Assembly: GCA_951406725.2 (NCBI GenBank)
Contig: OX597825.1
Location: forward strand, 41,602,001 to 41,666,000
Source of the DNA: Octopus vulgaris
Taxonomy: Eukaryota
Reading direction: 5' to 3'
DNA length: 64,000 nt
This document shows, piece by piece, positions 1 to 64,000 of the stretch (the stretch's first letter is position 1; each line of letters starts with the position of its first letter). The translations under genes were made by a program, and so were the position numbers. The notes under the pieces are model-generated. The model did no database searches. It worked only from the letters and a program-made list of their open reading frames with translations, and was not told where the DNA came from.

Positions 1-270
1 TTGACTGGGACTGAAAAACTGGAAGGCTGCACAAAAAACAACAGTCAAAGGACGTGATTTTCACAATTCAGTAAGCTTTGTTCACTTCTTCCTCCCATAC
101 TGCCAATAACTAGCTCAAAGCTACCTTTAAAATATAAACAAAAATGTGTATATATACATATATGTTGATAAGTTTGTGTCTAGGCCCATTCGTGTTGAAA
201 TTTTAATTACTATCAGGAACTGTGGAAGTTTCTTAACATTTATGAAAATTGAAAGATTTAATATCCTTAT

Positions 271-645
271 ATCATCATCCTCGTCGTCGTCATCATTATC
301 ATCATCATCATTTAATATTCATTTTCCATGCTAACATGAGTTTGATGGTTTGACCAGAGCTGGAAAGTTGGAGAGCTGCACTAGGTTCCTGTCTGATTAG
401 GCTTTGTTTCTACAGCTGGATGCTTATCCTAACACCAACCACTTTACAGTGTGCACTGGGTACTTTTAATGTGGCATTTCCATGAGTGCTTTTTACGTGG
501 CGCTGGCACAGGTCTCTTGCAGGCCAATCATCTTCACCACGGAGAGCATCCTTAACACTTCTGCTGTGGAGTATGGGTCTTCATGAGTACAGCAAAGTGC
601 CAGATATCTTAGTCCTTTGTCATCTCATCTGAAGGTTCAGCATCC
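271..645 (-). mobile_element. Degenerate RTE-clade LINE 3' end with (GAT)n tail
   Basis: (CAT)n at 271-311 followed by 'tttaatattcattttccatgctaacatgagtttgatggtttgacc...ctggatgcttatcctaacaccaaccact', matching the reverse complement of the RTE 3' end at 18750-18905. Confidence 0.75.
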
Positions 646-663
646 AATATATATGTATATAGG

Positions 664-747
<84 letters not shown>

Positions 748-754
748 CACACAC
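664..754. repeat. Compound microsatellite (TCTA)n(TA)n(CA)n
   Basis: Directly visible. Confidence 0.95.
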
Positions 755-1800
755 ATAAGGATGTAGAACCATGAAATATATAATTTCTTTTGAAACTGTA
801 TTTTTCTTTGAAACATTTGACATTTAGACAGTGTAAAAGTCCACATAGGATATACTGAATGTGCAGACATAGCAGACATCATTTCTGAAAGTTACAATTC
901 TTCTTATACCTTTGTCGACTTTTCTATTGTGAGTGTTGTCATTTATTACTTTTCTTTTATGTTAAGAAGTAAACCATTTTATCTGTAAAGCAAAATCGAA
1001 GGCCTGACTTATGTATAATATCATTCTGTGATGTTATTGAATAATATTAACCATAATGTTTATATTAGCTATAATACAGTATATTAAGTTTATTAAAGCT
1101 TTACCATCTATGTTGGAAAAGCTTTAACAAATCTTAATATACCACATTACATCTTTATTTTCATATTGGAAATAGTTCATATGGCTATATTTCATAAACT
1201 AATATACAATTCATAAACTCTTCAAACAAAGAGAGAAAGGAGTTAAGAAGGGAGAAAGAGTAAGAGACTGAGATAACTAAAAATGCAGTGATGTCACAAA
1301 CTTTGCTTTGTCTTCCTTCTCCTCCAGCTCTTCATTTCTAAATCTCCATATTGCTTTCAGCCACTTTCTTTTGCATGTTTGCTTTAACTTCCACTTTTAC
1401 TCAGCTACTCACTTTTAGAATCCTTTCTCCTTCTCTCTCTTTCTCTCTTCCTTTTCTTATCATGTTTTTTTACTCTTTCTCATTATTGATTTCACTATAT
1501 TTATTTCTCTTTCTTCTCTCTTCTTCATCTATCAATTTCCCCGTCTCTCCCACCCTCTCTCTCTCTCTTTCTTCACCATTATCAACACCAACATCACTGC
1601 CAGTGTCTCAGCCACCACCAATGCCATAATTACCAACTTTCTATTTCTTATTTTATTTGAGTTACTCCCCTTAGTGTTGCACAATAGTTATGTAGCAACA
1701 TACTGTTGTATCAATATAGACATTTCAGATGCAAGCAGCAGCAAATTAGGAGGAGGACAATTCTCTAATTTTAACAATGTCAGCATTCCTATACTGAAGT

Positions 1801-2100
1801 CATCACCATCATCATCATCATCGCTTAACGTCCACCTTCCATGCTAGCATGGGCTGGACAGTTTGACAGGAACTGGCCTAGCAGGAGCCTGCACCAAACT
1901 TCTGTGTCTGTTTTGGCGTGGTTTTTATGTCTGGATGCCCTTTCTAACACCAACTGCCAAGTAGAGTGGACTGTGTGCTTTTTACGTAGCACAAGCATTG
2001 GTAGGATCATCAAATCACTTGCAAGACAAAGATTCTTTGAGAGGAGAGGGGGAATTGGAGGAAGTGATCTTGTGGCAGATGATGAAAAGTTATAGTGAGA
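1801..2100 (-). mobile_element. RTE-type 3' tail fragment
   Basis: (CAT)n + 'cgcttaacgtccaccttccatgctagcatgggctggacagtttgac...ctggatgccctttctaacaccaac', same terminus as the other RTE copies. Confidence 0.7.
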
Positions 2101-2166
2101 CAGAGAGACAGAAACAAGTGTCTTGGGGAGGTGTACATGGCTAACCAGCCACAGAGAGATGGGGGA

Positions 2167-2203
2167 GAAGAAGAAGGAGAAGGAGAAGAAGAAGAAGAAG
2201 AAG

Positions 2204-2235
<32 letters not shown>

Positions 2236-2250
2236 GTAGTAGTAGTAGTG
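2167..2250. repeat. (GAA)n(GTA)n microsatellite
   Basis: Directly visible. Confidence 0.95.
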
Positions 2251-2648
2251 TGCTGCTATAAAAGAGATACATGGTTACTCAGATTGAGGCAAGAGCAGGA
2301 GAAGGAGAGAAAGTGGAAGACAGCAGGAGTGCAAATACCCTAGTTGCTATATGTTTATGAATGAAGGCTTATTCTAGGATAGTTTATCACATAGAATCTA
2401 CATAACATCAAATTCTTCTTCCAAACTTATAAGTAAAATTCAGACACTAAGGGAGCTGGTTCTTTATGTTCTCCCCCTTTTCGCCTGACACTCAATACAT
2501 ATCACCTCTCTCTAGCATTCTTCATTATTCTCATACCACATCTCTCTATTTGGTAAAGCATTACTATATCTCCTGTCTTCTGCCTTCTCTCTTAATTTGT
2601 AACTTCATAGAATGTTGAATGTGACTTAATTAACTAGTGTCTAGAGTT

Positions 2649-2812
2649 AGGAGCAGGTGTGGATATGTGGCAAGAAGCTTGCTTCTCAACCACATGGTTC
2701 TGGGTTCAGTTCCACTGCATGGCACCTTGGGCAAATGTCTTCTACTATAACCTTGGGTTGACCAAAGTCTCATGAGTGGATCTGGACGGAAACTAAAAAA
2801 AGACTGTCGTAT
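2649..2812 (+). mobile_element. tRNA-derived SINE, family A
   Basis: A-box-like 'tggatatgtggcaagaagc', B-box-like 'gggttcagttcc', central 'ccttgggcaa', 3' 'gagtggat..gacggaaact'; homologous copies at 9325, 9500, 11343, 12630. Confidence 0.8.
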
Positions 2813-2813
2813 T

Positions 2814-2838
<25 letters not shown>

Positions 2839-2844
<6 letters not shown>

Positions 2845-4069
2845 TGCCCCCTTGTTATCGAGTATGGCCATTGCATGAAGCTTAACTGGTATTGGTGATG
2901 TGATCGAATATGACTTTTTACCCAGCTAAAGATCTACAATGTCTTGTACAGAATTGGCAACTAAAACCTTTACCGGTAATAGCTGGCTGTAGTTGTAACT
3001 GGGCTTCATGTACCTTTGCATATCGTTTAAGTCCTCCTGCCAAATTACACTCTCTTCTACATGCTCGACAGATATGATTAGTATGGTGTGTAACACCACC
3101 ACCAGTGGCCAGGTTGTCACTTATCTGTCTCACTTTATGACTCTGAAGATGACTCTTGAGTCCAGCTTTACTGAGGCAGTGTCTTGCACAGACACTGCAT
3201 GTCAGTATCATAGGAAGACCCTTCCCATCTGGAAGTGTAACAACGATGCCCTTCCTGACATCCCTCCTTACTTTCTCATGCACAACTCGAGATTTCTCAA
3301 AAGTAGCTGCACAATCCTTCTCCACCTGCTACGATCAATAGCTATTCCATCCCATGTGTCAGGAGAGATGTAAACATCTCTTAAGGAAGCCTTCAGCAAG
3401 TCCTTATACCTCTTTTTTGGTTTATGTGGACGTCGTTCTCCTTTAGCTAACTCTCCATAAAAGAGTTTTTTTGCATCCTTGAACCTTTCATCCTGACCAG
3501 ATGACCACTCCATCTGAACCTTTGCTTTAACACAAGAGCTTCTATACTTTCACACCGAGAGCCTTCCAATATTTCAAGATCACTGATGCAGTCCTCCCAC
3601 TTAATGCCATAGATCCGTCTAAAACACATCTGATGGAAACATTCCAGTTGTTTAAGGTGGTATCGATATGTGACCCACGTCTTGCAGGCATAGAGAAGGG
3701 AGCACACATGCCTTGTACACCTTTATCTTTGTCTTTCTGCATATGTCTCGCCGATTCCAGAGGCGCCTTTCTAGCCTTCCGAAAGCATCATTCACTAATT
3801 CTGTATGGAATTTCATCATCCAAATTGCTATATCTATTAACAGTGCTTCCCAGGTAGACAAACTGATCAACTACACGTTTACCATACACATAGATATTTG
3901 GTACACTATACTGCTTATCAGGGGTAGGTTGGTACATGACAACAGTTTTCTTGAGATTGACTGTCAATCCTAAGGCAGTGCAAGCATCAGAGAATACATT
4001 CAAAATGTGTTGCATATCAATCTCTGTGTGCGCTACTAGATCACAATCATCTGCATACAAAAGGTCTCT
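2839..4069 (-). mobile_element. 5'-truncated, decayed RTE/BovB-like LINE (RT C-terminus plus C2H2-like fingers) in a (TA)n tract
   Basis: ORF pieces LLYADDCDLVAH, GLTVNLKKTVVM, FVYLGS, AFGRLERRLW, LLYACKTW, RWSGHLVRM, KKLFYGEL; (TA)n on both sides (2814-2838, 4070-4087). Confidence 0.9.
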
Positions 4070-4402
4070 TATATATATATATATATACACACACACCCAG
4101 AACCATGCTAATAGCTTAGGAGTTGAAATTTAGGATTTCTCAGTTTTCTGTGAATCGGTTTTGATAAAACTTTTCCCAACTGTTTTCACACTATGGCAAT
4201 ACCATTGTTATGTTTTCATTATTCTGTGTAATGTTCTTACTTTTTTATTCCAGCTTCTTCAGTTCTTGGGTGAACCACGCTAATAGCTTTCAAGGAAAAT
4301 AGCCCATCTAGACATCTTTTTTTCGGAAAATGAATGGTAGTGATGCATATTTTAAGCATGCATTGAGTATATATTTAACAGAAAACCATAATAATATTAT
4401 AA

Positions 4403-4632
4403 CAATAATAAATCTCTGAACGAGATATAAACAGTAGCTGCATGACAATGTGAGGTATACTTGCCATCTCAATATGGCTAACCATTAAGGGTGGGCGTTA
4501 CTGTAGCTTGTAGCCCCAGGAGAACATCGTCTCCAGCTGGCTTTAGGCACACTTTCTGTGCCCTTATGGTATTTGCAAAGGGAGGTCACCCTTTCCTTAG
4601 TGGTTAGCCATATTGAGATTGCAAGTATACCT
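4403..4632. mobile_element. Palindromic/fold-back repeat, copy 1 (right arm partly deleted)
   Basis: ~37-bp inverted repeats 4454-4490 / 4595-4631; near-identical to 27984-28310. Confidence 0.8.
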
Positions 4633-5082
4633 GGGCTGTGACTGCCGAGGACATGCGTAAGCTCGTGAGGAATGAAGCCAGTATGCTCCGATGGATGTGT
4701 AATGTCAGTGTACATACTCGACAGAGCGTTAGCACCTTGAGAGAAATGTTGTACCTTCCGACTCGTGGCCTATGCCAGCGCCGCCTCCACTGGCTTCCGG
4801 GCCGGTGGCACGTAAAATACACCAATCTGACCGTACGACAGGCACCCATGCCAACCCCCTTGCTTGCGAAGACATGTTGGGGCAAGCGAAATCGAAATCG
4901 AATTGAACCAGCCAGGATCCCTGGTCTGGTGGTACGTAAAAAGCACTATCCGACTCATGGCGTAAAAAGCACTATCCGACTCGTGGCCGATGCCAGCTCC
5001 GCCTCGTCTGGCTTCCGTGCCGGTGGCACATAAAATACACCAATCCGACCGTGGCCATTAAACGATGATGATGATGATGATC
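4632..5082 (+). mobile_element. Internally deleted RTE 3' fragment with (GAT)n tail
   Basis: WAVTAEDMRKLVRNEASMLRWMCNVSVH, then 3' UTR GTGCCGGTGGCAC units and 'ttaaacgatgatg'. Confidence 0.85.
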
Positions 5083-5204
5083 ATCATCATCATCATCATC
5101 ATTGTCATCATCATCATTATCATCATCATCATCATCAACATCATCATCATCACACCTCACAATATTATAACATTTGTTGACATAATGAATTATTTAGCAC
5201 ATAA

Positions 5205-5400
5205 ATGCCATTTCAATGGACAACATTACAAATCCTGTTAGCCATGGAATCTGCCAATTTCTTAATAGTAGGAGGTTGGACTGCCTCTGTTGTAGCTTTG
5301 ATAGTCACCCATTACACATCTATCAATGTAAAGTGGTGTCCATCAGCATAAACAGAAAATCGTCCCGTAATTGCAATTTGAATGGAAATTTTGTTTTCAC
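5205..5400 (-). mobile_element. Tc1/Tc3-like transposase C-terminal remnant
   Basis: Minus-strand translation ...VYADGHHFTLIDV*...PPTIKKLADSMANRICNVVH resembles the Tc1-family C-terminal 'VYANGRQF...LVxSMPNR' motifs. Confidence 0.5.
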
Positions 5401-6169
5401 TACAGAAAGCATATTGTTAGGTTTGTACCACCCGTTTGGGACCCAACTACACTCTAGCTGAGAAGTATAGTTTACCTCATAAATAACATAAACATCCTAA
5501 ATTTAGTGGTGACATTACTGAATATATTACGCATTATTTTAATGTGCTAAACTTATCTTTATTATTATATACGGCATTATAAATAGATATATACAAGATT
5601 TACAGAGAAAAGAGTTAGAATTTGTGATCTGCCCACAGACCTTTTTTCTTTGAAAATTTTTGCCCGCCGTACTAAAAAGTTTCCACATCCCTGATCTAAA
5701 GGAGGATGAACAAAACAAGATGCTTTCCTTTATAACATTGTTACAAAGCGAGTGGCCAGTTAAAACTTGTTCTAAATCTAAAAGAGACACAGAATGTGTG
5801 TGTGTGTGTGTGTACATGTGTGCGTGTGTGCATGTGTGTGTTTGCGTGTGTCTGTGTGTGTGTGTGTTTGTGGGTGTGTGTGAGAGAGAGACAGACAGAC
5901 AGACAGATAATTATATACATATTAGTTATTGGTGAGTTTTACTTTCCTCAGGATGTTTTCTCTGGCTTTTACTTTGTTTTATTTATATATTTATCTATTT
6001 GCTGAACCTTTGGTCATTTAAGCCAGTCACATGGTTGTGGTATGATCTTTTGATAGGAGTTGCAATTCTTCAATATGTCTAAAAATTTTTACATTCCTCA
6101 TATTTTTCAAAATTCTTTATTTAGTTTTTGTTCCTTCCTAGAGCTTTTAACCCAATTTTCTACATCCTA

Positions 6170-6390
6170 ATGTTGAGCTGACAAAACCATTATCATGTTA
6201 GACAAAATGCTTAGTGGTGGTTTTTTTTTTGGTACTTTGTCTTCTGAGTTCAAATCCCACCAAAAAATCAACTGTGCCTTTATCCCTTTTGAGGTTGATA
6301 AAACAGAACCAGTCAAGAACAGAAGTCAGTATATTCAACTTGTTCCCTTCCATTAAAATTGCTAGCCTTGTACCAAAATTTGAAATCATT
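6170..6390 (+). mobile_element. Nin/Deu-domain SINE, family B (degenerate)
   Basis: 'ttctgagttcaaatccc' B box and 'tgcctttatcccttttgaggttgataaa..agaaccag' resembling the Nin domain. Confidence 0.65.
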
Positions 6391-7384
6391 ATTTATAGCT
6401 TTATCTACTTCCAGGCAAACATGTTCTTCGTTTTAGAGTATGTTTTAACTTCTACTTTTACCCCTCTTGACTTCAACACTACTTTCTTCTTCTATCTTTA
6501 TTCAACCATTTGCATTTTTTGCCTCCTTTCTCAAGTTCCTGCTCTCTGCCTTTTCACCCATCTTATACACAACAATTTTTATATAACCTTTCTTGTAGCA
6601 CTCCTAAATTACTTTCTTACTTAATTACTTTCTTACTTCCTACTATCCCAGGTCACACTTTCATCTCATTCCCTTTAGCAATTCTAGCTTGCAGCAAGAC
6701 ACCTCCTCCTAACTCTTCCTCTCTCTCTCTCCCTCTTTCTCTCTCTCCCTCTTTCTCTCTCTCTCTCTCTCTTTCTTTCTTTTCCTTTGTTTCTCTCTCT
6801 CAGATGACACACAAACCCTTCTTCACTCCTCAGTTGAACTTACTGCACTCTCCTAGAAACCCTTCTCAGATCTAACAGGCATCACTAACACTTAGCAGTT
6901 TTAAATTATACAGTAATTAATCAGAGGAGAAGTCTGTAATGAGGTGAAATTAGAAAACATTATGATATTTCTCAAGGTAATTATTATTCATTTTTTACTT
7001 GATTTAATAAGAGCTCCAATTAATTCTAAAATTTTATGAGACTAGAAAAAAAAATTGCTGGTGATATTGAATAGAAATAATTTCTTACACATACCAAAAC
7101 TATAAATGCACAAAAATATAATGAATTGAACGGGACAAGGATACAAGAAACTGAATTGATCTTAGAGTAATTTTATCACCTCTACAATGATGAAAGGCAA
7201 AGTCAACCTTTAAATGCTTTAAAATCAAAGTGTATGCTCAGATATGGCAATACATTTAAGAAATTCACTTCAAGGCTAAGCTTGATCCCACTGCATGGCA
7301 CCTTGGGCAAGTTTCTTGTTTTGTTGTTTTTCATAGTGTCAGGTTGATCAATACTGTGTAAGGGGTATTTCATAGATGGAAACC

Positions 7385-7552
7385 ATATCTATCTATCTGT
7401 CAGTCTGTCTATTTATCAATCTGTCTGTCTGTTTATTTATCTATTTGTCTATCTATCTGTCCATTTATCCACTTGTCTGTTTGTCTTTCTGTCTACCTGT
7501 CTATCAATCTATTTATCTATCTGTCTGTCTCTCTGTTTGCTGGTCTGTTTAT

Positions 7553-7596
<44 letters not shown>

Positions 7597-7710
7597 ATCT
7601 ATCTGTCTATCTATCTGTCTGTCTCTCTGTCTGTCAGTCTATCTACATGTTCATTTGTTTGTGTGTGTACATGTGTGTATGTGTGTGTATGCATGTTTGT
7701 GTGTGTTTGA
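7385..7710. repeat. (TCTA/TCTG)n + (TG)n low-complexity tract
   Basis: Directly visible. Confidence 0.9.
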
Positions 7711-9324
7711 GTTTATGCAACATTTGACACAATGCAGCCAATTAAAAAACAAAAATGCTATTTTGTGAAAAGGCATCTTCATCACTTGATAAGAATCCAG
7801 CACAGATCAGTGGATGTAACTGACTAAAACCAAGTGTCCTTCAAGACAGTACCCTTGCATGGCTACAACACCAGTAACTGAAATTGGTAAAAAAATAAGA
7901 GACAAAACATGTTAATCAAGTTGTCTAGAGTTTCAGATACCATAACTTAAAGTTAACTTACAGCGGAATAAGCTATTTTGTCTGTAGGCTCATGTTTATG
8001 TGTTCAGGTCACACCCAGATATTTTTTTTCAGTCTTTATAACCTCCTCCTTCTCTTCCTCCTTCTCATCTTCATCATTTAACATCCATTTTGCTATACTA
8101 GCTTATGTTGGATAGTTTGTCTTGGGATTCTCATCTTGCACAGATTACAATATATCAACTTTAGTGTGGTTTATGTTTTACAGTGTGAACTGGATCAGTT
8201 TTGTCATCCTAGTTGCACTAGAGTGGTTGTCCTATGTAGGGAAGATTAAAAGAACCTTCCCTTCTAAATAAAAGCAACCTATGATGGTGAGTTCATGTCT
8301 AATTCATGTTCTAGATGCCTTTTTTAACTCTGGTGCATGACACAATGTCCCAGGAGAGGAGCACTAAGGTCTACTCTGCCCCAGTTTTATTTTGAATTAA
8401 TACCTTCATAAACAAGCAAGTTCTAGTACCTTTCGTAGAATATACCTCACAATATTTATAGCACACTTTCTATTGTTGTATACCCTTCTTATTATCAACT
8501 ACTTTACAGGCTAAATGTTGAACACAGAAATAAAAGTTAAAGATAAATTTTGTTTCAAGTAGTAATCTCAGTTATGTACACACATCTCAGATATTTATTT
8601 ATTGACTTAGATTTTATGGATTTTTTTTTCCTGCAGTGCTTCAAGTCAAAGTAAATTTAGTAAGTGATCTACTATATCTAACTCCTCACCAGGATTCAAA
8701 TTTATTTTCAACTGTCCAGTCATGCAATGTTGTGTCAATAAATTATACTATTTCTTACAAAAACACTAATGTTATCTTATTCCAGAATGCCAGAATGGTT
8801 TGTTAATTTCTTGGAGAACTAGTTACTATTCCCAATGGAAGATGCTTCACTTACACTAAAAAAATTTCTGAATACAATTGCTAAACATTAGCTTTCTATT
8901 TATATAGACTTTTCAAGTTACTGATACCTTAAGTGCTAAGCACCTAAGGAACAATATTCAGTATGGTTGTGTTTTGAAATATACATAAGAAATGCCTAAT
9001 AAAGACGTTAATGAATTCTAAACCCTAGACTTTTCTCAAGATCTGTTACAGGTATTTTGCTTTGCATTGAGGTGGACGTATATTTGCAAATGCACCACAT
9101 TACCTAAATGATCTGAAATTAGGGACCTGTCAGGGTGATTTATCTCTCATTCAAATAATATTTTAAAAGGAGTGCTAACACATATTTTTAGAGCTTTTAG
9201 GATACATTGTCCATTTTTTAAAGTTACAAAGTTACTTTAATCAAAGTTTGCAGTTTCATAACAAATCAATATATAACACTCTCTCTCAACCTCTTTCCTT
9301 TTTCTCTCGCACATGGGTGCATAC

Positions 9325-9655
9325 ATAACTGTGTGGTAAAAAGCTTGCTTCCCAACCACATGTTTCTGGGTTCAGTCCCACTGTGTGGCACATTGGGCAA
9401 GTCTCCTCTACTATAGCCTTGGGCTGACCAAAGGCTTCTGGGTGAAATTGATAGACAGAAATTGAAAGAAGCCCATTGTATATGTGTGTGTGTGTGTGTG
9501 TGTGTGGTAAGAAGTTTACTTCCCAACCACATGGGTCCGGGTTTAGTCCCACTCTGTGGCACCTGAGGCAAATGTCTTCTCCTATAGCCTTGGACCAATC
9601 AAAGCCTTGTGAGTGGATTTGGCAGATGGAAATTGAAAGAAGCCCATTGTTTATA
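9325..9655 (+). mobile_element. Two tandem SINE family A copies separated by (TG)n
   Basis: 9325-9478 and ~9500-9650 each carry 'gtgtggtaa..agcttgcttcccaaccacatg...gaaattgaaagaagcccattgt'. Confidence 0.85.
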
Positions 9656-10209
9656 CATACAAGGTGCGATGGGTAATTTGTTGCTATTTTATATTTTTAA
9701 TATATATCCCGGACGAGCCCATCGTTACTTTTAATGGCAGTGCCCCAGCAGGGCCACAGCTCGTGAGCTGAAACTAGATAAAATAAATAAAAAAATACAA
9801 CTAAAAATAAGCGTGTCTGAGAGACACCACCATGCCGAAATAGCAGTCAAATCCCTGACTCTATAAACCACCTAAAATGTTCATATCGCACCATGAAATA
9901 AGACAGAGGGACAAAATAAACTAGCAAAAAGATATTACTGAATAATTCAAGATCCTGGATTTCTATCTTTGCTTTAAATAAGCTTTGCCGTCATCAGTTG
10001 AATATATCAGAGCACATAAATACAAATATATATATGCAGAACAAATGTTATACTTACATATACGAACGTCCATACATATATATATATGCATGTATGTACA
10101 AGGCCAGTTTAAATTGCCCGCCAAATTATTACCTTTGTATGGTATTTTTTCCCATGGTGGCCACTTGATAATATCAATATTTAAATATCGATATTATCCT
10201 TATTTATAA

Positions 10210-10256
<47 letters not shown>

Positions 10257-10294
10257 TATATATACATATACATATACACTAATGTATATATTTC

Positions 10295-10510
10295 TGTGTG
10301 TGAGTGTCTGTGTTTATCACCCAACCATTGCTTGACAACCAATGCTGGTGTGTTTATGTCCCTGTAATATAGCTGTTCATCAAAAAAGACCAATAGAATA
10401 AGTACTAGGCTTACAAAGAATAAGTCCTTGGATCGATTTCTTTGACTAAAGCCCTTTAAGTTAGTGCCTCAGCATGGCCACTGTAAAATGAAGTAAAAGA
10501 ATAAAAGAAT
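10295..10510 (+). mobile_element. SINE-like repeat, family C (3' module)
   Basis: 'gcttgacaacc..tggtgtgtttatgtccctgtaa...agaataagtac...cagcatggcc'; inverted homolog at 12400-12620. Confidence 0.7.
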
Positions 10511-10656
10511 GGAAGGATATATCTATATAGATATAGATATATAACCTTAGGTCCTGATGGGCTATAAATGTAGGGTATTTCCAAAGAAGTACACAATCTG
10601 AGTTCTGGGCTATTAACACAGTCAGATTTCAGACTAGTACCGAAATTCTTCAAACA

Positions 10657-10689
<33 letters not shown>

Positions 10690-11342
10690 AAGAGAGAGAG
10701 AGTGTGTGTTTGTCTGTATACTTCAAGGAATATCAGTGTATATGATACTACCAGTTGGCTAGATAGAATCACATATTGCAGATAGTAACTTAATCCATAC
10801 TGCAGTTGTTGGGTAAATTTCAGTTCCGATTTCTTATCAATGATCTGATTCATTGGTGGTTCCTTGGTGTGGCACATGGATAGCTAATAAATGGCATTTA
10901 AATTTGTGGCAATTATTTCACCAGAATGTATTAATGCAGTCATAACAAATCACATCATATCACATAGATTTCCAGCTCCTCAAGTGTTACATAAACCACA
11001 GCTTCACTCACCAGCTTTTGAACATATATAAATATATGCATATGTGTGTGTGTATTATATATGCGTGTGTGTGTGTGTGTATGTATATATTTATATGTAT
11101 ATATGTATACATATAATGTACTGTTCCGTGATGGTAAGATGAACCAAAAAATGTACTCCATCTGGTGAGATAAATATTATTTAATAGATGCAATGCATGT
11201 TTTATGTGCTACATATAGTTTCATATGGTAAGAAGTACTTCAAACGTTCATCAGGTGCAAACCACATATCAGAATGTGTGTATGTGTGTGTGTTTATGTG
11301 TATGTATGTGTGTATGCATGTATGCAATATATGCATCTATTG

Positions 11343-11497
11343 GCACAGGTATGGCTGTGTGGTAAGAAGCTTACTTCCCAACTACATGGTTCCAGTTTCA
11401 GTCCCACAATGTGGAACTCTAGACATGTGCCTTCCACTAAAGCCTTCCACTAAAGCCTTATGAATGGATTTAGTAGATGGAAACTGAAAGAAGCTTG
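11343..11497 (+). mobile_element. SINE family A
   Basis: 'tggctgtgtggtaagaagcttacttcccaac...gatggaaactgaaagaagc' with (TG)n tail. Confidence 0.8.
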
Positions 11498-11503
11498 TGT
11501 GTG

Positions 11504-11546
<43 letters not shown>

Positions 11547-12122
11547 CTTTATATATGATCAAACAGATTCCAGGGTGTCTTACATCTTCTGAGTTAAAAA
11601 TTGTTTCTGCAGTTCATAGATAGCCTGCTAAGTTGCTGGCTGGGGAATGCTTGAGGGAAATGTCTTAAAACAGCTGTAAGAGATATCTGCACATCTTCCT
11701 TCTTCACATTTAAATTTGAATTATATCTATTGATACTAGGTATCTAATCTCAATAGTACAGAGAACCATTATGAACATTTCTCAACCAATCTTTTATTGA
11801 TCTCTTGTGATCTAAACTCTGGAAACATACCTTTCTACCCACAAGTTGTGTCAATATATATAAATCTACTAGTGTTCTAATCTGGCCAGATACCTGCTCT
11901 TTGCTTTTCTAAACCTTTATTTGAATTTTACTTTTACCAGTTGTACTACCTATAGACAATTCTCAGTTATGCATAACATACTTGCATTTTTAGCTGCAGT
12001 TCAAGTTTGGAGTCAAAGCAGAAGGTCAACCTTAGGACTATTTGTATGTACTTATTATCTTACACCACTAGAAGTAATTTACCTGAAATATCTATTAATC
12101 TATCTGTCTGTCTGTTTGTCTA

Positions 12123-12339
12123 TGAGGTGGTGCTGAAAAGTTCTTGGCTTTAAGTAAAAGTAAATACAGGAGGATTAGTTAATTATAATTTTAATCAAAA
12201 TATTTCTCTCTCAGATTCACACACTTATTGCAAAAGTCTTTCAGTTTTTCTAAGTTCCATAAAAGAACTCAGAAGGCTGGGCCTCAAGTAAGGCCTTTCA
12301 TGATACTCTTAAAGCCAGGAAATGTTCAGTACCCCCTCA
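12123..12339. mobile_element. Mariner-type MITE (~217 bp) with TA target duplication
   Basis: TIRs 'tgaggtggtgctgaaaagttcttggcttt' and 'aaagccaggaaatgttcagtaccccctca', TA on both sides. Confidence 0.8.
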
Positions 12340-12399
12340 TACACACACACACGTGCACAAGCACGCACTTGTACATACAAGCATGTACATATCTCTAGT

Positions 12400-12770
12400 A
12401 TTTTATTTGCATCAGTCATTAGACTGCAGCCATGCTGGAGCACTGGTTTGAAGAACTTTTATTTGAATAAATCGATTCCCATGCTTATTTACTTCAAGTC
12501 TGTTATTCTATCATTGCTTTTTGCCAAACTGCTAAGTTATAGGGACATAAACAAAGTAACACCAGTTGTCAAGCAGTGGTGGGGAACAAACACAGATACA
12601 AAGACACATACACACACACACATATATATGATGGGCTTCTTTTAGTTTCCATCTACCCAAAAAATCCACTCACAAGGCTATGGTCAACTTGAGGCTACAG
12701 TAGAAGACACTTGCCCAAGGTACCATGCAGTGGGAATCAAGCTTCCTACCACACAACCATGCCTGCTCCT
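12400..12770 (-). mobile_element. SINE family A head (12630-12770) joined to family C module (12400-12620)
   Basis: Reverse complements of the 11343 and 10295 repeats, joined by (CA)n. Confidence 0.75.
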
Positions 12771-12772
12771 AT

Positions 12773-12803
<31 letters not shown>

Positions 12804-12818
12804 GTGTGTGGGTGTATA

Positions 12819-14074
12819 CGGGGTTTGGACAAATTAATGGAAGCACCTTAAAATTTCAAACAAATTTATTTTAATATGGGTAGAACCACCTTGGTAGTAA
12901 TTACAGTTTAAATTCTACTCTATGAGGTATGGTCTCGTACAAAGTTTAAATTGTTTCTGATGGAATTTTTGTCCATTGTTCAGCTAAAACTGTCTCCAGT
13001 TCTTGTAGTGATGACAGTGAATGATATCGACTCCTTATTTGTTTTTCTAAAATGCACCATAAATGTTCAATGATATTGAGAACTGGGGACTGTGGTTGCA
13101 GGATAAGATGTTCAACGTCACTAGAATGTTCCTCGTACCATTCAGTAACAACTTTAGCTGTGTGAATTGGTGCATTATTATCTTGAAAGATCGTGTTTCC
13201 CTATGGAAACAGTTCTGAAACCACAGGATGAATTTGATCAGATAAAATGCTTACATAGTCTGAACTATGCCATGAAGGGAAATCATTAGGCTGGCAGATT
13301 TCCAAGATATAGCCCCCTGCCCCAGATCATCACAGATCCTCCACCATGTTTAACAGTTGGAAGAAGGCAGTCTGGGTCAAATGCTTCTCTTGGCTGTCTC
13401 CACACGTATACTCAACCGGTGTTCGGAAATAAGGTAAAGGATGACTCATCTGAGAAAATAGCATTCTTCCACTGCTCTAGGGACCAATTCTGTAGGTTCT
13501 TACTTCACTCTAAATGCTTTGCAATGTTTGTTTTTGAAAGTAGTAGTTTTCTGATTGCAGCCCTCTCATGAAATCTGACTTTGTGCAGCCCCCGGAGAAC
13601 AGTTTTTGTGGAAACTGGGTTCTCGGGGTGGTCATGAAGCTCTGCAGTAATTTTGGGATCTGTACTTTTGTGATCCTTTCTAACATTATGTGTAAGAGTC
13701 TGACGGTCCCTATCTGAAAGTTTTGGTTTTCTTCTGGAGTTTTGTTTCGACAAGGAGGTTTATCCCTCTTTCTCAAAGGCTGTCATTACTTTCAAGTCAG
13801 TACTTCTTGATACACGAAACATTTCAACTGTTTTCATTATGCTAGCGCCTGCCATACAAGCACTAACAATTTGACTTCTTTGAAAGTCCGATAGATCTGC
13901 CACTTAATGAATTTTAATTACCTTTTTCTGATCATATCTGAATAGAAACAGCAATTTTAGCAAAACATATTAAGCAACACTAATAATAAATCAAAAAGCA
14001 TAAAAATAAACAAGATTTTGATGGTTTTATAAATATTTCAAAATTAGTGTTTCCATTATTTTGTCCAACCCCTG
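12819..14074 (-). mobile_element. Full-length but inactivated Tc1-family (DD34E-type) transposon
   Basis: TIRs 'cggggtttggacaaattaatggaagcac' / 'gtgtttccattattttgtccaacccctg', TA TSDs; motifs [47 protein letters not shown]; stops and frameshifts. Confidence 0.95.
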
Positions 14075-14200
<126 letters not shown>

Positions 14201-14921
14201 ATAAATGCACATATACACACATATAACCTTTGTTGCTTTTCGTTTTTGTGTAAGAGTTATTTACTTTATTTTTGCACTACAGTATACTTTGAAACAAGGT
14301 ATGCTAAAATTAATAATGATTAATGATTCATTATTATTCATTAAGTTTTCCATATAATTTTTTCAAAGCTTAAATTTATTCATTATAACATATAATAAAA
14401 CTAAATGACAGAAAATTAATTAATAGTTAATTAGTTAATCTTCACAGTAAAGTTATCAAAAATAACTCTAATATTAATGTTGAAGATTCAATAGATGTCC
14501 ACTTATACAGTGCTGCACAAACACTGAGGTAAATGCATTGTTTTAAAAGGTGGGAAAATGCCTTAAAGGTTATCCCAGATGAGCATATGAAGCCATAAGT
14601 GTAGAGATAGTCTTTTCTGATAGAAGTGTCAAGTCACATTTGTTTAAATGATCTTTCATTATGCTGGATTTTTATTATGGGTTGAGTTGTTACAATATGT
14701 CTACAGCATCTATAGATAGTTATTAGCAATGTGACAGCATTCTCAATAATTCAAGCTTATAAACTGCCAATAACACCATTGGTAAGTGTTGTCCATCTCA
14801 AATGTCACAGTGAATGAACTGTTTTGTTAGTAGTCAGTGCTGAGTACAAACCCTTTCTTCAGTTGAAGATGCATACTTAGTGTGTCTACTTAAAACAAGA
14901 TCTATTTTAACCATCTTATAC

Positions 14922-15112
14922 TGTTATGGGGATAATAGTAATAATGGAACACCACTCTCATGTGATGAGTGGTATGTGATAGTGGTTATAAATACTCTGA
15001 TGTAGAAGTCGAGTGGAGTGTCAGTTGAGATAGTCATGTCTTACTTGTCTAACTACTATACCGAAATGAGCATTATAATAGTCCAACATTGGATTACAAC
15101 AGTGGCAATGAA
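14922..15112 (+). promoter_or_regulatory. Putative 5' LTR (14922-15101) and PBS of a gypsy element
   Basis: TGTT...AACA termini, TATAAAT at ~14987, TCAGTT Inr-like at 15021, 'TGGCAATGA' PBS-like directly after, gag ~100 bp downstream. Confidence 0.65.
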
Positions 15113-15210
15113 GAATTAACAAACGCATGAGGATTAAACAAACTCACAAGGAGTTATGAAACTCATGAAAGTTTTTGTGCAAATTTTATGGTATACAAAA
15201 TCATAAAATT

Positions 15211-17240
15211 ATGGAAGATTTGTTGGCCGGTTTGGTCAAGTTTCAAAGACAGCAACAACAACAACAATTACTATTACAGCAAAAAATGCTACAATTAATG
15301 AATAGTAAGTCATCAAAAAATGCTACAAAGTTGTTCTCACCAGATTATGTTGCAAACTCAATAACAAAATTTAAGTATGAACCAGACGAAGGAGTTACCT
15401 TCGAGGAGTACTATAGAAAATACAAACAAATCTTCAATAAAGAATGCAAATTTTGGAATGATGATATAAAAATGTGTCTAATCTTAAGAAAACTGGCAAC
15501 AGGAAAACATGAGCTTTACAGCAATTATGTATTCCCCCCAAAAAACACCTGACATAAACTTTAAAAATACAATAGACAGATTGTGTAAAATTTTTAGTGA
15601 GAAAAGCTTGTTCAATACATGCTGGAAATATTTAAATGTAGAAAAGAATGAGGACTACATCATATATGCTGGTAGAGTTAACAGAGAATGGTTCAAGTTG
15701 GACAGATTAATGCCAGACATGTTTAAGTGCCTGATATTTATTCAGGGGCTAACTGCAGAGAAAGATGCAGAAGTAAGATTCAAAATTCTTGCTAAGATGG
15801 AACAAAACCAAGCTGTAACCTAACAAGTGTCAGAAGAGTGTAAAAGAATAGTAAATTTTAAATACAAATCAGAGAAAATTGAACAAGAAGAGTGCTCCCA
15901 AGTAAAACAAGTGCAAAACAGGCAGAATAGAAATCAAGTGTGTACTAAAATACAGTACAAACAGGACAAAATTCAGGAAACAAAACCATGTTTTGCATGT
16001 GGAGGTCTACATCTGAGAAAAAACTGCCCATTTAAGAAAGTGGAATGTTTCCATTGTGGAAAAATTGGATACATAAAAGCGCACTGTGAAACCAAAATGA
16101 CAAAACATTGGAAGAAAGAAAAAAGAGTAAACAAGATGTCATCAAAAGAAATTAGAATGTGACAAAAAGAAAATTCATAAATGTGAAAATTAAAAATATA
16201 GAATAAAAAGGCAGTTAGACACAGGAAATGATATTACCACTGTGAATGAAGAAACTTGGAAGTATATCAGTAAGCCAAAATTAAATAAATCTTCAAAAGT
16301 AGCACATGGTGTTACAGGTAAAAGAATGTGTTGCGTCGGTGAATTTGTATGTAATGTGACATGTTGTGACCAAATGAAAAAATCAAAAGTATATGTGTTA
16401 AAAATTCAGTAAATCTATTTGGCACAGAGTGGATGGAACTGTTCAAATTGTGGAATAGATGCATAAGTGTTTCATGTGAGAATATAGTCAGTTCAGTCAA
16501 AGATTCAAATGCAGCTGAGGGGCTGAAACAAAAATATAAAACATTTATTTCTAGAAATTTTCTCAGATGAACAGGTCTGCTGCATGAATACAAAGGCAAA
16601 AATTGTAGTAAAACTAAGTGAAACACCTGTATTTAAGCCAAAATGGAATGTACCACTTGCAGCACTAAAGCAGGTAAATAAGGAAATTGAAAGATTTGAA
16701 AGCCTAGGAATAATCGAGAAGATAGATCACTCAGATTGGGCAGCACCTATGGTCAATGAATACAATGCTGGGTGACTGATTTTGTTGTCACCTATTTAGA
16801 TGATATCCTAATAAAAAGCAAGTCACATGAACAACATGTAGAACATGTAAAGAAGGTATCTGAAAAGATAAGAGAATATGGTTTTAAGTTAAGTGAAGAA
16901 AATGTGAGTTCTTTCTGAAAAAAATTAAATACTTGGGCCAGATAATAAATAAAAACAGATGGAGAGACTGCGATAAAAAAATATGCCCACAATGAACAAT
17001 GATGAGATGCTACAAGCATTCTTGGGTTTAGTAAATTACTATCAAATTTACATTCCTAATATACACAATGTAAGGGCCTCACTCAATGATCTGTTAAAGA
17101 AAAATGCAAAATGGTGCTGGAGTGATAAGTGTCAGAAGGTATTTGATGAATTAAAAAACATTTTAACATTGACCTTATCATTAATGCATTTTGATCCAAA
17201 GTTGGATATTGTATTTGCTACAGATGTGAGTGATTATGCT
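15211..17240 (+). mobile_element. Decayed Ty3/gypsy (Mag-like) gag-pol, internally deleted, no integrase
   Basis: Gag FKYEPDEGVTFEEYY, double knuckle CFACGGLH..C / CFHCGKIGY...C, protease QLDTG (~16212), RT SDWAAP and YLDDILI (~16790), FLGLVNYY, RNase H start HFDPKLDIVFATDVSDY. Confidence 0.92.
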
Positions 17241-17731
17241 GAAGGAAAAAATTTTGCTCTGTTGGCACATTACTCATTTTCTCAACTTAGCAAGATATTT
17301 TCTCATTAAATCTAAGATTTTAGATATAGATACTTCTATACAGAGATATGTTTTGGCTGTTGCTGCAGTTGCTATTTTGCACCAAGTCAGCCCTGGTCAA
17401 ACAAACCTATGTTAAAAGTTATTCCAGCTTTAACCATCCTCATTTCTTCAGTAGGTTTCGAGGACTACATCATCTAATATATTCTCTTTTTTTAAGATGG
17501 TGAAGCGAGATTTGAAGTAATTTGATTGCTGATATTAGCTGAACAACCACATAGAGGCTTCCTTATCAATGGACCCTCTAGTCAATCTGGTATTTGAATC
17601 ACATATTTTTACAGATACCTGTAAAATATTGCAATGCCCAGATAAACTTCAATAGTTTCCATATATGTAACCAGGCTACTGTATATTGACAAGTGCTTCT
17701 TTAGTTTAACGATGATGATGATGATGATGAT

Positions 17732-18908
17732 CTAAGAGGTGCAGCAACATCAAAGGGAAATTAACTGATAAGATAGATTTCATGTGCGGCAGATGCACAG
17801 GGACAATAGACACCACAGATACTCAGAAAACAGATTCCATCACACTCCAGGGGGAGAAACTAGAAGTAGTTGATAGTTTCTGCTACCTGGGTGACCAATT
17901 AGTAGTGGAGGTGGATGCTCAGAGGGTGTCACCACTAGAATACGAATAGCCTGGGCAAAGTTTAGAAAGCTCCTACCCCTACTGGCGACAAAGGGTCTCT
18001 CACTCAGAGTGAAAGGTAGATTGTATGATGCCTGTGTGCGAACTACCATGCTTCACAGTAGTGAAACATGGGCTGTGACTGCAGAGGACATGCGTAGACT
18101 TGAAAGAAATGAAGCTAGCATGATCCGCTGGATGTGTAATGTCAGTGTGTGCGCACGACAGAGGGTAAGCACCCTGAGAGAAATGCTGGACATAAGAACC
18201 ATCAGATGTGGTGTGCAAGAGCAACGCTTGCGATGGTATGGTATGTACTGCGGATAGATGAGGAGAGATGTGTGAAGAAGTGCCGCTCCCAAACAGTTGA
18301 AGGTATCAGGGGGAGAGGTAGACCCAGGAAGACATGGGATGAGGTAGTTAAGCATGACCTCAAAGCGTTGGGCCTCACAGAGGCAATGACGAAGGATCGA
18401 GATCTCTGGAGATATGCTGTGACTGCAAAGACTCGGGCTGCTTCCTGCACCAGTACCGCATAGCCCCTGCCCATTCAAAGTACCTTAGATTCCAAAACAT
18501 CCCGCTGTGCTTGAGGAGACCTATTGAGTCAAGTACATGAACATCGAAATAAATATCAATGGAAATAGTAGTTGTGGTACCTGTACCGGTGGCACATAAA
18601 AAGCACCATCCGAACGTGGCCGATGCCAGCGCTGCCTCGACTGGCTTCTGTGTCAGTGGCACATTAAAAGCACCAACCGATCATGGCCGATGCCAGACTC
18701 CCCTGGCACCTGTGCCGGTGGCACGTAATAAGCACCCACTACACTCACGGAGTGGTTGGCGTTAGGAAGGGCATCCAGCTGTAGAAACACTGCCAGATCA
18801 GACTGGAGCCTGGTGTAGCCCTTGGCTTCCCAGACCCCGGTCGAACCGTCCAACCTGTGCTAGCACGGAAAACGGACGTTAAACGATGATGATGATGATG
18901 ATGATGAT
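17732..18908 (+). mobile_element. 5'-truncated RTE LINE with complete 3' UTR and (GAT)n tail
   Basis: Near-identical to 61692-62160; LEVVDSFCYLGD, KGRLYDACVR, GRGRPRKTW; (GAT)n at both ends. Confidence 0.95.
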
Positions 18909-19870
18909 TGAGTGAAAGAGCAGTGCATGTCATCAAAGTGACACTGTGATAAAATATATGAAACCCGGTATATTCATCATGACTACTCATCATTGAAAGT
19001 GCTTTGCATAGGATGTGTGTGGTACCTGTATATTTGTAAGTCCTAGTGTTTTGGCTATGCATTTGTCTGTATATTTTATAACCATGCCTAATGCACTATT
19101 ATTTTAGGGATTATTTCTGTCTTCAAGTTCCACATTCAAGTTATCTCTATTTGTATCTCAAGAGTTTCTCTGTTTCTTTTAGAGACATATGTCATCTGCT
19201 GGGACTGATATGTCAAGTAGAAGGCATTATTTTTTTAGTGATCCTTGACAACACTGTCTGGCATATTATCCTTGATCTCTTTATCTGTATGTATTGGCAT
19301 ATCCCAGAATATCTTTGCTTTCTCACTTTTTGAGACCCTTTCTGCAGTATGCTTACAGCATGTATTTTTCTATTGTCATTCCATTGTGCTGGTACAGCTT
19401 CCAGTATATATAAGTCTCAACTCTGTCATATCTGTGGATGTATTCCTTCTTGGATGGGACTGGGCAGCAAGAGAAAATATGCTTCATTGTTTCTTCCCGT
19501 CACCACATATTCTGTAGTTACTTATTTAATTTTTCCTTTTTATATGTTTTTGTTGGTTTCTGGTGGGGAAGCTTTGATCTTGTGCTACAGTTAAAACCTC
19601 TTCAGTGTCTCTGCTTTGAGACCCGAAATTCTTAACCAGTGTTGAGATTTATTTTGTCTATTTCTTTTCTGTTTAGTTTGTCCTAGTATTTGCCATATGA
19701 GGGCTTTTCTTCCTAACATTTTATTATGGTGTTCTGTAGTTCAAGTTTTAGCTTAAATTTTAGTTGCTTTACAGGTTTTGATGTTTCTTATTTCTCTTTA
19801 TTGTTGTCAGGTATTATGAACATTTCCTTATACTTTCAAAATTTCTTGAAAAGAGAAATCACTTTTTTAT

Positions 19871-19944
19871 TTTGCTCATGCTTCTTGGGTATTTGTATTA
19901 TTTTTTTTTTGCTCATGCTTCTTGGGTATTTGTATTATTTTTTG
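19871..19944. repeat. ~38-bp local tandem duplication
   Basis: 'tttgctcatgcttcttgggtatttgtattattttt' occurs twice. Confidence 0.9.
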
Positions 19945-20078
19945 TTGACTCTGACTTACATATTTCTGTAGTCCTATGGTGGATATTTTATAGTAGATTT
20001 CTTGTCATATGAAGCTTACCACCTTCAATTCATTATATACGTAACCTATCTATGTCAGATTTTTGGTGGTGTATTCTA

Positions 20079-21368
20079 CGAGGGGCGTTCAATAAATAAT
20101 GCCCCTGACCCACTTCCCATAGCAGTAGAGCAACGAAACTTGGCACAGTTATTAGTCTTTTTCTACATAGGAACCACCCAGAGTTACGCATTTCTCCCAT
20201 CGTTTGATGCGGCTCTGGAGACCGTTTTTGTAGAAGAACCCAGCTTGGTCCTCCAACCACGACGTGACTTCAGAAATCAAGGCTGCATCATCTGGGAAAC
20301 GCTTTCCTTTCAAAAACAACTTCATGATTGGGAAGAGGTAAAAATCAGAGGGTGCAAGATCAGGAAAGTAGGGGGGATGGGGAGGAGTTCATAGCCTTAC
20401 GCCTGTGCTTCTGATCTGGTGACAAGCGAGTTGTGGACCGGAGCATTGTTCTGCAGGAGGAGGATGCCTTTGCTGATCTTGCCCCGCCTCTTGATTTTGA
20501 TAACTTCTCTTAATTTCCTCAAAAGTGAAGCATAATAGGCTCCTGCAATTGTGGTACCCTTTGCCAGGAAATCTGTCATCACTACTCTGTCCTGGTCCCA
20601 GAAGACTGTGAGCATGACCTTGCCAGCGGAGGGTTGCACCCTTGCCTTCTTTGGAGGGGGTGAGTCACGGTGCTTCCACTGCATTGACTGGGCTTTGGTC
20701 TCTGGATCATCGTGATGGTCCCAGGTTTAATCCTGTGTAATCAGTCTTTTGAAAAATTTTGACTCATCTTCTTGGCACATCTCCAAATTCCCCCTCGAGC
20801 ACTCGATGCGTTCTTGCTTCTGGAAAGGTGTGAGCAGCCTGGGAATCCATATGGCAGACACCTTTTGCATATGCAAATGGTCATGAATGATAGTTTCCAC
20901 AGACCCGGTACTAATCTTGACCTCATGGGCTATTTGGCGAATAATTATGCATCGATCTTCCAAAATGGCAGCCTCAACTTGACGGACAGATGTCTCATCA
21001 ATGGCAGAAGGGGGCGACCAGATCTGGGAGCTGTTTCCACAGAGTTCCGACCATGTTTGAATTCACGATGCCAGCGTTTTACAAGGTCATATGATGGGGC
21101 ATCATCACCATAAGTTACTTTCATTTCATCAAAAGTCTCCTGTGGTGTGCGTCCTTTCAAATACAAAAACCGGATCACTGCTCGACACTCAACGGCTCCA
21201 TTTCACACTTGACTCGGTTCAAACACCTGTAAATCAGAAACCACAATTAATTTAGAGCTGTAATTTGCCATTTACTCTATAGAGATATAAATAATTGCAC
21301 ATGCAAAATTTCAGCTAGATCAAACAACTGCAAGTGGGTCAGAGGCATTACTTATTGAACGTCCCTCG
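20079..21368 (-). mobile_element. Full-length inactivated mariner (DD34D-type) transposon
   Basis: ~37-bp TIRs 'cgaggggcgttcaataaataatgcccctgacccactt' / 'aagtgggtcagaggcattacttattgaacgtccctcg', TA TSDs; WIPRLLT, SAGKVMLTVFWD, LLQNNAP, YFPDLAPSDF; frameshifts and stops. Confidence 0.97.
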
Positions 21369-23004
21369 TACTTCCATCCCAATTTTTCTTATTTTCCTAT
21401 CAAGTTTGGCTAGTTTATTTAAAGTCTAGTTAAGAATACTGTAAATACTGTAACTTATAAATGGAGCAGTAATAGAGTATTGATGTTTGTTATCTTATTT
21501 TTTGTATTGAGTTCTGTTTTAACTATTAATGTGATTTGTCTATCATATTCCTTCCTTATCTTTTCTTCATTTATGTGTGTTGCACCATATCTAGTTCATT
21601 GATTCCTTAATATTTGTATGTCTGGGTTTGGTCTAGCTCACTTATGTTATTATCCTTATCTAGTGTGATATTCCACTTTTTAAGTAGTTTTCCTCTTTTC
21701 AAGATTGCTTTAGCACATTTTTCTAGGCCTAATTTCATATTTATTATTTTGGCAAATCCATGCACTGTTTGTAGCAATGTTCTCTGCTGTTTATCATTTG
21801 CAGCATAGAGCTTGAGATATTCCATATACAAGAGATGGTTGAAGCACTCCATAGCTCCCATTCATGACAGAATTTTACTCTCCCCCCATTAAGATAGAAA
21901 GGGTTCCACCTGGGCTGGACATCTGGTGGTTGCTAGCATGTGACACTCTAAAGATCAGAAAAACTCTTCTCAAAGTGGATTGAACAGGGCGTGAGACTTA
22001 GTTGGGGACTACAGTTTAGACCTCCCTCTACATCAAATTGGAGGAGATCAAAAAAATCCTAGACCTAATACACCTGCCCAACAGTGAGAAGTTGCAGTTG
22101 TGGGCAGAAAACTGAGAGGCCACCTCTGTGATGCAGAAGGCCACTTTAAAGCATTCTACCCTCAACAAAAATCAGGCAAGAGGAGGTGTCCACAACTGAA
22201 AATACCACAGTCCCAACAACCACAGAAATGTACAGCAGTAGCAGCAATTGGATCAACAGCAGCAGTAGCAACACCAACAACAGTAGCAACAGCATAACCA
22301 ACAACAGCAACAACCCATATAACAAAAGAAGGAGTCACCACCCAGGAAAATATACCACCCAATTCTCTCTCCATTTCTTTCCTTCTCACACACAGAAATA
22401 TACTTTTTACTCCACCCACCACCTGCATCAGAACCTTATGACGAGAAAATCTCAAAATGCAAAGAAGAGGTAAATCCTAGTAAATTAAAAGGTCAAAAGA
22501 AAAGACAAAATAAAAAGACACAGTATAGTAATAAAAAGATCAACGAAGCCACAGTCACACCATACAGACAAATCCACAAAAACAATTCCACTATCACCAC
22601 TACAAACACAACAACTTCAATAAAAAAAGAAAACACACACTGGAGCAGCAGCAGTAGCAGCAGTAGACACTTTCACAAACACAACACCACTAACAAAACA
22701 CACCTGTCTTTAACTTTGTACTAATAAGAAGTACAAGCAAAATCTGCAGAAAAGGAGAACATCAAAACAGGGAGAAAACTTTCAAAGGGTCGCATAACTT
22801 GAAAATAATGGTTGGGCTTGGAGACATATAAACAATTCGAGGATTTCTCCATTCGATGTAGAAAGTCTGGATGTAATAGTCAGCAGTAAACTCATAAAGG
22901 ATCTCCCAAAGGAAAGTCAAAACCTCATGGAGGCCAAGTCACTTTGCTTTTGGGGTCACCCAATGGATAGTAATGTTTTACTTTCTCTTTGCCTTTTGAC
23001 CAAC

Positions 23005-23485
23005 ATGATGACCTTAAGAGTGTGTATCATAAATGCACATGGCCTAGGGTCACCCTGGAAGCAGAATTGCCAACTCAATATGGGAAGCAATGACAGGGTG
23101 AATGTTGAAGTCTCTAGGGCTGGATGGTATCACAATACATCATACTTGTTCAGAAGCTTCTTGACGGCTTTATACTACAACTGGCAGCAAATTTGGATAG
23201 TCCTGCAAAGAGAGGTTTGGCTGTGCTGCTGAGAAAGGATCTGAACGGGGGCAGGGGGGATTATTATAACAACTTCAGGGCCATAACTCTGCTAAATGCA
23301 AGGTTGAAGATTTTTGCCTGTGGTGTGGGCTAAGAGATTGGCATTTGTCATTGATACCCCAGTGGGTGAGGCACAGACATGTGCAATACCAGATGTGTCT
23401 AATCATGATAACCCCCATCTCACGTGATACATCATAGAAAGTGTAGGTAAAGAACCTGACATGTGTGAAGTTTTTATCAATTTAT
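23005..23485 (+). mobile_element. L1/Tx1-like ORF2 fragments (APE start plus RT N-terminal part)
   Basis: MTLRVCIINAHGLGSPWK; NFRAITLLNARLKIFA; AKRLAFVID..VGEAQTCAIP...HDN. Confidence 0.7.
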
Positions 23486-25357
23486 ACTGAACACAAAGCA
23501 ATATAAACAGGTGAGTAGGAACACTGTTCACTATTACTATAATGAAATATCTGCTTAGGAAAATAATGAAGAAAATTAAGAGGATAAAGATGAACTAAGA
23601 TCCACCATTCTTCATGAGTTACAGAAGCAGCTAACAGACACATCTTTGGTGCCTTGGACTCCCTGAAGAATTTAGAATGATATGAAATGCTAGATCCAGA
23701 ATATAAACAACATGCAAATGATAGACTGCTAGTAAAACAAAAATTTAGATAATTTATGTAATTTTAAAAAGAATACTCAAGATGTTTGATGGTTTTTAAC
23801 ATCAAATGCCTTTACTAATGCTTACTGGTACATTTAATTGCACTCAAGTACAATATGAGAAGTGATTAAGTGAACAAGCTTATCGGGGGCCCTACTCAAC
23901 CTACTCAGAAAATACTGCATGTATAATTTCTTTAAATTTCATTATGTTGTAAATATTTCGTTTTGTCTTTTTATTTATTTCCATGTTAATATGTATGTGC
24001 ACATGTATACACTAGAGTGTGGATGTGTGTACATGTATGTATATGTGTATATAAATGTGCATAAATATGAATAAGTGTTTGTATGTGTGTGTGTGTGTTC
24101 AAGTATGTATGTATGTGCATGTGCACTTTTAAAATTCTTAATAGTCCTTCCATATACTGTATGTCTTTTACCCTGATTCTTTATTGTTCATATGTTTTTT
24201 TTCACTCTGTACATTATCTCTCTTTCTGTAACTCCTTGTGAAAGTTTTGTTTTGTTTATTGTTATATATCTTTATGGCTTTGTGGCATAAAGGAGGGGTG
24301 TATAAGAGGGGTGTATTTTCAACAGTTTTATACTAGTTTCTATGGTACCTCTATTTACAGCTTGTGCTCCTAGGGTGTGTTCAGAATTGTTTTCTGAGAA
24401 TGTAGAACTATGTTTCCCACCTGAATTTTACTTTGTTACAGAATTTGTTTGCTTGTCTCAGGTTTTATTTGAGCTTTATTTGATCTGATGTAGAACATGC
24501 ATAATGTGATTTAACATCCTTTTTGTTTTGGGTTAGTGTTTGTGTTTTGTATATGCATTGTTCCAGAGAACTTAGTGTAATAACTTTGCCTTTCACTATC
24601 ATTTTATTTTTAGCACAGTGGAAAAAGAAACAGTTTATAGAATAGTGGTGGAACTAGCTTTATGTATTTACTTAATTTTTGTTTTTAGCACTTGGTTAGA
24701 CATTTAGTTTTATATAAGGCAAGAGTAATAAAATACATAAATTAGCATTTTGGTTGGACCAGAAGAACTGTAGAAGCTGCCAAAGAGACTATCCCTGTTT
24801 TAGGGTGGGGCACTTAATTTTTCTCTTCGTTTAATATCAACACCTGTCCCATGAATGTCTCCATCTTATTGCAAGCACTTGAACCAAAAATGTAGCTAAC
24901 TTCCTCTTTTCCTTCTACTTGACTCAAAGACCCTAAAAATGGCTTTAACCACTGCCCTTCCTTGTTTGGCTAAGCCATAGAAAATATAAATAACAACAGA
25001 GGGACTTGCAACCAAATGCTGAAAAGTGAACTAAATGAATATTATATTAAGTGCAATGTTTTCTATCAGTGTCAACTAAACAAGAAAAATTATTTAATAT
25101 AGATGTAATATTTTGTATTTCTGATATTATTGTATTAACGGCAATAAAAATAAGTGACACTAAAGAATCATCATAATAGACAAATATTAAATTTTCATTC
25201 TATAATTCATAGTAGATATCACATAAATTCATCATAAATTGAAAGAACTAATTGCATAAGTGAAACTTGTTTATTTAGAATAACAGTTAAGAATGTTTCT
25301 ATTCACTTAGTAGAAAGTTCATTTCTTGTTGAAATGTCTTCTCAACAAGATTATATG

Positions 25358-25358
25358 T

Positions 25359-25391
<33 letters not shown>

Positions 25392-27966
25392 GTTTAGCAT
25401 CCACTTTCCATGCTGGCATGGGTTGGACGGTGCAACTGGGGTCTGGGAAGCCAGAAGGCTGCACCAGGCCCAGTCTGATCTGGCAATGTTTCTATGGCTG
25501 GATGCCCTTCCTAATGCCAACCACTCCATGTGTGTCGTGGGTGCTTTTTACGTGCCAGACGAGTCTGGCAAATGTCCACGATCAAATGGTGTTTTTTACG
25601 TGCCACCAGCACGGAGGCCAGGTGAGGCTGGCAACGGCCATGATTGGATGGTGCTTTTTACGTGCCACCGGCACGGAAGCCAGTCGGGGCGTCGCTGGCA
25701 CGGCCACGTTTGGATGGTTCTCTTATGTGCCACCAGCACTGGTATCACAGCTACAATTTCCATTGATGTTGATCGATTTCGCTTTTGATTTCACTTGCAT
25801 CAACAGGTCTTCGCAAGTAGGGTTTTGTGTCCCAAGAAGGAAAGGTATGCATAGGTGGACTGAGGCCATGTGTTATGGTCTCACTTGTCCTGCCGAGTCT
25901 TCTCATACACAGCATACTTCCAAAGGTCTCGGTCTCTAGACATTTCCTCGGTGAGACCTAAAGTTCGAAGGTCGTGCTTCACCACCTCGTCCCAGGTTTT
26001 CCTGGGTCTGCCTCTTCCACAGGTTCCCTCAACCACTAGGGTGTGGCACTTTTTCACACAACTATCTTCATCCATTCTCGCCACATGACCATACCAGCAC
26101 AAACGTCTCTCTTGCACACCACAACTGATGCTTCTTAGGTCCAACTTACCTCGCAAGGTACTTACACTCTGTTGAGTATGAACACTGACATTACACATCC
26201 ATCAGAGCATACTGGCTTCATTTCTTGCGAGTTTACACATATCCTCAGCAGTCACAGCCTATGTTTCACTGCCATGTAGCATGGCTGTTCGTATACATGC
26301 GTCATACAGTCTGCCTTTTACTCTGAGCGAGAGGCCTTTTATCCCTAGCAGAGGTAAGAGCTCTCTGAACTTTGCCCAGGCTATTCTTACTCTAGCAGTT
26401 ACACTTTCAACACACCCGCCCCCGCTACTGACTTGGTCACCTAGGTAATGGAAGCTATCAACTACTTCTAGTTTTTCTCCCTGGAATGTGGTGGAGGTTG
26501 CTCTCTGCGCATTTTCAGTGTTTATTGCTCCTGAGCATCTGCCACATACAAAATTATCTTCCTAGTTAGCTTTTCCTTGACGTTGCTGCACCTTTTATGT
26601 GTCCATAGCTTACACTTGGTGCATCTTATTGAGTTTCTACCTATGCCTTTTCTACTGATCGAGCAGGGCCATCTACCTGAAGGGATTTGTGGTTTGTCTG
26701 CCTTTCTACTAATTAGGACTTTGGTTTTAGCTAGGTTGACTCTAAGGCCCTTCGATTCTAATCCTTGCTTCCACACCTGAAACTTCTCCTCCAGTTTTGA
26801 TAGTGACTCAGCAATTAGAGCAAGGTCATCAGCGTAGAGGTGGTCCCAGGGGCATCCTGTCTTGAATTCCTCCGTTATTGCCTGGAGGACTATGATAAAT
26901 AGGAGGGGGCTGAGGACTGAACCCTGGTGGACCCCTACCTCTACCCAGATTTCTTCACTGTACTCGTTGCCAACCCTCACCTTACTAGCAGCGTCCCTGT
27001 ACATGGCTTGCACAGCTCTCACTAACCATTCATCTATCCCTAGTTTCGTCATTGACTACCAGATAAGGGATCAGGAGACCCTGTCGAAGGCTTTCTCCAT
27101 GACAACGAAATCCAGGTACAGGGGCTTATCTTTGGCTAGATATTTCTCATGCAGCTGTCTTACCAGGAATATGGCATCAGTGGTGCTTTTCCCTGGCACG
27201 AACCCAAACTGCATCTCATCTAAACTAACTCTCTCTCTAATTAATTAGTTACCCTCTCCGTAACCTTCATTACCTGATCCAACAGCTTGATACCTCTGTA
27301 ATTATTTGTATCAAGGGCATCACTTTTACCTTTGTAGCAGTTGACTAGTATGCTGCTACACCAGTCATTGGGTATGACTCCTTCGTGTATCACCTGGTTA
27401 ACTATACGGGTGACTAGGCTATAGCCAACACTACCAGATATTTTGAGCATCTCTGCAGTAATTCCTGATAGGCCAAGGGCTTTCCCTGTCTTCATACTCT
27501 TAATTGCCTTAACTACCAAGGAACTGCCAACTCGGATAGCTGGTCTCTCTGTTGGGTCGACATTCTGCAGACTCTCTTTATCCCATTCATTTTCTTTATT
27601 CGGCAACCTTTCATAGTGGCATCTCCAAACCTCTCTCTTTGCATCCTTATTTAGCACAAGTGAACCATCATCCATGCAAACACATTTCTCTCCTACCACA
27701 TCATGATTCTCTCTCACACACTGTCTCGCAACGCGAAATACCTCAAGTTTTTAGTCCTCACGGCGCAGAACATTGGTAAATTTTTTCTCTGCTTCCCCTC
27801 TGGCTAAATAAACCTGTCTCCTAGCTTCTCTTTTGGCAGTCTGATACAATTCCCTACTACCCCCATTCTTCCAGTCCTTCCAAGCCTGTCTCTTTTCTCT
27901 AATAGCCCTGTCTACAACATTGTTCTACCACCACGTTATTTTAGGTCGAGAGGGGACTTTGCACCA
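25358..27966 (-). mobile_element. 5'-truncated RTE LINE (RT, PHD-like finger, 3' UTR, (GAT)n tail), disrupted
   Basis: NYRGIKLL, QFGFVPG, GVHQGSVLSPLLF, LYADD, GRGRPRKTW; (CAT)n at 25358-25391. Confidence 0.95.
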
Positions 27967-27983
27967 TATATATATACATATAT

Positions 27984-28310
27984 ATGTAAGGTATACTAGC
28001 CATCTCAATATGGCTAACCACTAAGGTTAAGTGTTACTGTAGCTTGTAGCCCCAAGAGAACATCGTCTCCAGCTGGCTTTAGGCACACTTTCTGTGACCT
28101 TATGGTATTTGCAAAGGGAGGTCATCCCTCTCTTTGCAAATACCATAAGGGCACAGAAAGTGTGCCTAAAGCCAGCTGGAGACGATGTTCTCCTGGGGCT
28201 ACAAGCTACAGTAACACCCACCCTTAGTGGTTAGGCATATTGAGATGGCTAGTATACCTCACATTGTCGTGCAATTACTGTTTACATCTCGTTCAGAGAT
28301 TTATTATTGC
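27984..28310. mobile_element. Palindromic/fold-back repeat, copy 2 (~280-bp hairpin)
   Basis: 27984-28121 is the near-perfect reverse complement of 28127-28264 with a 5-nt loop; 28265-28310 matches 4403-4448 inverted. Confidence 0.9.
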
Positions 28311-28809
28311 TTATATATATATATATATACTTGTCATACTGAGATATAAACTTCCATCTTACTCTATACTATGAAACAAATATACGGCCAGACAAATATT
28401 CATAATGCAACAATATTGCTCCTGTGCTACTGTGTGTAAAATGAGGTGGATGAAAATATATAAAAAAATGCTGCTAATGTGGTGGAAAACTAGCTCAAGA
28501 AGGCAGGGATGCTATTCCTTGAGACCTCTTTCGGACCCCACTTATCTATATAATCATATGATAAAATACAGCTACCCAAGGTTTCCTTGTTGAAATGATA
28601 ACTTATTCCACCATTTATCATGCTGAAAAGAAGACTGTCAATTGCCTTTTGAGCAGATAATGTTAGATAAAGAAGACAAGATAGGTAGATAAATAGATAA
28701 ACAGAGAGTTAGATAGATTGATAGAAAGACATACAGCTAGCTAGATGGATGGATGGATGAATGGATAGACAGATAGACAGACAGACTGACTGATAGTTTA
28801 GCCTATATA

Positions 28810-31800
28810 TGACATGTGACCTGGAGCAATCCTTGTTGTTGGGTGTTAAAGCTCACTGCAGGTCACATGCCATATGTCAACTCGCACCAAACGCTAAGTT
28901 CTGTTGTCAAAGCAAGTGTTATTGTTGCACAACAATGCACATCTGCAAATTTTGTGACTACATTTCAAACTTCCCTTATAGTGAACTACCACAACCTAAA
29001 CCTAAACCCAATACCAGTAAAAGGAAAGAAAAATCATCTACGAGTTACTAAACAAACATGACATCACAATCAAGGAATCAGATAAGGGTAGTACTGTCAT
29101 AATTATGTACATTGAACAATACAATATCTCTTATCTCACCTCTTACAAGATACTACCTACTATGAATAAGTAGTCCACTACCAACAATCAAAAACAATTT
29201 CCAAATTAAACACACTCATTTGCCTAGACTCATGTGGCTAGAAAATTACCCCAATGAGGTCCAGGAAAGAATAAAAAAAGAATTTATTATCAAGGGCCTT
29301 AAGTTTATCCTCCAAAACAATTTTTAACTTTTAACTACAGACAGCAATCAGGGATTGCAATGGGTGCTAAATTTGCCCCAACTTATGCCAACCTGGTGAT
29401 GGCCTACGTAGAATTACAAATCTAGGAACAATCCAAATCAAAATACGGCCTGTCATTCCACAAATATCTGTTGGAGAATTGGAAACGCTACTTGGATGAC
29501 TGCCTCATCCTATGGTCTTACACACTCGACCAACTTAATGAATTCAAAAATTTAATCAACAGGGTCAACAACCATATCCAGTTTACAATGGAATATACTC
29601 AAGACCAAATTCCATTTCTTGACATAATTATTATAAAAAAGGCACCAACATTGAAAAGATATCCACTACCAGCCTGCTGATTCCAAACAATATCTCCTGT
29701 TCACCTCCAATCACCTGAAGCACACGAAAGCAAACATCTTCAATCTAGCGAGAATAATCTCTCAAGTGTCTCAAATTATAGAATGTGAAATAAAAGACTA
29801 AGAACTAAAGGCAATTCTCGAAAGACAGTACCCAGCATCATTAGTTGACAATGGAATAGAACAGGCCAAGACAATCAATATCCAAGACTTACGAAAACCG
29901 AAACACATTCAAGGTACATTAGATAGTCTTACATATCTCTCAACACACAATCCAAGATATACAGACTTTTACACGATTATATACTAGAACATCCCATTAC
30001 TGAGTCAAGACCCACATCTAAAAAAAGCACTCAAAACCCATAGAATAATAAAAAGCAAGAGACAACCCAAATCCCTACAAAGCTTACTCACCAATTCCAA
30101 CACAAGACCAACACCCACCGTCAAAAAACGTAGTCGATCTAACTGCAGGACTTGTATCTACCTCACTGAAGGAACAATTTACAAATTCCAGTCAGGATAC
30201 ACATTTGTCGTAAAAAGTGACTTCACCTGCACATCAAAAAATTTACTTTATGCCATTAGGTGTGAATGGTGCCACAAAGACTACATAGGGCAAACTAGAT
30301 TTACCCTCAGAGATGGGATGACAGTCCACTGCCAACAATTGAGGGACCCCACCACAAGACAGATACCACTTAGATCTCTGTGCACAAAGCAAGTCCCCCA
30401 AATTCCTAGTTTTCCCACTCTACCAATGCCCAGACAACACCACTGATCAAACACGAATAAATAAGGAAAATATACTTATTCAAAAATACAGACCACAACT
30501 CAACATACTCTAACATACCCTCAGGTACACATCCACATTAAACACGCACAAATGTACAAACACGCACACAAATACAATGCAAAACTCCACATAAACACAC
30601 ACATGCACACACTTTCAAATGCAATATCCCTACACTCGAGCAGAAACCCACACACGTTCCAAGAAAAAACACATACATATATACACATGCTATACGATTC
30701 TAGCAATCATAACCAACACTCAGAGACAGACACACACATACGTAAACACGTACATGCACACACCTACACACACCACCCTGACAATTACAAGACACACTCA
30801 CACAAACACACCCACACATAGACAGATACACATACAAACACGCAAATACAACACAACCTCCACGCATATATACACGCATATGTACACACATACAAACACA
30901 ATATGCCCGTTCCCCAGTAAAAAATCACACAGACACACTCAAAGAAAAAAGATACACATATATACACGCAATACAATCCTAACAATCACAACAAACACTG
31001 ACAGACGCACAGATATACACACGTATACACACACACAAGCATGCGCACACACAATAATACACACCACCCTGACAAATATGGACACATGGACACACTAACA
31101 CAAACACACCCACTTCACCACAACAAATATAGCACACACACACCCGGAAACTATATAAACCACACCCACAGACAGACACACACACACACAAACGCATACC
31201 CAGTACAAGCATGCACATACGTACACGCACACACACACTCACCACCCGGATAAACGTAACACACACGGGCACACACAGAACCTCTGACAAATACAACACA
31301 CCCACACACACATACATATGTACCCTCACACACACATACGATTGCATAAACATCACCCAGACAATTATAACACCACAAACATACTCAGAGACACACACAT
31401 ACACACACACACAAACGCGCACACATATACACGCACCATCCTGCTAAATATAAAACACACACATACACAGACCCATGCACACACTACACTGAACTCTAAG
31501 ACCAATCAAAAACAACCCCCACAAACACAAGCATATACACACACACACATAGAAACGTGCACAGAGACACACACATACACCATTTTGAACTTTAAGACCA
31601 ATTTCAAAAACCACTGAACCATGACAGACTAACCCAGAAGCCAAAAAATCCTTTTGATTCCACAGTGCTCTCCCCCACCAACCAGCCTCCCATGCTATCT
31701 CTAAAAATAGGAAATATTTCTTATATACACACTACAAGACAGAAGATGATGGATGGAAAGTTTGGTCATTCCCTTAAAATTCTGTGTAAATATACTTCTA

Positions 31801-32100
31801 TACAACCATGATATTTGATGAACTTAAATAATTATGAATTCATTTTACTACCTATTTTGAACACTTTCATGTAAACTGTTTAAGCAAAAAGCCCCACTTA
31901 ATATTTTCTTATCATTGTCAAAGACTGTATAATTGTATTTTAATACAATTATGATATCCACTTTTTAACACAACAAAGCTTGGCATGTTACTTTTGATAA
32001 TCTTTCTTTTAAAAAAGTGAAACCGGTCAAGTCAATAAACATCTTTAAAAGACCTCTACATTTTCAAACCCTCTTCCTATATATTTTTGCACGTGCAGTA
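28810..32100 (+). mobile_element. Decayed Penelope-like element (RT plus GIY-YIG) with CA-rich 3' region
   Basis: GIAMGAKFAPTYANL (~29351), WKRYLDDC, QFTME, IPFLDI, FTCTSKNLLYAIRCEWCHKDYIGQT (~30222); HHR-like motif at 31990-32032. Confidence 0.9.
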
Positions 32101-32189
32101 TCTTGCAACTTTACTTTGTTATACACACACACACACACATATATATATATGTATATATGTATATATATGTTTCTTATATATATATATAT

Positions 32190-32238
<49 letters not shown>

Positions 32239-32491
32239 GATGTGTGTGTGTGTGTATTGTCATCACCATCATCCTTTAATATCTGTTCTCCATGCTGACA
32301 TGAGTTTAACGGTTAGACCAGAGCTGGCAAACCAGAGAGCTGCACCAGTTCCAGTTTAATTTGGCTTCATTTCTATGGCTAGATGCCCTTCCTGATACCA
32401 ACCACTTTTCAGAGTGTACTGGGTGCTTTTAATATGGTACGATCACAATGTGACACTGGCATAAATATATACATACATACATATATATCTA

Positions 32492-32538
<47 letters not shown>

Positions 32539-32554
32539 ATATATATATATATAT

Positions 32555-32663
<109 letters not shown>

Positions 32664-35454
32664 GGAATATATATGCAGGCACACAACCATATGAAATATT
32701 TTCATGTACAAAATTCTGCTGACAAGGTGTTGGCCAACCAGAGAATATAGTAGAAAAAAATGTGCCTAAGTTGGCACACAATGGGATTAAATCAATTAGC
32801 AGTTATTAAGTGAATCAATTAGCAGTTATTAAGTGAGCTTCTTAATGACACAAGCATGCCTGCACTATATTACTGTTTCTTCTTAGCAAGTTATGTTTCC
32901 CAACTCTGTTTTAATTCTTTATAGCCTTTAAGAAAGATTAAACCATCATAAGTCCCCTAACCATTCCAGATTTATGGTGTATTTCCTAGCAAGTTTATTT
33001 CTCTCTCTAACATTTCTTCAAATCAATATTATATAAGACTTAAGAGCAATGAAGTTGAAATAGAAGAACACCAGAATAAATCCCTTGCATTCAAAAGTTT
33101 GTGATCAAATTCCTTTAGGTCTGACATTCATGTTACCCTTGTGGATCAAAATATGTTCCAATTTTATACAGAGATAGTAATATCATACACTTCTTGCTTT
33201 GTAAACTGTGACCTTTTGTCAAATCAAAAGAAGCCAATATATTTTCATACTTAAATTACTCGAGCTAACCTAGTCACTGAATAACTATAGGGTGGCCTCA
33301 TAAAGAACTAAAGATGCTCATTGAGATTCAAGTATTATTACATTGTATCAAAATCTTTATATAAAATCTATCTTTCCCTTATCAGACTTCCCATATTTGA
33401 AACTTTGAATTAATATTCATTCACCATTCTATATTGTAAAAATAGAATAAAGAAAATGTTCTAGAAATGTTACTTGCTTTTGTAGGAATCAACATGAAAA
33501 TGACAGACCTAGTAGGAAGATTGAAGTTATTCTCTGAATATCTTTCTAATGAATGCGGAAGTAAGTCATTAGTTTCAGGTTCTTTCACAGACAATGAAAA
33601 TAGTTCAGCACTATGAATTTGGCAATTGCTTCAAACATCTGGTTTCCATTCACAACTTTGTCCTTAGAAGAGAAAGATTGTATGACAATCGAACAACACA
33701 TTTATATTATTTTCAGTATAACACCTCTTAGTGTCTAATAGTCTCCTTTCATGAGAGCTGATTCTTGTAAACAGTTTACTGTCAAGGCCTGCCAGATAAA
33801 AACTACACTCAATACACAACAAGTGATGTAAAGCAAAAGGAAATATATCTAAAAGAAGAAAGTAAACCTTTTCAGACAGTTTTTATATTATACACACACA
33901 CGTGAGTATGTATGTGTGTGTGTGTTCTTAAAAAAATTGATTTTTCCTTTATATGTTTGCTTTATTTATATTTCAAGAAGTCATGATACACTTTGGTTTA
34001 GATTCATAAGTTTATATCATGCAACTGAAATCGTGATAAGATAAACTGTTAGCTGGGCAAGTCAATTTAATAACCTCTGCTTTCATTTATTGATAACAGA
34101 GATAACAATAAAAGGAAAGAAATGGTTTAATACTGGAGTGCTCAACTATTCCATTTTATTTTATGGGATTAACTGCAGGATAAAATTAAATTTATAAAAA
34201 AAATTATTGCACTTCACATGAAATTTTAATTTTAAATCATGTTTTAATAGCAGGTTCACATCAGGTACACTATTTAGTCATAGAACATTTATAAATTCCA
34301 TAGTATATCTAATTAATTCTATATAATTTTGTTTGTTTTAAAGCAGTTTTGGGGTTGTAACTCCTAGAGAGAACGTGTAAATTTGACAATTGGAGGATCA
34401 TGATTTTGATGAAATCTCATTCAGCTTTGCTACAATTGCAATCACATTTGCTATCCACTTATATCATTTATATATCTAAATAATCATTGAAACAATCATC
34501 TTAGATAAATGTGGCAATAAATGTATGAGTAAATTACATAACATCATTAGAGAGAATATAAATGAATTAATTAATTCTATGTAAAAATGTATATAGAAGT
34601 AATTCATTCTATGTAATAATGAATTAAGAAACTCTAGGGAAAGCTGAAAAGCAAAACTTGTTGTATAATAATTTCTAAAAGGCTCTGACTTGAAACTGCT
34701 ATTAGTTTGGTATCTGATCCATTTGTTCTCTCCATAGATGCTTTACTTCTACTTTATATGTTAGCAATAGTATGACCATTTAGCATGCATGCAACACACA
34801 TAAGCATTGTCCTTTGAAATGATATTATGTTTTCATTCAGTAAGTCTATAGAATTTGATGAATGACTTTTTGTTAGGGGTTAACCATTTGAGAGTACACA
34901 GCTTCTGATTGATATCTTACTTGTGATTCATATGATGATTACAGTAAACTTATTCTACTCTATTCCTCATCGATCTCTATATGTCAGATATTATTTTAAA
35001 AACCCAACAGTGCTGTTAGTAAGTTGAGTAGTACTTTTTGCATGAATTAGGTTCAGTTGATTCAATTTGCTTTGTTGATGTGGTTTGTGTTGTTTGTTCC
35101 TTAAAACCAGGGAAGATATAGTATAAATATTAGTTGTATTAGTAACTGGTAAAACTTCCTCTTAAAAATGGTGATATTGAATATTTATCTTTTTCTTACA
35201 AAATACTACAGTCCATCACCCACATTAAATGCTGCCAAGAACATAATGATTATCATTTATTGAGGATGGTGAATGAGCAGATTTGTTTGAGCAGTGTCTG
35301 TTCCAAGTGTTTACATTCTGAGTTCAAATCTTATCAAAATCAAATTTACATTTCATCATTAACATAAAATACTAATCTAGCTCTGAGAGCAATATAATCG
35401 ACTTGCCCCATCGACTCAAAATTGCTGACATTGTTCCAAATTTAGAAAGAATTA

Positions 35455-36470
35455 TTATTACCTCCGCCTTAGCGAAGGCAGAAGTATTGTTTTTCAGTCG
35501 TGTTTGTTTGTTTGTTTGTCCATGGACAAGATATCTCAAGAACCGTGCGATGGATTTGGATGAAACTTTCAGAGATGTTTGGCCTCATGACTGGCACAAA
35601 CTGATTAAATTTTGGGATTAATCTGGTACCAGACAAGGAGGAAGTATTACGATTTTACGTTCACTTTCAAGTCTTTCTCTGATTATCTCCCTTGAAAGTA
35701 CACTCATGATTTCCACGTAAGTTATGGCAGCATTGCTATTTCCAAAGTTTTATTTTCATTTCTCTATTATTAATTTTACTTGTGCCTCTATCTTAGTAGA
35801 AACTGATGGATAAAGAAATCAAACTACATAAACAAATGACAGCAAAACCGTCCAGAAATTAAATAATACTAACATATTCAGTAATGATAATAAATTTAAT
35901 CTATCCTCAACAACTTTTAGTTCTACCAAATTTTAATATATCGCTCCTGTTTAAAACCTCTTACCTACTTGACAATTACATTTCTAGTTCTACATTGAAG
36001 GAAGTTTTACTTCATCGACTCACATTTTTGTGTGCAATGATGTTGTTAAACCACTGTTAACAGCACCGTATGTTTGTCCTTTCCATTTTCCTTCATGCAC
36101 GGATAAATTTTTCACTATAGACTTTAATGGTTGTAAAGGCACTATATCAGTGGATAGACTAAAAAACGTCTTCATAGAGAAAACTGTCCCTGTTCCTACT
36201 GACAACACACACACAGCATTACATACACAGCCCACACACTCACCTTCACATTCCATGACTGCTATTGGGATCGATCAGGTACAAGACAAGGATTCTGAAT
36301 TATTTTTCAGGTTTTTGTTTTAGAGTGGCCAGGTTCATTTTTAGTCCTCTCGTTTGTGAGAACAGTCAAGTTTATTTCAGATATTCTCATTTTAAAAATC
36401 ATCTCTGGTTGTCAGTGAGAGGACGTTGGTGTTGCCTTGGTGGAGTTTTGTGCTCTCTAAATGCTCTTGT
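35455..36470 (+). mobile_element. Helentron-associated (HINE/DINE-1-like) non-autonomous element with internal insert
   Basis: 5' 'attacctccgccttagcgaaggcagaagtattg' hairpin, (GTTT)n, 'tggatgaaacttt', 3' 'ggtggagttttgtgctctctaaatgctcttgtt'. Confidence 0.6.
36010..36200 (+). mobile_element. Gypsy integrase C-terminal (GPY/F-type) fragment
   Basis: THIFVCNDVVKPLLTAPYVCPF...DKFFTIDFNGCKGTISVDRLK. Confidence 0.75.
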
Positions 36471-36539
36471 TATCATTATTATCATTATTATTAGTGTTAT
36501 GGGAGTTGTTGTTGTTGTTGTTATGCAATAACTGATATG

Positions 36540-36870
36540 CCAACTGAATTAGCTGGGATTTGTCCTGATGTTTACTGATGACATGTCTCCTCAAATCTCA
36601 AGAATCTTTCTTAGAATTCTTGCAGAGTACAAGGTGTCACTTTCTGAAGGTCAACAGTATAGTTCTTAAATTCAATATCCTTCAGCTTCTTAGACAGCCA
36701 TTTGAGTGTTGTGCTAAGTGCACCAATTGTCACAGGAACAATTACCATACTTGTGTTTAATAATCTTTCCATTTCTCAGGTTAGGTCCTGATATTTCTCA
36801 ATTTTCTTGATATATTTAATAGCTTACTCTACTATCACATGGCTTTGCAAAGTTTATGGTTTTTCATCTT
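36540..36870 (-). mobile_element. R4/Dong-like RLE 3' fragment
   Basis: Minus strand KIEKYQDL..., IVPVTIGALS..., TLYSARILRKIL. Confidence 0.6.
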
Positions 36871-36889
36871 TCTCCTCCACTTTTTATTG

Positions 36890-36929
<40 letters not shown>

Positions 36930-36932
<3 letters not shown>

Positions 36933-37150
36933 GGCAGCAAGCTGAGTGAATTGTTAGCTCATCAGGCGAAATGCTTAGTGGTATTTCATCTGTCACTACA
37001 TTCTGAGTTCACATCCTGTTGAGGTCAACTTTGCCTTTCATCCTTCCAGGAATCAATAAATTAAGTCCCAGCTGAGTACTGGGGTTGATACAATTGCCTT
37101 ATCCCCTCCTACAAAATTTCAGGTCTTTTGCCTTTAGTAGAAAGGATTGC
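36930..37150 (+). mobile_element. Nin/Deu-domain SINE, family B
   Basis: 'aaggcagcaagctg...ttctgagttcacatcc..gaggtcaactttgcctttcatccttcc...agaaaggatt'; preceded by (ATT)n. Confidence 0.8.
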
Positions 37151-37626
37151 TGTTGTTGTTAATATTAAGGTAGTGAGCTAGCAGAATCATTAGCATGCTT
37201 AATGGTATTTTGTCCATTCTGAGTTTAAATTCAATATTTTTGTCATCTTTACCACATTCTCTAACAAGATTTCCAGTATAAGTGATGGGGATGAGATTGG
37301 GTGTTCGCATCACCAAAACACAATGTTTTCAACATTGATGATATAAATAAAGCAAAACAAAAATTTGACCAGTCATCTGAAACTTGATGAGAAAAAAAAG
37401 CATATTAAAAAATCATATTTATACTGTTATTCTACTGGCAAAAGAAGTAAACAAATGATTTTACCTCATCCTTAAATTCCTGCATATGATACCATTAGTC
37501 CAAACTGCAACTATAGGGTTAAGTGAAATGGAATAACAACATAGGAATGTTTAAATACCTAGTACTATTCTGAAGACAGAGGGAGCCAGTAGGCCTTCAA
37601 ACATCGATGGGAAACAAAAACTGTAA

Positions 37627-37779
37627 GCATTATTATTATTATTATTATTATCATCATCATCATCAATAGTAGTAGTGGTGGTGGTGGTAGTGGTGGTGGT
37701 GGTGGTGGTGGTGGTGGTGGTGATGGTGGTGGTAGTGGTGGTGGTGGTGGAGGTAGTAGTAGTAGTAGTAGTAGTAGTA
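37627..37779. repeat. Compound (ATT)n(CAT)n(GGT)n(AGT)n microsatellite
   Basis: Directly visible. Confidence 0.95.
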
Positions 37780-38005
37780 AGGCAGTGAGCAAGTAGAAAT
37801 GTTAATGCAAAAGACGAAATGATTAGCTGCATTTTATCTGTCTTTACATTCTGAGTTCAAATACCACCAAGGTCAACTTTGCTTTCCATCCTTTTGGGGT
37901 GAATACAATAAGTACCAGTTGATAACTGGGATCAATGTAATCAAGTAGCCCACCCCAAAAATTTCAGGCCTTGTGGCCTATAGCAGAAAGAATTATTATT
38001 ATTAT
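37779..38005 (+). mobile_element. Nin/Deu-domain SINE, family B
   Basis: Homologous to 36930-37150; ATT tail. Confidence 0.8.
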
Positions 38006-38399
38006 TTTCATACACACTCAAGAGATTAGACTGTTAGAAAAGAAAAGAATCCTAACATTGGGCTACAATAAGTAGCCTTAGATAAAAAGAACCTTTCTAT
38101 TGGCTTGCAGCAAGTAACCTTAGATGCCAAGAACCCTCCAAAGTATTCTAGCTGTCCATAATAACACTGTTTACTGGAGCTGTACTAAACTGGGTTTTTC
38201 TGTCTATTTCCACTATCCATCTGTTCAGCTGTTTGTCATCTGTTTTTCTCATCATCATCATCATTATGTTTTGGTTTTGTTTTTACCAGAGACATTAAAG
38301 AACAAGGTGCCAACAGGTGAAATGCCATGCAATTTCAAACTGATATCTGTGGGAGTAAAAAAAAAGAGTCACTAAGGCTACACTCATTTGGAGAAGAAT

Positions 38400-39141
38400 T
38401 TATGTAGAATATTTTAGGTACCCATAAGAATGGTCTTTTGTAATTCTGTTATTTTGGGGCTGTCAGGGATTTGGTCTACATTTTGTTTGCTCCTCTTGTT
38501 ATCATTCCAAGTGTCTGAATAATAATAGGTTATGTTGTTTTGAAATGTCACATTCTTCCAATTTCCATGTCCAGGACCCTTGCATTTGTTCAGTTTTGCA
38601 ACCATTTTCAGAGATGTGTTTTTGTCAACTGGGGTTGCAACATCGATCACAAGACAAATCTTTTCAATATAATTTCTCAAAATGAGATCATGTCAGTTTC
38701 CCTGCATTTCCCAATCAGTCTGAACACTGAAATTCTAAAGGATGATAACCTCAGCATTCTGGGTAATTTGTGCTGGCTTTTGTTCCCACTAATTGTTTCT
38801 GTGAGGGAGATTCTATGAGCAGCATATTGACCAGTGTATGTACTGAGCTGCCCAGTAAGTATTCTGTTGATGCTGTCTGCTGTACCCAGATATGTGGCAT
38901 GATGTGCTGTTTCATATTTCAGGATGTTACTCTGGCAGTTCCTAGCTTGAAGAGACTGGTACCGATCAGAAATGATCTACTCTTCAGTTTTGGGATTTGA
39001 AACCAGAGCATGGCAGCCATTGATGAGTAGGAGCTTCATCTACAGCAGGTTCTCTGATTCTAGTTGGGTATTTGTTATACAGTAGCATTTGCTCCCATTT
39101 CTACTTAATATATTATAGGTTGGTTTGTTTGGCTATGGTCT
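38400..39141 (-). mobile_element. R4/Dong-like RLE LINE 3' portion
   Basis: CLVIDVATPVDKNTSLK, DLDMEIGRM, ELQKTILMGT. Confidence 0.75.
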
Positions 39142-41045
39142 TGTTGTGTAAGAGTATGACACCCCCTGATGAGAATGGACTAGACCACTACATACAAATA
39201 GTAGCAGTCTGAATTAGTGATGTAGTTCATGCTAGTTCCACAGTTCGTGTGTTGAGGTTGTTGTGTGTTGATTTCACTCCCATGTAAGTTATTGCTTTGT
39301 TAATTTGAATTAATGTATTGTTGAATTACTGAATTGCTGAATATGGTGTTGAATTTGTGATTTTTGAATTGTTGAAGATTTTATTTGGCTTCCCTATTTG
39401 TGAGTGAAGTGGTGAATAATGGAATTATGAATACGCAGGTCCAGACAGGCAGTTATGCTGCAGTAACAGCCAAAAGCCTGACAGCTGAGATACTGCAGAT
39501 ATGTAAACTGGAAGTAAAAGACATGGACTACAAGAAATTTGATACCTTGTTGAAGAAGGAAGGAGGATGCCTAAGATTAACACCCCACAAGGAAGTAAGA
39601 GAGAAGACAGAAAGAAAAATAATTACTTACTGAACGTTAAATATAGCGACAAGGAAGGTGGAAATAGCAGGCGTTGAAGCGATAGGGGAATGTTTAAAGG
39701 CCGTAAAAGAAGTAACTGCATTCTATAACAGAAGAGGAAAGTTTGGCACAGTGGAGATACTCTTTGTTAATGAGAACGAAGCAAAGAAATACTCCACCGT
39801 AGCCTTGAAATCAGCACAGTGGGCGCTGTTACCTACTTACTGTGGCCAGAGTGAGGATAGGGAGAGTGCCACCTGAAATTAATGAGGACTGGCTTGTGGC
39901 AGCCATCCTCTATAATACAGAGAAGAAAGCTGAGATACTGAAAATGTTAAAGACTGCAGAGGTCAACTGATGGGGGTATCGCCTGGAAGTGATGCTACAT
40001 ATCAGCCTGCCTGACCTCCATAAGGTTGCAGAAGAAATAATACTTCCCGATGAAACCAGACTAAGAATCATGGTGGAGGGTAGACCACCAATATGTTTCG
40101 AATGTGGAGTAAGCGGGCACTGAAGGCAAAGTGTCCCCAGAAACACGAACAGAAGGTGGTGGAGAAGGAGTGTCAAGAAGAAGTAAATGTAATAACAGAG
40201 AAGGAAGTAGAGTTCACTGAGGTAGAGAAGAGAGGAAATGGTGAATCTCCACCGAAAAAGAAAAAAAAAGAAAAGCAGAGAAAAAGGAAGAAAGAAAAAA
40301 ATGAAGCAATGGGAGAACAAACACAAGGCCTGGAGCCTTCAACAAGTAAGGAGGAGGGACAGAAGGAACTGGAAGATGAGACAGAAACACCAGCAATAGG
40401 GTCAGAGAATGAAGAGAGAAGGCCACTTAAAGGAAAACACAAAAGATGTACAAGAAAAGTGTAAAAATAGAAAAATAAACTGCAAAAATGAAAGGTGTAA
40501 TAAGAGTGCGATTGGCAGATAGGGAGGAGAATAGAAGCATGAAAGCAGTGTTGCTGGATGACGAAAGGGCAGCTAGACTGAAAGAGACATTTGGAAGTAG
40601 AGTTGATAATACACCATTACAGGTTCGATATTATGAATTACCACCAGTGATAAATTTTGAAGATCTAATGTTTTCTTTGTTGTAAACAAGATACAAACTG
40701 AATTGTAAAAGATAAATGGAACTTTCTACTTTGGTGGGTAGAAAGCCATTTCATCATCATAATTTTTCCACCTCATAATTCATTCGTTAATTGTTATATG
40801 TACTCCACGTTTGTGTTGTCTGTCCTTGGAATGTCCCTTCTATATATAAGGCTTTATGTCTATAATAAAGAGAAATGTTCCACAGTTCATGTGTTGATAG
40901 TTTAAAGTTTACAGTTCAAGTTAGCATATTGGATTGTTAGTTCTTAAAAGTTTGTTGTAACATTCCATGTGGTTACTGCCTTTTGTTTCGATTATCTTGT
41001 CATTACACAGTTGCAGTGTATTCATTTATCCATAAGGATATAACA
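39142..41045 (+). promoter_or_regulatory. Putative gypsy 5' LTR, split by a 1.6-kb insertion
   Basis: TGTTG start (39142), ATAACA end (41045), PBS-like TGGTGACAAG at 41048, gag at 41102; ~260 bp once the insert is removed. Confidence 0.6.
39256..40876 (+). mobile_element. ORF1-only L1/Tx1-derived (HAL1-like) non-autonomous retroelement
   Basis: SYAAV start, RVRIGRVPPEI, VEGRPPICFECGVSGH/LKAKC knuckle (frameshifted), K/E-rich tail, 3' hairpin 40722-40745, AATAAA at 40864; 21-bp flanking repeats 39235-39255 / 40877-40897; no ORF2 motifs. Confidence 0.75.
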
Positions 41046-41101
41046 TCTGGTGACAAGGCTTTTTCAAAACTCACATTGGTTATTTTGACAATTTCTCCAT
41101 C

Positions 41102-42083
41102 ATGGAAAACCTATTAGCTGCAGTAGTACAGCTTCAAGAGAAGCAACAGAAACAACTACAGGAGCTGCAAAAACAGATACTACAACAACAATTAATTGCG
41201 TTACAGTTGGCGATGTCTGAAAATCCAGTAAGCTCGTTTATGCCAGATGGCATGGTTGACACAATTTCTGAATTTACGTATAATCCAGAAGAGAGTATTA
41301 TGTTTCCTGTGTATTACAGAAGATATGAGGAAATGTTTAACAATGAGTACAAGTCATGGTCGGAGGAGCAGAAAGTAAGGTTTTTACTATGCGAGATTGC
41401 CCCTGTCAAGCATGAGTATTACTGCAATGTTATTCTAACCCAAATTAAGTACTTAGGGCAAATAATTGATAAAAGTGGTAGACGTCCTGATCCATCGAGG
41501 ACAGATGCAATAAGGGATATTCCAACTTTACAAGCATTTCTTGAACTGGAAAACTACTACTAAAACTACATTCCTAACATGCAGAAGTCAAGAGCTCCCT
41601 TGAACGACTTATTAAAGATGGAGTAAAGTGGAACTGGTCCACTAAATGCTAGATCACATATGAAGAAATAATATTCTAATCTCAGACCTGTCATTAGCAC
41701 ATTACGAACCCGAGATGAACACCATTGTAGCATCTGATGCTTCTGAACATGGATTAGGTGCAGTTCTACTTCATAAATATGAAGATGGAAGTACAAAACC
41801 AGTGGTTCAGGCTTCACACTTACTGATAGCAGCAGAGAAGAGATATAGTGAAATTGAAAAGGAGGCCCTAACAATTATTTTTGCAGTTAAAAAGTTTCAC
41901 AGGTTTCTACATGGTAGAAAGGTTTTTATTACATACAGACCATAAATCTTTGCTGTTGATCTATGCATAAAAAAAATATTACCAACTCATACTGCGAACC
42001 ACTTGCAATGTTAGGGTGTAATATTACTAAATTATAATTTGAAAACGCAAAATATTACATAGAAAAATATTGGTCATGCAGAG
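41102..42083 (+). mobile_element. Internally deleted Mag-like gypsy (gag N-terminus fused to RT end, RNase H)
   Basis: FTYNPEESIMFPVYYRRYE joined to IKYLGQII; VASDASEHGLGAVL, YSEIEKEAL, KKFHRFLHG. Confidence 0.9.
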
Positions 42084-42084
42084 A

Positions 42085-42277
42085 GGTGGCAGAATCATTA
42101 GCATGTCAGGCAAAAATGCTTAGCAGCATTTTATCTGCCTTTACGTTCTGATTTTAAATTCCACAGGGTTGACTTTGCCTTTCATCCTTTCAGGGTCACT
42201 ATAATAAGTACCAGTTAAACCCTGGGGTTGAAATTTCAAGCCTTGTGCGTTTAGTAGAAAGGATTATTATTATTATT
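42085..42277 (+). mobile_element. Nin/Deu-domain SINE, family B
   Basis: 'ggcagaatcattagcatg...gactttgcctttcatcctttcagggtc...gaaaggattattat'. Confidence 0.8.
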
Positions 42278-42499
42278 AAAAATTTTCCTTGGTATCTGTT
42301 GTATTTACACATTTTCCCCAAGCCGTCACTTGGACACATAAAGAAGATAAGAAATATGTTTGTAATATTTTGGATGATTATATGACATCAAGAAGTGCTA
42401 GAACTGGATAGATTTGAGATGATTTTTCCTTGTGTCATATAATTATTGTTCCTGTTGTTGTTGCTATTCCAAAGCTATTATGGGCAAATTTTATAAACA

Positions 42500-42960
42500 A
42501 GGTTTAGTAATGACCAGTATCCCCAATTCTCAAAAATCTTTCTTAGAATTCTTGCAAAAATAAAGGATAGCAGTTTTCTGCATATTAGCAATGGGATTTT
42601 CAGTTCCAGTGTCTTTCAGCCTCTTAGATAGTAGTTTGGTTGTTGTAGGAGTTGTACCAATTACCACAGGAAAAATTCTTGTCTTAGTCATCTATAATCT
42701 CTTCAATTAACTAGATCCTGATATTTCACAATTTTTGTCCTCTTCCTAGCTATGGATTCTGTTATTAAATAGAACTGCAAGGTTTATTATCTAACACTGT
42801 TTGTTTGTTCTTTTATAATCATATCTGGCTTTCTTTTTTGCTTTTCTTTTTTGCTCCAGCGGTATGGTTAGTCTCTATGGGGAACTCCCATTCATGGGGA
42901 ACTCTCATATGCTCCTGTAATTCTTATTTTCTATCACAGCCTCTGGTTTGTGTTCATTGC
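42500..42960 (-). mobile_element. R4/Dong-like RLE 3' fragment
   Basis: Similar to 36540-36870 ('tcttagaattcttgca', 'ccaattaccacagg', 'tcctgatattt'). Confidence 0.55.
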
Positions 42961-44546
42961 ATTTTCCTGCTATTTTGAAGCCACACATTATTATTATTCA
43001 GTCAGAGAGGTTGAGTAAACTTTACAAAATTCTCTATTGGATTTCCATTGAAGTATGTGATTTTGAAAGAGGAATATGCTTCTCGCTTCATTTCTTATAT
43101 ATCATCAAAGCAAGCATAACCTTTTTAACTGAAACTATCAGAGTAATGAGAAGAGACTCCTTCAATGAAAATCACAGAATAACAATTCCAACAAAGCAAG
43201 AAGAGTATCAATTACAACTATGATAACAGTAATAATGATGACATCAACAAAAGCACCAATGAAAATTATGGTGGACTATTACATAATTGTTGAAGTTGAT
43301 AGAAACAGCAGCCAAATTTCTCTCAAATCACACACTATTTGATAATGTAGCCTTTCTTTTTCTTTTGCATTACCTTTAGACTAATGAACAACCCTTGGGA
43401 ACTTCCTGTTGGTATATAGTGATACACCAATACAATTTTCATGGAAAATTAAAGAACAATTTTCCTTTGTACAATATTAAAAATCTTTCTACTTTCAAAT
43501 TTTTCTTATTCTCTTCATGGCCATCATATTTCTTGTCATTTTGTATGTTGAAATTTCGTTTTTTATTTTTGGCTCCAAAATTATGAAAAATATCATGTGT
43601 AATTGTTAAGATTCCAAAACTCAAAAACATTGACCTCCCCTCCTCCTGTAATTCTTAGTTTCATTCTCTTTCAGAGATCAAGCAGCTACTCAGATAGAAT
43701 GATTCCATATATGTCTCAGGGACACATAATCCAATTTGTAGTGTTGATATTATCAAACGATGGTAATATAACAGAATAACTGAGCTGAAAAAATGAGCAG
43801 ATGAAAATAAATGCAAGAAACTTTTAGCAACTTTTCTCCTTCTCAAGAATGAAGAACAAATAAGATGAATTGTATGAAAGAGAAGGAAATAAAAAAGGAA
43901 ATAAAGTAAGAATAAAGCTCAGCAAGAAGAAATAAAAGATGTCATAAAACAAAAGCAAGGACAAGAAGCAAAAGGCTAAAGTTTTTCTCATGTTTAATTC
44001 AGTCCACTTAAATATTTCTTTCAGTTGATTCTGTCTTTATTCTCAAAGATCTTGAAATGCAAATGATGTTTCCAGCATGTATCTATTAATACAATTATAT
44101 AGAAAGTAGGCCGGCAGCAAAGGGTTTTTTTTTTTATGGGGGTGGATTCTCTTCATGCATTGGTACACCATATAAAGCATTTGGACAGGTTGTTTTAATG
44201 TGGCTAGTGTATTGAATCCAGAGAGCCTGCAGAGACAAGAAAAAATAGTCAAGTTTGAACCATTGAAAACGTATCATTAACTTACATGAAATATAGAGAA
44301 TAAGTAGAGTTGAGAGAACAAATAGCTGGTTAGTAAAAGGATCAATTGATATACTGGAGTGATGAATACTTGTGATGGTGAGAGATGGAAATTGATGAGC
44401 TCTAAATAAAAGTGTGCTCAGTGTACTGACAGAGGAAAAAAACCTAGGGCAGTGAAAGACCAATGATGATATTGGAAAAAAAGGTAAGTAAAGATGGCTA
44501 AGTAAATATATATATATATATATATATACAGCAGTACCATTATGTA

Positions 44547-44589
<43 letters not shown>

Positions 44590-44689
44590 ATGAATACAGC
44601 AAAGTACAAAGAATATAGAAACAATCAATGAAGTGAGAGTTAGCAACGAGTTCAGTGATGAAAAATTTAAGTAGTTCTGTGTGTCTTGA

Positions 44690-45384
44690 GGAGTTCTGGC
44701 TCTTTATGCTTCAGGAACTCTACTGGGTAGTTGTCCACTCATGTAATTTACCTTTCTGCTATGCACATTACTTGTACCTCTTTGATTTAGTTGTGATGTA
44801 GGCTATCTCCAAGTTTTCTGCTGTAGTTAAGAGTGCTGTTGTTATGACTAAATTTACAGCTGTAAAGTTCATTGCAGTACTCAAGGCATCTTTTGATAAT
44901 TGCAGTCTAGTCTCTCAGTGACAATACTGATGGGTTGCTGCATTTTATGATCCTCTTTAAAATCTCAAAAGCGGCCTCATGTTGCTATCCTTTATTCTAG
45001 GTTTGATGCTATCACACTGATGCTGTTTCACTTGACATCCTCCATTTTCTTTTTGATCTCAAAATCCTGTATACTGCCAGAATGTCTTTGGTGATCTATG
45101 TCTTTCTCCTAGCACTTCCAAAAATAATTCAGCAGAGTTCTTCCTTGGTGTTGTCATTCAGGATGTTGATATCTTCCTCTTTGTAATCTAAGAGCTTTAA
45201 ACCTGCTGCTTATATTGACTTGTAATACTACTGAAACCTCTGGGTCTTCCAGCTTCTCCACATTGAATCAGGCAGTTCTTTGTTTAAAGACTGTACTCAA
45301 CTTGAAATGGAATGTCATCAGTACCATGTCAAGATCACTGTTGACATCATGGAATATCTTGGTCTTCCTCCACCTCCTCCACCT

Positions 45385-45415
<31 letters not shown>

Positions 45416-46569
45416 ATCATCATCATTTAATGTCCGTTCTCCATGCTGGCATGGGTTGGATGGTTTGACTAGGGCTGATAAGCTGGAAGGCTTCAACAGA
45501 CTCCAGTCTGATTTGGCATGGTTTTCTGTAGTTGGATTCCCTTCCTAATGCCAACCACTCCATCAGTTTAGAGTCTAATGGGTGCATTTACGTGCCACTG
45601 GCATGGGTGTCATTTGCATGACACTGGTATCTGCCATGACTGCGATTTTGCGTGGCTTGATGGGTCTTCTTCTCAAGCATGACATAATGACAAGATCTCG
45701 GTCATTGCCTTTGTGAGGCCCAACACTTGAATGGAATTCAGCCACTTTGCCTCCATGAGGACCAATGCTCGAAAGGAACTCAGCCACTTTTGCTTCTGTG
45801 AGGCCCAACGCATGAAAGGAACTCAGTTACTTTGGCTCTGTGAGGTCCAATGGTCCAACATTGTTCTTCTTGTGCCACTGGCATGGGAGCCAAGTTATGT
45901 AACACCAACATCAGCCATGACTACAATTTTACTTCTCAAGCACAGCATATCACCAAAGGTCTCAGTCACTAGTCATTACCTCAATGAGGCTAAAAGTTTG
46001 AAGATCATGCTTCACCACTTCGACCCATGTCATTTTGGGTCTACCTCTATCACAGGTCCCCTCCACAATTAGAGATTGACACTTCTTTACACAGCTGCCC
46101 TCATCCATATGCATCACATTACCATACCAGTGCAGTTGCCTCTCTCGCACACCACATCTGATTCCTCTTATACATAACTTTTTTCTCAAGATGCTTACAC
46201 TTTGTCAAACATGCACACTGACATTGCACATCCAGTGAAGCATACTGGCTTCAATATTTTCTTAGCTTTGTAAATAAAAGACTTGAACTTTTGGTGTATG
46301 AGGATAAAGTATGAGTCTCATCTGCTTATGAGTCTCATCTCACCAACATATGCATGATGCATTTTGTTCTTCAGAATGTCTTTTGTGCCAAATATGTATT
46401 GGTGGGGGTAGCTTATGACTGATGGAAAATTTTAGAAGCCATAGTCCACAATCATTGGTTTCTTGAATCCCCATACACCCCACTGCATTTGGGGCTACTT
46501 TGGACATCTTTGTTTGGAGTTGTCTTGATAGTCATCTCTAGATTTTCCTAAACCTTTTCAACTGGATCA

Positions 46570-46607
<38 letters not shown>

Positions 46608-46900
46608 GGTGCTGGAGCATAGACTTCAATGATTATTGTATTCTGAGGTCTTACAGCAATACTTGTGACAGTGAATCTGTTGAATACTGTGTTCAACTGA
46701 TGACTGAATTTAATATGCTCCTGCTGACTTTCAGGCCTATTTCATGTTGATGCCCACGATCAGATCTACTGTACTACATTTTGTAGCTTTCTCTGAAGTC
46801 ATTTCTCATAAGTCCACTCTAATATACCTCATGTGTGTTAGGCAAGTTGGTGAGTAAGTTCCAGAAAGTTAAATCAGGCTATTAGAATTGCTTCTCCAAC
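44690..46900 (-). mobile_element. Old RTE-like LINE (APE/linker fragments) interrupted by a younger RTE
   Basis: DVNSDLDMVLMTFHFKL...FNVEKLEDPEV at 45240-45360; APE-like pieces at 46250-46900. Confidence 0.55.
45412..46255 (-). mobile_element. RTE 3' fragment with internal ~42-bp minisatellite
   Basis: (CAT)n tail, WYGNVMHMDE..CVKKC..GRPKMTW; repeats at 45710-45850. Confidence 0.85.
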
Positions 46901-48010
46901 TAAATGTACATGAATGTCAACATGATGACAGAGCAGTGTATGAATAGTTTATAAAATTTTAGAACTATCTTTTTTATAAGAAAAGATCAGAAACAAGATT
47001 AAAAAAATAAAAATGTTAAAGTTAAAGAAAACACTTAAAATATCAAATAAATCTAATGTGATAATGAGATTTTGGAGATCACACTAAAATTTTAAAATCT
47101 ACAAAACAACTTTAGAAATAATTTTGCAACAAATTGATTTTTAATGATTCTGTCACTTTAAGAATGTAAGGTATCACAAGGACAATTTGAGCTCAAGATT
47201 ATGACACATTCCATCAAATATTGATATCATCAATTCCTAAACAAGAAGAATGCCATTCTTTGGGTTTATATTTTGCAGCTCGAACTAGTCATAGGTCTAA
47301 GGCCAACCTTAGCATAAGTTAAACTCAGAAGTGTGTTCCACCAAACAGAAAATGTGAAATATTCAATTTAGTTTTTATGTCATTGTTGTTGCTACTGTTA
47401 CAGTTGCTACCATTGCCATTGTTGTCAGTGTTGACCGTATTTTTGGTATTGATCTCATCATTTTTACTCCAGCCATCTGATCTACTTGAGATGCCTTCTA
47501 TGACAAAGTGAAATAAAGTAATCTGTTTCCTTAATGTCTAAAAAGGCTGTTCTAAATATAAATGAAACCAGAACTATGGATGTATCATATTTCCCTACTA
47601 CCTCTACTCTCATTTGCTCTAGTCTTTTATACTTCTTCACCAAAGGTATATCTGATGTGTGAATCTTCAGTTCGCTTCACCCACCTGTATGAGAAACATC
47701 TCAAATAAAGTTGTATAAGACTGGTACATGTTTGTGTAATGTAGGTCAAATGAATGCACAAAAAACTTATACCAAGAGACACTAATATGCTTATCCAGCT
47801 GAAACATACGTCGGAATGTAATATTTCTTTATTTTAATGTCTTGATTACATCTATCTATTTGTCTGTCTATCTCCCTCTATGTCTCTCTCTCTCGATACA
47901 TGCATGCATATATACATGCATACATGCAAACATGCATGCATACATACATGTATATGCAAACAAGCAAGCATGCATGCATGCATTCATACATACATACATA
48001 CATACATACA

Positions 48011-48043
<33 letters not shown>

Positions 48044-48477
48044 TTCATTTTTGGATTTGGTTTGCAAGATTCTTTATGTGTGTTCGTGTGTTGAAGCATA
48101 TTCTGTCGTGTCTGGGAGAGTCATTCTCTTTTAGTGCCTTATAATTTAACAGACTCACTGGTAAAATATCTACTCATTTCCTTCTTTATTTTTCTAAAAT
48201 TTTCGTTATCTTGCAACCATTTCCATATTGAAGAGGCTGCAAGACAAAGTTTTCTGGCTGCTGACAAATTTTCTTGCTATATAAAAAAAAAAAAGAATTT
48301 TATATATATATATATATATACTCCTCAGTATCTACGCATTGAATAAAATTTATCTTTCTGCTTGTTCAACAATACATTTTAATGCTTCAAAAACAAACAT
48401 ATGACATAATCAATATGACATCTAGTGTTCCTGGATGATTCTATAACTTCTTAAATTGCCGAAAGGTCTGGTGATCA

Positions 48478-48551
48478 GGCAGTTTAGCTTAAATGGTAAA
48501 GCATTCCAACTGGATATTGCAGGGATATGAATTCGATCCTCATGACTGGCT
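48478..48551 (+). pseudogene. tRNA-derived Pol III head (tRNA pseudogene or SINE-like)
   Basis: GGCAGTT/GACTGGC acceptor-like stem, GCTT-AAATGGT-AAAGC D arm (A box), ATGA-ATTCGATC-CTCAT T arm (B box); anticodon arm does not pair. Confidence 0.7.
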
Positions 48552-48619
48552 GCTGACAAATTTTTCTGCTTTTAGTTTGGATATTGTTATATTTCAGATG
48601 GTCATTTTCTTTTTATCAA

Positions 48620-49430
48620 ATAAACACATGTACTATATATTCATTTTTCACTTGTTTATTACTGTTCTTATTTTATTTATGTCCATTGTCTGAAAATCTT
48701 TCATCACAGATTTGTGACCTCTTCAGGCCATGTCTATCCACCTGCTCCACTTAGTCCATTCTGTCTTATAATGTGTATCTTTGTCTGTCCATGTGTTGGC
48801 GTCTGTATCTGTGTGTGTGTTTGTGTGCGTGTGTGTATGTATATGTGTGTCTGTGTTTTGTATGTGTGCTTACACATGTGTGTATATGGATTCACCCACT
48901 ACACTGTTTGTATCTCTGCCCTTTATACTGTTGTCACCATAATCATCATTGTTCTTAGTGGTTCTTCATATGTTGACCCTCCCTCACCTATGTTTTCTCT
49001 TGTTGTTGCTGCTGCTGTTTTTGACTCTTATTTTGACATTGTTCTTCTATTTTTCTGTGTTGGCGGAGTCAACATACGAAGTACCAAGAACAATGACAAT
49101 GGCTGTAACACCACTATAAAGGGGCAAGATACAAACAGTGTAGTGGGCAAGCCCATATACACAACATAAGCACACATGCAAAACACACAGACACACGTAT
49201 GCACAGATGCGCACACACACTGATACAGACACAAATGCATACACAGATAACGATACATATCATAGAAGGACAGAACGAACTAAGTGGAGTAGGAGGATAC
49301 ACCTAGACAGAAAGGGTCGCTGAAGAGGTCAGAGATGTATGATGAAAGATTTCCAGACAATTGACATAATATAAAGAAGGAACAGTAATAAAGAATGAAG
49401 GATGAATATATTGTGCACGTGTTTATTTAG
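48620..49430. repeat. Diverged inverted pair (~360-bp arms) with HHR-like cores; probable Penelope pseudo-LTRs
   Basis: 48620-48982 is the reverse complement of 49063-49430 (e.g. 'cccactacactgtttgtatct' / 'agatacaaacagtgtagtggg'); CTGAAGA..GAAA near each outer end. Confidence 0.8.
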
Positions 49431-49491
49431 CAAAAAAAAAGACCCCCAAAATATAACAATATATATATACAAACATATATATGTATGTATA

Positions 49492-49525
<34 letters not shown>

Positions 49526-49584
49526 CAAACATATATAATGTATGTATATATATATATATATGTATGTATATAAATATATATAGA

Positions 49585-50195
49585 AGGAAATGAAGCTAGC
49601 ATGCTCCATTGGATGGGTAATGTCAATGTGCACACAACAACAAAGTGTAAATGATATAAAAGGAAAGCTAGCTATAAGAGACATCAGATGTTGCATGCAA
49701 GAGAGAAGACTGCTGGTATGGTCATGTGATGCATATGGATGAAGACAACTGCATAAAGAAGTGTTGAGCTCAAACCATGGAGGGAACCTGTGGAAGGGGT
49801 AGACTCAGGATGAAATGGTGAGAAAGAATTTTCAGACACTGAGCCTCATTGAAGAAATGACAAAGGGACAGGGAATTGTAGCTATTTGCTATTCTTGAGA
49901 AGATGTGTCAAGTTAAATAAAATCATTGTCATCTATAAATACAGGCATGTCCTTTACAGGTGCTGGTGTCACATAAAAAGCACCATGCTGGTGCTTTATG
50001 TACACACCCATACCAGTGGCACATGAGGAGTAGCCAGCATACTCTGTAAAGAGGTTGGCATCAGGAATCAAGCTGTAGAAACCAAGTCACAACAGATGAT
50101 TGGGCTCTGAACAGCTCCCCGGCTGGTCGGCTCCATGTCAAACCATCCAACTCATGTCAGCCTTGAAAACAAATGTTAAACAATGATGATGATGT
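49585..50195 (+). mobile_element. Degenerate RTE 3' fragment with GAT tail
   Basis: RNEASML, WYGHVMHMDED.CIKKC, 'gttaaacaatgatgatgatg'. Confidence 0.8.
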
Positions 50196-50394
50196 TTGAT
50201 TCTCTGTCTGAAGAATTTTAATAGGAAATTTCTTACAAGTTTATCTAACATATACACTTTTGTGATACCTATTAGCAAATGAAACATGTATAATGGTGAA
50301 TAAATAACACCAAAATATTTTCCAAATTCCTATTATATATATATATATAAGTAAATGAATAATAAGAGAATAAGAGATGATGGATAAAGATCTG

Positions 50395-50460
50395 TTCATT
50401 ACAGCTGTTTCTTACACATTTTAGATAGACGAGTGCAAAAAAACGTAATCATCAGATGAA
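50395..50460 (-). ncRNA. Type I hammerhead ribozyme-like motif
   Basis: Minus strand TTCAT-CTGATGA-TTAC..(long loop)..GTAA-GAAAC-AGCT-GTA-ATGAA: stems I and II pair, core intact. Confidence 0.7.
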
Positions 50461-51999
50461 ACAGAATTTCAAAACAATAGGAAAATATCCCAGGAACACA
50501 GTGGCAACATGCCTGAAGCCAACCAAAGCAGACCATGAAATGGGATAAAAACTAAAAAATTGGGTGCTATTGGCATTGAGGGGAGGAGTTACATTAAGAA
50601 TTTAGTTTGTGAGAAAGGGTAACATGATATTTATGGTCAGCATCCGGAGGGGGGGTAGAGGATGTAAATTGGAGTCAGCTAGGGTGTTTCATATCAGTGA
50701 CTGGAGATGACGAGTAGGCAATTATATGTGTATTTTTATGTGTTATTCATTTTGTTACACTAGGATTAGAAATATGGGTAGCAGGGAATGAATTGAAGAC
50801 AAAGTAAAAAAATAAATAAAGTCAAATAACTACTGGTCCGGAGTGTTGGATGCCTTTGTTAAAGATTAAAGTTCAAAGAGAGGAGGGGAGAGATACCTAC
50901 AGAATTAGGGCTATACAATGGATAGGGGTTGACTGTGGAGGAGGGTTAGAAAGAACTCAAATCATTAGTTCTAACAATTGTGGAATGGTAGTGTTTTGTG
51001 TGATTATTTTATCTGGTAAAGCAAAGTAGAGGTAGGATGTTGATATAGAAACAAATATATTATATGGGATAATGACACACCCTTGTAATAAGAGAACATG
51101 TGTGCCTGGTATAGAATTATTACTGTTATAAATGATAAATAGGGAAATAAGGGTAGTAGTGATAGTGTACTACCTGTCATTTCAATTATGAAGTTCAACG
51201 AATGAGAGAATTACCTAATAAATCTCAGCTAATACAGAACAAAGTGGGTATACCAGATCAGACATCTTTGTAAGCCAGAAGCTAGTAGTTATCTACTGAT
51301 TAACTTTTTAGAATGTTTTATTGGTGGCATTAATATTACTTAATTAGATAGTACATTTCGTTATTATATAAATCAGGTTGTGTAAACTAAAACCAATAGA
51401 CCTAGTTAAGAAGTTTGGGTGATATGTTCCTTTATTATTGTGAGCAGCACAAATAACAATAACCTGGTATAAGGATTACTTACTGAGGGAAATTGGAAAA
51501 CTAGCTAGGGAGTGTAGGCTGCTATTTCATAAGTTAGATGCGATCGTAAACACAAAAACGTAATGTTAGATAAAAGTAGATAGAAAAGATTAGTTCCTTC
51601 ACTATCACATACTATGCAAGTAATTTTATTAGGATTTATATCATAATTGGGGACAGGATGTAGTGGAAAGAGAAAAGGCAGAAGACTACTCAGAAGAATA
51701 AGCAAATCATTGGAGTTTGGGGATCTACATATGAAAGTGGTGGGACCGAGACAGTTTAGCCCTAGGTTAAACATAGAATAGAGACTATGTGATGTCTTAA
51801 AATATTTAAAGGTACAGGTTACTTTATGGATACATGAAAGACGAATGTCCAATTTATTATTAATTAAAATTTTGCTATTTGATCCCTTTAATAAGTCGTG
51901 CAGCTCCATGTAACATAGTCTGCACCCGTACGGCTGTTTGAGTACGGTTTTGCAACCTGGATTATATCTAATTTCAAATCGAATTAATTTAGTAGTGAT

Positions 52000-52320
52000 G
52001 GCAAGATGGTAGAATTGTTAGCACACCGGGCAAAATGCTTAGCAGTATTTCGTCTATACAGTTCTATATTTAAGAGATGAGGAATTATGTACATTATTTA
52101 TATTATTTACATTATATCCGTCAAATGTAAATAATGTAAATAAAGTATTTCGTCTGTCTTCACATTCTCAGTTCATATTCCATTGAAGTCGACTTTGCCT
52201 TTCGTCCTTTTGAGGTTAATGAAATAAACACCAGTTCCACACTGGAGTTAATGTGAATGACTATCCCCCTCCCCCCAAATTCCAGGCCTTGTGCCGATAA
52301 TAGAAAGGATTATTTTTATT
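52000..52320 (+). mobile_element. Nin/Deu SINE inside the Penelope element, itself carrying an 88-bp insert
   Basis: 'ggtagaattgttagcacaccgggcaaaatgcttagc...gtcgactttgccttttcgtcctttt'; 12-bp repeat 52044-52055 / 52144-52155. Confidence 0.8.
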
Positions 52321-52876
52321 ATTCTTGGTACAATTATTATTTGGTGTTGGGTTATGGACATTATTACTAATACTCCAGGCTATGGCTATGTATCTCTTGT
52401 TCAGGCCAGCTATAATTGTATCCAGATTGGGGAGAGTTGAATAGGAAACCCTAACATTTTTACAGGAGAATAAACGGTTATACATATGTGATAGAGGGAA
52501 GTTGCACTGGAATATGCTAAAGAATTTACTGCATAAATTAGTAACTAAATGAAGGGAGGATTATACCATATTACATCACTTTTTTGTCATTTTTTCCTTT
52601 GTATCCACTATGCTTCTTATACTTATAATTAGTTCCTGATCTGTATGATGAACTTTTCTTTTTGTTTGTGTTATTGCTGAGATCACCACAGTCTCTATTG
52701 GTACCTTAATTACTATTTGCCCCATTAACAACCCTTTATAGCTATCTACCAAATTTCTTCTGTGTGCATAACCTGGACATTCTACTAACTACTTAATCGA
52801 CCATAGGCGGAGACCACAGGTTAATCCAACCCTACTTGGCACTTATTTAACTACCCAATTCTCACAGGAATCCTTA

Positions 52877-52880
52877 TTAT

Positions 52881-52911
<31 letters not shown>

Positions 52912-52972
52912 GAGAGAGAGGGAGAGACAGAGAGAGAGAGACATACATATATATACACATATATATATACAT

Positions 52973-53003
<31 letters not shown>

Positions 53004-53272
53004 CAAACATACACATATATATATTTATTTACATACATACATACATACTTACACACACACATATATATATACATACATACATACATACATATGTACATAT
53101 ATACATACATACATACATACATACATACATACATACATACATACATACATACATACATACACACATACATACATGCATGCATACATACATACATACATAC
53201 ATACATACATACATACATACATACATACATACATACATACATACATACATACATACATACATGTATCCATAC
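52877..53272. repeat. Compound (CA)/(TA)/(GA)/(TACA)n microsatellite
   Basis: Directly visible. Confidence 0.95.
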
Positions 53273-56200
53273 ATACTACTCACAGGACACTTGTCATCTA
53301 CGAAAATATCTGTCAAACTATAAACCCTAAACAAAGAATATACATGACAGAGTTTAGTATTGAGCCAAAGGATTATATTGTAAATGTTTGTGTTTATTAT
53401 TCATGCAGGTTAATGAAATATTCCAAAACTGAGTTAAGTAAAGAGAGCAAGCCTGCTTTGAAATGAATAATTTATTAAGAATAGGGTTGATTTGAAAATT
53501 GCTAAGATTAAAGTTAATTGGAAAATTTTTAAGATGGGTATTCAGTGTGCTGTTTCAAAGATTAGCACTGATAGATTTTCAGATAGTGTTCATGCATTTA
53601 ACATTATATAAATGTTTTTTAAATTAATTTTTAAACAGTCTGCTTTATATTTTTATGTACATGTATTTAGTTTCAAACGATCTGATGAGCCATTTGGCAC
53701 CAGTGACAAGTCCAGAAGATTTTTTAAACTCCTGATCAATGAGTTATTAGAGCAAAATTTTGTCCACTCAAATATTTCAGGTCCACACACAATGTCTGAG
53801 TGGGAATAACACATTTGAAGTGACATTTGGCAAAAAGAAAATCTTCTTTCTGAAACATTTCTCTCTCACACACACACAGACACACACATGCATGCATGCA
53901 CATGTATGTGTGTAATTATGAATGCATGTCTGTAGGTGTGGCTGTGTATGATGACAGCGTCATATAACTATTGACTAACTTATCTTGATGGAAACACAAC
54001 AGAACATTAATGTTTATCAAAAAAAACTAATTGTAAATATTCCAGAAAGTTGATCAAAATATCAGTATCTTATTATACAAGTTTTCATTGCGTCATTGAA
54101 ATGTTAGAGTAAATAATCTATAGAAATAGTTAAAACATAAGAGGGTGGTGAACTTGTCTGCATTAAGAATATGTAGTACACTATCAATATTATAAAAGCA
54201 TTGTCTTTGAGAACAGGTGTCATTTTGTTTATAATACATCACAATTATTAATAAAAGACTTGCTGTCAATTATTGAGTATATGTTCTAGAAGAGAATTAT
54301 TTATTTTATCTCTTTTTCTGAAGAAAACGGTAAATATAAATACTAAATAAAAGTTTGGTGGTTTAGAAAATATATTATCAAAGTGTTAATGAATTGAAAT
54401 TCTCTTTTGTTTTAGTTTGCAACATTCCATTTGTCTAAACACATTTATGTCATAAGTGTGGCAATCAATAAAATTGTTTATTATGACCATGCCTGCAAAC
54501 AAAGCTCAGATTTCTCCTATCAATTTTGTGAAATTAATTATTAATTTCTTGAAATTATTTTCCCTTCACTGTGGAAGTTGCTTGAGGTTTATATCTTTTT
54601 CCTTAAATTAAGAGAGAATTTACACGTATGAAATTTGTATACATTATTCATTACATCACCTCTTAAATTATTGATCTAGATTAACATCATTCACCGTTTG
54701 AGTTATTTCCCTAACATAATTGCATATTTTTTAATTAGGTAAATTTTTAGAAGCAATAAATCTTTGTAATTGTTTGTTTATAGGTAAAAACTGCTGTCAA
54801 CATTTTAAAACAAAAGTGAATAGGCTCCTTGAGGATGATGAGTTCCAATAATACTGAAACTTGTCCAAAGCTGCCCTCTTACTCATAAATATGGTAGATT
54901 CATTTATTTTCTGAAATGAATTTTTAATTCCTTGGAATTTATCTCCTATTTTCTTTGAGGATTGTAACATTTTCATTTTTTTTTATCCAAGAAAAAAATT
55001 TATTTAGTTGAAAATCTTTTTAGTACATCACCCAAAACTTGTTTGATTATTTATTACAACTGTCCTCCAACATGAACATGGTGTCACTGGTTGAAATTTA
55101 CTTTTCCTTACAAATAAGATACTCTATGCATGGAGCAAATAGTAAAGCTTCTCAACATATCCTATTACCTTTTTTGGCTCTTCTGTATCTCATCTCCCAT
55201 ATCCAGGACTAAGCACCTGCTACTTAAATGATTCATCCTTACTGGGACTGCATTACTCTGGAAATTCATTCCTGCTAATATCATTCAAAGTGAACTGGAT
55301 TTACCTTTATCTTACAACTATTGGAGAGCCTAGAGTATGCTCCATCCTCTTACTAATTTATTTATATACATTTTTAAAATGTCGCTTTTATTTCTCAAGC
55401 TATAACTAATTTATATCACCAACAATGATAACAACCTCAAAAGAGGTCTTTATATGTGACCTTGGTATTTATGGAATCCGTATTGATACTGTAATTTGTT
55501 TCTTTTCCCTCTTTTTTACTTTTGAGGAATTTCAATGAAATTATATATTTTATATTTTTAAAGAAACGTTGGTACACAAAGAGAAAATATATGTAAACAA
55601 ACTAGTCATCAACCATCGTAGTTACCTGCAACATCTAGCAGCAATTCCTAAACTTTTACCAGTATGGCACATTTATAGCAAATCAATAATCCTCTGTGAC
55701 CTTTCATAATATTTAAACAAAAACAATGAGTGCACTTAACATTTGACACTATTCTTTAGGAAATATTTTTCACTTTTTATTTTCAAGAAATGTTATGTTG
55801 TAACTCTCACACCTTTGACTTATTATACAACATTTTTATGAACATTTTGTATTTTATGAAATATTTCAAAATTAAATGAGTTATTTTAATGACCCTTTCA
55901 GATTTATACCATGTCCCAATTTGGATTGTGACCAATACATTGGAAACTACAAATCTATATCATTAACAACATATACTATCAGCACTTAGCTGAAATACAT
56001 CAGTCATATAACACAATTATATAAATATTTTTCTAGTTGTTTTAGATTTCTATATAATTGCATATCCTTCAATGTTTTGTATTATTCACAACTATAGTTT
56101 TGAAAAATTCAATCTGTTTTTTTTTTCTCTATGGCACTAATGTAATTCACCAAGGTGTTAACTACAAGATCCAACTTTAAATTCTCACCACTTTTTGTTT

Positions 56201-58414
56201 TTGATTCTTTTCTATCTGACCATTGCATCTGTCTCCAATTTTCATTGAAAAGCATAAGATATTCTTTACTCAGTAAAGGATTCATGCTCAAAAATTTTAA
56301 TTTAATCAGATTGTTTTCCCTTTTATATGCTACATTAAGAAAAGAGCTGCATTATTTATGCATCAGCAAATTTTAATAAATATCTATACTACGTAAATGG
56401 AATTGATCACGTTAGTTATCAAGTTTCCAAACAAGATACATTTATCAATGATACACGTTTTATTCATTTAATGAGATTACTTTGAGCAATATGCATGGTG
56501 CAATTTAAGCTCAATCTACAAGATAATTATACAGAGCTCAGTATGTCAAATAAATTATAATACTGAAAAAACTTATAACAATAAGTTATAATTTTCCAAA
56601 GTACCTATTTAAAGTTAAGTAGATTTACTTATCTCAAGTGAATTGTCTTAGCTATGTACACAGAGCAATGCTAGTCATGATATATGAAATAAAACTAAAA
56701 AATATACAAAGCAAAAAGAAGGAAGGTAGAACAACAAGAAGGAAATGGTAAAAGCAGAAACAAGGTGAAAAAAGTAATATAGAGCAAAAAATAAAGAAGA
56801 AAGGAAGGAAGAAAGAGAATAAACAGCATTAGTTCCATGAAGATGCACAAATGGACTATGGATAAAAGATAAGTAAAGTAAATAAGCATCAAAGACAAAC
56901 ATGTTCTTGAGACATAAAAGTCAAAATGAATAATAGAAGTTCTTACATCTTCACATATAACAGGCAATCAAAGTGCTCCAATAAATCCTATTCTTAGCTG
57001 TAAATCCTGTCACACAGCTTCATTGACAGTTGACTAGCTATAAATCTCTCAATATTTCACTGCTAGTTCATCTTTGGCTTAACCATATTGGTTCGTAGAT
57101 GGAAATAGAGTTCTAGTGATTTCAACATTGTTTTGTGTGCTGTTGTATGCGTCATCAACAAATGTTGGATTTTCTTATCATGTTTCAGTTAGCAGATCTT
57201 AGTCACACTGACTATGGAAAATTACCTTGGGACATCATCATAATACTTAAATACGAACTAGCATGTTTAAAAATATGAGTAAATGAATTTCTATTTACAA
57301 AAGTTACCTATGGAATGAAGAAATGCTAAAGTAGATTTAATGAATAACGATAATAAAGCAAAATAGCAACAACTCTGAAATTTTGATAAATAATAATATA
57401 GAATATGCATGCAGTGAAGAGTTAGAAAATGCTAGCTCAAGAACTAAAAGTTATTTAAACTGACTTTTGGTAAGCATGTTTGCAAACCCCAGATTTGGTT
57501 CAGTATTCTTATACTAGTCAACAGAGCAATAGCTTTTGCCAGTGCCTGCCAAATCACTTCTTTGACTAGACCAAATTTGATTAACATTTGTTATTGCACC
57601 TATATTTCTCTCTCCTCATAGCAAAGATAATTAAAGCTAATTGAAATTTCTTTGCTCACTACATTATGACAGCACTGACTCAACTATAGATCAAATAAAG
57701 CTCACAGATACAAAATTCAGACTAATCTAAACTAATTTCTGATTGATTACTAGAACACAAACTAATTTCTGAATGATTATCAATAAAAGCATATCAAATA
57801 ATGAATGACTTGTAGACAGCAAATATACATAAGGCCAGTACTCGATTCTATGGTGTGTAGCCTTAAACAGATATAAATATTCTTCTAGATAACATTTTGG
57901 ATTATTCAGCTAATGCTGGAAGTTTGTTTGAAATTAATTGAAATGAGTACTGCAAATCAACAAAGTATTTCTACTTTTGTTTCTTCATATATATACATAT
58001 ACGCATACATATATGTGTATAAATGTGTGTGTGTTCATATATGTGTAGAGAACAAAAATAGCATTTAAAATTCTTGACAGCTGTTTCGGTAGAACATTAT
58101 TGATGTATTCATAGAGTACATCATAATATATAATCCATCACCTTCAGGTAAAATTTTGAACAAAAGGTCGACCAGGTGAGATTTCATGCATCAAATATGA
58201 TGAATTCAACATCGTTAGATGAATGCTTCTATAAGGAATAACATACATATTTATATGAAAATTAGTTCTACCTTTAACAGGCATCAGCATGTAATATCTT
58301 CAGTGTTTACCTCAGTGTTAACTCTATGTTATCATACCTAGCCATTGCTGGCATCTGAGTTGCTGATGTGCCTAGGATCTATTGAATCTATATGTGTGTA
58401 TATATATATATATA

Positions 58415-61400
58415 TTACCGCTTAAATGTTTGAACCTATCCACTAACCTGCTTGTTCTTTTCTTTCTCCACAAAATTTAATCCTTTAATTCTTTTAAACC
58501 CCCCCGGTATAAAAGTTAATTCGTTCGTTTCTCTATGCTACCCTTTCCAACCCCGAAGATCTTCGCCATTTCGCCATTCGCGGTGCGCCCGTCCTTTCCC
58601 ACCCCACCACCAATACCGGGGAACACTGTTCACACCATCTACACCGGATATGTCCTCCCCACCACCATTACGTGTGTCTATTCCTCCTACCCCTCCTCCT
58701 CACATGCTTTTCACTATGTATTACCCCTGCCTCTCCCCCCCAAGACAGAAGCAGCTAGCGCCGCAGCTCATCAAACGTCCCACTTATCTTATGTTTCCTC
58801 CTGTTTTGAAATCTGTCACTGCCTCAACCGGCTAACTCCTTCCAGTCCCCCTCCCCCACTCGTGATATCCTACGTTTTTATTTCCTACGTTTCATTCTGT
58901 CTAGAACCTGCACCAACCCTACCTGTCATCGTTCCTCCTTACCCCAACCCTCCCCACTGGTGCTTCCCTATATTACCTGCACAACCCCCCCACTTTCTCT
59001 CCCTCTCCCTCTCTTTTCACTGGTGGAACCTTTCTCAGCTGGAACCCCCCAACCCAACTCTAGAATATCCATGTTTCTGCTACGCTGCCTAATTACGTTA
59101 CTCAGTGACGATAATGCTTGCTTAGAATGCTACTAACACCTAGAATTTCAGCATTTCTGCCACATCTACATCATCAATGACCTTAATGCTTATGCCTACA
59201 ACGCTGCTAACACCGGCTCCTGCCCACGGCAGGGGCCACAATCTTAACATGCCTAAATGCTTGAATATTGTCAGGTCGGAAGAGAGATCAGAAGAGAGAT
59301 CAGATGAAAAATGCCACGAAAACGATCACCACCACAACAACCCTCTTCTTCTCAGGTGCTGAATTGCTCCCTTCCTCCCCACATCTCCTTCCCAGTTTTC
59401 AGAGTTGGCACTGTCAATGTTGGTACATTGAAAGGTAGGTCTAGTGAGATTGTAGAGATGCTTGAGAGAAGACAGGTTGATGTATGCTGCATACAAGAGG
59501 TAAGATGGAGAGGTGCTTCAGCTAGGGTCCTCACAGGCAAGGCACTTAGGTACAAAGTCTTCTGGCAAGGTAACATGGAAGGTGTAGGGGGTGTAGGAGA
59601 AATGGGTGGATAAGGTCATAGAGATTGTCAGGGTTTGTGATAGAGTGCTTAAGCTCAGGTTGGTCCTACAGAGTGGCACAGCTACGATTATCTCCGCCTA
59701 TGCCCCACAAGCGGGACTACCAAATGATCAGAAGGACCACTTTTATGATACCCTTCTACAAGCGACTTCAAAGACTAGTGGCAAGGACCTCATCTTTGTG
59801 GGTGGAGACATTAATGGGCATGTTGGGCGGGAATCGGGTATCTTCACTGGGGTACACGGTGGCCATGGTATTGGCACCAGAAATGATGAGGGAACTAGAC
59901 TACTGGAATTCTGTGATGCATGTAACCTTTTAATCTGCAACACTAACTTCAAGAAGCCTGACTGCCACCTTATAACCTATCAGTCAGGAGACTCCACTAG
60001 CCAAATAGACTTCATCCTCACCAGACAGCGGGATGCAGGGTTGCTCTTGAATACAAAGACCCTCCTGGGTGAAGAATGTATCCCTCAGCATACACTAATC
60101 ATCAGTGACTTTAAGCTTGAGGCCAGAAGGACTCCAAGAAACAAACCAATCCAGAAAAGAAGGATTTGGAAGCTAAAGAACCCTTCACATGGTCAGAGAT
60201 TTAGGGACATCCTCATCAAGAAATTTGATGAGAGGGAGGAGGAGCTTCAGACGTCGGACATAGAAGGTAGCTGGGAATTCCTATGGAACAGCTTGCTGAG
60301 TGCCACAGACCGAGTCTGTGGATGGTGCTAAGTCCCTTCCAGACCTAGAGTTATGTAGTGGTGGAAAAGTGCAGTAGACAAAGCCATTAGTGCAAAGAGA
60401 CAGGCCTGGAAAGGCTGGAGGGATGGGGTAGCAGGGAACTGTACCAGGTAGCCAAAAGGGAGGCTGGGCGGCAGGTATACATAGCCAAAGATGTAGCAGA
60501 AAAGAAGAAGTTTGCCAATGTCCAGCGACGTGAGGACCAAAGAGCTGAGGTATTTCGGATTGCCAGACTGTGTGTGAGAGAAAATAGTGATGTTACAGGA
60601 GAGAAATGTGTCCGCATGGATGATGGGGCACTTGCTTTTACTGTTGGTGAAAAGAAAGAAGCTTGGAGAAGCCATTATGAAAGACTGCTGAATGAGGAGA
60701 ATGAATGGGAGGAGGAGAGCCTGCCAAATGTTGACCCAGTGGAGGGACCAGCTACCCGAATAGACAGCTCCCTTGTAGTTAAGGCAATTAAGGATATGAA
60801 ACCAGGTAAAGCCCCCGGCCCATCAGGAATCACTGCTGAGATGCTTAAAACAGCTGGCTATGTGGGCTATGGCCTAGTCACCTGCATTGTAAACCAGGTA
60901 GTTCATAATGGAGTCATACCCAATGACTGGCGTAGCAGCACCATAGTCAACTGATACAAGGGTAAGGGTAATGCTCTAGATAGAAATAACTACAGGGGTA
61001 TTAAACTGTTGGATCAGGTGATGGTCACAGAGAGGGTCATAACCCATCTCATTAGGGAGAGAATTTGCTTAGATGAGATGCAGTTCGGTTTTGTGCCAGG
61101 TAGAAGCACCACTGATGCTATATTCCTGGTCCGACAACTGCAGAAGTACCTAGCTAAAGATAAACCCCTCTACATAGCTTTTGTGGACTGGGAGAAAGCC
61201 TTTGACAGGGTTCCCCGTTCCCTTATCTGGTGGTCGATGCAGAAACTGGAGATTGATGAATGGCTAATAAGGGCTGTACAGGCTCTATACAGAGAGGCTG
61301 TCAGCAAGGTTAGGATTGGCAATGAATATAGTGAAGAATTCCGGGTGGAAGTAGGTGTGCACCAAGGCTCAGCCCTCAGTCCCCTTTTATTCATAATAGT

Positions 61401-62163
61401 CGTCCAGGCAATAACAGAGGAATTCAAAACAGGATGCCCCTGGGAGCTCCTCTATGCTGATGACCTGGCTCTCATCGCAGAATCACTACCGGAACTAGAA
61501 AAGAAATTTCGGGTGTGGAAGCAAGGGTTAGAATCAAAGGGCCTTAGAGTAAATGTAGCAAAGACCAAAGTTATAGTAAGCAGAAAGGCGAACTCAGCAC
61601 ACACACCCTCAGGCAGGTGGCCTTGCTCGATCTGTAGGAAAGGTGTAGGTAGAAACTCCATAAGATGCACCCAATGTAAGCTATGGACGCATAAGAGGTG
61701 CAGCAACATTAAAGGGAAATTAACTGATAAGATAGCTTTTATGTGCGGCAGATGCACAGGGACAATAGACACCACAGACACTCAGAAAACAGATTCCGTC
61801 ACACTCCAGGGGGAGAAACTAGAAGTAGTTGATAGTTTCCACTACCTGGGTGACCAAGTTAGTAGTGGAGGTGGATGCACAGAGAGGCTATTCGTATGCA
61901 CCACTAGAATACGAATAGCCTGGGCAAAGTTCAGAAAGCTCCTACCTCTACTGGCGACAAAGGGTCTCTCGCTCAGAGTGAAAGGTAGATTGTATGATGC
62001 ATGTGTGCGAACTGCCATACTTCACGGTAGACTTGAAAGAAATGAAGCTAGCATGATCCGCTGGATGTGTAATATCAGTGTGCATGCACGACAGAGTGTA
62101 AGCACCCTGAGAGAAATGCTGGATATAAGAAGCATCAGATGTGGTGTGCAAGAGCGACGCTTG
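58415..62163 (+). mobile_element. Near-full-length RTE LINE (C-rich 5' region, APE, RT, PHD-like finger), 3' end lost
   Basis: RVGTVNVGTL..CIQEVRW, SAYAPQ, GDINGHVG, QIDFIL, NYRGIKLL, QFGFVPGRSTTDAIF, KAFDRV, HQGSALSP, YADD; several stops and frameshifts. Confidence 0.95.
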
Positions 62164-62635
62164 CATCGACATGAATAAGGATGCATCATTCCAGGTGCAC
62201 ATTACCAAGTTGGCAATAAAATGGAGACACCTGGCCAGATAGATCCTTCGAACTTTCAAACCAAGAGAAAAGGAAACAATGATGGTCCTCTGGAGGACTT
62301 TTGTTCTCAGCTGTCTGGATTACTGCTCCCTAATATGGTCACCAAACTGTAAAATTAACAACAGAGCTTGAGGCAATCCAATAAAGCTACATACAAAGAA
62401 GATTGACACAGTGCAACAAATCAGCAACTGGGAGAGACTGAAAGAGTTAAGACTCTACTCCCTGGAACATAGGTGGAAAAGATATGCAGTAATCCTAGAA
62501 AAACTTGGAAAATCTTAGGAAGTCTTATGCTAAATTTTGGCATTAGCATTTACATAAAGAGTATGTCAGGGCACCACTACATAGTGCCAACATTACTATC
62601 AGGATACAGAACCAGATACTGCAACAGCTTTGGGT
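62164..62635 (+). mobile_element. CR1/L2-like LINE 3' fragment
   Basis: ILRTFK.R, LWRTFVLSCLDYCSLIWSP, ELEAIQ, WERLKELRLYSLEHR. Confidence 0.8.
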
Positions 62636-62779
62636 AGTAATGTTGCTGCAGTTCCAGAAGTATCAGTAGCTAAAGCTATTTTATTTTCTTGATAAGCTTT
62701 AGCTAGGAGGAGTTTAATTACAAATGTTTTCCCAGTACCTCCTGAAACATCTAAGATGCTGCCAAGTTTGACCTGAGGC

Positions 62780-63790
62780 TAAGTGTGGTTTTTGTGCCCT
62801 CAGTGAGGAATAGAGTAGACGTCCTGACCAGAGTAAAGAAAACCTGGTTGCAGGTTCCAGAGGATCTGGAGTAAGGAGTGGTTGTGGTGTGCCAACTTAG
62901 TGATGCGGAGCTGAGGAGACTGCATACCATGCATCACATGGGGGTGGACAGGATCCCTGTTCCTAGCCAGGAAAGTTGACTCTGACATGACCAGGCAGAG
63001 TGTGCTAAGAGTAGTTGGGAGCTGAGAAAGGTGCCAGTCTATTGACCCTGCTCCAGGTGTGCATGAGGGAGGAAGCATTCCAGTGGAACACAACTGAAAA
63101 AGACTGGCAGTGGACGTGATGCACTACCAGCAGGGGACATACTGCATCGCCACATCCCACAGAAGAGAAGGAGCATACTTTTGTGCAGGTCAGAGAAAAA
63201 GTCTGGGTTAAGCCCCCAAATGTGTGGTGCATATCACAGTAGGAAAAGGGGACAATAACCTCTGTGAATTCAAGGAACAATGTATCCGTAGATGGCATGC
63301 CACAACATGTTTTGGATGTGCACAGGATCATCACTGCGAGAGAGGATGAGGCCAGCAGTAATAGACAAGAGGACGAAACTGGCAGGAACATGCCAAGAAC
63401 TGAGGCCAGTCCTGAAGTCCCATGGCGGTCACAGAGGGAGCGGTGCATTCTTTGCTGGTTGGTTGATTACGAGACAAATTAAGGCTTGTGGTCAGGGTTG
63501 AGAAGCGGGCGTGGGCTGGTTGGTTGAATGATCTTCAGATCAGGGGGCATGTGGTGTTATGAGCCAGGCTGTGTTGTAGGGAAGGATCAGAAGTGAGGGT
63601 GCAGGCATGTCCTGTCGGAAGTGGGGCCTGTGGATCACACTGGAAGTGCCATGGTGGACATGCACATCAGTGAAGCATGAGGGTCAGTCAGGGGCAAACA
63701 GCACATCAGAGCAGACATGTGAGATGGTACAACAATAGATAGTGCATGTGGAGGTGGAATGAACTTTGGAGATCACGACAGCACGTGGAT
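62780..63790 (+). mobile_element. Gypsy 3' remnant (deleted integrase, PPT, probable 3' LTR start at ~63550)
   Basis: CQSIDPAP, KRLAVDVMHY, EKVWVKPPN, NSRNNVSVDGMPQH, RSQRER; 'agggggca' followed by TGTGG. Confidence 0.75.
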
Positions 63791-64000
63791 GGTGAAAGTG
63801 ACTCTTTTTCCTGACCAACAGATAAGACTACCGTAATTCTCTCTTCGTTTCCTTCTTTTTTCTTCCTTTACATCACACATGGAACAGTGAACTTCCCCTA
63901 ACATATATGACTTTGAAAAGAAGTGCATCATCTTATTTAATTTTTAAGTGAAAAACCCTTGCTATGAGATAATGTCTATGACATGCTCATTGATCAAGAA

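Follow-up and report, generated by a model that had tools for sequence, protein, structure and literature searches.

A decayed ORF1-only retroelement in a gypsy LTR of Octopus vulgaris belongs to a family that probably inserts behind the TATA boxes of unrelated repeats

In the present study, a gypsy LTR interrupted by a non-LTR retroelement was characterized in the window (the whole stretch of Octopus vulgaris DNA analysed, 64,000 nucleotides; the element and its host LTR lie on its forward strand). The inserted unit (39256..40876) is a full-length but decayed ORF1-only element of the L1/Tx1 group, with the same ends as other copies in its own genome. It had been predicted from the sequence as a decayed ORF1-only unit of about 1.62 kb within a 21-bp direct repeat, and both points were borne out. 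Exactly two copies of the 21-mer are present in the window, at 39235..39255 (left copy, LTR-derived, TATA+42 to +62) and 40877..40897 (right copy), whereas none was expected from 100 shuffles, and 1,621 bp separate the two copies, which constitute a 21-bp target-site duplication (TSD). The ORF1 remnant (39427..40685) runs from an ATG at 39427 (MNTQVQTGSYAAV) to a stop at 40685 through two frameshifts and several stops, comprises two RRM-like domains, a CCHC knuckle, a K/E linker and a C-terminal domain, and shares 40-53% identity with an intact relative. The CX2CX4HX4C knuckle (40094..40134) is genuine, as had been claimed, though broken by a frameshift. The anticipated 3' stem-loop and AATAAA were likewise recovered. 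The hairpin in the 3' UTR (40711..40755; -17.8 kcal/mol, z -4.8) shows compensatory double changes in 5 of 13 pairs among 26 copies selected by their conserved ends, and is conserved across ORF1-only subfamilies; the AATAAA is located at 40864..40869, and the element ends 7 nt further with no poly(A) tail. Folding of the last 87 nt of the element is no more stable than that of shuffled sequences (z 0.45).

The host LTR consists of a 5' part starting with TGTT (39142..39234) and a 3' part ending with AACA (40898..41045), which are joined in empty copies. Its TATA box (39193..39200) is decayed, reading TACAAATA in the window and TATAAATA in most empty copies. Excision of the unit in silico gave a TGTT..AACA LTR of 262 bp (39142-41045), behind which lie a PBS-like TGG and a decayed DUF7083 gag-like frame (41046..41563; PF23309, E 2.6e-9). 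Of the predicted LTR of about 260 bp with PBS and gag, the LTR and a gag-like frame were restored, together with a PBS-like sequence with no tRNA match; its start recurs in other LTR copies. The TG..CA ends, the PBS-like sequence, the gag-like frame and the empty copies identify the host as a gypsy LTR element. Elsewhere in the window, an inverted repeat pair of more than 1 kb, about 80% alike (26550-27793 and 60498-61739), and a 138-nt perfect-looking hairpin (27984-28264) were also observed.

Many genomic copies of 1.55-1.67 kb, 71-79% identical to the window unit and sharing both of its ends, were revealed by the copy search that the original prediction had called for (genome size 2.8 Gb, 227 contigs; 462 candidates, of which 40 were scored), and a tail pattern gave 217 matches versus 1 in the control. 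Upstream of 98 distinct tails, ORF1 was found in 42 cases and ORF2 in none, while 9 belonged to an unrelated SINE and 47 were short or too diverged. A search of the genome with ORF1 returned 12,571 candidates; intact frames of 410-510 aa end 150-400 nt ahead of the tail, and head-to-tail arrays are frequent (20 ten-kb loci). The arrays mix several families, and one locus (L117) contains a 2.1-kb unit with ORF1 and an ORF2-like similarity near its end. The ORF1 core showed dN/dS values of 0.06-0.17 (22 of 28 pairs, saturated pairs excluded), and the related intact ORF1s are kept by purifying selection. The matching ends, the tails devoid of ORF2 and these dN/dS values confirm the suggestion of a non-autonomous ORF1-only family. 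In the ORF1 tree, the window copy falls inside a 100/100 ORF1-only clade together with an Octopus bimaculoides protein, and a second ORF1-only lineage (L135:3233-4765) lies outside this main clade with weak placement. The database relatives of ORF1 were Octopus bimaculoides proteins only, apart from one knuckle-only match; in the comparison with P0004, the match is confined to the knuckle. Pfam gave no match to ORF1 pieces and matched the knuckle alone in whole ORF1s. The model of an intact relative predicts tandem RRMs (best match IMP3 RRM12, E 3e-5), the knuckle and, beyond a disordered linker, a folded C-terminal domain. In the ORF1-only clade, the latter domain (L120:6777-8156, residues 340-455) is confidently modelled, is not aligned in autonomous ORF1s and has no usable Atlas match; it is a candidate for a role in targeting or partner binding.

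Autonomous elements that might serve as partners are present in the same genome. In these elements, a homologous ORF1 is accompanied by an ORF2 of 1,130-1,148 aa with APE, RT and a C-terminal zf-RVT, the organization of the L1/Tx1 group, and the best solved relative of ORF2 is human L1 ORF2p (E 3.5e-66). Among named proteins, the closest homologs come from fish and contain PF23057/PF23058, and Tx1-type is used here as a provisional label. The ORF1s of the ORF1-only and autonomous elements are 22-30% identical, with invariant columns in common, and the last ~30 nt of a young ORF1-only subfamily are common to one autonomous family. An autonomous partner with an identical 3' end, for which the original prediction had suggested a search, was not found for the window subfamily (score of 30 for its tail versus 25 autonomous tails, shuffle mean 28), and its partner is therefore one that we infer. 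The family probably depends on autonomous Tx1-type LINEs for copying in trans. A very common SINE, which we take to be tRNA-derived, ends in GGGT(A/G)ATAAAGAAAT, a tail as in the autonomous elements (L010, L021, L028, L040, L129, L133 and L158), and forms tandem stacks at one internal SINE site; it is probably mobilised by the same LINEs, the autonomous relatives of the ORF1-only family.

The 21-mer is a TSD and represents target DNA, as had been supposed, since empty LTRs carry a single 21-mer and other element copies duplicate their own, unrelated target sequences. At 60 confident sites, the TSDs have a median length of 17 nt (IQR 15-20), start mostly 4-8 nt after AATAAA with poly(A) absent, and show no consensus. 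The notion that the 21-mer, or a promoter motif common to the targets, for instance GTTCGTGTGTTGA, is the recognition sequence was not sustained: the targets are unrelated, the 21-mer TSD was found at no element copy examined other than that in the window, and a single conserved target sequence per family, as in sequence-specific Tx1 elements, was not observed. The motif had also been reported to recur near 48082; the 13-mer match is real but sits in a very abundant unrelated repeat with no sign of targeting. The window segment at about 48040-48260 is a fragment of this extremely abundant repeat, which also lies beside the promoter used in L128. In L128, the single locus where the repeat adjoins an insertion, the 13-mer is on the opposite strand, ~250 bp from the site.

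The host LTR family was surveyed from both sides. Among 29 other copies retrieved with the right half, 12 are empty and contiguous with one 21-mer, which answers the proposed search for empty LTRs; in 2 more, also contiguous, there is a short tail-like piece. Internal deletions affect 5 copies, one copy is preceded by unrelated DNA, and in the other 9 the LTR resumes behind the tail or ORF of a Tx1-type element. These nine resume at TATA+31..+46 and are preceded by ORF2 matches in 6 cases (L335 and L341 resemble one duplicated event), ORF1 in 2 and a short tail in 1. Because a right-half query favours intact right halves, the survey was repeated with the left half, which gave 29 copies, three of them in common with the first set. 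Four of these pass into sense ORF2 or ORF1 at TATA+29, +33, +45 and +47, and a fifth is broken at TATA+28 by a piece that was not assigned. Thirteen copies are unbroken, and 7 represent a sister LTR; four further breaks at TATA+110 to +194 had no Tx1 ORF match. No antisense Tx1 matches were found inside the LTR copies. The breakpoints from both halves, together with the absence of antisense matches, indicate that several families, full-length and truncated, use one ~20-nt stretch of the LTR in one orientation. About one in four sampled copies of this LTR family bears such an insertion, and a LINE system with such targeting would also act as a parasite of other transposons.

The position of insertions relative to TATA motifs was then analysed across targets. 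A TSD could be assigned with confidence to 94 of 197 tails (not to the other 103); 28 tandem insertions were excluded and six sites were dropped (three segmental repeats, one in L313 and two in L315, and three with short flanks), leaving 60 sites in 47 clusters. The sites were drawn from the best-scoring matches, not genome-wide, unrelated-SINE tails fitting the pattern were filtered out, and targets were clustered on upstream flanks only, since tandem neighbours over-merge clusters. A TATA motif of at least 5 bits at -32..-28 from the TSD start was observed in 10.1 of 47 clusters, 6.6 of them at exactly -30, versus a background of 1.3 per interval, with a matrix taken from recall and an interval picked post hoc. 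In 5,000 rotations, the maximum at any position, a measure that adjusts for the offset only, had P = 0.0002 for the sense strand and 0.24 for the antisense strand, on which some TATA signal was seen at -32 (4.7 clusters). The usual spacing between TATA and initiator is about 30, and a TATA at -30 places the TSD start at the usual +1. The signal is carried by the full-length copies (7.1 of 26 clusters); truncated copies alone gave 3 of 21 clusters (P = 0.58 for the maximum anywhere, 0.008 at -32), and many old truncated copies lie in DNA with no sign of a promoter. For four truncated copies (L297, L137, L144 and L167), a TATA-like motif lies at -28..-30, and the flank resembles that of no other target. 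In the young subfamily, all 36 exact tails of which were listed, the resolved sites have a TATA at -28..-31 in at least five apparently unrelated targets, one of these copies being truncated, or lie behind the tail of another element; at one site, the insertion is on an initiator-like TCAGTT accompanied by only a weak TATA, and for one truncated copy there is no TSD.

Of the window subfamily, 25 5'-complete copies were considered: five are tandem, and among the other 20, 13 are located in three repeat families, including two LTR groups. These 20 sites (10 clusters) alone showed no significant cluster-level TATA enrichment; their offsets range from -33 to -41, with the window copy at about -40, ~10 nt beyond the predicted start. 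The CAGTT that had been proposed as an Inr-like initiator ~45 bp after the TATA box is 48 nt from its first T, too far for the usual spacing, and the start is therefore more likely 10-12 nt upstream of the TSD. Overall, a fixed distance from the core promoter with no sequence consensus was found in part, a strong TATA at the peak being present in only about one-fifth of the clusters. The preference is positional and leaky, not by sequence. The sense orientation, the peak in TATA offset and the LTR hotspot agree with the earlier idea of insertion at promoters of other transposable elements, the start sites being predicted ones.

Other features of the target loci were also noted. Two ORF1-only copies (L026:- and L091:-) lie ~4-5 nt inside the 5' end of the common SINE, a possible Pol III start. 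Insertion sites in L075:- and L128:- are downstream of GTCACGTGA E-box motifs, and L075 has no TATA but a TCAGTC at the TSD start, possibly representing a TATA-less promoter. Two or three target repeats (L018, L116, L119, L123, L171 and L200) have hammerhead-like CTGA(T/C)GA..GAAAC cores directly downstream of the insertion, a resemblance judged by eye in two target families; no match at the Rfam gathering threshold was found in 15 target loci.

The original prediction that the element could use the transcription of its hosts is judged likely. The 5' UTR is 170 nt long, and leaders vary among near-identical copies. One clear case is that of L305, whose second copy starts with 17 nt found at TATA+30 of an unrelated LTR-like target, as would be expected if its RNA had started at the promoter of a former target. 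In addition, the tail of the window element contains a TATA-like 8-mer (40843..40850), 32 nt before the element end. This 8-mer is present in several variants, 31-34 nt before the end, in 16 of 20 window-subfamily tails, whereas 12 of the 143 remaining ORF1-only-type tails and none of 34 from autonomous elements have it. By analogy, it would supply a normally spaced TATA to the displaced remainder of the LTR or to the next copy in an array, a function that we regard as doubtful; the 8-mer arose only once and may reflect drift of an AT-rich spacer.

Herein, we propose that the window element is a full-length, now decayed member of an ORF1-only family whose insertions are enriched in sense orientation ~30 nt (~40 nt in the window) behind the TATA of unrelated repeats, at the likely start site, and which likely borrows their promoters; we consider this explanation probable. 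An element with no promoter of its own would be transcribed, when a copy lies behind a start site, from +1 through the TSD. The ORF1p would package this RNA, and the ORF2p of a partner would nick the target and reverse-transcribe the RNA, with the initiation complex placing the first nick. Tethering to TBP or an associated factor is the most likely option for this placement, although we hold it tentatively and at less than even confidence; otherwise, the opened DNA of the start site might be cut. Since each insertion regenerates the site, later arrivals would stack head-to-tail, and a leakier route would deposit many truncated copies elsewhere. A broader version, in which a promoterless LINE lineage reads the initiation complex and inserts at +1 of any TBP-bound promoter together with its ORF1-only passengers, while the tail TATA of the window subfamily restarts the displaced LTR and offers a new landing site, appears possible but rather improbable.

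The observations might also be explained with no sensing of promoters. Copies would then be expressed only when they happened to lie behind a start, the target ends of their RNA would steer the daughters into homologous repeats by base pairing or through a sequence-tuned endonuclease, and the TATA offset would reflect selection on source copies. The concentration of targets in few repeat families, the carried-over leader and the old truncated copies in non-promoter DNA are compatible with such a process, and the lack of poly(A), with the TSD starting shortly after AATAAA, means that the RNA could extend into target sequence; that co-transcription can strengthen target specificity has been described by Kojima (PMC4494074). 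It is more difficult to reconcile with one young subfamily at at least five unrelated TATA-offset sites, with the four truncated copies behind TATA-like motifs in unique flanks, and with the use of the same ~20-nt part of the LTR by ORF1-only and autonomous families with differing tails, and we therefore regard it as unlikely. Recognition of the 21-mer itself, or of a GTTCGTGTGTTGA-like motif found in the promoters of several transposons, would account for the reuse of the LTR site by several Tx1-type elements and has precedent in Tx1 families that prefer LTRs (PMC4494074); however, a TSD unique to the window copy, the lack of a consensus among 60 TSDs and the one informative locus, where the 48082 repeat was not hit at its motif, make this very improbable. 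The decayed window copy cannot itself show activity, which would suit a private deletion of ORF2 at a chance position, and the 21-mer could in principle be a terminal repeat of the element. A private deletion was ruled out by the many copies sharing both ends and the purifying selection on ORF1-only relatives, and with the empty LTRs carrying a single 21-mer, neither possibility is realistically credible.

The preferred explanation, insertion behind the TATA of unrelated repeats, can be compared with several known systems. HAL1 (half-L1) elements are non-autonomous, encode ORF1p only and have originated repeatedly (PMC5753468). The octopus family resembles HAL1 in encoding only ORF1, which is homologous to that of autonomous elements and under selection, in being retrotransposed with TSDs, and in forming one large clade plus a second lineage (L135). 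Unlike HAL1, it has a Tx1-type ORF1 (tandem RRM and CCHC) with an extra C-terminal domain, no poly(A), positional targeting and tandem arrays. Tx1, Tx1-Mar, Tx1-8_Crp, Tx1-4_AMi and SINEU-3 insert into transposons, including LTR elements, their tandem copies sandwich a TSD, and transcription from the flank has been proposed (PMC4494074). Each of these elements, as described, has one target family, whereas the octopus subfamily has many unrelated targets at a fixed TATA distance. The targeting of LINEs is usually explained by the sequence preference of the endonuclease. The model for position-specific insertion of a LINE through TBP is TRE5-A of Dictyostelium, for which 80% of insertions occur within 47+/-3 bp of tRNA genes; the ORF1 protein of TRE5-A binds TBP in vitro, and a non-autonomous partner exists (PMC5391098). 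TRE5-A, however, inserts upstream of Pol III genes, whereas the octopus family lies in sense orientation at or just after the predicted start of mostly TATA promoters of repeats. Insertions of P and Mu peak within 50 bp of transcription starts (PMC7337890), and Ty3 targets Pol III starts (PMC6673722); these are transposase or integrase elements, unlike the LINE-type octopus family, and the table of strategies in PMC7337890 has no LINE entry. Drosophila HeT-A, at chromosome ends, differs in location from the octopus family, whose tail TATA is a putative promoter only. HeT-A is also an ORF1-only element. It forms mixed head-to-tail arrays in which a 3' UTR promoter drives the downstream element (PMC2615633). 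No report of a LINE with a fixed TATA offset was found in our literature search. In the main text of an Octopus repeat annotation (PMC13282606), the words "target" and "promoter" are absent; its supplements and repeat library, as well as Repbase, may already contain these families. If the proposed explanation is true, the family would be a Pol II counterpart to TRE5-A, inserting at TATA+30 of unrelated promoters, would account for the way in which Tx1 elements move from one target repeat to another, unrelated one, and would label those start sites of the octopus genome that are active in the germline; the young intact autonomous and ORF1-only copies make tethering directly testable. The structure of the family is explained by HAL1, and the preference of Tx1 families for transposons, including LTRs, is already in print.
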